The position numbers and the translations under genes were made by a program. A stretch of DNA of 64,000 nucleotides from the NCBI GenBank assembly GCA_964106915.2, contig OZ066925.1. One strand, 5' to 3'. The stretch comes from Podarcis gaigeae. Taxonomy: Eukaryota. The notes beneath the pieces are model-generated. The model made no database searches. It had not been told where the DNA came from and was given only the letters and a program-made list of their open reading frames with translations. This document shows positions 1 through 64,000 of this stretch, piece by piece; the first letter of the stretch is position 1, and every line of letters begins with the position of its first letter.

Positions 1-636
1 CTCACAAAGACAGAGTGTGGTATGCAAAGCTACATAAGTGGATGACAGCTTGCTCAACGGGGCTGCCCTGCCCTGCCTTCTGCATCGCTTAAGCTACTTC
101 TAAAAAAGGCTTGGATTGATGCATCGGTTCTAAGCCAATGTTGGCATATTTTCCTTTCCAAATGAATTTACTAAACAGTTATTGTATGTAAGTCCTGCAA
201 TTCTAAACCATTATAAATTTTAATTATCCCCTTATTTAAACATTTTAACAGTATTTCATCAGAATGTCAATATTATAAAGTCTAATACCTAAATGTCTAA
301 CTCCAGTATTCCACTTAGCATATTTTTCCCTGTATAACACGACTCCATGAATAAGACAACCCCTGTTTTGGGGGTACTCTAATTTGTTTGATTTACACGA
401 CAGTAAGACAAATTGCCAGATTAATTTAATATTGTCATCAAATACAGCAGTGAAAGGTATGGGTTGCACATCTGCATGTAAATCTAGTTTTTATTAATAA
501 AAACCCACCTTCAGTCCTTCCCTGTGAACCGCTGTTGCCATTGTTTCAATATAGTTATTAAACATAAGAAGGGAGAGTGGACTACACTGGCTCAGTTTGC
601 ACATAATGCTAAGCCAAATCATGGCTAAGTGTCACC

Positions 637-1285
637 ATGTGGGGTGGTGCTGTGGTCTAAACCACTGAGCCTCTTGGGCTTGCTGATCAGAAGGTCAGCG
701 GTTCGAATCCGCACCATGGGGTGAGCTCCCGTTGCTCTGTCCCAGCTCCTGCCAACCTAGCAGTTTGAAAGCATGCCAGTGCAAGTAGATAAATATTTTT
801 TAAAAAAATTCTTTTTATTAGTTTTTGCTTAAGTGACCAAAAAGAAAAACAAAGACAGCACGAAAAACAAAAAACACAAAAAGAAAAACAGTTACAACCA
901 TTACATAAAACCCCACAAACACCAAAAGAAAATTAAATAAATTTCTGAGCATAACAGAAAAATAACGACCATTTCCTTTTACATTTCTTTGTTTTCTCGT
1001 TTATCTCTTTATATCTTTAAATACATTAATCATTCCTTTGTACACCTATTTGTAGATAAATAGGTACTGCTGTGGCAGGAATGTAAAAGGTGTTTCCATG
1101 CGCTCTGGTTTCTGTCACAGTGCTCCATTGCGCCAGAAGTGGTTTAATCATGCTGGCCACATGACCCGGAAAGCTGTCTGTGGACAAACACCGGCTCCCT
1201 TGGCCTGAAAGCAAGATGAGCACCACAACCCCACAGGTCGCCTTTGACTGGACTTAACTGTCCAGGAGTCCTTTACCTTTACCTT
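637..1285 (+). mobile_element. Sauria SINE (subfamily A type), interrupted by a 256-bp insertion at 796-1051
   Basis: tRNA-derived head (GGTGGTGCTGTGG...GGTTCGAATCC box B), body GCCAACCTAGCAGTTTGAAAGCA...GTAGATAAATAGGTAC, tail CCTTTACCTTTACC; aligns by eye with the other SINE copies in the window. Confidence 0.9.
796..1051 (-). mobile_element. Short non-LTR retroposed fragment (L1/Tx1-like 3' UTR) inserted in the SINE
   Basis: Flanked by 11-bp direct repeat GTAGATAAATA (785-795, 1052-1062), which is single-copy in intact SINEs. Minus strand is T-rich and ends in AATAAA (TTTATT at 814-819) plus a short A-rich tail. Confidence 0.6.
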
Positions 1286-4200
1286 ACTTAGAATAAAAAC
1301 CATAGCCACTTCTTTCCTGGTATCCTGCTGTTGCACTACCCAGCTGTTATGCCTGACCAGGCTCGTAGTTGGTTGTAACCTTCGTTTAAGGAACCGTTTG
1401 GCACCCAGCTTTGAGTTTCTAACACTGCTTGTAATGCAACCTTTGATTTGTTAGCTGTCTTTGTGTCCTGAGAGTTAAAGAGAATGTACTTATTTTGCTT
1501 GAGGTAAGTGATGGAAAGGGCAAATCTAGAGTCTAAATATCATAAAATTGTCTTGGTTTAAACTTCTTATAACCACGACATGCAAAAATAATGCCCACGA
1601 ATAAAAATGGAAGTTGCTGTACATAAAGGCTTCAGTAAAAATTTGGAGAAGACTCTGGACAACAGACAGTATTGCATTAATTCTCCATGCCTTGCCATGA
1701 AATCCTTATTTGTTCCAACTTTTCCAAAGAAATCTGGAGGGAGGTGGAACCAGGTTTTTAAAAGCCTTTTTCAAGTTTGCCAAAACAAACAAACCGCAAA
1801 ATAGTTGCTCTCCTCTTTAGGGGAGGGGGAGCCAGGGGGGTGTACAATACTTTAAGAAGTGTGTTTCTTTGTATGTTTATAACTGGCAGTAGAGAGCTTG
1901 CTCTAGAAGAGAAGCCTTCATTGTCTTAGATTGGAAATGGCATTTCTGAACTCAGGTGTGGTGCTTCTTGCTAGAGAGCATGGGATTTGCAGTTCCCAGA
2001 TGCAGTTTATAGAAGAACACAAATCCCATGTCCCTACAAGGAAGTGATGCTTCGGAGTACGTTCAAAAACAAAATTTCCAATATGTAGAGGCTAGCAAGG
2101 CCTGTTCTATTTCCAGCAATTGCTCTTTTTTAAAAGAAATCAAAACAAAAAATAGCATGTGTAAGTAAGGCCATAGCATGACATCGGGATGTGGGTGTGT
2201 AATTCCTCAAGGTTTGCAAAATGTGTTGGTATAAATGATGTATTATTAAAATGTTGCCTGGTTTCTGCTGAGATTTCACAACCTGTGACTCTAGTTTCTC
2301 ATATTAAAATTGGTTTAGATGATCAGACAAAAAAATTTTTGGTGCATGTTGTGGGCAGGAGGACTATACCTATATTGGATCATGACCAATACACTTAAGA
2401 TGATGTGACTTCTAGTTCATGGAAGAAGAATTTTAATCATCTGTATAATTTCACTACTCTTAGCTTCACAAATAGACTACTTGTGTTGGTAGTATTTTGT
2501 GGAACTAGCTGATGGTCCATTGCCAAAACTGACTAGATTCACAGATTCTGTTTCTGTATCCATTCTCATTTTGCTTACTTTTTCGCAGTGAAAGAATCTG
2601 TAACTATATTACTCCAATTTCTTGAGTTGTTGTTTCTGTCTTCCCAGGAACGCAATACGATTTTTAGCTGTATTTTAACTTTGAATATTTCATCAAGGCT
2701 GAGCGATGATGATAGCTCGAGTGGATTGTTTTCATTTCCACTTAGTTGTAAAGCTGCTTTGATATGATGCAGCATCGGAAGTCTTTTGTATTTTTTTCAT
2801 TATTAAAAACAAGACGTAAACAATCCCCTGAGCAAACATGAACTCTGCTAATCTAAATACAATGAATAAACAATAGGAACTTCTCAGCAGGGTTTGCCAA
2901 ATAAAATAATGGAACTATAGATAAAAATGTTTAGAAAAAGCTGTATAAAACAATATAATTGAAGTATAGTCAGCTGAATTAACAAATTTCTGATAGAGCT
3001 AGCTTGGAGTTTCTTAAAGAAATCTGAAGAAGCCTACAATAGCCAGCTGCATAATCATATGCAGGCTCTGAATATGACAGATCTGAACTACTTTGTGCAT
3101 TTCTTGGAACATGCAGTGGGCTGTTGTTAATTCATGTGCCCCTTCCATGCCTCCACCGCACATTTGGAGAGAAGATTACACTGAGGTACTGCCATTGAAA
3201 TTGAGTGCCTGTTCTGGTGTGTTAGTGGTTGGTTGCTTCCATTCCTCATCAAAAGGGATGCATGGCCATGCCCTTCATGTTAATAACGTAAGGGAATTCT
3301 CCTTTGTTCAGTTTCTGCATTCACAGCAGCCCTGTTGGTTTAAACAAGTTGGCCCTGAGTGACCTTTATTGTAATGCTTTTAATAAGTGAAATCTTTTCT
3401 TCTAAGTGATGAAATAAAAAGGAGTTCTGTATATACAAATAAGTGAGTTTCAGCCTATGCTTGTCTACAAGGATTTAAGAAGTGGCACATAGGAAGAAAA
3501 ATATACATACTTGCTTTCCTGGTTTCCTGTTGTGCTGCTAAGTATTTAGATAACTTTTTACTACAGAGTTAAAAAACTCTGAAATGTTTGATATTAAAAC
3601 CTTCAACCTTCGCATACTATAACGTGGGTTATGCATTATGCTATTAATAATGTTGTCTAATTATGAATAGTTGTTTGCGAGGGACTGATTTTGGAAAATA
3701 ATTTGCTTTTATACATTGCTAACAAAGTTGCAAACTTGAAAATAGTGCTGTGCCAGAAATGTGAATCAAAGGTTGTTGTTATTCTTGGGTATCATTCTAT
3801 GTGCATTACAGTGTATTTGTTTTAATTATACATTTGTGGCTTTGCAGGCTTATTCAAGCATCTAATTGGCTACAGCTTTGCATTATATCAAAATACATGC
3901 CAAATGTTTCTTAATTACAATTAAGTTATCTACATGAAATTATCTTTGTTTTCAATTTCTTCAGTTGTCGGTTTACTTTTTACCTTGTTTATATGCTCTT
4001 TTCCCAAACAGCTTTTATGAGTTCCTGAGTTTATTTTTGTTTCAAAGATACAGAATTGGATTAAGCTGTCTTTAAAAATGCTTCCATGTTGCTTGGCAGG
4101 AAGCCAGTTACTATATTGTATATCAATTTAACTAAAACCATACACCATACACAGCAGGTTATTTTTATACTATTAACTAAGGTCAATCCAGAAACCTATA

Positions 4201-4410
4201 TTTCCTCTGATTTAACCATAATAAATAATGAGCAAAAAGTGTGTGATTGTTTGTGCATGCTGGAGGATGAGCTATCCATAACTTCCCAATTTAACCAGTG
4301 CTCTGCACACAAGCACCATTTAGGTGACCTCTTATAATTTTGGGATTGCTTCTAGAGATCCAGATGACTGATAAATATGTGGTCTTTGCTTTTACCTCCT
4401 GGTATTTATT

Positions 4411-5816
4411 TAGTGCTACACTCAATATGCCAGCAAGTTTGGAAAACTCAGCAGTGGCCAGAAGATTGGAGAAGATCAGTCTACATCCCAATGCCAAAGA
4501 AGGGCAGTGCCAAAGAATGCTCCAACTACCGCACAATTGCACTCATTTCACACGCTAGCAAGGTTATGCTTAAAATTCTACAAGGAAGGCTCAAGCAGTA
4601 TGTGGACCGAGAACTCCCAGAAGTGCAAGCTGGATTTAGAAGAGGCAGAGGAACCAGAGACCAAATTGCAAACATGCGCTGGATTATGGAGAAAGCTAGA
4701 GAGTTCCAGAAAGACATCTACTTCTGCTTCATTGACTATGCAAAAGCTTTTGACTGTGTCGACCACGGCAAACTATGGCAAGTTCTTAAAGAAATGGGAG
4801 TGCCAGATCACCTCGTCTGTCTCCTGAGAAATCTCTATGTGGGACAAGAAGCTACAGTTAGAACTGGATATGGAACAACTGATTGGTTCAAAATTGGGAA
4901 AGGAGTACGACAAGGCTGTATTTTGTCTCCCTGCTTATTTAACTTATATGCAGAATTCATCATGCGAAAGGCTGGACTGGATGAATCCCTAGCCGGAATT
5001 AAGATTGCCGGAAGAAATATCAACAACCTCAGATATGCAGATGACACAACCTTGATGGCAGAAAGTGAGGAGGAATTAAAGAACCTTTTAATGAGGGTGA
5101 AAGAGGAGAGCGCAAAATATGGCCTGAAGCTCAACATCAAAAAAACGAAGATCATGGCCACTGGTCCCATCACCTCCTGGCAAATAGAAGGAGAAGAAAT
5201 GGAGGTAGTGAGAGATTTTACTTTCTTGGGCTCAATGATCACTGCAGATGGTGACAGCAGCCACGAAATTAAAAGACGCCTGCTTCTTGGGAGAAGGGCA
5301 ATGACAGGCCTAGACAGCATCTTGAGAAGTAGAGACATCACCTTGCCAACAAAGGTTCGTATAGTTAAAGCTATGGTTTTCCCAGTAGTGATGTATGGAA
5401 GTGAGAGCTGGACCATAAAGAAGGCTGATCGCCGAAGAATTGATGCTTTTGAATTATGGTGCTGGAGGAGACTCTTGAGAGTCCCATGGACTGCAAGAAG
5501 ATCAAACCTCTCCATACTGAAGGAAATCAACCCTGAGTGCTCACTGGAAGGACAGATTGTGAAGCTGAGGCTCCAGTACTTTGGCCACCTCATGAGAAGA
5601 GAAGACTCCCTGGAGAAGACCCTGATGTTGGGAAAGATGGAGGGCACAAGGAGAAGGGGACGGCAGAGGACGAGATGGTTGGATAGTGTTTTCGAGGTTA
5701 CCAGCATGAGTTTGAGCAAACTGCGGGAGGCAGTGGAGGACAGAGGTGCCTGGCGTTCTCTGGTCCATGGGGTCACGAAGAGTCGGACACGACTAAACGA
5801 CTAAACAACAACAACA
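4411..5816 (+). mobile_element. BovB (RTE clade) LINE, 5'-truncated
   Basis: RT motifs QAGFR, FIDYAKAFD, GVRQGCILSP, LRYADD; C-terminus VHGVTKSRTRLND; (CAA)n tail 5805-5816; 7-bp TSD ATTTATT at 4404-4410 and 5817-5823. Confidence 0.95.
4413..5804 (+). CDS. BovB reverse transcriptase (C-terminal 463 aa; endonuclease domain missing through 5' truncation)
   Basis: Open frame from VLHSICQQVWK to stop with no disruption. The first 12 aa of the ORF-track call come from flanking DNA. Confidence 0.9.
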   Translation: MLHSICQQVWKTQQWPEDWRRSVYIPMPKKGSAKECSNYRTIALISHASKVMLKILQGRLKQYVDRELPEVQAGFRRGRGTRDQIANMRWIMEKAREFQKDIYFCFIDYAKAFDCVDHGKLWQVLKEMGVPDHLVCLLRNLYVGQEATVRTGYGTTDWFKIGKGVRQGCILSPCLFNLYAEFIMRKAGLDESLAGIKIAGRNINNLRYADDTTLMAESEEELKNLLMRVKEESAKYGLKLNIKKTKIMATGPITSWQIEGEEMEVVRDFTFLGSMITADGDSSHEIKRRLLLGRRAMTGLDSILRSRDITLPTKVRIVKAMVFPVVMYGSESWTIKKADRRRIDAFELWCWRRLLRVPWTARRSNLSILKEINPECSLEGQIVKLRLQYFGHLMRREDSLEKTLMLGKMEGTRRRGRQRTRWLDSVFEVTSMSLSKLREAVEDRGAWRSLVHGVTKSRTRLND

Positions 5817-6543
5817 ATTTATTGCTTGAAGTATTCAGCTTTGCTTTTGGAATAAAAACAGAGTTTTGGTTTTGTCCTCACAGCAGGGATTAGTTGGCAT
5901 AGATAACAGTGCTACTCAAAACTTAGATGTTACTTTTTTATGAAGTGAGCTATGGATTCTTCTACTTTGTGTGCTTCTGTCTGGCACTTATTCTTGAGCA
6001 GAAGTAGCTACTTAGTCTGCTTCTGTGTAAATAAAGCCTAAAAGAGAGAAGAAGATGAATGCTTTATGCTTCATAAGGGGAAAAAATGCAAGGAGGCCAT
6101 TGTTTTTGCTTAGTAGAGAATTCATTGCCAGCAGTGATTGAAAATGTGTCCCCAACTGTGTGATCTAGATAATGGATGCACATGTGTTGTGGAGCCTCAT
6201 GCAGTTGGCAACAGTCTCATAATAAAAGGGCCACAATTTTATCTATTTCTATAGTCAAGTCAGATGAAAATGGAGTGCAGTGGGGAGAGATGGTCTGTTA
6301 TATAAGGGGTCACCAAACATGAGGTACAGTACTAGCTTTCCCTGCAGAAATTGCTCTCAGGTAGACTGCTCGTACCTGATTACCCTACCTAAGGGGACAG
6401 CTTGTGCAGGACCCCAGGTTCAGCAAATGTAAATCCTTCTTTATAGTTGCCCAGAATCTTCAGGGTAGCTCAGCTTTGCCTGCAATGATTCAGTTTGCAA
6501 TCACCTCCCTTGCTCTGAGCAGATCCTTATCCTGGGTCTAGCA

Positions 6544-6802
6544 CAGGGGTCAGCAACCTAAGGCCCATGGGCGAGAAGCAGCGCGTGTAGGTCATCTGAC
6601 TGGCCCACGAGCCTCCCCCAAACTGAGTTGCTGCTTGTGCACTGCGCTAAATGAGCACAGCGGGGGGACACGCTTCCGTGGCGCCGAAAATAGCATCTGT
6701 GCAGACGCCGAAAATCACGGGCACACGCACTTACACACACACATGATCTGGCCCATGGCGGGACCAATCCTGCCCAGGCAAGATAAACCTTGCTGACCCC
6801 TG
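6544..6802. mobile_element. Non-autonomous hAT (Charlie-like) MITE
   Basis: TIRs CAGGGGTCAGCAA / TTGCTGACCCCTG; imperfect TSD sharing TCTAGCA. Confidence 0.75.
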
Positions 6803-8528
6803 GATTCTAGCACTTCTTCCTGAAGCTTAGATGAGATAGAATCTTCTCCCTTCTCCTCCCTATTCCATCCAGCATCAAAGCTGTGACAGGTTAACCAGGA
6901 AGGGTCTACTGGGCTATATTGTAGTTTCACAGATGATACCCCAAAAGAGGTGAAAACATGCTTCTTCTCAGTCAGTTGATATGGCCTGTAAAAGAGAAAC
7001 AATTTATAATCTAAGGGTAACCTTATATTCAAGTGAGAGTGCTTGGGACACACTGTTCATGCAGCCCCGATAGAGGCAAGTCCACATATGCATAGGCTTT
7101 GCAGAATCTTGTAAGAACAGAAATTCTGTGTCTTGTGAAATTCCAGCCTACTGTGTTCTCACAGTAACAGGCTATCCCTGGAACTGAGAGAGCCCCACCT
7201 GGCTGCCAGGGTAAAATCAGAGAGAGACCGTCATAGCGTTTAAGACAAAGACCTCATAATAATTCATTGTTACAATAATTCATTGTCTGTAGTGTACTTT
7301 TGCCATAATTACCTGCGTGTGGCTTCTGGACTGTGTGCTGTGAAAAGGTTCCAAAAGGCATATTTCATTTTAAACAGCATAAAGATTATAGTCTGTCCAC
7401 TCTTGCATGTAAATACAAGGCAGTCTTTCCAAGTAGTCCTCTCACAAGTACCACATCATAAGCTGAGTTGCAAATTCCCCTGAATTTAAAGTAGCTTTGA
7501 TGTAGCCAAGGAAGCTGCTGCTGATGGAGGGGCCAACAGAAAGACACCCCCACTGTGTGTGTGAATTTCATAGCCTTTGTGAATGATACTTGCTGTAAAC
7601 AAGAAGTCTTAAGGATTTATTCTTGCAACAAAAGGGTATAGCAGTTCCAGAAAACACAGCCTGTACCCTCCTTAAGTTGCATCAGTTTGTCGTAAGATGC
7701 TAGCACCATATATAGGGTTCAGCACAGATTCTTCTAACATCTGTCTTGAAACACTCGCATGAGCTGCATAATTTGATGGGTTTATTGTTTAGGATACATA
7801 CAGAATGCTTGCTCTTGAAAAGTAATCTCTAATTTAAAGTGTGTGTGTCTTACCTTAAATAGTTGCATTCTTGCTGTTTCAGTTCATTAGGTTAACTATA
7901 GATGATTTTTAAAAGCATCCTGATTCTAGTGTGGTTCATAGGATCTCAATTAGTCTTGCTGGTCTTACGTAGCTAGTCTGACATTGGCAGTTCCTGGTGT
8001 GAGCTAAAAACAGAGTTTTCTTTAATTAGCTGATTAATTGAATAGCATACAGTGTGACCTCAACAGCATTTGGTGAGAGAGGGGGTCTGTAGGGGTCTTG
8101 CTGCAACAGGAGTCCCATGAGTATGTTTGTTTGATTCATTGCTATGCGGCATCATTTCCATCTAAGGGGAGAGAGGAGCATAAGCTGTGACATCGGAAAG
8201 GGCATTTTACTTGGCTGATTGGAGTCTCAGCCTGTTGAAACATTACCCACTAGCAGAGGGTGATGGTTATTTTTCTAAGCTGCCTCATGGCCCAACTTTT
8301 CTTAACCCAAGACACTGATGGAAGTCCCTTCAGCATCAAAATCAAATAACGTAGACAGCTTTGCGGGGGGGGGGGGACCCCAGTATAATTAGTTCTCTGT
8401 CTTGATTGGTGTTTTTCGGAAAATAAAATAGCATCTGTCTCTTTATTTTTAGAAGGGGTTTGCTTTCCTGCCATATCTCATTCACAGAAATGTCTTGTTA
8501 ATTGCAACAGGCACTGAGAAACACATTG

Positions 8529-8533
<5 letters not shown>

Positions 8534-8561
<28 letters not shown>
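8534..8561. repeat. (AC)n microsatellite
   Basis: Direct inspection. Confidence 0.95.
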
Positions 8562-8564
<3 letters not shown>

Positions 8565-9811
8565 TGTAAACATTTTCACAGCTGCTTTTGTTATTGCAAG
8601 CCTAAAGATATATATTTTATAAAAGAAATTAAAAGATTTATCTTTCTCTAACTTTATTCCTTCCCTGTTTACAAAGGATGAAGGCATCTGCGCAATGTGA
8701 CCATCAAATATACAGTGACTCACTTCTAAAGTGTGTGTGTATATATGAGCATGTGTGTATATAAACTACACACACTTAATTTGATGTACATTTCTCAGAA
8801 GAGATGGGAAAAAAAGTTACACACTTGTTAATAATGAGGATTGAGTGGGCAGACAACAGTTTCAGTTCTCATTGAAAATTGGCTTTTGTATCTATCTACA
8901 CGGTGCTCTCTTCTCACCAATAGAACACTGCTATTAAAATTACATAACATGTACAATTACCACTTCTGTTACTTTGAGTCTCAGAGCAACTTCTCATAGC
9001 TGATTATTTTCTTGTATCGATACATCATTTCTGTATCATGTGAGTTTCCACATGAACACATTTTACCAGTACACATCTGTATAACAGATGTATTTGGCTT
9101 GTAACAAAACAGATAAATGTGAAGTTGTGTACATTCACCTTCACACAGGAAAGTAGTATTTGTAGGACATCCATCATGCATGAAGCAGTCAGTATTTTAT
9201 TTGCTAAACCAAATGTTGTGGGTTAAAAAAAACCAGGAAGATAAAATCCAACTAAAATTCAGCACAAAAATCCAAGATGTATGATTCAACTACATGAAAG
9301 CATGGCATCATTCAGTACAGAATAGCTTTATACCAAGTGATACTTTGCAGGATATAGCAATTGATCTAACTTATATGTACTTAAATTTCTCACTTATCAC
9401 TATGTTCAAAGCTACTTTATAAGTAACATTTATCAATTTTAATCTGTTTTAGTATTTTAACTTTTGTATGTTTAAAAGTATGTTTATGAATTCTTCTTCC
9501 TTTTATTGCTTTGTAAATTGCTTTGAATGCTTTTGTAAACTGCTTTGAATTTTTTTTTTTTTTACAGTCAAGCAGTATATTAATTTTATGAAATAAATAA
9601 ATAAATGCCAGCAAATAATTCTGGTGAAGATATGCTAACCTAGAAAAATTCTTAAATAAGGAGTTGATCCTGAAAGATTATATATTTATAATTGCATTTT
9701 TATCCTGCCCTTCTTTGCAGAAGAGCCCTGGATGCAAACCAGCACAAAATAGTACTTCCCTAAACTTTGCTCATGTCAGAGGTTGATTTCCAGAAAGACA
9801 ACAGTATATAG

Positions 9812-10179
9812 CAGGAATGGGGAAACCTCTAGCCCACAGGTCAAACTTGGCCTACCAGGGGTTCAAATTTGGCCTGTGAGTTAATTTTCCCCAGACTCTT
9901 GCCACCTGGTGTCCTGTGATGTTACGTATAGCAGGTATAGGTGTGGCTGCCAGGTCACAATCAGGAAAAGTGTCTCCCAATTGTGCGAGCTCCTTTATGT
10001 GCCCAATGGTTAGGCTGCACCCAATGGTTAGGTCCTTCCTTCAGGACTTAAAAACACATAGTCACCTGATGTCAGGTGATTAACAGGTGGGTGGGGGTAC
10101 TTACCTGTCAAATTTAGTCCACAAGGATATATCCTAATAAGGATCTAGCCTGCAGAGCCAAAAAGGTTCCCTATGTCTA
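9812..10179. mobile_element. Old hAT-Charlie-like MITE
   Basis: Ends CAGGAATGGGGAAACCT... / ...AAAAAGGTTCCCTATGTCT, degenerate TIRs. Confidence 0.45.
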
Positions 10180-11052
10180 GTTTATAGAGCAGGTATTCTA
10201 TTCTAGATTTGGGGTTTTAGGGGTTTCAGATTTCACAAAATTGAGGTTTCTAGAGATACTCGTTCTGTGAAGCTATAATATTGGAATATATTTTTTGAAT
10301 AGCTATTACACAGTCTTTTGCAATTTGACCTAATACATGATTAAAGCTTTGTTTCCTAGCACTAATTAAGGGAAGTCTTTCTTCAGCCAGTAAAATGGTA
10401 TACTATTAGGTAGCTGATGAAATCACCTCTAATAGGTTTCTGAGCATTCAGTAAGGAATTAAATACTCTTCCAACCAAGGACTGATAAGTGGTGTGCTAG
10501 GAGGATTCAAGAAATATTCCCATATAAGAAAAAGCCGTCGATGGCAGGGCATCACTTATTCAGACTTACTAAATGCTCAAATAGCTTTCCCAACAGTATT
10601 GGGAATGCATAGACCTCACACAAGGAGATAAAAAAATTTCTTTTAAACCTCTGGCCAAGAAACACAGAAGTTTGTACTTCCCAGCCGTTAATGCTTTTGT
10701 ATGTACTTGTAAGTTCACTGGTTTTTGAGGTGGTATAATAAAGCTTTGGCATCACTATCCCCCAACAAACATGGAAAAAGGCCAAATTGTAATTGCTAGT
10801 GCAAGTTCCATAATCAACCATGTACAGTTTGTTTCTCGGAATTGGACCAGTGTTTCAAAGAGAGCATGCAGAGATGATTAGCAAATAACACAGCACTACT
10901 GTGATATGAAGCTACTCTGCTATAGAAATGTTATAGTGGAGTTATTCATCTGAGTACTTAAATGCATGCTTACATTTTTCTTATCATAATGAGCACCAGT
11001 AATGTTTAATTTTAGTAGCCATTTGAACTGAAATGCTGTAAAGGAAGCAATT

Positions 11053-11055
<3 letters not shown>

Positions 11056-11090
<35 letters not shown>

Positions 11091-11100
11091 CGTGCGTGTG
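11056..11100. repeat. (TG)n/(TGCG)n microsatellite
   Basis: Direct inspection. Confidence 0.95.
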
Positions 11101-11644
11101 CATGGTATGTTATACAGGTATAATGAAAGCCATCTGGTATTTGCTTTCAGATTGCTTAGAGCTTTATGCAAATGTGAAATACTGTGAAGAACTGAAATTC
11201 TTCTTTGGAGATTTGCCTTAACAGTTTGTCAAGTACGTGTTTTAGTTATGATCCACAGTGCTACACTGCACCAGTTACAGTCTACTGACTTTGGAATACT
11301 CTTTATAAAAAAAACTAAAAAAAACCCACAACCTGTTTGTTGACAAGGCAAATAGTAGTCTGAGAGCACCTGATCCAGGAGTGCTGTTGAAGCTAAATGG
11401 TCATGTCAGCTTCCTTTGAGCTGTTCATGGGAACTACAGGTAAACCAGAGCTGAACAGTTGAACAATGTGATACACAAAGAGTGCCAAATACAGTATACA
11501 GAGTCAGAACTAATTAATCCCAGGTGTCTCCTTTCTCTCTCCAAAAAGACTGGTTAGAGCAGGTATTTAAAGCTGGTGTTCCTAGTTCCTGAAGCTCAAT
11601 GTGAAAAAGTGAACTATCTTCCTTTTTCTTTTTCTTTTTTGGTG

Positions 11645-12231
11645 AATTACTGACACCACAGATGAATTACTGACACCATCCAGTAGCCAATCCATGGTGG
11701 CACCTCCGGACGCTGCACCCCCCTGCAATCCCTACACAGATCTGGCTGACACAAGCCACAAAACCACAGCTCGCCCCTATACACGAAGCCAAGCCAAAGC
11801 ACAACTAAGTGCAATACAGCCATCTTCTCAGGAAAACTCTTCACAAAGTTCAAGAGGTCAAGACACAAAGACTTTAGCAACTAATCCACACCTAATGACC
11901 CACCTAAGTGGTACTCAGGATATCACTCAAGAAATCACTCAAGGTATCTCTCAAGTAATTAAGGAACAAAAGAAGAAAAGGCACACTAGCCTGGGAACTT
12001 CCTCTCTGCCCAGAACATTGGAGGCTAGACACCACACCCCCTCTACAGTATTTATAGGAACTCAAACATTGAGATCCCGCTCTGTTCCAGTAACAAGAAG
12101 CCGAAAGCACCAGCCTGAAGATGACGAGTGAGACCTCGTCGAAACGTCGCCTAGACACCCCAACTTTTACACGGGAAGACACCCGAGGACACCAAAACCT
12201 GCATTCCTGTACCCGTGAAAATCTACGAAAG

Positions 12232-12234
<3 letters not shown>
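11645..12234 (+). mobile_element. Penelope-like element (PLE) 3' end / pseudo-LTR
   Basis: C/A-rich segment with low-complexity T/S/Q/P reading frame ending PEDDE, TATA-like TATTTATA near 12049, minimal hammerhead motif at 12113-12150, abuts (AT)n. Confidence 0.7.
12113..12150 (+). ncRNA. Minimal type I hammerhead ribozyme motif
   Basis: CTGAAGA (12115-12121), T, helix II GACGAG/CTCGTC, GAAA (12141-12144), palindromic ACGT helix III, GTC cleavage triplet (12146-12148), 2-bp helix I GC/GC. Confidence 0.75.

Positions 12235-12262
<28 letters not shown>
12235..12262. repeat. (AT)n microsatellite
   Basis: Direct inspection. Confidence 0.95.
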
Positions 12263-12265
<3 letters not shown>

Positions 12266-15200
12266 AAAATGAGAGAAATTCATTCTATGTGAGGCAGTTT
12301 GTTCAAAAATATGTATTTAAATGCAGTGGAACTGGAGTGGAACAGACTTAGGAATGAACACGTTCAAAAATGACCTAGATTGGAAATAGACTGATACTGT
12401 ATTGCCACCCTGTGTTCAACAGAGTTTGGGACCAAACCATTTTAAAAGCCTACAAAATGGATTCAAACATAGTAATCTTACCTGAATGCACTGTAGTTAA
12501 GACTTCAGTTCCTCTTATCTACTCTTTCCCTTTGAAAACTTAACCTATAGCTATGCTTGTTCAGTTAGATGGCTGGCGTGCAGAATGGAAAACTGCTAAG
12601 TTCACCAGAACATACTTGACTTGATTATATAGTAAAATTCTGAAGCTGTTTCCAAAATTTTGCGATCTATTTCACAAAACAAGAAGACAGCAGAAGTTGC
12701 CATGGGATAAATGTGAGCAAATGCAGTTTCAGTAAGCCCATAATTTATGCGGGGGTTACATTCTAGGGATTGCGCATCGTGCATAGCCAAAACCCATTGG
12801 ATTCAATGGTGGAGGAATCGCCAAAGTTATTTCCCTCAGAAACCCCTCCCCATTCCATCTCATACAGCCATGTGGGTAAATTGAATGTGCGCAAGTTAAA
12901 TGTGTGTAGGTTATATGTGTGCTCAAGTTTAATTACAGTTAAGAATTATGATTAATGGTTGATTCAGATACTTACAGAAAGGGTAGGCATCGAAGATTTA
13001 CTTGATGGTGGAAGAGAAGTTACAGTACTACCAAAATCAAGTTTGCAGTACACAAATAAATAGAATTTTACCTACAGAATATCATTGGATGCCGTGTGAC
13101 CACCACCTACATCCAACCTTATGGTTACTGATTAGGCATTTTTTTGCTGCTTGTTATATTTTGTAACAAATAGGCATTATGTGGCTATGCAATTTAAGTC
13201 ATTGCCTACTCTTTAGTTTTCACTTGTTAATGAAAACAGGGTGGATCGATTAATACTTCTTTGTGGTAGCATTCCCCATCTTCCTCAGTTTGGTTTTTGG
13301 ATCATTACAACAGAAGCCAGAAAGTGTAATCTGCGATGAAATGTCAACTTGGGTGTTATTTCAAATATTCAAGTAATAATTTTAATTACAGACATTTAGA
13401 AGGTTTGCAAAATTAATTAATGTGTAGTTAAAGAAATATTTGACGAAACCAAGCTGCTCTTAGTACAAGTGCTGCTTCTGCAAGTAATTTACTAGGCCAA
13501 CAGTGTGAAAAGCCTTGTGCTTTTCCTTCTGAAAGGGAAAGACTTGCAAAAGCCCTGGAGGTTAGCTTTCAGTTTCAGTTAGCTTCCATGCATGAAGCTA
13601 GTAACAACTTTAATACAGTTACGGTGGTATTTTATTTTATTTTTGGAAAAAAACAGTATTCCCCTTTTTGTGTGGAGCAGATCTGTCTGAATCAGGGTAG
13701 TGAGCCTGTGTTGGGCTGAAACAGACCCACCAAGCTATTTCAAATGGTCCACCAGCTCCATTCTTCCTCCCCATTGAAGTGTGGACTTGGAGGTGAGGTT
13801 CCTCTCCTCCCAGTGCAGTGTTTGTACAGGGAGAAAAACTGCAGTCTCTGTGTGTGAGAGAGAAATCAGCATGTGTTTATGCATGTCTGCCAGTGTGTGT
13901 AGGTGCTAAAGACAATGGGTGCAGTGTGGCCACTTCAACTTCAGTGACACCCACTTTTGCTTTGGCCATGTCCTCCTTTGGCAGGCAACCTGCAGAAGTT
14001 AGCCGACAGCAAATGCAACTTAGGAGCCAAAAAGCTTAGGCTGGCAGTTTTCAGTTATTTTGTTACATATTCTGTTATAGGAGGAAGTTGATTACATCTC
14101 TATATATTCCATGGGTACAGAGTTTGATGATGGCGTAGGTGTTTGTATACATTACAGTTCAGTTTTTTAAGGCTGATTGATTTCACTGGAAGAGCTAAGC
14201 ACATGCCTAAATAGCTTGTTTGTTTTCCGAGATTTATATTTCATAAATGTCACCTGAATGCCAAATGTCTATTGATCAGGCATTTAATCTTACAAGATTT
14301 TAAAGGCAATGTTGTTATGCTTGAAATTCTGGATTTATCCATTTGTTAGGACATTTCTATATTGCTTTTCACTGCCATGAATAATTATGAAAGAAGTTTG
14401 CTATTAAAACAGCTATACAATAAAGCAGAATAAATTCAAATCAAAAGTTGACAAAATAATCACAAGATAGACACCAGGAACTAACATAAATGGTTAGAGT
14501 GCTTGGGTAAATAGAGAATATCTATGGGTGATATCTGTTGTCATTTTAACATAAGCTAGAGGTCTTCAGTGGTTCAACTGTTTAGCAATATTGTTTAGCT
14601 ACTTTCTTGCTGAGCTACTTGCTAGTAACAAATGCAAAGAAAAACAAAAACCCTGTAAAAATTCATTTTGTAATATTTTTCACATAGAATCCCTGTTTCC
14701 AGCTATATACTTTATAAGTGGTCAAATGTTATAAAGGTCCCATTACTAATCTTAAAATGGCTGCCTCTGGGACTTTTTATAAGGCAGTATAATTGATGCT
14801 GGCATGTAATAAATCTGTAGTTCTTTGAGTCTGATTATGTAGCAAGACTGATAGATTAGACTGCTCTGAGAATTGACTTGGGAGAACCGATAGCCTACTG
14901 CAATAGTTTTTGTCAGCTTTTATCTCGTGTGTTAAAATAAATTAATTATTTCACCATAAAATACTTTTAAAGCCACCAGTGTATGCTCACACGTGTGTGT
15001 GTGTGTGTAAAAATGCACAAAAGGTGGGTTTGTTTTGGATGACATTCATGCTGTTCCGTTAACAGAAAAGTTCTTGATCCACTATTAGTGGCCACTAATA
15101 TAAAAGAAGAAGAATTTTCTACGGAATCACTCTTCTAACTGTAACCCCCCACAAACTCAAAAAATTACTTCCAGAGGGTTGGGGATTGTCCAGAACAGCA

Positions 15201-15619
15201 TGTAAGGAGGCACAGGGTTGTGGGAAATGGAAAATAAGCAAGAATTTATCCCATTCTTAAGGGATGCCACATTGGGGAAAATCCAATCTAAATATAAAAG
15301 CAACAGTGTTAGGATAAAACATATATTTATTCCAGCTGAATACTTTTTGTATATGATGATACAAAATACAATTTGAAGTGCTTCTTTTTAAAATTGTATG
15401 TTTCTTATAGCTAATGTTCATGATTGTTTAAACTAAAAGACTGTATTCTCTTTGATTTATAGAAGCACTGCTGACAATAACAACAGCTTAAAAGAGGAAT
15501 ATTTCTTTCATCTCTGTTTTTCTTTATTTGCAATAAGAAATATATATGTGTTTCTGTGTGTGTATGTGATCTTTTTATGGTATATATGTAACCATTTAGA
15601 CACATGTAATTCTAATTCA

Positions 15620-15941
15620 GAGGGTGACGCTGTGGGCTAAACCACAGATCCTAGGGCTTGCCGATCAGAAGGTCGGCAGTTTGAATCCCCGCGACGGGGT
15701 GAGCTCTCGTTGCTTGGTCCCTGCTCCTGCCAACCTAGCAGTTCGAAAGCACATCAAAGTGCAAGTAGATAAATAGGTGTTTCCGTGTGCTGCTCTGGTT
15801 CGCCAGAAGCGGCTTAGTCACGCTGGCCACGTGATCCGGAAGCTGTACGCCGACTCCCTCGGCCAGTAAAACAAGATGAGCGCCGCAACCCCAGAGTCGT
15901 CCATGACTGGACTTAATGGTCAGGGGTCCCGTTACCTTTAC
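15620..15941 (+). mobile_element. Sauria SINE (subfamily A type, small internal deletion)
   Basis: Head GGTGACGCTGTGGG, body and tail GGTCAGGGGTCCCGTTACCTTTAC. Confidence 0.92.
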
Positions 15942-17574
15942 TAATTATAATTCATGCACATGTAATTATAATGAGAAAACAATCCTTTGCCACCTTTTTC
16001 AGAGATATCTCCACCCTACCCCCCAGCCATTGGCTGAACTTCTTAGATATCATGAATCTGCAAATTCTCATGAGTCAAGTCGTCAATAATAGAATATTTG
16101 CAGACAAAAAGAGTGGTGCTAGCTTCTGTGTGAAGTGAAAAGTCAATTGCTCACAGAAGGCTTGAAAAACAAATAAATGGAATTCAAAAGAAGTGTGGCT
16201 GAGGGCTGTAATCATGGTGAGGGACAATGGAACCCAGAATGTGGAGAAGATACAGGAGAGACAGACTGCCTCAATGTTAAATGAAGGGGTTGTGGGTTGA
16301 GAAACAGAAATCAGTAAAATTACGTAAATAAAAACAAATTCCAAATCGGTGAATCTTATTAATAACTCAAATTAACTGTATCACTCCTTGGAGAAACAAA
16401 TATCCTTAAATAGCAAGACATGAAATTAATTAACATCAAATATAATGTTGTTGATATCATATTTGGTATGCAGCTTAAGGTGTTGAGGGACTATGCATTG
16501 TTGATAGCAAAGGACTTAAAAGACAAGAGAATCATGCATGTTGAAGAGCGAACTGTGGAACAGAGAAAACAAATGGGGCAGGGAGGAGGGGGGCTGGATT
16601 GCCTCTTCATTTGAACTAAAATGCAGAGTCGTAAAGGTTTGGAAAAATGTCCTTGCTTTGTAACTTTCCAGGAAAAGGAGTACTGTGCAGTGTAAATGCT
16701 GTCTCAGAAAAGGCAATGTCAGGGATATCGACCATATTAAGCCTCCCCAAATTCCCTTTCTTAAGCATTTTGTTGTAGAACATCCCTTTTAATGTCCTTT
16801 CCCTGATGGCCTCCAAAGTAAGCTGACGGAGGCGCTTGAGAGTTCACCTTAATTCAGAACTTTTAACTTTTCCCTACGTATACTTTCTACTTCAACACAC
16901 ACACACCCCGCTGTAATTCTCCATGCACCATTAAGGGTCTGGTTGCAAGCCACTAGGATAGATTCAGCCATGCCATTGTATCCTTACAGTTCCTTTTCAC
17001 TGCATAAAACTAAGAACATACAAATGCTTAAGTGATTTTTTAAAAAATAAATTGATATTTATTGATATCCTTCCCTCAGAATTCCATAACTTGGTACGCT
17101 ATAACTTAGGAATGAAGTGTATATATCTTTTAAATGAAAGTTTGGGCTTTACCCAACTAAAATAGAATTTGATTGTAAATATTATTCCAGTATATGCCAT
17201 CATGAAAACAGCTTCAGTATGATTTATTTATGGCTTGCTTGTTTCTTTAAGAAAGGCCACTTTGATTATTTCGTATGATTATTGTGATATTATGCCACAT
17301 GAGTGATGCTGCTTGTTTTAAAACTTTATACGCTAGCCTGTTTTTAAAGCAAGTGTTGTTTGATCTGTGTTTATAATTCATAGCAATGATGTACATAAAC
17401 AAGCAATGTGAAACTACTACAGCCATTTATAAAACATGGCTTGACTTGCTGCCACACTTTATATCTGGGGTTGCCTTTGAAAGTGCCTGGGAACTTCATC
17501 TGGTCCAGAATAAAGAAGTAAATTTACTTCATCAGAGAATAGATTATAATGATATTCCTCCCCCCCCCCCAATC

Positions 17575-18330
17575 AAAATGCTGGCATTAACTTTTAAAGT
17601 CCTAAATGACTTGGGACCAGACTTTTCCTAAATATCCAGACCCCCATATTCTGAAGCCCTTCTCTAGCTGTGGCTGGCTATGTAATGGATGGTTACTAGA
17701 AAGAGGGGCAACTTTAATTATATACTTTAATTATATACTTTAATTATAAAGTACCCCTGCCCGTACGGGCGAGTCTTGACACACTCTGGGGTTGTGCGCT
17801 CATCTCACTCTATAGGCCGGGAGCCAGCGCTGTCCGCAGACACTTCCGGGTCACGTGGCCAGCGTGACGAAGCTGCTCTGGTGAGCCAGAGCTGCACACG
17901 GAAACGCCATTTACCTTCCCGCTAGTAAGCAGTCCCTATTTATCTACTTGCACCCGGGGGTGCTTTCGAACTGCTAGGTTGGCAGGCACTGGGACTGAGC
18001 AGTGGGAGCGCACCCCGCCGCGGGGATTCGAACCGCCGACCATGAGATCGGCAAGTCCTAGGCGCTGAGGTTTTACCCACAGCACCACCCGCGTCCCTTA
18101 TCATTATCATACCACAATTTGGAATGCCCTTCCCAGAGAGGCTTGCCTGGCACATGCAGTATATTTTTGGCACCAGATACCCATTTTTCACCCTTGGTTT
18201 TCCAGTCTTAAATATCTTTAAGGTGATGTTCTACATTGCTGATCTTAAATTTTATGTTTTGTTGTTATTTTAAGTATTTTTTATTTTAAATGTTTTTATT
18301 CAGATAACTTTTTGTTATTTGGTGGTATAT
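17575..18330 (+). mobile_element. Degraded L2-type LINE 3' fragment, split by a Sauria SINE
   Basis: Remnant translation LTFKVLNDLGP before the SINE and TGGAATGCCCTTCCC (WNALP) after it, then a T-rich 3' UTR. Confidence 0.5.
17748..18097 (-). mobile_element. Sauria SINE (subfamily B type)
   Basis: Reverse complement starts GGGACGCGGGTGGTGCTGTGGG and ends GCCCGTACGGGCAGGGGTACTTT. Confidence 0.93.
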
Positions 18331-18624
18331 GAAATTTGTCAATTTTAAAAATATATATAACTAACAATCCTATGCATGTCAACTCATAAGTAGTGTCTTC
18401 AGTTGGACTTGCTCCCAGCCAAGTAGTTCTAGAAATGCAGCCCAAATAATGTTAGGCATGGTAGCCTCAGTGTCCTTAGTGGGTGGGTAGGGGGTGTCTA
18501 GGCTTGTTTATCTGTTTTAAGCAGATCTTGTGTTTTGCAAGAAAATGGGCATTGGGGTTAGTGTACTGCTGATATCATGTATCTCCACTTAATATTATTA
18601 CTGTAAGGCGCAATAGTGGTAATT

Positions 18625-18890
18625 CAATTTACCCTTCCTCCCAAATGAGCCTAGGGTGGCAAACACACAAATGATAAAAGATCTAAGAATGATTTCCATT
18701 AGAGTTAAATACTGGGAAAGATCTCTACGTGTTCTAAGAGGAAGGCCTTCAGTAGGTGCCAGAAAGGCAACAGAGAGAGTGCCTAATATTTAATGGGAAC
18801 TAATTCCAACACTAAATGCCCAATTCTTTGTACAGAATGAGCCTCCTGATAAGATGGTGTCTACAGGAGGTCCTCACTTGCAGGGGTTTT
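18625..18890 (-). mobile_element. Degraded L2-type LINE 3' fragment
   Basis: CCCTTCCTCCC...GAGCCTAGGGTGGC 3'-end stem and GAAGGCCTTCAGTAGGTGCC...AATTCCA segment typical of reversed L2 tails. Confidence 0.45.
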
Positions 18891-19993
18891 AGTAACTGAC
18901 ATTATCACATTGATTAACTCTGCATGGTACCATAATCATGTTACACCGTGGCTGACAGCTGACAGAATACTAACTTAGTAGTAATCAAACTTTCAATGAA
19001 CTACACTGTATGTGAAAATGAAGACTATAACATAATACTCCTTATTGTCTAGCTCTTTGGGAAGGGGAGAGGTGTATTGGGAAGACTGTATACTTCAGTC
19101 ACTCCTGCTGTCTTTTAAAGGTGTCCTGAAATTTTTATTGAATGTTTTGATTATTAATTGTATTAATAAATTAGTTTTGAAGTTGTAGTTCCACTATGAG
19201 GCCGCAAGGTGAAAGGTGGATTATAAATTATTATAATAAATCGTTTTTTATTTATACATATGATGAAATTCAACCAAATTTTTGCTGAAACTGCAACAGT
19301 CTCAAATCTGTACCACTTGGTGCTCCAATGGACTTTTTTTACTGATAATTGAAGAGAAAGTCTCAGTAGTTTTGAAAACTTTGTTTCTGTGTACGCACGT
19401 AAATATCCTCCTGTTTCTGAGCAGCTCAAATGCTGTAATAGAAGAAGTACTTCGAAGTGTATGTGAGGCATATTATTCTAAATCAGCTGTTCAAAAACGG
19501 GTTCCTAAATGTTGGACTACAACTTCCATAATAACTGACAGTTTGGCCATGTTGACTGAGATCGAGGGAGGGCATAGAACCCACATGTAGGGCCACAAGT
19601 TTAGAGAAGAATGTGGCAAACCACAGCACTATGTGAACCATGGTTTTATAACTAAAATTGCACACCTTGGTTACAAATGAGCCTGGTTAGTATTATTTAC
19701 TCTACATAACGTAGAGGAGGCAAAATACATATTTCAGAAACTGGCGCCTAACCATGGTTTCTAAGGAGCTAGCATCTGTGACTGCATGTTGATACCACTC
19801 CATTTGTCGGGTACCATGTGATATGAAAACCAAGTTCTCTGTGCTAATTTTTCAAGAAAATAAAAGTGCTTAAAAGCTTGGAAATATAAACTATTTTCAT
19901 CTTGTTTAACTATGTGATGGATTTTTCTTCTTCAAAGCTTAACTGTGGTGATTTAATTTCTGATCATTTTTTGTAGTCACACCTTTTGGTAGC

Positions 19994-20099
19994 ACCTTTT
20001 GGTGTATCTGAAGAAGTGTGCATGCACACGAAAGCTCATACCAAGAACTGACTTAGTTGGTCTTTAAGGTGCTACTGGAAGGAATTTTTTTTGTTTTGA
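19994..20099 (+). mobile_element. Short Penelope-like pseudo-LTR fragment (second family)
   Basis: Motif CTGAAGAAGTGTGCATGCACACGAAAGCTCATACC...TTAGTTGGTCTTTAAGGTGCTAC recognised as a reptile PLE terminus; 11-bp flanking direct repeat CTTTTGGTAGC (19983-19993, 20100-20110). Confidence 0.75.
19997..20046 (+). ncRNA. Minimal type I hammerhead ribozyme motif
   Basis: CTGAAGA (20008-20014), A, palindromic helix II GTGTGCATGCACAC, GAAA (20030-20033), palindromic AGCT helix III, CTC triplet, helix I GTAT/ATAC extendable across a 2-nt bulge (TTG/CAA). Confidence 0.7.
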
Positions 20100-21198
20100 C
20101 TTTTGGTAGCTATTCATTTGCAACCTTCATATTGGTCCTTTCTCGAAATACCTCTCCGTAGCAGCCTCTGAGCTGGGTTACTGAAATATAATGACTCACC
20201 CAAATCCTCTACCCAATTTATGGTTTTTGAAGGTGAACAGAAATTTGGAAGTAGGATTCCCAATCAAAGTTCTACCCATTTTGTTTCTTCCATGTAAATA
20301 CGTGATGTATTCATCTTCTAAGGTAGCTTAGTACTTTTAAGAATATAGCACCAAAAGTGCATATTCTATGTAACCCAGCATTTTATCTGATATATAGTAT
20401 TAGTTCAGAGAGAGTGGCTGCTATTATTGTAGAATTTAGAATAAATAGCATAGAACTTACAGTGCAGTGTGCATATTGAATAGTGTAGGCTCAGCAAGTA
20501 AACGATAGTGAGATTTTCAGAGTATTAAAAAGAATGCTTTCCATGTCTGACTTAGCTATCTATTTAGTTCACATATAATAACATTTGAGTTGAAAGCAGA
20601 AAGTCATTTTATCCTTTAATGTATTAGTTATTTTTTTGGAAAGCATGCTTGCTTGCCACAAGAAATGATACTGGCTCAGCTGTGTTCACACAATGCATGT
20701 TCATTGTTATAGTTGACATTCCTGGCACACACACAACTCATTATAATGTGAAAAGAAAACTTCACATAAAATGGATACTGGATGACAGGCTGCCACTGGC
20801 AACATACATAATTCTGAAAGTACAGGCTGGGTTTTAAAAGTTGCAGACAAAAGCAATTCAGTAGGATTTAACTGCTATAGCTGTCACTACTTATAAAGGC
20901 TCACTGAATTCTCCCTAAGTAACATGTTAGGGAGGGGGGGTAATCAATGCTTGTTAAAGTGTGTGATTATTAAATTTCCAGGTTTGTCATTAAATGCTGT
21001 GTATAAGGAATATGTTCAGTATTTTACACCGTTGCATCTTTGAAATTGCAATGTACACAATTAGAAATTACTGATTTTACTGCACAATCCTAGGAAAAAC
21101 TACTTGGAAGTAAAGTCAGTGAATTTAATGGTGCTCAGTCCTAGGTAAGTGAGATTATAATTGCAGCCTTGGTTTACTTTTAAAGCCAAACCTTGTTA

Positions 21199-21262
21199 AT
21201 AGAATGATAGAACTGTAGAGTTGGAAAGGACCCTGAGGATCATCTAGTCCAATCCCTGCAAA
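21199..21262 (-). mobile_element. CR1 LINE 3' terminal fragment
   Basis: ATAGAATGATAGAA reversed octamer tail followed by GAGTTGGAAAGGACCC...ATCATCTAGTCCAA. Confidence 0.7.
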
Positions 21263-21789
21263 CTAGTGCATTGTCAGTCAAAACCGGAAGAAAGGATTAA
21301 CAGTATTACTTCAATTGATTATGTTTAGAACAGAGCCTTACATTATTGATGTGGGGTATACTTGTGTATATGTTGTACCACTTCAGACTACAAATCGGAT
21401 CTTGCATGATATAAAGCAGTACAAATAAAAACTATTGCTTCACTTATGCAGCTTTTTCACTAATTTTTTTGGTGGGGCCTCGAGGATTCCATCATGCAAG
21501 CTTTTGCTGCAGTCCGTAGTAGTAGGCAGCCCAAGCACAGGTATATTTTCTCAATGATAACTAGGTTACAGTTTTGTAATTAAAATGTTGCACTTCTGCA
21601 GCTACATAATACCCAAGAAAAGCAAAGGCAGGTGAAAATGCCTACTCTTACTTGAAACCTTTCTATTGACCCTTTATGGTTTCCTTTGTGACATGCAAGA
21701 AAAGACAACGGCAAGAGGCAAAGGACCTCAATTGATATTTCCTTTGTATCAGTAATGTACTTTGCATTTTTTGTTGGAGGATCTTAAGT

Positions 21790-22442
21790 TCTATGATAAG
21801 AGCAGTTGGGTCCACCGTGGGGCGTGCCTTACCGGATTTAAACCTCCACGTGGCCAGGGACCATTCTCCTTTTCTCTCGCTGCATCAGATCTCCTGCCCT
21901 ATTTTCATGCGTTCATCATCTTGGCCTTGCTGTGTACCACGGTTGGTTGCCTGTTGAGGGGACCAGGTAGGACTTTTCCACTTGGCAAATTGGCACCAGC
22001 CACATGGTTTTCGTCTGCCTTGTAGCAATCATCACAACTTTGTAAGGTTTGGCAGCTAGGCATTGGTAAACCTGGTTTATGGGAGGGGAGGTTGTGGCCT
22101 CACCTGCCCCTCCTCTTTAAAGGTATTCCGTTAAAGGGATCCAGGGGTCTGGATCCTGTCCAAAGCTCAGGTATGGGCTAGGGCCATGCCAGGACCCCAT
22201 CGGTGACCCTGGGGGAGCTTGCAGTTGATGTACATCAACAGGGCTCCCCTACTGGTGGTTTACCCTTATGAGACTACCTGCATGATGGGCAGGGGTCAGA
22301 TATAGTCGGTTCAGTTCTAAATACCACTCACATCTGTAACCAATAAAGTTGTGGCCTTATTTATCCCATTAACCCAAAATATTGGTTTCTGTGAGTTTCA
22401 TTATCTAAGAAATGGGGTGGTGCTCAGGGCCTTGCCATGCAA
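21790..22442 (+). mobile_element. Orphan LTR-like terminal repeat, possibly DIRS/Ngaro (tyrosine-recombinase retrotransposon)
   Basis: GC-richer block in AT-rich DNA with TATA-like GATTTAAA near the 5' end and CAATAAAGTTGTGGCC near the 3' end; no TG...CA termini or TSD seen; family call from recall only. Confidence 0.4.
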
Positions 22443-23180
22443 TAAAATTCTACTGAACTCTGTGGTTTGTGATTTTAGATTGCAGTGCATGTAGTTCTCA
22501 AGCAATGCAGTCTCATGTAGGTTGACTTGAAAGTAAGTTCCACTGATGGAAAAGGACACTCCCAAGTAAGTGTTTTTAGGAATGTAGCCAAGGAGTGCTT
22601 TTCCTGGGAGTTTCCAGGAAGGCTTAAGGAAAGTACTTCAGCACATTCAATAGATCAAATTGGTAAAGAAGGTAAGTGTTTATCCCCTGAAGAGGTAAGA
22701 TACTATTTTAAAGTAAGGCTATTTTAGAAATGTTTGTCTTATTGCCAGAGATGGTTGAGAGAGAACCAGATGAGACTTTATCTGATGTAGCTGGACAAAG
22801 CTGTCTGTGTACAAATTCATTGACTTTTACAGTCATATAAGAATATATATAAAAAGGATAGCAGGCTACACAGTGAATTCTTCAGTGAATCATTGCCCTT
22901 CTTAGAGACACTGTATTATGCATGTCCTAGACTGAAGTATTTCTTTAGAGCTGCCTTACTAAGTCGGACTGTTATCTTACAGTAAGTTATTTTGCACCAT
23001 GAATCAGACATCAACTGAACCAATTGCTCTCTTTTTTACTTTCCTTTTTAATAAAGCCTGCATGGAAGGCATCCTAGCATTACTGTATCAGACAGTGCTG
23101 GTTGTGTAACATGCTAGTAATTTGCAGTACTCCAGATTTGTTGTACAAAATCTTTTTAGCTTTCTTTTAGGCTGAAGTAA

Positions 23181-23527
23181 GGGCCGCAGGTGGCGCTGTG
23201 GTCTCAACCACAGAGCCTAGGGCTTGCCAATCAGAAGGTTGCGGTTCAAATCCCCGTGACGGGGTGAGCTCCCGTTGCTCAGTCCCTGCTCCTGCCAACC
23301 TAGCAGTTCGAAAGCACATCAAAGTGCCAGTAGATAAATAGGTACTGTTCAGGCAGGAAGGTAAACGGTGTTTCCGTGCACTGCTCTGGTTTGCCAGAAG
23401 TGGCTTAGTCATGCTGGCCACATGACCTGGAAGCTGTCTGCAAACAAACGCCGGCTCCCTCGGCCAGTAAAGCGAGATGAGCGCTGCAACCCCAGAGTCA
23501 TCCACAACTGGAGCTAACAGTCAGGGG
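23181..23527 (+). mobile_element. Sauria SINE (subfamily A type)
   Basis: Full head and body; tail truncated after AACAGTCAGGGG. Confidence 0.92.
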
Positions 23528-23722
23528 TTAAGTACTCAATTTAAACTATAGCTCTGAGATAATTTAATGCTAATAAACTTTCTATGGCCTTTTAAATGTG
23601 TTTGTGGGAGGGGGGTATTGGCTTGTTTTTATTTTATTAAGTATTTTGTGTTCTTAGTTTGTATTTTTATGTTGTGAACAGCCCTGTAATCGTCAGATGA
23701 AGGCTGGTATATACATTTCAAT

Positions 23723-23724
23723 TA

Positions 23725-23777
<53 letters not shown>
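23723..23777. repeat. (TTA)n microsatellite, probably the tail of a LINE 3' fragment starting ~23590
   Basis: About 18 units; preceded by TGTGAACAGCCCTG...GAAGGCTGGTATA 3'-end-like stem. Confidence 0.85.
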
Positions 23778-23781
<4 letters not shown>

Positions 23782-26700
23782 CCAGTTATAAGGGCTGTCT
23801 TCAAATTTTCATATCAAAAGTGAATCAAAGCCACACACAGGATTTTCGAGGGGTGGCGCAGCTAATAGGTTTTATAAGGTTTTTAATAATAGGAAGTGGG
23901 TTGGAGGTAGGGAACATGTTTCTGGTATATTTCCAGATATCTCAATACAGAAAAAAATGGGGTTGTAGTGTCTTTTTTATGATACCTTGTTACTAGGGTT
24001 TCAAGAATCTACATTGAGGACTAAGCAGAGTGTATATTTAAAAAAATGAACTGGAAAATCGAGTAGTCTTCTTGTTTCTCCTTCCTCCCATTATTATAGT
24101 CTCTACATTAGCCTACTTTTGCTAATATTCCCTGGTGTAAAAGCTATTTAGTTTTGGGAAAATAAATACAAATCACCAAAACATCTTATATTTCATTTTA
24201 ATTTGACCTAGCTTAATTGAAGTAAAGGCCAAGTGTGCTTTAATGATACTAATTCCTTTACCCACCTTTCTGTGAGTATAATTATGATGAAATATTGGCT
24301 AAGAACATTACCAGCAGAATAATACAAGAAGGGGTGTGGATGTATGAGGAAGGTGATATGGATATATGCTTTATTATCACTCTAGGTAGGCATTGCTCAA
24401 GAGGGAAAATGTGATGTTGCTTTGAAGGTAGAAGAATTGGAGTAACGCAAAATATATGTGCGAGCAGAACTAGTTCTCCAAGCTCACTCACACACCTCTC
24501 ACTTCCCAGGCCTGCTTAGCTATGCCAAGGGCAACAGCTAACTTGGGAGACCTTTGAAACCAGTAGGAGGCCAGCATAGGATTTCTTGCCCTGCATCTCT
24601 TCATCCACATGTCTGTGTTGGGCCTCCTGTCAATGACCAGCTGTTTTAATAGGACCAACATAATGTGAAAGTTTTTCCTGAGCCTCAGTTTCCTGCCAGT
24701 ATTTATAGTTAGATAGATGTACTGCATGAAGTCAAGGTGCTGCATTCTTATGCATAATTTGAATTTCATCTGAGTTGTGCTGGAAGTGAAGAGCAACCTT
24801 GCCCCTATTCCTTGCAAATATATACCTTTTTCCTTTTAGAGTTGTGTTTTCCATAGAGCATTGACTATTGCTATTAATTGTAATGTTCTGTGATCATTTA
24901 TGTGGGCTCTATTTCTATGTTTATATTTTATAACAATTCATTTATCACTTTGAATGGTAATGTTCTCTAGTAAATGTGTTTTGTGCGTGGCGTTCTCAGA
25001 TACCACCTATGGTGCTTTTGTAATTTTCTAATTCGCTCTCGTGGGCTTATATAACTCTGTTCCTTTTACTTCTGAAAGCATTTTTATTTTCCCTATCCCA
25101 TCCTAGTTTCATGGTAGTCCCTTTCCTTTCATTGCTGGATAACTCTGCACAATTTAATTTTATGTTAGTGTATCAGAAGAAATGGGATAGATATGGATAA
25201 GCCTTCACAGAAAAGACTTCACTTAGACAAGAAAATGAAGGTCTGATGACCATGAGCTTGTTTGTTCTGTTCATTTTCAGTTTGTGAATTTCATGTGATT
25301 TAACCTTTGGCTACAATACTTCAAAAGTAGATTACCACTTGCAAAACAGCAAAGGAAGAATGTTCATGAGGAACACTTTAGTGTCTGCCATAATCATATT
25401 AGCAGTGCATAAATACGATTAAATGTATTTGGGGGAGGTTGGGACAGTAAATATAATACCACATGACTTTCTGTTTAAAATATCAATGAAACAGTTTTGT
25501 TTTGTTTTTTAAAAACTGCAGTGTTTTGCAAGCAGTCATTTTAATGAGTACTCAAATACTTGCATGAACAGGACACCACCAGATTAGATAAAACCCTTCA
25601 GAGGACACAGAATAGCAATTTCACCTGGCTCTTTCTGTATTCCTGCCACATCTGCAAGCCATTGATCACCAGCTTTCTTCAACCCATTTGAAATAAAAAT
25701 TTAATCTAGGATAAAACTGTCTAACAGTGTCATGAAAGGGATTGCATTGGCCAATCATAATATTAGGTATTATAATATTGCCTCTTTGACAGTAAGCCTC
25801 TTTTTCTTACTCTTCTAAATCTCTTAAACTAGATTTATTCCAGTGTGCTTTAAAGGTAGTCTCTTTCAATTTAGATCTTATGATTGCAGCCCTTGGCTGT
25901 GATCCAAAGAAGTGATACATTTGTGCAGGAAAGAACAGCGTGCACAGCTGGAACTTCACTTTCTTCTCCTACTGTAGCAGCTTCCACAGCCAGTTGCTTT
26001 TAAGCAGACCAGTAGATGGTTCCTTCCACAGTGAGAACTGCCGTGCAGAAACATAACACATTTCCAGCTGTATTTGTGGTTCCCCTCATGGTTACAAACT
26101 TTAATTTATTTGGATCATAGTTTTTTTTGCGAGTTCATCTGCTGCCAACGTACAGAAATGTGTACAGTTGGGGGGGGGATTCCAGCCCATGAGGATTTAC
26201 TATTTTATTGGAGCCCGTTGACTTGTTTATGTAATAGACAAATGGAAATGGAAGGTTCTTGACCTTTTTCATAAGGCCGCCAGTTTCTCTACATCAGAGT
26301 TTGGGAACCTTTTTCAGACTAAAGGCTGCATTCTGTTCAAAGTAATCTTCTGGGACCCAGAGGCCAAAGTGGACTGAGCAATGCAATTAAACGTCACCTT
26401 TATACAGTAGGCTAGTTTCTACACACAACCACACACACTGATCCAGAAAGCAAGATCAGGGTTACAGCCAGCAAAAAATGCTCAAGGTGCGTGTGAAGCA
26501 AGGTCAATGAGGGGTGTGGCTTGGGGAGAGTCCAAGGGCCGGGGGGGGGGGGGGGACATTTCCTGTTTATGATGCATCTCTGCTTCCACTTGTATCTTCT
26601 CTTTTATGCATGTAATGTTTAGGCAAGCCCACCTTCACCCAAAATGCATCCAGTTTTGGGAGGTGTCTAACTCAGGCCAATTTTATTCTCTCTTGCCATT

Positions 26701-26884
26701 TCTGTTTTAAAAGCCATGGTAATTATTTATTTTGGCATACAGTATAGGAATTTTTATTTAAATTGGTTACTCAGATTGTTGCTTTGTTCTTGGCACCTGA
26801 ACAGCAGTCTAACTTGGTCAAAGAAGAATTTACCTTGTCTTCATTTCACTATGGAATTGGTTACAAAAAAGTGAAGAACCACTG

Positions 26885-27392
26885 CCGAAATGCATTACAT
26901 TTCCGTAACCAGACAGAGGACCTTCTCGGTAGTAGTGCCTGCCCTGTGGAATGCCCTCCCATCAGATGTCAAGGAAATAAACAACTACAGTGGTACCTTG
27001 GTTTATGAACTTAATCCTTTCCGGAAGTCCGTTCTTAAACCGAAACCATTCTTAAGCCAAGGCATGCTTTCCTTAATGAGGCCTCCTGCCGCCGGTGCCC
27101 TTCCGCCAGTTGGCTTCCATTCTTAGACCGAGGTAAAGTTCGCAAACTGGGACACTACTTCCGGTTTTGCGGAGTTCGTAAACCGAATCGTTTGTAAACA
27201 GGGCTGTTCTTAAACTGAGGTACCACTGTATCTTACTTTTAGAAGACACCTGAAGGCAACCCTGTATCAGGAAAAGTTGTTTTACAGAAAAATGTTTTAC
27301 AAAAAAAAAAGTGCTCTAAACACATAAGAGTGGCTGGGGAAACCCAGCCAGATGGGTGGGGTATAAATAGTAACATTTTTATTTTTATTACT
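26885..27392 (+). mobile_element. L2-type LINE 3' fragment, split by a MITE
   Basis: Translates RQRTFSVVVPALWNALPSDVKEINN; resumes after the MITE; 3' end GAGTGGCTGGGGAAACCCAGCCAGATGGG; paralog at 38441-38670. Confidence 0.75.
26988..27228. mobile_element. Tc1/mariner (Tigger/pogo-like) MITE
   Basis: TIRs CAGTGGTACCT / AGGTACCACTG, TA target duplication on both sides. Confidence 0.88.
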
Positions 27393-30300
27393 ACATGTTC
27401 TATGTCAAATACCAGATACTTAGATCCTATGTCTAAAATTGGACTGTTTGAATTTGGTCAGCAGCCACAGTGTGACAGAACTTGAGAGTTCATGCGGAAC
27501 AACAGAGAGAGTCCCTTATTGCACTTGTGTGCTCAGGTTTATGCTTCCAATTGATTGTGGAAGCAGCACTGAAGGGTCCTAGTATAGAAAGGATTCCTGA
27601 TTCAGTTATGATTCATTGATTTTAAAAAAAAAAAATCTTACTCAGCATTCTTTCAGCTGAGTTTGTAATGCATTTGGCTTCTCTATGACATAAACTAACC
27701 TGATAGTTTTACTCAACCCTATGGCATCTTTAATCTGCATGGGGAAATAGGTTTGTCCCAAGTTATAGTATATAGGTCACTGAGAGCTTTCTGGGAAGGC
27801 AGCGTTGCCTGATCTGCTTAATGTGTTCTGCATGCAGCCATATGTGTGTGTTATTATATGACTTGCTTTTACTTTTTCACTCTCAGTATAAACTCGCTAG
27901 ATGTTAAACTCTAAATTGATGGCTCTGGCACTTAGAAGGTGAATTGGGGGAGGCTTGTGCCTTTGGCTGAGTATGCACTGATGAATCTTTTTTCATATCT
28001 AGGAACTTGCTTTACAAGCTGGCAAGGGAAAATACTAGATGCTGATAGTGGTAGCCTCTGTAGTTCTTGGAATCTAAGCAGTCCAGCCTTAAGAGTCATT
28101 AAGAAGAGTGAAGAGCAAGAGACCCATGACTGGACTGAAAGAAAAGCAGACAGTAGCAGCCTGCTATTGTGGGGTTCCTGTGTGGTCTGTCTCACACAGT
28201 ATCTTTCTAAAGTCACAATTGCAGCAGCAGTGTTAGGTTCTCACAGCTGTCAATTGCTTGTACATTGAATGCGGGTGTGAGGGTGCATAACAGGACAACG
28301 TGTCTTGTTTATTATCTACACAACCAAGAACATGGCCTTGGTGAACTCAAGTAGTTATAGTGTTAAGGGCCTACTACTTTGAGTTGAATTTCCTCCCTCA
28401 TACCATTTGTGTGGATTTGACTTGTTTGCAACCCTCCTGAGTACACAGGCAAGTAACTAAACAAAGAGGATTTAGCTACTTGTCCAAATGTCCTATCTGA
28501 CTTGTATTCAGAATTACTGTATAGATTTGAGGGGGAAAGCCAGTTAGCTTGAATTGCTAGTTTGAAGGTCACCCAGCTTCTTGTCATTACTGCAGATTTC
28601 ATATTGATCACTAGAAATACATTTCTCCAAGTACAGCAGAAGGTGTTTTTGGTATGACTCCAACAAAAAACTAATGGTGGTTCTAGCAGAATAAAAAGTT
28701 GCTTAAAACTAAAAATCAATTGAATGGAAACTAACACAATCTGTCCTTAACGTTGCCTTGTCCCTCTCTATCTAGCAATAATTATTGGGGCCATTCTGTT
28801 AAGGTTGGCTCTAGAATACAGTACTTCTACTTAGTAAATGTACTATAGTATAGCTTGTTTTGTAAAGCACCATGTAAATAATTATTTTGTATTGGAGTTT
28901 GCTTTTTTCCTTATTCCTCTCCACCCTTTTTTCTATATGACTAGTGTCTCTTGGTTCAGTGGTGCAGAAACTTCAGGCTGTATGATCTACTTTGAGGTTT
29001 TTGCTAGAACTCCCAAAATCCACCAGCCAGACCTGGTGGAATTCTGAGCTCAGAAAGTTGTTTTGAGTCTCAGAACTAATTGAATTCACTGGTTTTTATG
29101 TGGAAAGACTAAGCTTTTTCCAATTTACCTGTGTAATGTAGAGTGGGATTTAGAAATCCTTGCTAATCTACTTGAAGTCACTCAGGCATATGAGTAGATC
29201 AACATTTACTTTCTGTTTACTTCTGTTTTGATTGTAAGCCTGAATGCAAGGTCTGTCTTGTTTTTTATTTACTTATAAGGCACTCTAGGAGGATTTTCAG
29301 CTGAAGGGTAGAATAAAAGCATAACGTGATGATATAATTAAAATGTAAGCTGTTTCAAGTAAATATTGTATGTTGAATAACTTTAAATGTTTGGAACAAT
29401 ACAGATCACAATTTAAAGTCTGCATTTCATCTTTATTTAATTTTATTTACTGTATTTAGTGTATTTCATACACTAGACACCATTGAAACCATAGAATAAT
29501 TCTGTGTAAATAACAATATTTTGGTCAATAGAATTCTTGTTTTATAAAAATGGAGAATATTGTTCTCTTAATGTTTTGTGTTAGTTTGAGAAACATAAAC
29601 CATTGCTTTAACACTACATTTCATACTAATTGTCAATTCTACTATACCCCAAGGATATTTAGAAAGTAGCACATAAGGGTTAATGTAATATGACATAAGT
29701 ATGCTATGTAAAGATTAATCTCTCCTTCATGATACTCTTCCATGACTTACTGTAAATACATTCTTCATTATCTTTTCAGGACTATAAGAGTCTTGGATGC
29801 TTTCCAAGCTTTAAGCATTGAATGTTTGTTTCACTTGTTTGCTTTTTATTAAAGGCTTTGTGAAATAGGTGATGGGAACATTGATTTTGTTGTCCTCTTT
29901 GTTGATTGTGAATGTATGTACAACAATTGACTTTCTGTCCCAATTGTAAAGTATAAACACATTATCTTATTGTATAAGGTAATCCCATTGTTTAAAAGTT
30001 TTTATGGGACGAGTGATTAAATGTGCTTGTTTGTTACACTGCCAGTCAGAGTTTAATCTAAATAGGGAAATACACCGCAGTACTGCAGTTTATGAAATAA
30101 GCCCACATTTTTCTTCTTCTATAGCAGGCATATAGAGGCTGCAATCTACTCCCACTATAAAAAAACTGGGAGAATGACCCAAAGTTGTTGAGCTTTTTTG
30201 GGGGGTGGGAACTTACCAGGGGAAACCCAGCAATCAATAATCAATAGATCACGATTGACTGTTTGGACATACCTGTTCTATGTTCTATACCATAGTTTAG

Positions 30301-30813
30301 CTATATGCTGTGCCTGCTTGCTGTTAGTGTGTTTTTTAAGATACAGTGGGACTATGCACTTCATATTTAAAGCACCACATGTCTGGTTTTTTACATAGGT
30401 ATTTATATCATTGTGCAAAAATATTCAAGGATTGGTACCAAGCGACACAAAAATTCCTAGTCTTCTTTTCCAATCTGGTGGATGTTAAATGTCAGGAATT
30501 CTGTTCAGTTTAAAAGAAAAGAAAAGAAAGTTCTGCATCATCTCTGAGCATTTCTTATGCTTTTGCAAATGGTTTAGAATTTTCAAAACAATTTTACAGA
30601 CTGGAAATAGTGATCCAGTACAAGATAATCAAGTCAATTGCTTATATCTCTAGCATAAATACAGGGCGCAACCATTTTAGATGCACCCAATTGATGTGCG
30701 GTTGCCGACACATGGGTCCTTTTGGACCTGAAAGAAAGTGGAATTTCTTTCTGCCGTATAAGTGCAGGAGACTCCCTCTTTGTTTATGTTGGAATTCAGA
30801 ATATAGTACACAA

Positions 30814-30932
30814 ATCATATAATTATAGAGTTGGAAGGGATCCCTAGGATCATCTAGTCCAACTGCCAGCAATGCGAGAATCTCAACTAGATCATACATA
30901 ATGGAACAGATAACCATCCAATCTCTGCTTAA
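30814..30932 (-). mobile_element. CR1 LINE 3' fragment
   Basis: AGAGTTGGAAGGGATCCC...ATCATCTAGTCCAAC...CCATCCAATCTCTGCTTAA; similar to 21199 and 59584. Confidence 0.65.
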
Positions 30933-31074
30933 GAGCTACATCTGAAAGGTACCACGTTGACTACCTCAGTGCTAGACTATTCTTACTTCTGTATCAATAC
31001 TTTTTACTATGCAAGAAGCTTCTGTGTTTGAAACTTTTTCTTTGTTGTTATTACAATAATATATATATTTTTAA

Positions 31075-31438
31075 AAAGGTAAAGGACCCCTGACAGTTAA
31101 GGCCAGTCGCGAACGACTCTGGGTTGTGGCACTCATCTCGCTTTACAGGCCAAGGGAGCAGGCATTTGTCCGCAGACAGTTTTTCCGTGTCATGTGGCCA
31201 GCATGACTAAGCCGCTTCTGGCGAAACCAGAGCAGCGCACCGAAACGCTGTTTACCTTCCTGCTGGAGCAGTACCTATTTATTTACTTGCATTTTGACGT
31301 GCCTTCAAACTGCTAGGTTGGCAGGAGGTGGGACCGAACAACGAGAGCTCACCCCGTCGTGGGGATTCGAACTGCCGACCTTCTGAGCGGCAAGCCCTAG
31401 CTAGTTTCAGTGGTTTATACTACAGCGCCACCTGCGTC
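31075..31438 (-). mobile_element. Sauria SINE (subfamily A type)
   Basis: AAAGGTAAAGGACCCCTGAC...CAGCGCCACCTGCGTC. Confidence 0.93.
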
Positions 31439-31582
31439 ATATAATGTAACATAAATTCCTGTTACCCTTCAGAACAAAAGTGATCCAATTTGTCCTTTGC
31501 CTTGGAGCTTCTTTCTCTGTTATCAATTTTGAGACCTTTTATTCAAATATACAAAAGAGTTTTTCTTTGCTTTCCATGTGAA

Positions 31583-31756
31583 ACCTTCCCTCCTACATGC
31601 CAGGGCTAGCTAGCCAAAGGTTGGTTTACTGTCATTCAAGCTACATGTGCTGAATTGCCGTCTTCTGCACCTTCCCTCCTACATGCCAGGGCTAGCTAGC
31701 CAAAGGTTGGTTTACTGTCATTCAAGCTACATGTGCTGAATTGCCGTCTTCTGCAC
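31583..31756. repeat. Perfect 86-bp tandem duplication
   Basis: 31583-31668 is identical to 31669-31754; 2-bp AC microhomology at the junction. Confidence 0.9.
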
Positions 31757-32464
31757 AGCTACTAAAGATGCAGGAACCCTGTCAGGTTTTATATCTGGCC
31801 TGACCCTACTCTCCTTGTGTTGCTTTCTTCCATTTTCTGCCTTATGGGACCCACAATGAAATTTGCATGATGACTTCAGTCTTTTCAAGATAGTCCAAAT
31901 TCACAGAATACGTGGGCAACATGAATAGTATCTTGGCGAAAATCATTTTGTGGATTTTTCTGAACAATGCAGTTGCATTCCATTAGTGAAAATAATTGCT
32001 GTTAGGATTTTCCCATTTTTGTCACCCATCAGAATACATGTTAGGAAAATGTTACGTTAACAGCAGCCAACATAAGTTTTTTTAATAAAAAAAATTAGCT
32101 GTTGCTGATCTAATTACTATAACTGAAAGTTCTGTGGTTCATATTCCTTTACACTGAGAAGGATGTGCCCATTTTTTTAAAAGCATCAGTGGTGCTAGGC
32201 TTCCCTCTTCTTAAAAGCTTCTGGGGAAATGTGTCCTTTTGTTGAAAAACTAATAATAGTAAAATGATTTTATCTTTGAACTGAAAAAGCAACTGCCTGA
32301 ATTCTGCTATGTATTTCTCTGATAATTCAGTTTCTTCTGTCGGCCTGTTGCTGCCATGGGACTTACCCCTTTCCCTTTTTTATGCATCAGTTTGTGTGAG
32401 CTGAGCTGAACAATTTCCCCCGTTCTTTAAACCATGTGGATTTTTGTTATTTTTGACGGTTGTA

Positions 32465-32685
32465 CAGTGGACTCTCCAGATACAAATTAAATTCATTCCG
32501 GGGGTCCGTACTTAACCTGAAAAGTACGTAACTGGAGACGCCGCTTCTGCACATGCACGTGGTGCAATAGAGCGTTTCTGCACATACACGCGCGGCGAAA
32601 CCCGGAAGTCTACACTTCCAGGTTTGCCATGTTCGCAACCCGAAAGTTACATATCCAGAGTGGTACGTAACCCGAGGGTCCACTG
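32465..32685. mobile_element. Tc1/mariner-type MITE
   Basis: TIRs CAGTGGACTCTC / GAGGGTCCACTG; TA on both sides. Confidence 0.85.
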
Positions 32686-32816
32686 TATACGGAAATGCAG
32701 TGTCACCATACCGCAGCTATTTTTAGCAATATATTTCCATGAGCCCCAATCTAGTGCTGATTATAGTGTTCGACCCATGTGTGAAATGTGAGAAGGGGTT
32801 GCGTTTCTTTTTTAAA

Positions 32817-33180
32817 AAAGGTAAAGGACCCCTGACAGTTAAGTCTAGTTGCAAATGACTTTGGGGTTGCGGCGCTCATCTTGCTTTACAGGACGAGGGA
32901 GCTGGCAGTTGTCCGCAGACAGTTTTTCTGGGTCATGTGGCCAGCATGATTAAGCCGCTTCTGGTGAAACCAGAGCAGTGCACAGAAACGACATTTACCT
33001 TCCTGCCGGAGCGGTACCTATTTATGTACTTGCACTTTTTGGCATGCTTTCAAACTGCTAGGTTGGTAGGAGCTGGGACTGAGCAACAAGACCTCATCCT
33101 GTCGCGGGGATTCGAACCGCCGACCTTCTGATCAGCAAGCCCAAGAGGCTCAGTGGTTGAAACCACAGCTCTACCCGCGT
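32817..33180 (-). mobile_element. Sauria SINE (subfamily A type)
   Basis: AAAGGTAAAGGACCCCTGAC...CACAGCTCTACCCGCGT. Confidence 0.92.
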
Positions 33181-33623
33181 TTCTTATTTGCTGCTAATTG
33201 CCTCTTCTTAGCTTACTATCCTACCGCATCACTTTTTTCCCAGAGTCCTCTGCAAACTTCAGCAATAGCGTGAGACAATTTGCTTCCTATCTTCCAGAAG
33301 GGAGCCTTCAATGTTATGCTGAGATTTGAAGCTCAGCAGAACAGAAAGGTATTTGAGCATACAACCTGCTCCTAGGCTCAGTGCAGTATAACAGGCTTTC
33401 TTTCACCTTTTGTCACCTGAGTCAGGAAAGGAAGTCATATTGAGCTGAGCAGGGTCTGCACTGAAGGACCAGGTGCGGTTGCCTCTGGTGTGTAGATTTG
33501 GAGGCCTGCCTTCAAAGAATAAACAAAAACTGAAAACTGATGAAATGCCATTAGAGGGGAATCTCCAGTTATGCAGGGGTTCCATTCCTGGCTGCCACTG
33601 TACAACCTGCTGGGACACACACC

Positions 33624-34193
33624 CAGGGTGGATTTGATTTAAATCAAATCAATTTAAATCACTAGTCAGTGATTACAGGAAGACTCATTCTTGCTGGTCT
33701 AATCTTAATATTTACAACCAGATAAAGGTTTCATTTGTGGAATAATAACTTTTCAGAGTAGTTTTTACAGTTATATATCAAAAATTACTGATTTGGTTAT
33801 ACTGTTAGAAATATGTAGACCGATATTATGAAATTATTGTGAAGTTTAATAAGTTAACTTTATATTGGACAACTTTGCTGCTGTACTTTATTGGAAGGAG
33901 AATTTCCTTAATAACAATTTAGACAATTTATTAACTAAAACAATAACATTATAGCATATGTATCCATGTTTGTTAACTGATGTGGTTAAACAATTTAAAA
34001 CAAAAACTTAGATTGAGTTTTAGCACATATGAAAAACCTAAAACAAATCCTTATTTCCTGATGAATAGCCTTTGGGCTATAATGTAACTTTAATAGAAAA
34101 CTATCTTTAGAAGGATTTTTTCCTCCGAAAGCATTTTATTTTAAAAATACAATTTAAATAAATAAATAAAATCATTGATTTTTATCCACCCTG
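33624..34193. mobile_element. Non-autonomous hAT transposon
   Basis: TIRs CAGGGTGGAT / ATCCACCCTG; subterminal ATTTAAAT repeats; 8-bp flanks CACACACC / CACGTGCC interpretable as a CpG-decayed TSD. Confidence 0.8.
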
Positions 34194-35044
34194 CACGTGC
34201 CAATGGGCAGTCCCCCGTTCCACCCCTGACCCTCTTTGGCTCCAAGAATGACACATGTGTCAATGGGAGCACACATGCTGATCGCATACAGGTGTGCTCC
34301 TGTATGTAACCTCCTAGGTCTTCACAGCTTCTGCTTGTTTCAGTAGTGCTAGAACAGCAAGCGTACTATGAGACAATACAGGGAGATGTTTTATGCTGCC
34401 TTTTGAACCTTATTTTTAAAGTTATAGTTCTGCCGCTAATCATTCATTTAATTTGCTTTTATTGATTCCGTCCCCACCTTTTGTTTTTGCAAGAAGTGGG
34501 GTATGTTAGGTTGAGCTACTGGCACAAGGTCACTCACATATCTGTGAGCCAGAATAAGAATCTGCTTTAGATAATATACAATCATAAGTCTATGTATTAT
34601 GGGAGTGGGATATCACAGTTGCCCAAGTTTAAAATATAGCACATCTGGTACTGATATAATCGTACACAGGAGCACAATTTGTCGTTAGTACACAGGAAAC
34701 AGATAACCATCTTGGTATCATGGGTGGTATTCAAGATGGGTAAGACCCATTGAAATTAATGCAACTAAATTTCATTTATTAACTTTGGTGGTTCTACTCT
34801 GTGAAATGCTTACTTCAATACTGCTCATTATATGCAGCATTTGGCAAAACTATCTAGTTTGCAAAGTGCCTGGGTAAGACAGAGGTTAACACTTTTCTTT
34901 GTATGCATATTCAGTATTATGAAATAATGATATTTGGAAAATAGCGTTTTGAGGTATGCATATAAATCTAATTTTCCTTCACCTTTTGTTCTCTCTCACT
35001 CACTCACTCACTCACTCACACAAACACACACACAATCAACATTG

Positions 35045-35860
35045 CAAGAAAGTTATAATATCTTTGCTGGGTCAGACAAAAGTTCCATCTTGTCTAGCAT
35101 CCTGTTTCGCATAGTGACTGACCCCTTGCCTTTCAAGAAGCCTCAAGTGTGACATTTATTTCCTCTCTATTGTCTTTCCTGTGGTTGCAACTGGTATTTG
35201 TTGGCATAGTTCCTCTGACTATTAAGGTTCAGTTATAACCATCCTAGGGACGCAGGTGGCGCTGTGGGTTAAAGCCTCAGCGCCTAGGACTTGCCGATCG
35301 AAAGGTCGGCGGTTCGAATCCCTGCGGCGGGGTGCGCTCCCGCTGCTCGGTCCCAGCGCCTGCCAACCTAGCAGTTCGAAAGCACCTCCGGGTGCAAGTA
35401 GATAAATAGGGACCGCTTACTAGCGGGAAGGTAAACGGCGTTTCCGTGTGCGGCTCTGGCTCTCCAGATGCAGCTTTGTCACGCTGGCCACGTGACCCGG
35501 AAGTGTCTCCGGACAGCGCTGGCCCCTGGCCTCTTGAGTGAGATGGGCGCACAACCCCAGAGTCTGGCAAGACTGGCCCGTACGGGCAGGGGTACCTTTA
35601 CCTTTACCTTTATAACCATCCTGGCTAATATTGATTGATAGACCAATGTTCCATCACTTTGTGTAATTAACGCCTTCTCAGACAGTATCCATCACTACAT
35701 CTTACTGTACCAGTAAATTCTATAATTAAGCATTGTGTGAAGAAGTATTCTATTATTGTCTGTTTTGAATTTGCTATCCATTTTAATTGAGTGACTCAGA
35801 ATGAAACTACGTGTCTCAGAAATAGTTACTTCCTTAACATCATGTATCATTTTTAAGATG
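35045..35860 (-). mobile_element. Old CR1 LINE 3' fragment, split by a Sauria SINE
   Basis: TGCTGGGTCAGACAAAAGTTCCATCTTGTCTAGCATCCTGTTTC and downstream TGTGTGAAGAAGTATT typical of reversed CR1 3' ends. Confidence 0.5.
35246..35609 (+). mobile_element. Sauria SINE (subfamily B type), full length, CpG-rich
   Basis: GGGACGCAGGTGGCGCTGTGGG...(ACCTTT)3; 13-bp TSD TTATAACCATCCT at 35233-35245 and 35610-35622. Confidence 0.96.
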
Positions 35861-36719
35861 TATCCTCAACACCATGTTTCATTTTTTATGTTTTCCCCTC
35901 TAAATGTTTCCTCCAAAAGCTCAACAGACCCAAATCCCCTTTAATCTACTTTGCAGGTTCCAACCCCTTGATTTTCTTTTCCCCCTAATAATTGCTAATA
36001 TGAAACTTGCCATTTTGGGCAAAAAACCACTGTTGCCTACTGCAGCACCAAATATCTCTTTCCTGGCTAGTCAATGAGATGTCAGATTTCATTGATTTAT
36101 TTGTAGTTAGTATCTTTTGCCCCAGTGTACATAACTTTATGATTACTTTAACTGAACCTAAGTTGTCATTTTGTTGGCTTTTCACCAATTTACTTAGCTC
36201 TTTGGCAATCTCCCCATTCTTCAAAAATCCCTTTACGTATTCCTTTTGTCACCTCAACAGTTTTGACCACCTTTCTAACTGGTTTAGTGCCTCTGGTGTA
36301 TTTAAATACTGTAACTGTTTACTGCTTGTCTTAATGTTTCTAGCAATATGCTTTTAATTCCCTTTTTCTTGCTTTCTGTACTGTCAGCTTACACTTCTTT
36401 TGCCACAGTCTGTGAAGCTCTGCTTCTTGAGCAGCCTTTTAAAAATAAAAAGCTGTCACAGCATTTTGTGATTATTTTCTCTGCACAATGGTGGATAAAT
36501 CTTGTTAGTTTTTGTTACTCATCCATTTTCTGCTATGGTTGGCCTGGTTCTATGATAGCTTCTTATCCAGTCAACTAATACTCAGTTTATCCAGAAAGAA
36601 TAATATACACAAAGTTGTCAATGAGATTGATAGCAAACCTATAGAGATCAAGCCATAGCATAAGAATGGGCAACCTCTAGATGTTGCTGAGCCAGTGTGG
36701 TGTAGTGGTTAGAGCATCC

Positions 36720-36888
36720 CACCTTTTTCTCTGAGGAGTACATGGTTTACCCCCTTCCTAAATTAATCCCTACAATGACCCTGTGAGTTAGATTAAGAGG
36801 CTGTGACTGGCCTCATGACTGAGTGGGGATTTGAACCCTGGACTCTGAGGTCCTAGTCTAACACTCTAACCACTACACCACACTGGCT
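36720..36888 (-). mobile_element. tRNA-derived CORE/MIR-like (Squam3-type) SINE
   Basis: Reverse complement begins AGCCAGTGTGGTGTAGTGGTTAGAG (box A) with GGTTCAAATCC (box B). Confidence 0.75.
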
Positions 36889-37310
36889 TCCTAGCAGAGT
36901 ACTTCTGCTATGGAACAGCTATATAAATAAAGTAGGGAATAAATAAATACAGGGAAAGCAGAATGTCACTTAGAGATCTGAAATATTTTCCTTTTGGGGG
37001 TTTTTTTGTTGTTGTTTACTTTGAATTTGTCTTATTTTGGATGGTTTTATTAGATGTTTTAATGTGTTGTAAACTGCTTTGGTATTTTTTCTTTAACATA
37101 TAAAGTGGTATAGAAATAATGATGATGATGATGTGCCGGTAATTGGGGCGAAAGATGCTTAGAAATTCTGTTGTGGCAACTTTAACCTAGGTTTGGCAAG
37201 TAGCGTATATGTCTGAGTTTCTAACACTGGTTTTGGGATAATATCTGTCCTACTGCTTTCCATATCTATCCTTGAGAAAGCACTTCTTGAGCTGACTAAA
37301 TCAACTAATC

Positions 37311-37820
37311 CAGTGGTTTTCAACCAGTGTGCCGTGGCACCCTGGGCTGGATTGAATGATGGTCAGGGGTGCCGTGGCCAACACTGGCCTCTGTCCTTCT
37401 TTCCTTCCCTCCCTTCCTCTGATGTCCTTGCATATCTCTGCCCCCCAAAGGCTTGCCCAGCTGTTTATTTATTGCAGCAGCCTTGACTACAAGCTCCCCA
37501 GGGGAATGATGCCTCTGGGGCTGGCCAGGGGGTGCTTCCCAGACCTCTGTGGGGCAGTGTTAGGAGGCACCTTTCTTTGGGTTGGGGGGGGGGCAGCTCA
37601 GAGACCAGAAGCGGCAGCTGCAGCTGCCCAGAGGATTCCCAAGCAGATGAGAGGATGCTGAGGGAACACCCCCAAGGGAGGGTGTTCAAAAAGGGGTGAG
37701 GGGCTGCTGGCTCTGCAGACAAGGGGTGACATTATTGTGTTCCTGAGCCCCACAGGGGTGCCGCAGAAAGAATGTAGTTGGCCAAGGGAGCCGTGGAGTC
37801 AAGAAGGTTGAGAACCTCTG
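37311..37820. mobile_element. Non-autonomous hAT (Charlie-like) element
   Basis: TIRs CAGTGGTTTTCAACC / GGTTGAGAACCTCTG; perfect 8-bp TSD AACTAATC (37303-37310, 37821-37828). Confidence 0.92.
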
Positions 37821-38440
37821 AACTAATCTGTTCTATTTCAGGCAGTAGGAAAACACTACTATAATGTTAAGGGGAAAAACTCTCTTCAGTACAGGATGTG
37901 TCTTTGTATCTTTTGTACTATGTAATTTATAAACGATGATCCTATAAACTGACACTAAAGTTTCACTTTGAAAGCCCCTCACAAAAGTCAGTTTGTGGGA
38001 GTTATGAGGATGGTGGTGGCATTAGTAGGGCTACAGGGTTGGTGAGCGTTAAACCAAAAATTGGTTTGTTTTTACATATATAGTTATATTGGATATTTTT
38101 ATTTTTCTGGTATGCTTTAAATAGGTTTTTTTATATCCTCTTGTGCATTGCCCTGGGCTCCCTTGAGAGGAAGGGCAGTTCAGAAATGTAACTAAAAAAA
38201 GTAAAATAAATTGTTTACTCAAAAAATGAAGCATTCATAAGTTTGCAACCTTAGATAATACAGCTTTTCATTCCAAGCAGCTGGTGAAACTGCCTCCAGT
38301 ATGTAAGCCTCTGATAGAGCTGGGATCGCTGACTTGTGCAAGCTTAAAACATTTACAATTTTTCCTTGATGTTAAAATAATACAAACTTCTTGAACAGAG
38401 CTGAAGTGATAATTTCCATGCAGCATGAAATGCAGGAAGT

Positions 38441-38634
38441 TGGTTTCTCAGTAGTGGCGCCCTCCCTGTGGAATGCCCTCCCTTAGATATCAAGGAGATA
38501 AATAATTACGCAACTTTTAGAGGACATCTGAAGGCAGCCCTGTATCAAGAAGATTTTAACTTGATGTTTTTAATGTTTTTAGATGTGCTATAAGCAGCCC
38601 AGAGTGGCTAGGGAAACGTAGCCAGATGGGCAGG

Positions 38635-38670
<36 letters not shown>
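38441..38670 (+). mobile_element. L2-type LINE 3' fragment with (ATT)n tail
   Basis: Translates FSVVAPSLWNALPLDIKEINN...FRGHLKAAL; 3' stem CAGCCCAGAGTGGCT...AGCCAGATGGGC; (ATT)n 38637-38670. Confidence 0.78.
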
Positions 38671-39623
38671 GCCTGCTCTTCCTTCTAGTTAAGGCCAACC
38701 CACTAGTGGAAAAGGGGGCAGTGATAGCTGTCCTGTCCTCTTTCTGTCCCTTGGGCCTCCCCCTCCTAATATCTCTCTTCATTTGCATCCATCTGGGCTC
38801 ACCAAGCATCAGTATCAGCTGCCTTCTCTGGCAATTTGTCACTCACACATATAGCAAGAATGGACCTGTCACACAACCTGCCTATGGGCCAGAAATTCCC
38901 CAAGCTAATTCTAGGTAGCTGAAAGTTCTGTATCCCAACAAAAACTATTTGCATACTTGGCTGAGACACATTTGTCACCATTTGAAAATGCAGCAGAGAA
39001 ATATAGCCAGTTTCACTTGTGTGATGCATTGATTTGTATAAAACATAAAGAAATGGATCAAAATTAGAATCCTTTTCTACTTTTAGGAACTTGTGATGTC
39101 ACTTTTCAGTGGATTAAATGTTTCTGGCCCTAGTAGCTTTTAATAAAGCTGTGTTTTTAGAGTTCCAGAGAAACTATTCAAATATTTTATAGATGAGCAA
39201 AATGCTTTCATTGTCATTTTATTCTCCTTCCAAGGCCAGTAAAGTAGCTAAAACCACCTGGTTTTACAAGCAAAGAGATGGAAAGCAGGACTAATTAGAA
39301 CAGAAAAAACCTTCCTGAAATAAATTGTCTACAAAATATGTTATAAACAGTGTTGATGCAGTATGGCATAATAAAGTTTTGATTAGTGCTTGTACAGAAT
39401 AACTTAACTGCATTAATGCAACTACCCATGACCTCTGTATGTAGACAAATCTTCCAAGCCAGAAGCTCATTATCAACATTTTCTATACATTCTCATAACT
39501 TACACCTTCAGTGAGCAATAAAACAATATAGCAGCACAAAGATAGGCCTGGCTCACACATAATGCTAAACCATGGTTTAAGCATATTTAATCCATCACAA
39601 GTTGCCCATGAGTTCTCCTATGA

Positions 39624-40378
39624 CATGCATGTACAACACATCAATTGTGATCAACCAGTCGATCGCAGGGCCTTTCTCCGCAACCTTGGATGCAGCAGCT
39701 GCTGCTACCACTGCCAGTCTCTACGGTGATGCAAATCTGAGCAACGCTGTCTTGTCCTCCTCCACCTCTATCTCGAGCCGAGCCTCCTTCCTCCAAAGCC
39801 GACTTGCCTTCCTTCCCGCTCTGCTTTGTGCTCTCGGGGTTTAGACCTGCAGTGCCCTGAGGGGCAGCTAGGGGGTGTGTGGAGGGGAGGTGTTCCCGCG
39901 GGTCCTAACTTAGGGGCATAACATGTTCGGACTCCAGCTGGTCGAAGCTCTGACTTCCCCCTGGCTGGGGATCTGGAGAGTGCCTCTCCTTACCTGCTAG
40001 AGAGGGGAAGGTGGTCTCCATTCCTGCTGCTCACGTTGATCTGGTCACCGTGTGTTTAGGGAGAGAGAGAACTGGCTCCTCAGAAAGAGGACTTTTGCCT
40101 CCCTTTCTTCCTCCCCCTCCCACTTAAACTCCCCCCTCCCATGTCCAGTTAGCTACCTCCTTCCCCACATGCACCCTTCGCATGTGTGATGCACAAGACA
40201 GACCAGTTTGGCCTGGAGGGGGTCTAAAATAAACACAACAAGTACACACTTGTTGCGGGCAGGCGGGCAGAGAGAGTATGTTTAAGTTGAAGAATGACAA
40301 TGTGAGAGTGTGGTAGATCACTGCCAGTTTTTTATACTGATTAGTGGATCAAAGCCTACTTGGAATTGGACATGCCTG
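39624..40378. mobile_element. Non-autonomous hAT element, GC-rich interior
   Basis: TIRs CATGCATGTACAA / TTGGACATGCCTG; perfect 8-bp TSD TCCTATGA (39616-39623, 40379-40386). Confidence 0.85.
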
Positions 40379-42389
40379 TCCTATGATAAAGCAAAGCATG
40401 ACTTGTTTCCCCAAAGTGTTTTCTTTTCCCAGCTGCTCTTGCATTCTCTAGTTTGTTGATAGTCAGGCAAACCATAGTGAAGGAAGGGTGCTGGATTTGC
40501 ATGTAACACCAAGCCAAAGTTAAAATAAACTGAGGTTTGTAAGCCAGCAATGAACCCTGGTTCAGTTTGCTGGCAGAAAACAAACCGCTGTTAAACTGTA
40601 GGGCAGGATTTGAACATTTCTAACAATGGCTTAGCATTATGTTCAAACCAAGTCATAAGGTAAAATCTCAGAGGTAGTGAAATAGCCCTCACCTGTGACA
40701 GATGCTTGTTTAATTTGCAGTATAATTGGCCTGGCTTCTATAAACAGGCAGGAATAATCATGGATTGGTTAAGCAAGTATTAGATGACAGTGTCACAGGG
40801 AATAATTCCTCCGCCCCTTGCAGGTTCAACTATTATTGCTGAAATTTGCATAAATGAAAAACAAATGATATGTCCACACACATTTTTTTCAACCTAACCC
40901 CAAAAATACTAATGTGGGCCAGTCTAAATGGTATGGCTTCATGTATAGGCTTCTGCACATTATTTTCCTTTAGGAGCTCCCCATACAGTAGACATATTAT
41001 TTGCATGTCCTTATGGTGGATATATTACCAATGTAATCCTTACTAAAAATGGAAAGGTTTAATTCAAACCAGTCACATGCATACCATCTTTTAACAAAGT
41101 TTATTGTTTAAATGTGTGTTGCATTAAAGGGGAAAACTAATTATTCAAATATGAAACAAATTAAACCATAACATTTGGTTTTCTCTTATTTCCTAAATGG
41201 CTTAAATAGCATTCATTGTATTTTTATTTTCACTAAACTAGCAAAAATGTTATGTCCTGGGATACGTGCAGAATGCTTTAGTGATGAAGCAGAATTTTTT
41301 TTTATGGCTTAACACTAAAAAGTCATTGCTAATGTGCTATAAAATACTGTTTAAATAGAGATACTATCATTATTAAATTACAGCTGATGACCTCCAGTTG
41401 CCTCATCTGCCTTATTCAAAGATAATAGACACACAGAAGCTGTGTTTTAATTATCACCTAATATTTGTTCTAAATTAATTTCAGTGCTGTTGGGCTGAAT
41501 CTGCAATGATGAAGCAATTAAAACCATTATCTGGTCATTCAAAGTATCAGCCTTCTAGTTAAACTCAATAGTATGTGATCTTTCTGGGAGTTAATGCCTA
41601 AAGTAATGAGCTAAACATTACCAGAAAAGTTTTAAAGAAAATGTTAAATAATTCCATAGAAATTGTGCTACACTCTGATATTTTGAGGTAGTATGAATGA
41701 TCAAATCTGTGCTGTGAATCATAAATTATTATTTATCCTGAAAAATAATATCCTGAAGTGCCATGATTCATAGAGGCGTAATGTTTTTCCCCCCTCCATG
41801 ACTTTCAATTTTGTATTTTGAGGGGGGAGGAAATGTGAAGAAACACTGATAAAACCTGCTATGCATTATTTTCTCTTTTGGAATGAATTAATTGCTTTTA
41901 GGACAAAATTTCATCTACATGTGTGTTGTATGAAGATTTTTATGTGGAACAGTTTCATAGCATTTGAGAATGATATTCTCTGTCCCAATAGTATATACAC
42001 ATGTGTAATACATACAAAACTTAAAAGCGAGATTCCGTACAAGAGGGTGCTGCTACCTTTATACAAGGAATAGATAAGTCCCATGTTTCTTAACTATTGC
42101 CTGCCTTCTTTTTGTGACTTCGTTCTAGCCTGCATCTGCTGTCTTGTTGCTTAAACAAAATTAAGGTTTCAATCCTAGAGATGCTTACCTGGGAGTAAGT
42201 CCCACTGAACCATTGGGGCTAATTTCTGAGTAGACATGCATAGGACTACACTGTTAAGTCATTTATACTTTTGAGGTTGCAAGCCTATGGATACTTAAGC
42301 AAGCACCACTAAATTGCTTATGAGCATACATTGCTTTAGGACCGCCCTGCAAATTTCATGTATAACTTAGTGTTGTACTAGCCAATATA

Positions 42390-42541
42390 CAGTCGTACCT
42401 TGGAAGCCGAACGCCTTGGCTCCCGAACAAATTGGCTCCTGAACACCCTGTCACGGGGATTCGAACCGCTGACCATTCAATTGGCAAGCCCAAGCAGCAC
42501 AGTGGTTTAACCCACAGCGTCACCCATATCCCTAACCACTG
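42390..42541. mobile_element. Composite: MITE left end + inverted Sauria SINE head (42446-42532) + TIR remnant
   Basis: TA|CAGTCGTACCT... (same family as 56487), then reverse SINE head, then ACCACTG|TA. Confidence 0.6.
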
Positions 42542-42599
42542 TATTAGCAACACATTTAACATTAAAACAATAAATTAAAGTTCAGTACTGCCCCTATTT

Positions 42600-42934
42600 G
42601 GGACGCGGGTGGCGCTGTGGGTAAAACCTCAGCGCCTAGGACTTGCCAATCGCATGGTCAGCAGTTCGAATCCCCGCGGCGGGGTGCGTTCCCGTTGTTC
42701 GGTCCCAGCGCCTGCCAATCTAGCAGCTCGAAAGCACCCCTGGGTGCAAGTAGATAAATAGGGACCACTTACCAGCGGGAAGGTAAACGGCGTTCCGTGT
42801 GCTGCGCTGGCCACGTAACCCGGAAGTGTCTGTGGACAGCACTAGCTCCCGGCCTATAGAGTGAGATGAGCGCACAACCCTAGAGTCTGGCAAGACTGGC
42901 CCGTACGGGCAGGGGTACCTTTACCTTTTACCTT
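42600..42934 (+). mobile_element. Sauria SINE (subfamily B type, internal deletion)
   Basis: 13-bp TSD TACTGCCCCTATT at 42586-42598 and 42935-42947. Confidence 0.95.
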
Positions 42935-43988
42935 TACTGCCCCTATTGCAGTCCCCCCCCCCAAAAAATGTGACCATGTTGAAACCATGGATGTTACTCC
43001 ACCCATCACCTTGAGTATTTTGTCACTTGATACCTACAACTCCTTCCACTTATAATGTTTCTTTTATCACTGGAAAGTTGTTCCAGTCAGTGGATTTGTC
43101 ACTGGAACTATTCCCACCTCACCTATGTTTGTGAAGTGGCTACATCTAATGCACACAAGCAGGTGGACACTTCCCCTTTGACTCAGGGCTCTCCTTTGCA
43201 CACTTAAATGCCACAACACCTGACCCAACCCAACAGTTGCGTAATGGTGGTGCCAGGAACTGCTGCTACTCCTGTTCATGCTTCCTCTTTGCAGCAACCA
43301 TCCCATTGGCATTCCTAGTGCTGCACATGCCTTCTCAAGACCTATGAACCTCAGGGCTTGCATGACCAAGAAGCATGTCTCTGTCATCTTGGCACTGGGA
43401 CTATTACTCCCTGCTCTATTAATTTCTGTGTTGAAACAAGTCTACATCTTTGTTGCCAGGGCAACAGGGCAGAAGTCTTCTGTTGCGGCTTTGATGCCCA
43501 TTCAACCAACTGAGTCACTCTGTTCTGCTGCAGTGGTTGTTGCCACACTTCAGAAAGGTGTGTGTGTGTATGAAGGGAGAGAGGGCTAGGAATTATGAAA
43601 GCCCCTGAATTAATATAGCTCAGTGTTATTCAGTCAGGTTTTAATGTTCTTTGGTTAACTTTCAGTTAAGTTACAAAATTGCAGCAATTCGTTTTTCACC
43701 ATTAATGTTTAACAAAAGACTGCCGGTAAGAAATAAATGATTATGAAGAAGGTGCAAATACTTCAGGAGACGCTCATAATAGTAGCTCAGGCATTGTATG
43801 TTATGAAAAGGGGCTGCAACTGAAGTATAATATTTCGGGCCAGAGTTAGCATTTCAGCATATACATTAATTAGGAGGAAAACCGGTGTACAGTGGTACCT
43901 CGGGTTAAGTACTTAATTCGTTCCAGAGGTCCGTTCTTAACCTGAAACTGTTCTTAACCTGAAGCACCACTTTAGCTAATGGGGCCTC

Positions 43989-44303
43989 TGTTGGGATTCG
44001 CAGGATACTGGATAAGTCTGCAGGCTTCAACAGGATGATGCAATACTCTGCTGGGTCAGAGTGACTCAACAGGAGTGTGATTTGTGTGATTGGCTATCAC
44101 CTGTTTTAAAAGGAAAGCCTGTTTAACAGTGGGTGTGGTGGTTGTGCTGTAGTGTGGTGGTGGAGAGTATTCGTTTGTAAGTACTCTGTATGGACTGTTT
44201 CTTTTGTAAATGCCTGTATCTAGCTCACATTAAAAAAGACTGCACTGGAAAAACCTGGAACTCTTAGCGTCTCTGCTAAAAGCGCCACGTGGAATACGCG
44301 ACA
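43989..44303 (+). repeat. 5' LTR (315 bp)
   Basis: TGTTGGGATTCG...TACGCGACA; contains TGACTCA (44062-44068), ATTGG (44089-44093), TTTTAAAA (44104-44111), ATTAAA (44229-44234). Confidence 0.96.
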
Positions 44304-44333
44304 GGGTTATGGGCCCAGCACGCTTCCACTGCG
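44304..44333 (+). promoter_or_regulatory. Primer-binding site complementary to the 5' half (nt ~11-40) of initiator tRNA-Met
   Basis: GGGTTATGGGCCCAGCACGCTTCCACTGCG immediately after the LTR; 29/30 match to the reverse complement of recalled vertebrate tRNA-iMet (...CGCAGCGGAAGCGTGCTGGGCCCATAACCC). Confidence 0.92.
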
Positions 44334-44387
44334 TAAGAGTACAGGTGGCAGTTATCTAGCCGTGGGTGCTGGAGGTGAGCTGCAGGG

Positions 44388-47300
44388 ATGGAGCAGTCCA
44401 GAACTGGCGTGTTGCTGGAGAAGCTGACAGCCACGAACTACAGCATCTGGTCGGTCCGCATGCAACACTTCCTCAAGCGTGAGGGCCTGTGGAAGGTGGT
44501 GGAAGTGCCACCGCAGCCCCCTGAGGAGGATGAAAAGGATGAGAAAGTTTTGGCTACGATCATCCTTGGAGTGGACGACAGCCAGCTAGTCTACGTAGCT
44601 GATAAGGTGACGGCAAGTGAGGCGTGGAATGCACTCAAGGCTGTCCATGTGCGAGAGACAGCTGGCTCACTGATTACACTGACCAGGAGACTGTACCGGT
44701 GTCGGAAGAAACCAGGGGACTCCCTGGTGAACCACCTAAAATTCCTAACAGGCTGTTTCCAGGAGCTAGCCTTAAGAGGGAAGCCTGTGGGGGAAGAGGA
44801 CAAAGTCTTTATAGTCCTGAGTTCCCTTGATGACAGCTATGATATGCCGGTCAATTCCCTCGAGTCTGTAGAGACTGATAAGCTGACTCTGGAATACGTT
44901 ACTGGACGGTTGTATGTGGAGGAGGACAGGCGTGCAGAGCGAAAGATGACCTCAGCCCAGCTGTTGGAGCATCCCAGAGGGAATAACAGCCGGGAAGAGC
45001 CGGAGAAACAGCCAGGAGGAGCTGCTGCAGACCAGCCGGTGGTCAACAAAGTAAAAAGGTGTTTTTGCTGGAAGTCCAGTGGACATCTGCTTCGGGACTG
45101 CCCAAGAAAACAACAAAAACAGCAGAAGCACAGGAGGCAGCAGAGAGAGTCTACCGCTTGGGTGTCTGCAGATGGTCAAGAAAAGGAAGAGCTGTGGGTT
45201 CTGGACAGTGGAGCTTCTCAAACCTTTTGTAAAAGAAAAGCATTGCTAACTGATGCTAGGGCTTCAAACAAAAAACATGTAAGTTTTGCCACGGGCCAGA
45301 AAGCTAATGTGGTTTGTGAGGGGGAGGTTGTGTTCCCACAGCTAGGACACACATTCAGGAATGTGTTGTGTGTGCCTAGTTTGCAAAACAATCTCCTGAG
45401 CATTCCTGACTTGGCAAAAGCAGGCTTTGAAGTAAACTTTGTGGGAGAGCAGTGCCAGATAAAGCAAAATGGGGCAGTGTTGGCAAATGCTAACCTTAGA
45501 ACTAATATGTATGTACTGCAGTGTGAGTCTAAGGTTGCGAATGTGCAAAATGTCCCAACCCATGATATGTGTATTCATCTCCTGCACAGGCGTCTGGCTC
45601 ATGCTAGCTATAAGGTGCTAAACAAAACATTGGAGTTGTGTGGGGGGATGAAAAACATAAAAAGTTGTGATAATTACTTAGACTGCAATATCTGCAAGGA
45701 GGTTAAAAGCAGGGCTTGCCCAGTAGCAAGAGCAAGCCAGAGAGAAACCAAAAAACCACTGGAGTTGATTCATGCTGATGTAACTGGTCCTTTTCTACCA
45801 AGTGTCTCCCATAACAAGTACTGTTTGATCCTAGTGGATGACTATTCTAGATTTGGCTGGGTCTATCCATTAAAGCAAAAGTCTGACGTTGCCCAAACTT
45901 TGAAGTTCTGGGTAAGAAGGGTAGAAAGGCAACTTGGCGAAAAGGTGTGCTCTATTCAGACAGACAGGGGAGGAGAGTTTATGGCAAGCTCCCTAAGAAA
46001 CTGGTTGCGTTCCCAAGGGATTAAACATAGGCTTACCAATGTGGCGACGCCTCAGGAGAATGGAGTAGCAGAGTGTAGGGGAGGTGTCTTGCAGACACAA
46101 ATGAAAGCATTGTTAGCAGATGCAAATCTCCCAATTAAGTACTGGGCTGAGAGTATTAAGACCGCGAATTATATTGGGAATCGCTTGTGGTCAAGGGTAC
46201 TAGATGACATACCCTATAAAATTCTCTATAACAAAAGTCCCAGTTTGCAACATTTGAGAATCTTTGGGACAAAGGCGTGGGTTGACATACCTGTAAAGAA
46301 CCGAAGAAAAGGTGGGAAAAGGGCACAGCAGTTGCTATTTCTTGGGTATGAAAGTGGTACCAAAGCCTACAGGTTTGAAGATGATAAAAATCTTTTGAGT
46401 TATAGTCGATTAGCCAGCTTTAATGAGCAAAGAAATTGGCCCAAGATACATGTAAACCTGCTGCCAGAAAAAGTTTTACTGCCGAGCGTACCTGATAAGG
46501 CAGTTGAAACAAAGCTAAGAATTGGCAGCTCTCCCAGGGAAGCTGAAAGGGAGGAGGTAAAGGTTGAGCATTTTTCTCCAGCTGCTAGCATGGAGCAGGG
46601 GAGAGAAGAAAGTGCAAAAGGGACAGAAGGAGGTAGATCTACAGAGTCAATCCACCCCCAAAGCAGTCCTGAAGGTAGCCCAGGGGGTGAGATTAATGAA
46701 CCAAGGAGGTCTTCAAGAAGTAATAAAGGTCAGCCTCCAGACCGTTATGGGTTCCCAGCCACCATAAACCAGGTTTGTGTAACTGAGCCAGAAAACTTTG
46801 AAGAAGTGCAAGAGTTACCTACTCTAGAGAAAGAGGCGTGGTTAAAGGCAATGCAGGCAGAGTATAAATCTCTGCTAAACAACAATGTCTTTGTACCTAC
46901 AGAATTGCCTGAAGGTAAAAAGCCCATAAGCTGTAAATGGGTTTTTAAAGTGAAAAAGCTGGCTGATGGTAGTTGTCAGAGGAAAGCCAGGTTGGTTGCA
47001 AGGGGCTTTACACAAAGGAAAATGATACATTATGATGAAGTGTTTGCCCCAACAGCAAAGGCTGAAACAGTAAAATCAGTTTTAGCAATGGCAAGTCTGA
47101 GGGGGTTAAAAGTTAATCATTTTGATGTTGCCTCAGCATATTTAAATGCTCCTATTGACGCCGAGATGTATTTACAGCAAATACCAGGTTATGAGCTGGA
47201 AAAAGACAGCATGGTGTTAAAGCTGCAAAGGGCACTATATGGTTTACACCAAAGTGCACGTCTATGGCATGAATGCATAGACACAACTTTGAAAAAGATG

Positions 47301-48322
47301 GGATTCAAACAAAGCCTGGCTGATTCCTGTTTATATTCAGCAATGGTGCAAGGAAGTGTTTGTTATTTACTTTTGTATGTTGACGATATCTGTCTAATAA
47401 CAACTGCACGAAAGCAAATGTCTTGGTTTATAAACAGCCTAGGTAACAAATACAAACTAAAGTATTTGGGAGAGATTCAGAATTACTTAGGAGTAGAGGT
47501 TCAGAGAAATGAAGAGGGCGTCTACTCTCTGAGTCAGAAGGAAAAAATCGAAAAGTTACTGAAGACATAAGGAATGGAGAGGGCAAATGAGGTTGACACT
47601 CCCATAACTACCCAGTACAAAAATGAACCAGAAGGGCAAAAATGTGAGAATGCAACAGCGTTTCATTCTCTGTTGGGTTCTCTGTTATATTTAAGTTGTT
47701 GGACAAGACCCGACATAACATTGGCAGTGCACATGTTAAGCCAAAGAAGTGCAGACCCGGCTCAGAGAGATTGGGTAGCACTTAAAAGAATCCTAAGGTA
47801 TCTGAAAGGCACAAAAGATTACAAACTGGTGCTGGATACAGGATATGATCAGCAAGTCTATGCATACTCTGATGCCAGCTGGGGGGACAGAGAAAATGGA
47901 AAGTCTACCACTGGCTATGCCATATATATTGGAAATGCCCTGGTTCAGTGGAAATCCCAGAAACAAACATTTGTTGCCACAAGTACTTGTGAAGCAGAGT
48001 ACTCAGCCATAAGCGAATGTGTATCACAAATAGAATGGTTTGCTTGCCTAACAAAAGAGCTTGGAATACCTTCTGAAATGCCAATCACTGTGCTAAGTGA
48101 CAACATGGCTGCACAACAGCTTGCCAACCAACAGAACTTTAAAAGCAAGAGTAAACAATTGCTATAAGATACGGAAATGTGAAAAATGTTTTGGAAAGAA
48201 ATGTGTTAAAGGTACAGCACTGTAACACAAAATGTAATGTGGCAGATTTGTATACAAAATGTTTGGATGCTCCTAAATTTCGAGACTTAAGAGAATTATT
48301 AGGTCTCAAGCCTTTGACTTAA
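44388..48322 (+). pseudogene. Copia gag-pol polyprotein with one premature stop and one frameshift
   Basis: Gag (NYSIW; knuckle CFCWKSSGHLLRDC), protease WVLDSGAS, integrase HRRLAH..CNIC and D-D-E (HADVTGP, TDRGGEF, NGVAE), RT (KARLVARGFTQ, LYGLHQS, YVDD), RNase H (YSDASW, EAEY, SDN). In-frame TAA at 47568-47570. Frameshift near 48157, after which another frame reads IAIRYGNVK...VADLYTKCL...* ending 48322. Confidence 0.93.
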
Positions 48323-48329
48323 GGAGGAG
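48321..48329 (+). promoter_or_regulatory. Polypurine tract
   Basis: AAGGAGGAG directly before the 3' LTR. Confidence 0.85.
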
Positions 48330-48652
48330 TGTTGGGATTCGCAGGATACTGGATAAGTCTGCAGGCTTCAACAGGATGATGCAATACTCTGCTGGGTCAG
48401 AGTGACTCAACAGGAGTGTGATTAGTGTGATTGGCTATCACCTGTTTTAAAAGGAAAGCCTGTTTAACAGTGGGTGTGGTGGTTGTACTGTAGTGTGGTG
48501 GTGCTTTGGTGGAGAGTATTCGTTTGTAAGTACTCTGTATGGACTGTTTCTTTTGTAAATGCCTGTATCTAGCTCACATTAAAAAAGACTGCACTAGAAA
48601 AACCTGGAACTCTTAGCGTCTCCGCTGAAAGCGCCGCGTGGAATACGCGACA
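48330..48652 (+). repeat. 3' LTR (323 bp)
   Basis: Differs from the 5' LTR by 6 substitutions and one 8-bp indel (manual comparison). Confidence 0.96.
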
Positions 48653-49069
48653 GCCTCCTGCTGCTGCTGCTGCTGCCGCGCCGCCGGAGCACGATTTCTG
48701 TTCTCATCCTGAAGCAAAGTTCTTAACCCAAGGTACTATTTCTGGGTAATCGGAGTCTGTAACCTGAAGTGTATGTAACCTGAGGTACCACTGTAGTTGA
48801 AAAAAATCATTTAGTAATGTTCCTTTGTCTGCTTTTTTTTTAAAAAAAGTAGAATGCACTGTTACTTCAGAAAACAGACTCCACCCAAAGTGGTTATTTT
48901 TTCTGTGCCTTGTTTCATTGTTGGTTTTTAGCACGTGTAGCGAGAAAGAGAGAGAGAGAGACTGTATCTGTATCTGTATACTGTATATATGAGTGAGAGA
49001 ACAGGTTTGTTATAAGAAAAGTTAACATGAGATTAAAACTGCAAAAATTGTGGATTTATTTTCGCACTT

Positions 49070-49546
49070 TGTCAGGGACTCGAAGGACAGTGATGGGTGT
49101 GCACCAGGAGAAGAGGGGATGGAGTCAGACTCAGGAGAGCGGGGCAGTGATTTGTGGGGAACTGTACCGATCAGGAGACAAGAGTTGGAGGCAGGGGAAA
49201 CTTCAGAGATGGAAGGTGGAGCACAGGATGGGTTGGAAGAAAAGGAGGAAGAGGCAAGTCAGGCAAGTGAGGGGACGATGCTTGCCCACCCTCTTCTGCA
49301 CCACTGTCCCAGAACGAACAGGCTGAAAAGGGCTGAATAGGCTCAGTCTTCAGCTATGTGTGCACAGTCTATTGTAGGAAGGTACATAAAAGTGGTAGAA
49401 GGGGAGTGGTCCCCTGTTGCTGCAACTGCTCCCTAGAGCACAGCCGTGTACAAATATCCAGAGCTGCAGAAAGGGCTGTAAGTGCTATCTTGGACAATAA
49501 AGAGTTAACTATTTGCCATTCCTTTGACTGGGGCGTGCTCTTGACA
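49070..49546 (+). mobile_element. Solo LTR (477 bp), unrelated to the Copia LTR; possibly Gypsy-type
   Basis: TGTCAGGG...CTCTTGACA termini, 5-bp TSD CACTT (49065-49069, 49547-49551), AATAAA near 49496. Confidence 0.85.
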
Positions 49547-49562
49547 CACTTAGGGGGCAAAA

Positions 49563-49885
49563 TATTTTATTTGTTTGTTTAGTAAAAAAATATTCATATA
49601 GCGCTGTGTTATAAAATATCGCAGTGTTTGCAACCATGTAAAAGCATAAAGCCAGATAATAAAATCATAAAAGCTTAGAAACAGATTAAAATCAAATAGA
49701 AATCAGAAACAGACACCAGTGGAACATTGTGGGGGAATATATGCTTCATTGGCTGCATAGGCCTGGCAGAATAGAAAAGTTTTCAGCAGGCATTTAAATG
49801 TTGGCACAGAAGACACCTGCTGAATTTCAATCGGCAAGGTGTTCCACAGGACTGGGTCGATGACACTAACGGCTTGATTTCTTAT
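49563..49885 (-). mobile_element. L2-type LINE 3' fragment
   Basis: Minus-strand translation AVSVIDPVLWNTLPIEIQQVSSVPTFKCLLKTFLF. Confidence 0.75.
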
Positions 49886-52087
49886 AGAATACAGTACGAA
49901 ACGTGTGTGCGCATCCAAGTCTTAAACACACACTGAACCCTGTATAAAGGAGCAGAAATCTATTGTGGGATTAAGGGCTTTAGAGTGTGGTGTTCGGTTT
50001 CTTTGACTCAGGTAGGATACAATGGATGCTGACTATATTGGAGCACTGTTTGCACATGTTTCAGTCACTGCTCAGGCTTAGTTTAAAGGGAAGCATATAG
50101 CTAAATGCTGAGGATCTGTAATAAAAGCAAACATTTGTTGTTGAGCTGTAAATCTGTTAAAGCTACTCTTAAGAAGACTAAATAAATGATGCTTTTCCAG
50201 GCTCCCCTCAAAATACGCCTGCCTGTGTGATGCCTATTAATACACATACAAAGAATGCAAAGGGTTGCCAGAAATAGTGCATCCCTAAAACACCTTTTTA
50301 TGCTGCAATAAATTATTGCTTGTCACTTTTATTTTACATATTTTAAAAAGTTCTGCCCCACTTTTCACCACGTATTCCAAAGCAACTTACTGGGGGGGGG
50401 GGGTGTGGAACCATATAATATGCAAAAAAAATAAGCATACAACATTAGAGAGTAGAATATTAGAACAATATTCAAGGTGCAAAGGCCTCTTGAAATAAAA
50501 CTTTTAGCTTAGTGACAGAAACTTAACAGTTTTATTGCATCATCAACGTACATGACACTTTAAAAAGTAAGAAAAAAGTAAGATACCTAACCAGGTATAC
50601 AGTTGAATAGCTGAGAAGGAAATGAAGATAGCCAGGTTTTTAAAAAATGCATTACATGTATTTAGGCTTTATTTCAACAGGGTGGTTCAACAGGGTGGTT
50701 CAAAGTATTTACTATATAATTAAGGAAAATATTATTAACATGTGTAATATGTATTTTTAAAATTAATATCACTGCAACCACCTTCCTAGATAATCCCATG
50801 TGGTATCAACTCTCTCTTTCTTCACATTTCTCATCACAATACGTATTTTCTGCTGAACCTTAATTCTTATTTCCAGCTATAACCAAGTTTGAATGTGCAT
50901 TGTCTCTCTGTCTCTCCCTCCACTTTACCTGTTTCCTTTCTCACTGTTCCTTTAGATTGTAAGCTCCTTTGGGACATACAAGTTGCATGTATGTTGATGG
51001 TGGTATAGCCAAAATAAAATTTTAAAAGATGTAGAACTGTATACATAATAAATGTGTATAAGTTAATAAATGTACTATCCAGCAGTAATTTTCTTCAGAA
51101 GGTGTTTGTCACATTTGTGCAGCATTACCAAAGTCTTTACAAGCACGTGAACTGATAAATATATTCCTAGTTATTTTTCTGATCTTTGAACTTCCTCCCC
51201 CTTTTGAAAATAATCAATTCCTCTTCTAATGTGTGAAATATTATTATCTGTATTTTTCATTGCATCTGCATTTGAAATCTTTAGTTCCTCTTTTTAATCT
51301 GTCCTTGTTTTTTCAAAGGCTGTGTTTTTCTTTTCTTTCCCCCCCACTGCAACTGCTTAAATACTATAATCTTTTAAGAAATGCAATTTTCTCTTCGTAT
51401 TTCTGACTCTGAGGAGTATGGGAGGTTAATTGACTCTGCTGAATATACACTTGAAGTGGAACAAGTAGAAAGATGAGATGGGTCTTTTGCAACAGGGTAT
51501 GTTCAGACATTCCCCATGTGTTTGGCAGTTGCTGCCTTAGTAGGAGTCCTTATTTACTACAGCATGCAATAGGCTTTAAGGTTATTTCCTACACATGTGC
51601 ACCCAAGCAGAGAATAGCAATAAATGCAGAATGTTTGGGACAGGAAGTATAGTACAGTAGGAACATGATGCTAAGATAAGATCTGGATTCTGTTTTCCTG
51701 CTTGCAATTGGATGGTTGTCTTAACTTGGGCAAGTTTAAATAACTTTGGGTTCCACTAATATAAAACAGAACAAAATGACTGAGTAGTAATCCAGTGTAC
51801 TAAGGCTGCAAAGTTATTTGAATGCAATAGCAGTAGTTGTCAACCTTTGGGGGCCTGTTGGCACATTTTGAATTTTGAAAGAGTGCTCCATCACCTTAGG
51901 TTGCTTTTTTCTCTCCCGTCTCCTAGGTCACTCCCATCCCCCACTGTCCCCTCACCCCAACGGAGAGGGGGGAAGCAAAGAGATAGCCATTTGCTTTACC
52001 TGGAGCCCAGGTAAAAGTTAGATCCAGTAGAATTGAAATATGTCCTTGTTTAGAACCACAGTAGTCCTAGAATGCTTGGAAACACAG

Positions 52088-52330
52088 ATCAATCAGTCAG
52101 TCAGTCAGTCAATCAATCAATCATTTTATTTGTATGCCGCCTTTCCAAAGTTAAACCCATGCTTAAGGCAGTTGACAACATAATAAAACATAATTACAAA
52201 CATAACAAAAGTAGTCACAAACACTACAAAACAGCAAAAAGCACACACAAACTTAGTATCAATAACAGCAACAACCCCACCCACCCCTCAAAAAACCCTA
52301 AACAGTAACACCAGCCCAAGAGTCTGTTCA
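52088..52330 (-). mobile_element. LINE (L2-like) 3' UTR fragment with (TGAT/TGAC)n tail
   Basis: (AATC/AGTC)n followed by TTTATTTGTATGCCGCCTTTCC...AAGGCAG. Confidence 0.5.
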
Positions 52331-53022
52331 ATATCCTCAGCTTTTGTAGCTGGAGTCAATCAGGTCCCCACCCTCCCAGGCCAGGCTGAAGAAGCCCTGC
52401 AAGGCAGGGAGCAGCTCTTCCAGGACTCAAAGCCATGATGGTCCTCATGAATTTTTCCCCATTTTTACATAGGTCACCACTGCCATCAAATCACAGAACA
52501 CATCTGTGGGCACAGAGGGCACATAGGATTTTGATAGTGGTTTTGTGAGGATCACTTATAAACATTATGAAACTCCATGCTTCTGATCCTTGTTTTTTGC
52601 ACAATGCAACCATTTCAGACCACCAGTTCCATAACATCTATGGTTTAGTCAATGGAGACAGCACAAAAAAACAAATATGCAACTTGAAGAGAACCTGCCT
52701 TACGGGATTCAGCTTTTATGTGTGCATGTGTGCCACCTTTCTCTTCCTCTGGCACTACGGTCTCTCTCCAATTTGGCTGTGTCTCCCAAAGCCCTTGCTG
52801 TCTTCCGATGGCTCCTCTTTTCTTCCTACCCTCTCAGTTGCTGCCCAGCTGCTCAGGTACCAATCTGAGCATTGAAACCTGAACTGAAAGAAGTAGGCGA
52901 GAACACAACTGAACATCCTTCAGCTGTGTACTTTTTTTTATTGGAGGGAGGTAACCACTTCACAATGTAAGGAATGTGAGAGCAGGAGATCACAGACATC
53001 TCATGTGCCAGTAGAATTTCTC

Positions 53023-53185
53023 CAGTGGCGTAGTGTGGGTTGTCAGCACCCGGGGCAAGGCAAGTAATTTGCGCCCCCTAACCCGTGGATTTGCGCCCCC
53101 TAACCCGTGGATTTGTGCCCCCTAACCCCAAGATGTTGCGCCCAGTGCGGCCGGCCCCCCCTGCACCCCCCACGCTACGCCACTG
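53023..53185. mobile_element. hAT-type MITE with internal 22-bp tandem repeats
   Basis: TIRs CAGTGGCGTAG / CTACGCCACTG; perfect 8-bp TSD AATTTCTC (53015-53022, 53186-53193). Confidence 0.92.
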
Positions 53186-53737
53186 AATTTCTCAAATGTC
53201 CAACTGAATCAGTGTTGGCGGCCCTAGGATGTAAATACATAAAAACAATTAGGAAATAGCTTTGTTCAGGCTTTCTCACGCAGGTACAATCAGCAGCAGT
53301 TGTCATTCTTTCGCAAGAAGTCACACAAGCAGACCTAACTTGTTTTTATTTAGTTTCACTTCTTCCTAATACGTTCTAGCACATGTTGCAAAATAGCACT
53401 TTTATGAGTAGTTCCATTCAGTTATATCGTGCATTAGGTTGCTCAGAACTATTCACATATGTTATTTTGTTCGTAATCCAGAAGAACCCTGGAAAGTAGG
53501 TCAGCAGATGGGGAATCTGAGACAATACATGATTGCTTGCCTACATGGTGAGTTCATGTCAGAGGTAATCTTTGACTGGATATATCTTTATTCATTACTC
53601 AATCACTTACTCACTATGCAGCACCCAACTTGCAAGACACAGGGGTGTTCATAGTTGAAGTCAGATTTCTAGTTCCAGCCCTTGATCTTCAGTCCACCCA
53701 CTACCCCCAAAAAAATGTTTACATTCTAGTACAGTTT

Positions 53738-54069
53738 GGGATGTGGGTGGCGCTGTGGTCTAAACCACAGAGCCTAGGGCTTCCCGATCAGAAGGTTGGC
53801 GGTTCGAATCCCCACGACGGGGTGAGCTCCTGTTGCTCAGTCCCAGCTGCTGCCAACCTAGCAGTTTGAAAGCATATTGAAGTGCAAGTAGATAAATAGA
53901 TACCGCTCCAGCAGGAAGGTAAACAGCGTTTCTGTGCGCTGCTTAGTCATGCTGGCCACATGACCCGGAAGCTGTATGCCGGCTCCCTTGGCCAGTAAAG
54001 CGAGATGAGCGCTGCAACCCCAGAGTCTTTCGTGACTGGACCTAACAGTCAGGGATCCCTTTACCTTTT
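53738..54069 (+). mobile_element. Sauria SINE (subfamily A type)
   Basis: Head, body and tail present; flanking direct repeat TACAGTTT. Confidence 0.92.
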
Positions 54070-56486
54070 TACAGTTTGGTTTAAGAAATGTTCTGTATCA
54101 GACCTTTAAATCCAAGTTATTTTTTGTTACGGTGAATGTACCTCCTATATCCTGAGTGACTATTTATGCACGGCTCCAGTTATATTTTAGTAGGCGAAAT
54201 ATTATTAAATTGCTTATTAGAACTGCTTTGCCTGGTAGCAAGCTGGTGTATAAAAGTCTTGCCCGAGCCTGCTAAGAAGTTCTTTCAGTCTTACCTCTCA
54301 TTTGAGAACAAATTGTTTGTGATTGCACGAACATTACTCTGTGCCTGTTTCGTCTTTTCTGTCTAGCCCAGCCTTGTAAATAAGCCCACCTGCAAAAAAA
54401 TAGAATACTGATCCTGCAGATGCTGGCAGAGGTGTAGCAGAGTGCTACATTTCTGTGCTGGTCATAGGAGGGACAGAATGCTCCATTTTTCCTCTGCTAG
54501 GCCACTCACTTGCCTACATGCAATTCCTGGTCACCTGTGGGTTTTAATACAAGGCAAGGTCTGTCAGCAGATTTTAGTAAAATAAGCTGATTTTCAAGTG
54601 TATTTGTATTATTATGCTTGTAATCCAATTCTGTTTCTTAAAGTGTGATACACCACAACCAAAAGAATTTTGAACCACATAAAGTGGAATACCAAAGGGT
54701 ATGCTTATTTTATTAGAGTTGAACTTCATTACTATGATCAGCCACCATTACGTTGTTATAGACAAGGTGATATTGCTCTAACAGGCATTATATTTTCAAA
54801 CAGTTTCATTTGGTAAACCAGATGCTTTCACAGATAATGCTGTCATGCTATTTGTTAAAGGCTCATTTGGTTTTCTGGCTTTGATTCAGCATAAACAAAA
54901 GTGCTCCTCTACTGATACATCGAAAAGTTATTTCATATAACAGCTTATGTTTTCAGTCAAGATATTCCTTACTCTGCTGAGATGCAAAATAAAAATGTAC
55001 ATACTATCCAATAGCAACAACGGCAGTTGGTGTAGTCAGCTCCACTTTTCCTTATTCCAGATGTGTGTAACTATTTGCAGTATATATATTGCAGGACAAA
55101 AGTGATGTTTCTACCAACCCAGCTATTTTGTAGTATGGTTATTACAGTATCACTTCATCCCAAATACATATTATACAATCTGGAATACTTTTAGCAGAAT
55201 AATCCTCAGCTGCTTCATTTATTTAGATTTATATAGTCCACTGCATAAGTTACAAGACAGTGCAACAAGCAGAATAAAAGGAATGCATAAAATCAATAAA
55301 ATAACACAATCATTAAACTTCATAACATCACAACTCGTAACAGTTCACTAAATAGTCACTTACTAACAACAGTGGCTGCTAATCCATGTATCTGATCAGG
55401 CCTCCTCCGCCTCCTACAAATGGACAATGAAAAAGGTGCATCTTAAATGGCTTTTCTCATTTTAGACAGGAGTTTTCTTAAGTATTTATAACTATTTATG
55501 TGCATTTGATTTCATTTTATTTCACAAATTTACAGTACAATCATAGGCATATTTACTTGGAAGTAAGTCCCTGTAATCAATGGTGAGTCTGCATCAGAGT
55601 GCAAACTTAATTGCTGCTAATATAGTCACACAGCTGTAAAATGCAGTTGTACTTGGAGCAGCAGGTCAACTCACAGGCCAAACAAATCAGTTTCAAGTTT
55701 TAATAAAACTTTGGACAAGCTGAATACATGTGGTTTACATAAACCAGCTGCTTGAGTGAAAGACTGTTCTCTGATATGGCAGGGATCTATTTGTGGTGAT
55801 GTTTGTTCCTTGGCCAACCAGAGCAATCTGATAAGCTAATAAAGAGAACGATGCTATGTTTGCCTTAGTGTAACATCTAGTTACATCCTTATGTCAACTG
55901 AAACTGGCTCACATGACTGCTTTCAGTAAATATCTGAAGTTATAATCTGGGCTAACCTCCTTTTACACTTTCCCCAAGGTCTGCAATTCTGAATATTAAA
56001 ATGAATCACCCTGTAGGCTAGAATGGTTGTAGCTGCTTCCTAAATAGATTTTTTTTAAAGGAAAAAAACCCCTCCCCGTAATAGTTTATAAAAGGCTCTA
56101 AAGCCTTATGGAAATTCTGAAATTATTTTCTGTGGCAGAATAAATATCATTTATCTTTTTAAATATCTCAGAAGAATCCCAGCAATAATCTTCTTCTTTT
56201 TAACAAAAAGAGTTGTGATTTTTAAAATTTCCAAAAGAGCTTGGCAGGAAACAACTTGCCTTGTGTTTTAAATCCATACAATTACTTTAAATATTCTTGA
56301 AAGTAAATGCATTTGCAAGTATTCACTATTGTTTAAAGGTAATATACAGGTGTTTTGTCTTGGTATCTTCTTCTGCTAGACTTTCTCATTATTACTCCAC
56401 CAATGGTTCCTAGTCCTCCTCTGTTTAACAGCTTAATTACAATTTTGGAGCAGGAGGGTATGGCAGATATACACATGTTCTAAGTA

Positions 56487-56709
56487 CAGTCGTACCTCAA
56501 CTCCTGAACGCCTTGGGAGTCAAACGTTCCTGCTCCCGAAAGATTAAAAACTGGAAGTGAGTGTTCTGGTTTTTGAACATTTTTTGGGAAGCCAAACATC
56601 CTATGTGGCTTCCGCTATTGTTTCCAGCGTGCCTGCAAAATCGGAAACCAATCAGAAGCTGTGCCTTGGTTTTCAAACATTTCGGAAGTTGACTTCTGAG
56701 GTACGACCG
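56487..56709. mobile_element. Tc1/mariner-type MITE
   Basis: TA|CAGTCGTACCTCA ... TGAGGTACGACCG|TA. Confidence 0.85.
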
Positions 56710-58854
56710 TACTCTCTTAATATAAAATCCATGTATGTTTGCTTGCCTTTTCATAGAGTATCGTTTTTATTACAATGCAGAAAAATAATTTTGATTAAGT
56801 TCAATGGGACTTACTCCTACTTAAGTGTATGTATAAATTGGCAGACTTAGTCCTCCACCTCTGCTGCATCAGTGATAGATTGTATACTGTTGGTTAGCAG
56901 TTCCAGAATTTAAGGTTTGGTTTCGTGTTGGTCAGAGGAAAATTTCCAAGCATGCCAGAGGTACTGCCCCTTCCCTTACACTTCCCCCAAATGCGTATAT
57001 TTTCTTATATATAGTGATGAAATTGCTTAACTGAAAGGGATTTCCAGATTGGGTAACCCAGTTCCTTGCAGTGAGACTGTCTCCCGTCCTCAGATATTCT
57101 TAAAATATTTGGTCTCATTTTCCATATGATCAGTAAATGAACTGTAAGCAAGTTTCAGGAGCAAGCAAGGGTAATAAATCCAGATGTAAACTGCCACTGA
57201 CGCGAAAAGCTAGTTAAATGGGCAAGTAAGTGTTAACTCAACTGACAATAGCATGCCACTTTGAAAATTATGAATGCACCCAAAGCTGCTCTTACCTGAA
57301 TTTCTCTTGGAAGCAGCCATTGTAGCAACATATTAAAGAGTGTAACATAGTTTTATGGGTCTCTTATAGCATCTGTCTAGACTTGAAATATAGAAATAGA
57401 TATTTAATGCTGTGTTTGGCACTGTTGCAATAAATAGGATGCAGTGTCATTATTCTGAACTCCTTTCTTTTTAACCTTTCTGCTCAGTGACATCCATTTA
57501 TCATGAATAAATGGCCAAATCAATGGACTTGTTCTGTGGCAGGATAATAATTATATTTTGACATTTTACCTATAGTAATAGTTTTCTGAGAGATTCTCAT
57601 AATTGTCCCATTGAATTTGGAACTTTCTCTTTTATTTTCCAACGACTCTTCATACTTACAATCCCAGTTTAAGAAAGGAGGTAAACTACTATTGTATTGA
57701 ACATCCCTTTTTGAGGCAGAACTGTATCCCCAGGAAACTCCTAACTCCTCTGTCTCATTTAACAGGGACAGAAGATACCTAAAAATCATATCAATAAGGC
57801 AAGGCCATTTTCCCCATTGCAGCCATTTTATATTGCCTCTCAGGCATGTGTGCACTGGTTTTCCTCTTCGAGCTGTTTGCACCTTTTTGCCTAACCTGGG
57901 AGAGCTAGTAGACAATAGTCTTGTGGCATATATATTCATAATGATCAATACTTCCATGGTCTGCAAAAGCTTTGTTATTTTTGCCACAACAGATTAATAT
58001 ATCTACCCTTCTAGAAACTGAAGGGGAGAGGAAGCATCCTTGTTTACTTGCAATTAAATCTTCTCCTGGAAAGCATTCAAATATCAGATTTTGACCTAAT
58101 GCAAATTGCACCTTTAGAAGTATTCTGTAGTAATACTGCTTCAGTTAATGCTTCTTGTAGCAGCAGGTGCTCACAAAAATGAAATGTTTTCGCAGAAATG
58201 AACATTCACCATTCTCCCATTTGGGGATAGATGAGTTGTACAGATGCTTATCTTCAGTGCCTTTAAGCTCACAAGAAGTGCTAGCAAACTGTACACTTTT
58301 TAGAGTAAGGTCTTTGCTACAGCAAATTGAAGAATTCATTTTTATTATTTGTTTGTTTGTTTTTAGTACAATATACCATTCTTAATAGCCTTTTCAGCAT
58401 GCAAGAAAATAGATGGCTCAAAAAGACTCTTTCAAAATACAGCTTTAATAATTTTTTTCTTTAACTCTATAAAGATTAAGGGAGTTACTCATCCCTCTGG
58501 CTATTTTAAATGCTGTTGGTGGTGTGGAATCATGCTGTGTTACATGGAGATAAACATGAGGATAAGTTAATTCCTTTAAAAGAATTACTAGTTTATACAA
58601 AGAAGTTTTATACTTAAAATCAAAGATGCTTTGAAGTATCTTATAAAGATCCATTTCTTTGTGGGACAGCAACATATCCTAGGTATATGAGAAGCAAACA
58701 TTTTGTAATGTAAACGTATAAATCCAGATTGAGTTATTCAGTTGAAAAAGGTTTAAATGATTTACAATTAAGTAATTTGATTGTAAATTAAACCAACTGT
58801 AAAAAAATTCACTGCAGGAGTGTTGGTGTATAACTTTTACAGATTGCTATAAAG

Positions 58855-59161
58855 CAGGGTGGTCCAACATGTGGCCCAAGGGCCACATGAAGCCCTCAAG
58901 ACTTTTTTTTGGCAGCCATCAGCAACATTTGATGCCCCTACCCTCACACTGCATTCACAAAGCCAGATAAGTGAGCCACTGGTTCCTAGAGTCTGCACAC
59001 CCCCTTCCCAAAGCTTAGTTAGCACTTACCCAGCTTTGGGAAGGAAGTGGGAAGGCTCTAGGACCCTACCAGAGCCTTGTGCTTCCTTCCCAAAGCCCGT
59101 GTGTGGCCCATGGCTTCCATATTGAAGTACTCCTGCAACCCACTTGGTAGGAAAAGTCCTG
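58855..59161. mobile_element. Old hAT-Charlie-like MITE
   Basis: Starts CAGGGTGGTCCAAC; 8-bp flanks CTATAAAG / CTTTAAAG (1 mismatch). Confidence 0.6.
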
Positions 59162-59583
59162 CTTTAAAGGCATTTTCCTGAGACAATGTGTCTTTTAATT
59201 TCCTTTATCAGAGTTGTTAGTCACTAGCAGTTAACTAGTTAGTGTGTTGTCAGTAGCTTTTATTTTGCAAGGAATCAGTTAAATAACAAAACAGCTCTCC
59301 TGTAGGCTTGTAGAGGAATAAATGTAGCTTAATTCAGATTGAGGATGCTATGCTGGGGTACAGGAACCATTTCCCCAGCTGAGTCCCCTCACCTGGATCT
59401 GCTGTTTGCCTCCTGTTGGGGATAATGCTGCATAGTAGGAAAGATTTCTGCCCCGGAACTAACTGTGGCCACTGTCTGAAATTAGGTATCTCTGCGGCTG
59501 CATTTGCCATTCTTAAAAAGACTAGATTTCCCATTATCTTCTTCAGTTGTACTTAGTCAGGAAGAAAAGCCGCATCTTGAAAT

Positions 59584-59640
59584 AATCATAGACTTTTAAG
59601 AGTTCAGTGGGACCACAAGGGTCATCTAGGCCCTGCAATG
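59584..59640 (-). mobile_element. CR1 3' terminal fragment
   Basis: AATCATAGA...AGAGTT...GGGACCACAAGGGTCATCTAG. Confidence 0.5.
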
Positions 59641-60569
59641 TAGTATAAAGAGCAGTGGGAAGAGTGTTGTGTGTCAGTTTGCACAGACAAAAAACTACTG
59701 TAATACAGTAAGGCAGGTAAGAAAGAGGGGCACCTATAGTTTGAATAGAATGAAGGATTTACTGGAGAGATGTAAACAATTTAAAACAACATTTTTTCTT
59801 AAGTTCATGCTATTCCATGTCCACCTGCCTTTTCCCCCAATTATCACTACTGAGCTCTGAGTGTGCTTCTATGAGTTACTGAAGATAATATATTACACAA
59901 CTACAAGTGTCATCAGTTGTGAAGCAGATATGACATTAGCTTCAACCCATATGAGTTCAGCTGGAGTTTTACCATTGAGTTGCATACGAGAAATGGAAAG
60001 AAAAGGCTAACATGCCTTACATCTTGCAAGGCTATTTAAAACTTTTAAATGGACTGTTTTGAAATAATTGCAATGGCAGATAATACATTTAGCAAACTGA
60101 ACCTGAATCTTTTAACAATTACAATTAATTCTATATTTCATGTAGGCAAGTTAAAATTTAATTCCGTACAGTTAACATTTAGCTCTGTGAAAAGAGCTTG
60201 TATTACCCCTGTGTGACATTTGGATCTATACTTCATCTTTGTGGCTTTTAGGATGAGATTGACAGTGATTACAAAGATTCCCCTGCCAATTATTTGCTGA
60301 GACTAGGAAAGGGGTTCTTAAATATTCCATGACCTTGATTATTAAAGCAGAATGTTGCAGAATATGCTTCAATCTTGTCACTGTCTAATCTTTGTTTCTC
60401 TAAGCTATACATAGCTAGTTCCTTTGGGGGGGGGGGCGTGTTATGTACTAGTTTTCCAAAGCCACTCATCTGGATCACAGTTTGCTTTCAGATTTTTTTT
60501 TTTTTAAAGCAAGCAAAAACTAGAATATGGTTTTGCTGCTGCAGGAGCTTCATCGTTAATATTCTTATT

Positions 60570-60785
60570 TACATATATATTCCATCCTTTCTCCAGGGAG
60601 CTCAGAGGAAGTCTGGTGCTTTCCATATGTTTGCCCTCATTATAACCCTTGAAATCGGTTACACTGAGAGTTTGTTAATGGCTCAACATCTTCCAGTGAG
60701 CTTCATGCCACTAAGTGGAGATTTGAATCCAGGTCTCCCCAGTTCTAGATCTACCACTGTCTAACCACTGTACCACACAGGCTCT
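60570..60785 (-). mobile_element. CORE/MIR-like (Squam3-type) SINE, diverged
   Basis: GGAGATTTGAATCCAGGTCTCCC...CTAACCACTGTACCACACAGGCTCT; similar to 36720-36888. Confidence 0.7.
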
Positions 60786-60918
60786 CTCACTCTTGCATAA
60801 AGTGCTTCTTACTGTAGCCCAGATAACCTATGTAGTTTTAAACAATCATATCCAACTGTAGATTTGTGTTTAAATTACAATCCATTAAAATACCTGGTTG
60901 TTTTCAGTGATGCTAGAA

Positions 60919-61131
60919 CAGTGGTTCCCAAACTTGTTTTGGCCATGCCCCACCTAAGCGTCTCTAAAATCCTGATCACCGCCCTTCTTGACGTATAATT
61001 CTTATTATTCAAAAAGTGAACTCCTATTCCTGTGGAGGAAGCTTAAAGGCCGTTAGCTGTTAATAACTCAATTCTCAAATTGCTCCCCTTAAAAATCAGA
61101 TTACCCCTTGTGGGGTGTGCCCCACGTTGGT
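60919..61131. mobile_element. hAT-Charlie-like MITE, right TIR eroded
   Basis: Starts CAGTGGTTCCCAAACTT; flanks TGCTAGAA / TGCTACAG. Confidence 0.55.
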
Positions 61132-61213
61132 GCTACAGCTTTAACAGTCTCTCAAGTGCATCATTTGTGCACATTATTTTTCTTATCAATATATACACCT
61201 TCAAATGTATATA

Positions 61214-61436
61214 AAGTGGTACCTCAGGTTACATACACTTCAGGTTACATATGCTAACCTAGAAATATTACCTCGGGTTAAGAACTTTGCTTCAGGATGA
61301 GAACAGAAATTGTGCTCAGGCAGCATAGCAGCAGCAGGAGGCCCCATTAGCTAAAGTGGTGCTTCAGGTTAAGAACAGTTTCAGGTGAAGAACAGACCTC
61401 CAGAACAAATTAAGTTCTTAACCCAAGGTACCACTG
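61214..61436. mobile_element. Tc1/mariner-type MITE; uninterrupted paralog (opposite orientation) of the Copia host MITE
   Basis: AGTGGTACCTC ... AGGTACCACTG|TA; contains GCAGGAGGCCCCATTAG, i.e. a single GCCTC site. Confidence 0.9.
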
Positions 61437-62981
61437 TATTAACATCATAATTCTGTTGCCTGCAGCCTAGAACAACATTTCACAAGGACTATTTTGAATG
61501 TATTTCCATCCGTGTCTGTAATTCCTACTAAATTTATATCATCATACTTGCAATTTCTTCATTCAAGTAATTATCAATGATATATAAAAACAAAGTGCAA
61601 AGCAGGCTCCTTTAGAGTACCAATTCTGACACCTTTTCTATTTCATGGCATCAAAATTATTGACATTTGGCCTGGAAAGTTCCACTGGATTGCCTCATTG
61701 CAGATTGAATTATCTGTTTCCAGTGCATATTTGAACTCAAGATGTTATTCCTTTATTCTCCAAACCAGCTGTCCTCTCAAAGAGGGAAATTTGGTATAAT
61801 GTTTTGCCACGGCTTGTTATCCACAAAACTTTGTGGTCTGCAAGTCCCCTGTTTTCTTCTACATTTTCTTCAATATGCTGTTTTGCACTAATGTTCCTGA
61901 GATCAAATATAAGTAACATTGTTCTAAGAAGCACATTCTAGAATTATGGAATAGTTGTGGTAGTGACAACGTCACCATCCTGTCTACCATGTCACTTACC
62001 ATTTTGTAGTTTTTGCTGCTTATCATGTCAAGACACTTAAAGTTCACTTTCTCCTAAATTATCAATATATAAGAATACAGAAATACTTCTGAAGTGCCTC
62101 TGATGCACAAACAACACCCCATTAGAGCCATGAAAATGTGTAGTGCAGCACATTTGTATCATGAGGGAGGAGAAAGATGCTCAATTTAATGATAGCGGTA
62201 GTAGTTTTACGCTTTGCACTTGTATTGATCTACTTTTATCACCTTTTTGAAAATGAGCACAATGACTGACAACCCCCTCACAGCTTGCTGCAATTTCCCC
62301 TTGAAAAAAATGCTTATATTTTTAGATATAATTTAGTAGCCTAACCCCCATTTACATGGTAGTTTACTTTTATACTTTCTCAGGGGCTTTGTTTCAAACT
62401 CTTCTCCAGAAATGAATTTCGTAGAGGCCTCTCTGGCAACCAGTTTCCTGTGCTACAAGAGAAAGTTGGCATTTTGGATCATTGGCATTTTCCATTTCCT
62501 ATCTATATACTTATCGTAAATTCCTATCTCACAATATTTAGTTTTATGTAATGATGCCTTGAACCTCTTTTAAAGGAACAGCATGCTATGACAGTCTCCC
62601 AGGCAGAGAGACAAATTTGCAGTAATCACTCTTCACTGGCATCAGAGTTGTTTTCATTGACTGTAAAAAGGAAATAATATTAGCCAAGAGATCTTTAATT
62701 GCAGTGTTCTAATAAGGTAATTTCACTCAAGGCTCATTTGTGACAGTAATTGTACAAATTCAATTGAATCTGTCAGACGTTACAAAAATATTTATGGCTC
62801 TTCCACCTTGGATTTATTTGCTTTGTAAACTGCCTGTACAGCAAAGAGGTGACAATTAAGAGCAAGCTCTCAGCACTGGAGCCAACCTTCTATGCATGCT
62901 TGGATTTAGCAGAACTTCCCCCAAACAATACAAGCCATCCAGAGAACAGTAAAGGGAAGATACCAAGACTCTTTCATGGTA

Positions 62982-63235
62982 CAGTAATACCTTACAGAAG
63001 CTTCAGGTTGTGTTTTTCGGGTTGCAGACCGCCGAAACCTGGAAGTACCGGAACAGGTTACTTCTGGGTTTTGGCAGTCGTGCATGCACAGAAGCGCTAA
63101 ATCGTGCTTTGCGCATGCACAGAAGCGCTAAATCGCAACCCACGCATGCGCAGACGTGCCACTGTGGGTTGCGAACGCTGCGGGTTGCGAACGTGCATCC
63201 CACACGGATCACGTTCACAACCCAAGCGCCCACTG
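62982..63235. mobile_element. Tc1/mariner-type MITE
   Basis: TA|CAGT...CACTG|TA, repeated GGGTTGCGAACG and GCATGCACAGAAGCGCTAAATCG units; left TIR degenerate. Confidence 0.7.
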
Positions 63236-64000
63236 TACAAGGAATCACAACAATCCTAAAGAATACCCTTCAATCAGCAATATAGCCATACTATCCTAGA
63301 ACACAATGGGCTAGGCAGCAGAGAGTGTCCTATCTTGAGGACTTGTCCTGGTGTGCACCGCATTCACACAGTTCTACAGTGATATGGAGATCTATTTCTA
63401 CGGTCCAGTTCAAAGAGTGCTTCTGCCACACATCTCAATAATGTATCAGCCCGCAGTGACTATCCTTTTAGTTCTTCCAAATAAAAAAATACCCTGTATG
63501 ACTTGCGTTATAGCTAACTTCTTTTCCTGTCACAGTAATTCTGAGTGAGGAAAATGCAATGCAGGAAATACTTCCTTACTCTGCATTGGCTTTGTTTTTC
63601 CTCTGACCCCATTCCACAGCAAAATCTACCTATCTGGAACCACAATTTCTGTGGTCATTTAGGGAAGAAGAAAGAAAGAAAAGGAAGAATGCCAGTGAAT
63701 CAGGGTATGGAGGCAGGAAAGAGAGAGATGAATGGGCAATGAAAATAGAAGCAAGGGGGATTCGATTCAGTTTACGTTCTGGATCCAGAAGCCACCAATT
63801 ACATGCAGTTGAAAGTATTTAGCAAAGCCTTAAGAACTTTTAACCTGTTTTTTTTTTGAATGTAAAATGTATTTCTCTTTACATAAGTTTTCATCTGGAC
63901 TACTCTTCACATTTTCAGTAGTTTGGGTTTCCTGCTGCTAATGTTAATATTCTGGAAAGAAATATGGAATCTTACTGATGGCTCTGTGTTACAGTTACAG

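What the first reader, a model, noticed from the sequence alone, without database searches (positions are those of the whole stretch)
44304..44333. Vertebrate Copia element primed by a tRNA half: unusually long (30-nt) PBS matching the 5' half of initiator tRNA-Met
Seen: directly after the 5' LTR there is no TGG (anti-CCA) PBS. The sequence reads GGGTTATGGGCCCAGCACGCTTCCACTGCG. Established: this is the reverse complement of the D-arm/anticodon arm of tRNA-iMet. Priming from a cleaved 5' half of tRNA-iMet defines the Hemivirus group of Pseudoviridae (Drosophila copia, yeast Ty5). As I recall it, the copia match is only ~14-15 nt (GGTTATGGGCCCAG). Here complementarity runs 30 nt with 1 mismatch, across G26 and the D-loop, and ends at nt 11, next to the methylated G9/G10. 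Inference: the element needs a tRNA-iMet fragment cut on the 3' side of the anticodon stem (nt ~39-40), not an anticodon-loop angiogenin-type half. The PBS length may record where RT stalls on tRNA modifications, as m1A58 sets 18-nt retroviral PBSs. The single mismatch (A at 44328) would pair with U16, which I recall in insect tRNA-iMet. That could hint at an invertebrate source, but CpG deamination (CG>CA) explains it equally well.
Basis: partly seen in the sequence, partly recalled or inferred. Interest (0 to 1): 0.85.

Follow-up and report, generated by a model that had tools for sequence, protein, structure and literature searches.

The report
Lizard retrotransposon primed by half tRNA
A lizard Copia retrotransposon family carries a 30-base primer site matching the front half of the host's initiator tRNA, about twice the usual length and ending beside a base that is likely methylated, and its terminal repeat, like those of many related families, holds a short second match predicted to refold the tRNA so that it can be cut into that primer, which makes the old question of how such primers are made testable.

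Summary
Confirmed. 44305-44334 is the PBS of a full Copia element (43989-48652), complementary to host tRNA-iMet nt 39 to 10. G at 44328 in 55 of 60 copies removes the invertebrate hint. G44304 is probably a spacer, so priming starts at the classic copia/Ty5 site. The match stops at G9 (m1G in human). Of 20 other sampled loci, 18 have 14-15 nt, so the long form is family-specific. It is most likely a fixed plus-strand read-through into the primer: 15 single-LTR inserts copy the tRNA up to nt 1, and in a CCA-primed Copia group read-through overwrote the leader of a whole element. Beyond the finding: a box complementary to tRNA nt 1-8 lies upstream in 9 of 20 LTR clusters (shuffles 1.05; CCA-primed loci 0 of 20). 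Blocking nt 1-8 in silico flips the tRNA into a stem starting at nt 40 (P 0.94, against 0.02-0.19 for PBS alone), the RNase P hyperprocessing fold. Tracts of the CCA-primed group end exactly at nt 40. Half-tRNA priming is known; the scan noted 14-15-nt cases in other genomes. No cleavage or pairing is shown experimentally.

The parts
43984..43988 (+). 5-bp target-site duplication, left
   Evidence: same 5-mer at 48653-48657
43989..44303 (+). 5' LTR (TG...CA, 315 nt)
   Evidence: 6 substitutions and one 8-nt indel against the 3' LTR
44045..44052 (+). 8-nt complement of tRNA-iMet nt 1-8, in putative U3
   Evidence: present in 33 of 60 copies (some LTRs truncated)
44229..44234 (+). putative poly(A) signal
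   Evidence: sequence; function inferred
44271..44277 (+). U5 box complementary to tRNA-iMet nt 1-7 (predicted second primer contact)
   Evidence: 7-mer in 26 of 60 copies, nt 1-6 complement in 47 of 60
44304..44304 (+). probable 1-nt spacer (also complementary to nt 40)
   Evidence: G in 3 of 18 representative loci
44305..44334 (+). 30-nt PBS, complement of tRNA-iMet nt 39 to 10 (core 44305-44318, extension 44319-44334); this copy differs at 44328 and 44334
44379..47570 (+). gag-PR-IN-RT open frame (1063 aa) ending in an in-frame stop
   Evidence: PF13961, PF14223, PF22936, PF13976, PF00665, PF25597, PF07727
47571..48167 (+). continuation of pol in the same frame (RT end / RNase H-like by eye); no Pfam hit
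48321..48329 (+). polypurine tract
   Evidence: sequence directly before the 3' LTR
48330..48652 (+). 3' LTR
48653..48657 (+). 5-bp target-site duplication, right

Best explanation
This is the primer site of a multi-copy lizard Copia family; it matches nt 39 to 10 of host tRNA-iMet, and the element likely primes from the 5' 39-nt tRNA half, with the extra 16 bases likely a fixed relic of reverse transcriptase copying the primer until stopped at a likely methylated G9. Steps. (1) Shown in sequence: the PBS starts at the partner of nt 39 after a short spacer, as in the other sampled families. (2) Inferred: a U5 box pairs with tRNA nt 1-7/8 and opens the acceptor stem; nt 40-45 then pair with nt 64-69, giving a pre-tRNA-like fold whose junction lies at 39/40, cut by RNase P or a similar nuclease. 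(3) Inferred: during plus-strand strong-stop synthesis RT sometimes runs past the usual 14-nt PBS into the primer and stalls at G9 or runs off at nt 1. One such product became the ancestor of this family; its PBS is since passed on mainly from the template and may also aid annealing.
For: Family-wide match ends at nt 10: nt 10 matched in 58 of 60, nt 9 in 2 of 60, nt 7 in 0 of 60. m1G9 full and RT-blocking in human tRNA-iMet. 18 of 20 other loci match 14-15 nt. 16 single-LTR loci (15 events) carry tRNA-half read-through; 5 run to nt 1 and none continues into a genomic leader; 2 have a 5-bp TSD. In CCA-primed Copia, L147 vs L148 and L142 vs L150 show tRNA sequence replacing the leader; L147 has identical LTRs and a TSD. 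Box: 9 of 20 clusters vs shuffles mean 1.05 (max 4 in 300), reverse strand 0, background 3.6%; 6 of 14 out-of-sample clusters, p=5e-6; 0 of 20 CCA-primed loci. Fold switch P 0.90-0.94 with nt 1-8 or 1-6 blocked vs 0.02-0.19 with the PBS alone, the rearrangement described for hyperprocessing (PMC2794163 passage). 9 of 20 CCA-primed loci match the tRNA 3' part to exactly nt 40, none to nt 39.
Against: No RNA evidence of the half, the cut or the pairing. 11 of 20 cluster representatives lack the 7-mer box, and at cluster level the CCA control is not significant (9/20 vs 0/5, p=0.12); only 10 of 20 representatives were confirmed as Copia by tblastn. The fold ignores modifications and used hard constraints. 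The nt-40 boundary is confounded: the same hexamer is also complementary to the CCA-type PBS itself, so hairpins or jumps could end there. The PBS extension is not measurably more conserved than the nearby leader (1.2% vs 1.7%). Modification state in lizard is assumed from human. The read-through inserts end at many places (nt 17 to 1), not only at G9. One search listed no G at 44328 in other organisms' contigs (inconclusive: human-like contigs are filtered out).
Confidence: 0.58

Rival explanations
1. The 30-nt PBS is kept by selection for long primer pairing up to the unpairable m1G9, like the extensive PBS of Candida Tca2, whatever its origin.
For: 0 of 10 non-CpG extension columns carry a variant shared by 5 or more copies, vs 9 of 52 in U5 and 12 of 154 in gag. 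Two other families have degenerate long matches with some G.U-compatible changes (L109/L131, L120), and they are not grouped with this family to the exclusion of 14-nt L114. Predicted duplex far more stable. Review passage on extensive vs short PBS in Candida (PMC4139406).
Against: The nearby leader is equally quiet (1 of 51). The most abundant family in the listing has a 14-nt PBS. The test has little power.
Confidence: 0.3
2. The PBS is rewritten from the tRNA in every cycle, as in retroviruses, with m1G9 playing the role of m1A58.
For: Two unrelated copies (L090, L091) carry the allele of the host's second iMet isodecoder. Read-through demonstrably happens.
Against: 38 of 167 other T columns also show two or more T>C, so two hits are not significant (background inflated by truncated LTRs). 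L109 and L131, with identical RT, share most departures from the tRNA. L077 and L092 are sisters at different sites sharing a change at nt 9. Ty1 and Ty3 inherit the PBS from the template (PMC7472051 passage).
Confidence: 0.15
3. The primer is cut by another route (for example a host stress nuclease plus trimming, or nicking after annealing by an element enzyme), and the upstream box has another role such as a poly(A)-linked U5 motif or RNA circularisation.
For: The box often lies just downstream of AATAAA; its position varies from -30 to -170; no enzyme evidence exists.
Against: The box is absent from 20 of 20 CCA-primed Copia loci that also have AATAAA. It is the top-ranked 7-mer and matches the tRNA 5' end. 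At least 2 events (3 loci: L003, L086, L087) jump from the tRNA copy onto it.
Confidence: 0.35
4. The element came recently from an invertebrate and the A at 44328 pairs with an insect U16.
For: Only the single base in this copy, shared by 5 of 60 copies.
Against: CpG column; 55 of 60 match the host tRNA. Podarcis homologues at 78-84%; nothing above 47% among the listed RT hits.
Confidence: 0.03

Closest known systems
Drosophila copia and yeast Ty5 (Pseudoviridae, genus Hemivirus; also Osser, 1731)
   Same: PBS complementary to the anticodon arm of tRNA-iMet, first primer base Sprinzl nt 40 (PMC1181622 passage); Copia domain order.
   Different: Vertebrate host; contiguous match of 30 nt against 8-18 nt for retrotransposons in general (PMC7773854 passage); upstream box for nt 1-8, which I did not find described in the searches made (the primary copia and Ty5 papers were not held).
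Candida albicans Tca2 (gamma LTR)
   Same: Extensive homology to an internal tRNA region, with short-PBS relatives in the same genome (PMC4139406 passage).
   Different: tRNA-Arg(UCU), fungal; the figure was not seen, so length and contiguity were not compared.
Bipartite PBS of Ty1 and Ty3
   Same: Second tRNA-complementary segment away from the PBS (PMC5371799 passage).
   Different: Those use full-length tRNA primed at CCA and pair with the T and D arms; here the box matches the 5' acceptor strand and is predicted to trigger refolding for cleavage.
RNase P hyperprocessing of tRNA-iMet (Kikuchi)
   Same: Same alternative pairing of the acceptor 3' strand with the anticodon-stem 3' strand and variable loop (PMC2794163 passage; the 1990 paper seen as a reference title only).
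   Different: There a weakly populated conformer in vitro; here the element RNA would act as the guide that populates it.
Retroviral 18-nt PBS bounded by m1A58
   Same: PBS end beside a base-pair-blocking methylation (m1A58 boundary recalled; primer inheritance in PMC7472051).
   Different: Per-cycle inheritance from the primer is not shown here.

Membership tests
Ty1/Copia (Pseudoviridae) | Two LTRs TG...CA, TSD, PBS, PPT | tested here: met
Ty1/Copia (Pseudoviridae) | Domain order gag-PR-IN-RT with RVT_2 | tested here: met
   Pfam; the RNase H segment gave no Pfam hit
Hemivirus (half-tRNA primed) | PBS complementary to the anticodon stem-loop of tRNA-iMet, starting at Sprinzl nt 40 | tested here: met
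Hemivirus (half-tRNA primed) | Cleaved tRNA physically primes minus-strand DNA | not testable with these tools
   only indirect genomic traces
Hemivirus (half-tRNA primed) | RT groups with copia, Ty5, 1731 | not tested
   no named reference RTs were in my trees
Hemivirus (half-tRNA primed) | No env-like third ORF | tested here: met
   no further + strand ORF of 100 aa or more between pol and the 3' LTR
Bipartite-PBS elements (Ty1/Ty3 type) | Second tRNA-complementary box, conserved across families | tested here: met
Bipartite-PBS elements (Ty1/Ty3 type) | Box pairs with the primer and is needed for priming | not testable with these tools
   prediction only
Retrovirus-type PBS renewal | Primer alleles appear in progeny PBS in each cycle | tested here: inconclusive
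   2 of 58 carry the isodecoder allele; 38 of 167 background columns do as much

The most novel reading that the evidence does not exclude
Lizard Copia RNA is a natural guide that makes its own primer: the U5 box and PBS bind tRNA-iMet, force the hyperprocessing fold and get it cut at 39/40; the 5' half primes the autonomous families, and an RT-less Copia offshoot in the same genome primes from the leftover 3' half (nt 40-CCA).
Probability: 0.33. Interest if true: 0.87.

Novelty: new variant of a known kind. Interest (0 to 1): 0.62.

Why it matters
How half-tRNA primers are produced has, by my recollection, been open since the 1986 copia work; the RNase P proposal rests on in vitro cleavage of a rare conformer. 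A conserved cis box predicted to drive exactly that conformer gives a cheap, direct test with short RNAs. The genome also preserves a fossil record of the primer: its 3' end, its mature 5' end and RT stop sites. It implies a non-angiogenin 39-nt tRNA-iMet half in a vertebrate germline, a defined target for small-RNA sequencing.

Tried and rejected
Invertebrate origin from A44328: rejected. m1G9 misincorporation signature in inserts: 5 of 21 vs 2 of 147 over the three methylated sites (p=3e-4), but p=0.08 after removing jumps onto the LTR box, so not claimed (counts by hand). Excess mismatch at Sprinzl G26 (4 of 15 events, p=8e-4 at an assumed 3% background) is unexplained, because m2G is not normally RT-visible. 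Isodecoder inheritance: not significant. A shared PBS change in L070/L078/L079 proved to be segmental duplication. RT hits in L144 and L148 come from neighbouring elements and were ignored; those two branches do not place the CCA group. Four other TSD hits do not start at an LTR end and were treated as chance. One search listed no RNA holder; laid 27 mRNA reads with a gap over the PBS, which is no finding (human-like reads are filtered). Ke 1999, Matthews 1997, Lauermann 1994 and 1997 and Kikuchi 1990 were not held. Repbase and Dfam could not be searched. No structure or complex prediction was run.

Full report
Numbering: tRNA positions are gene positions 1-72 of the host tRNA-iMet gene in L062; Sprinzl numbers are one higher after nt 16 (recalled convention).

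The element. The site follows the 5' LTR of a complete LTR element: LTRs 43989-44303 and 48330-48652, a 5-bp TSD, a PPT, and a 1063-aa frame ending in an in-frame stop at 47568-47570 and continuing for 198 aa. Pfam gives Copia gag, protease, integrase and RVT_2 in Copia order. The closest named proteins are from Podarcis lilfordi at 78-84%, so a lacertid host is inferred. Among the 120 listed RT hits none exceeds 47% (only 8000 candidates were scored).

The observation. 44304-44333 matches host tRNA-iMet with one mismatch; 0 of 100 shuffles match. The host has two isodecoders differing at nt 19. A search anchored on the downstream leader, blind to the PBS, gave 70 hits, 65 of this family by eye. 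After collapsing one identical pair and dropping 4 segmental duplicates, 60 copies were counted: 55 of 60 match the tRNA at 44328 (a CpG column), 58 of 60 at 44334 (nt 10), 2 of 60 at nt 9, 58 of 60 at nt 8, 0 of 60 at nt 7. The long PBS is thus a family trait ending at G10, and the invertebrate hint falls. Contigs spanning the site occur under three other organism labels; they show C at 44334 but list no G at 44328, which is inconclusive because human-like contigs are filtered out.

Where priming starts. The 14-nt core occurs 550 times in G000, the control pattern 0 times; the 23-nt form 64 times. Of 20 loci chosen for distinct flanks, 16 match 14 nt, 2 match 15, one 18 and one 24 (shorter sites were invisible to this search; 10 of 20 confirmed Copia by tblastn). 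The base opposite nt 40 is G in only 3 of 18 representatives, so the common start is nt 39 (Sprinzl 40), as stated for hemiviruses (PMC1181622, passages).

Why it ends at nt 10. Human tRNA-iMet carries m1G9 (virtually complete, an RT block), m2G10 and partial m2G26 (PMC7293042, passages); the lizard state is assumed. Read-through into the primer is recorded in this genome. 16 loci, counted as 15 events, have an LTR end or LTR-like end followed by 23-39 nt of tRNA complement and then unrelated or LTR sequence; for 3 of them no LTR homologue was among my full elements. Five run to nt 1 and none continues into a tRNA gene leader (by eye), which fits a mature 5' end. Others stop or jump at nt 17, about 11 (3), 8, 6 and 4, and 3 pass through the nt 10-9 region with mismatches. 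L003 and L084 have a 5-bp TSD. A wider search for full-length copies found no further inserts among 22 hits. That such a product can be fixed in a whole element is shown by a second Copia group primed at CCA (72 hits): L147 differs from L148, and L142 from L150, by tRNA sequence replacing the leader between an 18-nt PBS and a downstream box. Renewal in every cycle is not supported: the isodecoder allele is in 2 unrelated copies, but 38 of 167 T columns show as much. Selection on the extension could not be resolved (1.2% vs 1.7% in the leader).

The upstream box. I first saw it in the insert loci and the window. Upstream 330-nt stretches fell into 20 clusters. In one representative each, a 7-mer complementary to nt 1-8 lies within 200 nt of the PBS in 9 of 20, against 1.05 in 300 shuffles (max 4), 0 on the reverse strand and 3.6% of window background; two of its hexamers tie with AATAAA at 11 of 20. 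In the 14 clusters represented by later-fetched loci it is 6 of 14 (p=5e-6; two of these clusters overlap the discovery set, and both representatives lack it). It is absent within 200 nt in 0 of 20 CCA-primed loci (3 of 20 within 330 nt); these form only 5 clusters, p=0.12. The window has it at 44271-44277 and 44045-44052.

Predicted mechanism. With nt 1-8 held unpaired the tRNA forms a stem of nt 40-45 with 64-69 on the T-arm at P 0.94; with a 14-nt PBS alone 0.02, a 30-nt PBS alone 0.19, and a 30-nt PBS plus nt 1-6 0.94 (unmodified RNA, hard constraints). This is the type of rearrangement reported for RNase P hyperprocessing (PMC2794163, passage), and its junction is 39/40. In the CCA-primed group 9 of 20 fetched loci (picked partly for long matches; two are near-duplicates) match to nt 40 and none to nt 39, and template boxes in divergent subfamilies end there too. 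This fits use of the 3' half, but the terminal hexamer also pairs with that group's own PBS, so the boundary is confounded. Two ORFs of that group have gag or protease and a weak integrase hit but no RT, and 9 placed members form one integrase clade among half-primed families.

Literature. Half-tRNA priming is known for copia, Ty5, Osser, Bryco, Bianca and rust-fungus Copia (passages of PMC6317226, PMC10886601, PMC5371799, PMC10275265). Extensive and short internal PBSs coexist in Candida (PMC4139406, passages). Retrotransposon PBSs are given as 8-18 nt (PMC7773854, passage). Ty1 and Ty3 inherit the PBS from the template (PMC7472051, passage). PMC2359750 and PMC10869971 gave only reference titles. 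Searches (listings; passages only for the papers named) showed no report of a 30-nt iMet-half PBS, of a 5'-end box, or of these in squamates. The primary copia, Ty5, Tca2 and Ty1 papers were not held, no supplements were read, and Repbase was not searchable, so prior description is possible. Earlier scan notes list 14-15-nt half-tRNA sites in other genomes and nothing like this stretch.

Verdict. Half-tRNA priming about 0.93; end set by G9 about 0.7; fixed read-through origin about 0.55; box-guided refolding and cut about 0.4. New variant of a known kind; interest 0.62.

Noticed in passing
L141-L160 (e.g. L147:1166-3967): A Copia-derived group primed at the CCA end of tRNA-iMet, about 3 kb internal, with gag, protease and a degenerate integrase but no RT hit; 18-nt PBS plus a downstream box matching nt 47-40; several copies young (LTRs 98-100% identical). 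Must borrow RT.
   Followed up: partly
L161-L166 (U5 of solo LTRs and one element): Two related LTR families carry a sense copy of tRNA-iMet nt 39/40-55 in U5, possibly a captured 3' half; one family is half-primed.
   Followed up: partly
L019:1501-1730: Single-LTR insert with 23 nt of 5'-half read-through, element-like internal sequence, then an inverted pair of tRNA 3' parts including the CCA tail, starting at nt 40 or 39.
   Followed up: partly
L167, L168: Further captures of the tRNA 3' part beginning at nt 40, one in an inverted duplication without an LTR, one right after a CCA-type PBS.
   Followed up: partly
L081, L083, L085, L089: Mismatch opposite Sprinzl G26 in 4 of 15 read-through events, although m2G should be RT-silent; may point to a different modification in lizard.
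   Followed up: partly
L099, L100, L008 (G000 C2 tRNA cluster): Second tRNA-iMet isodecoder (nt 19 variant) in several genes of one cluster.
   Followed up: partly
window 43889-43988 and 48653-48796: The element is inserted in a short element with inverted ends and TA flanks, resembling a Tc1/mariner MITE (by eye).
   Followed up: no
window 49072-49546: A second LTR-like stretch (TG...CA, AATAAA) that looks like a solo LTR of another family (by eye).
   Followed up: no
window 42444-42929 and 53735-54069: Dispersed SINE-like repeats in both orientations.
   Followed up: no
G000 C32: About a third of the family's copies lie on this 29.5-Mb contig, with segmental duplicates; possibly a repeat-rich sex chromosome.
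   Followed up: no
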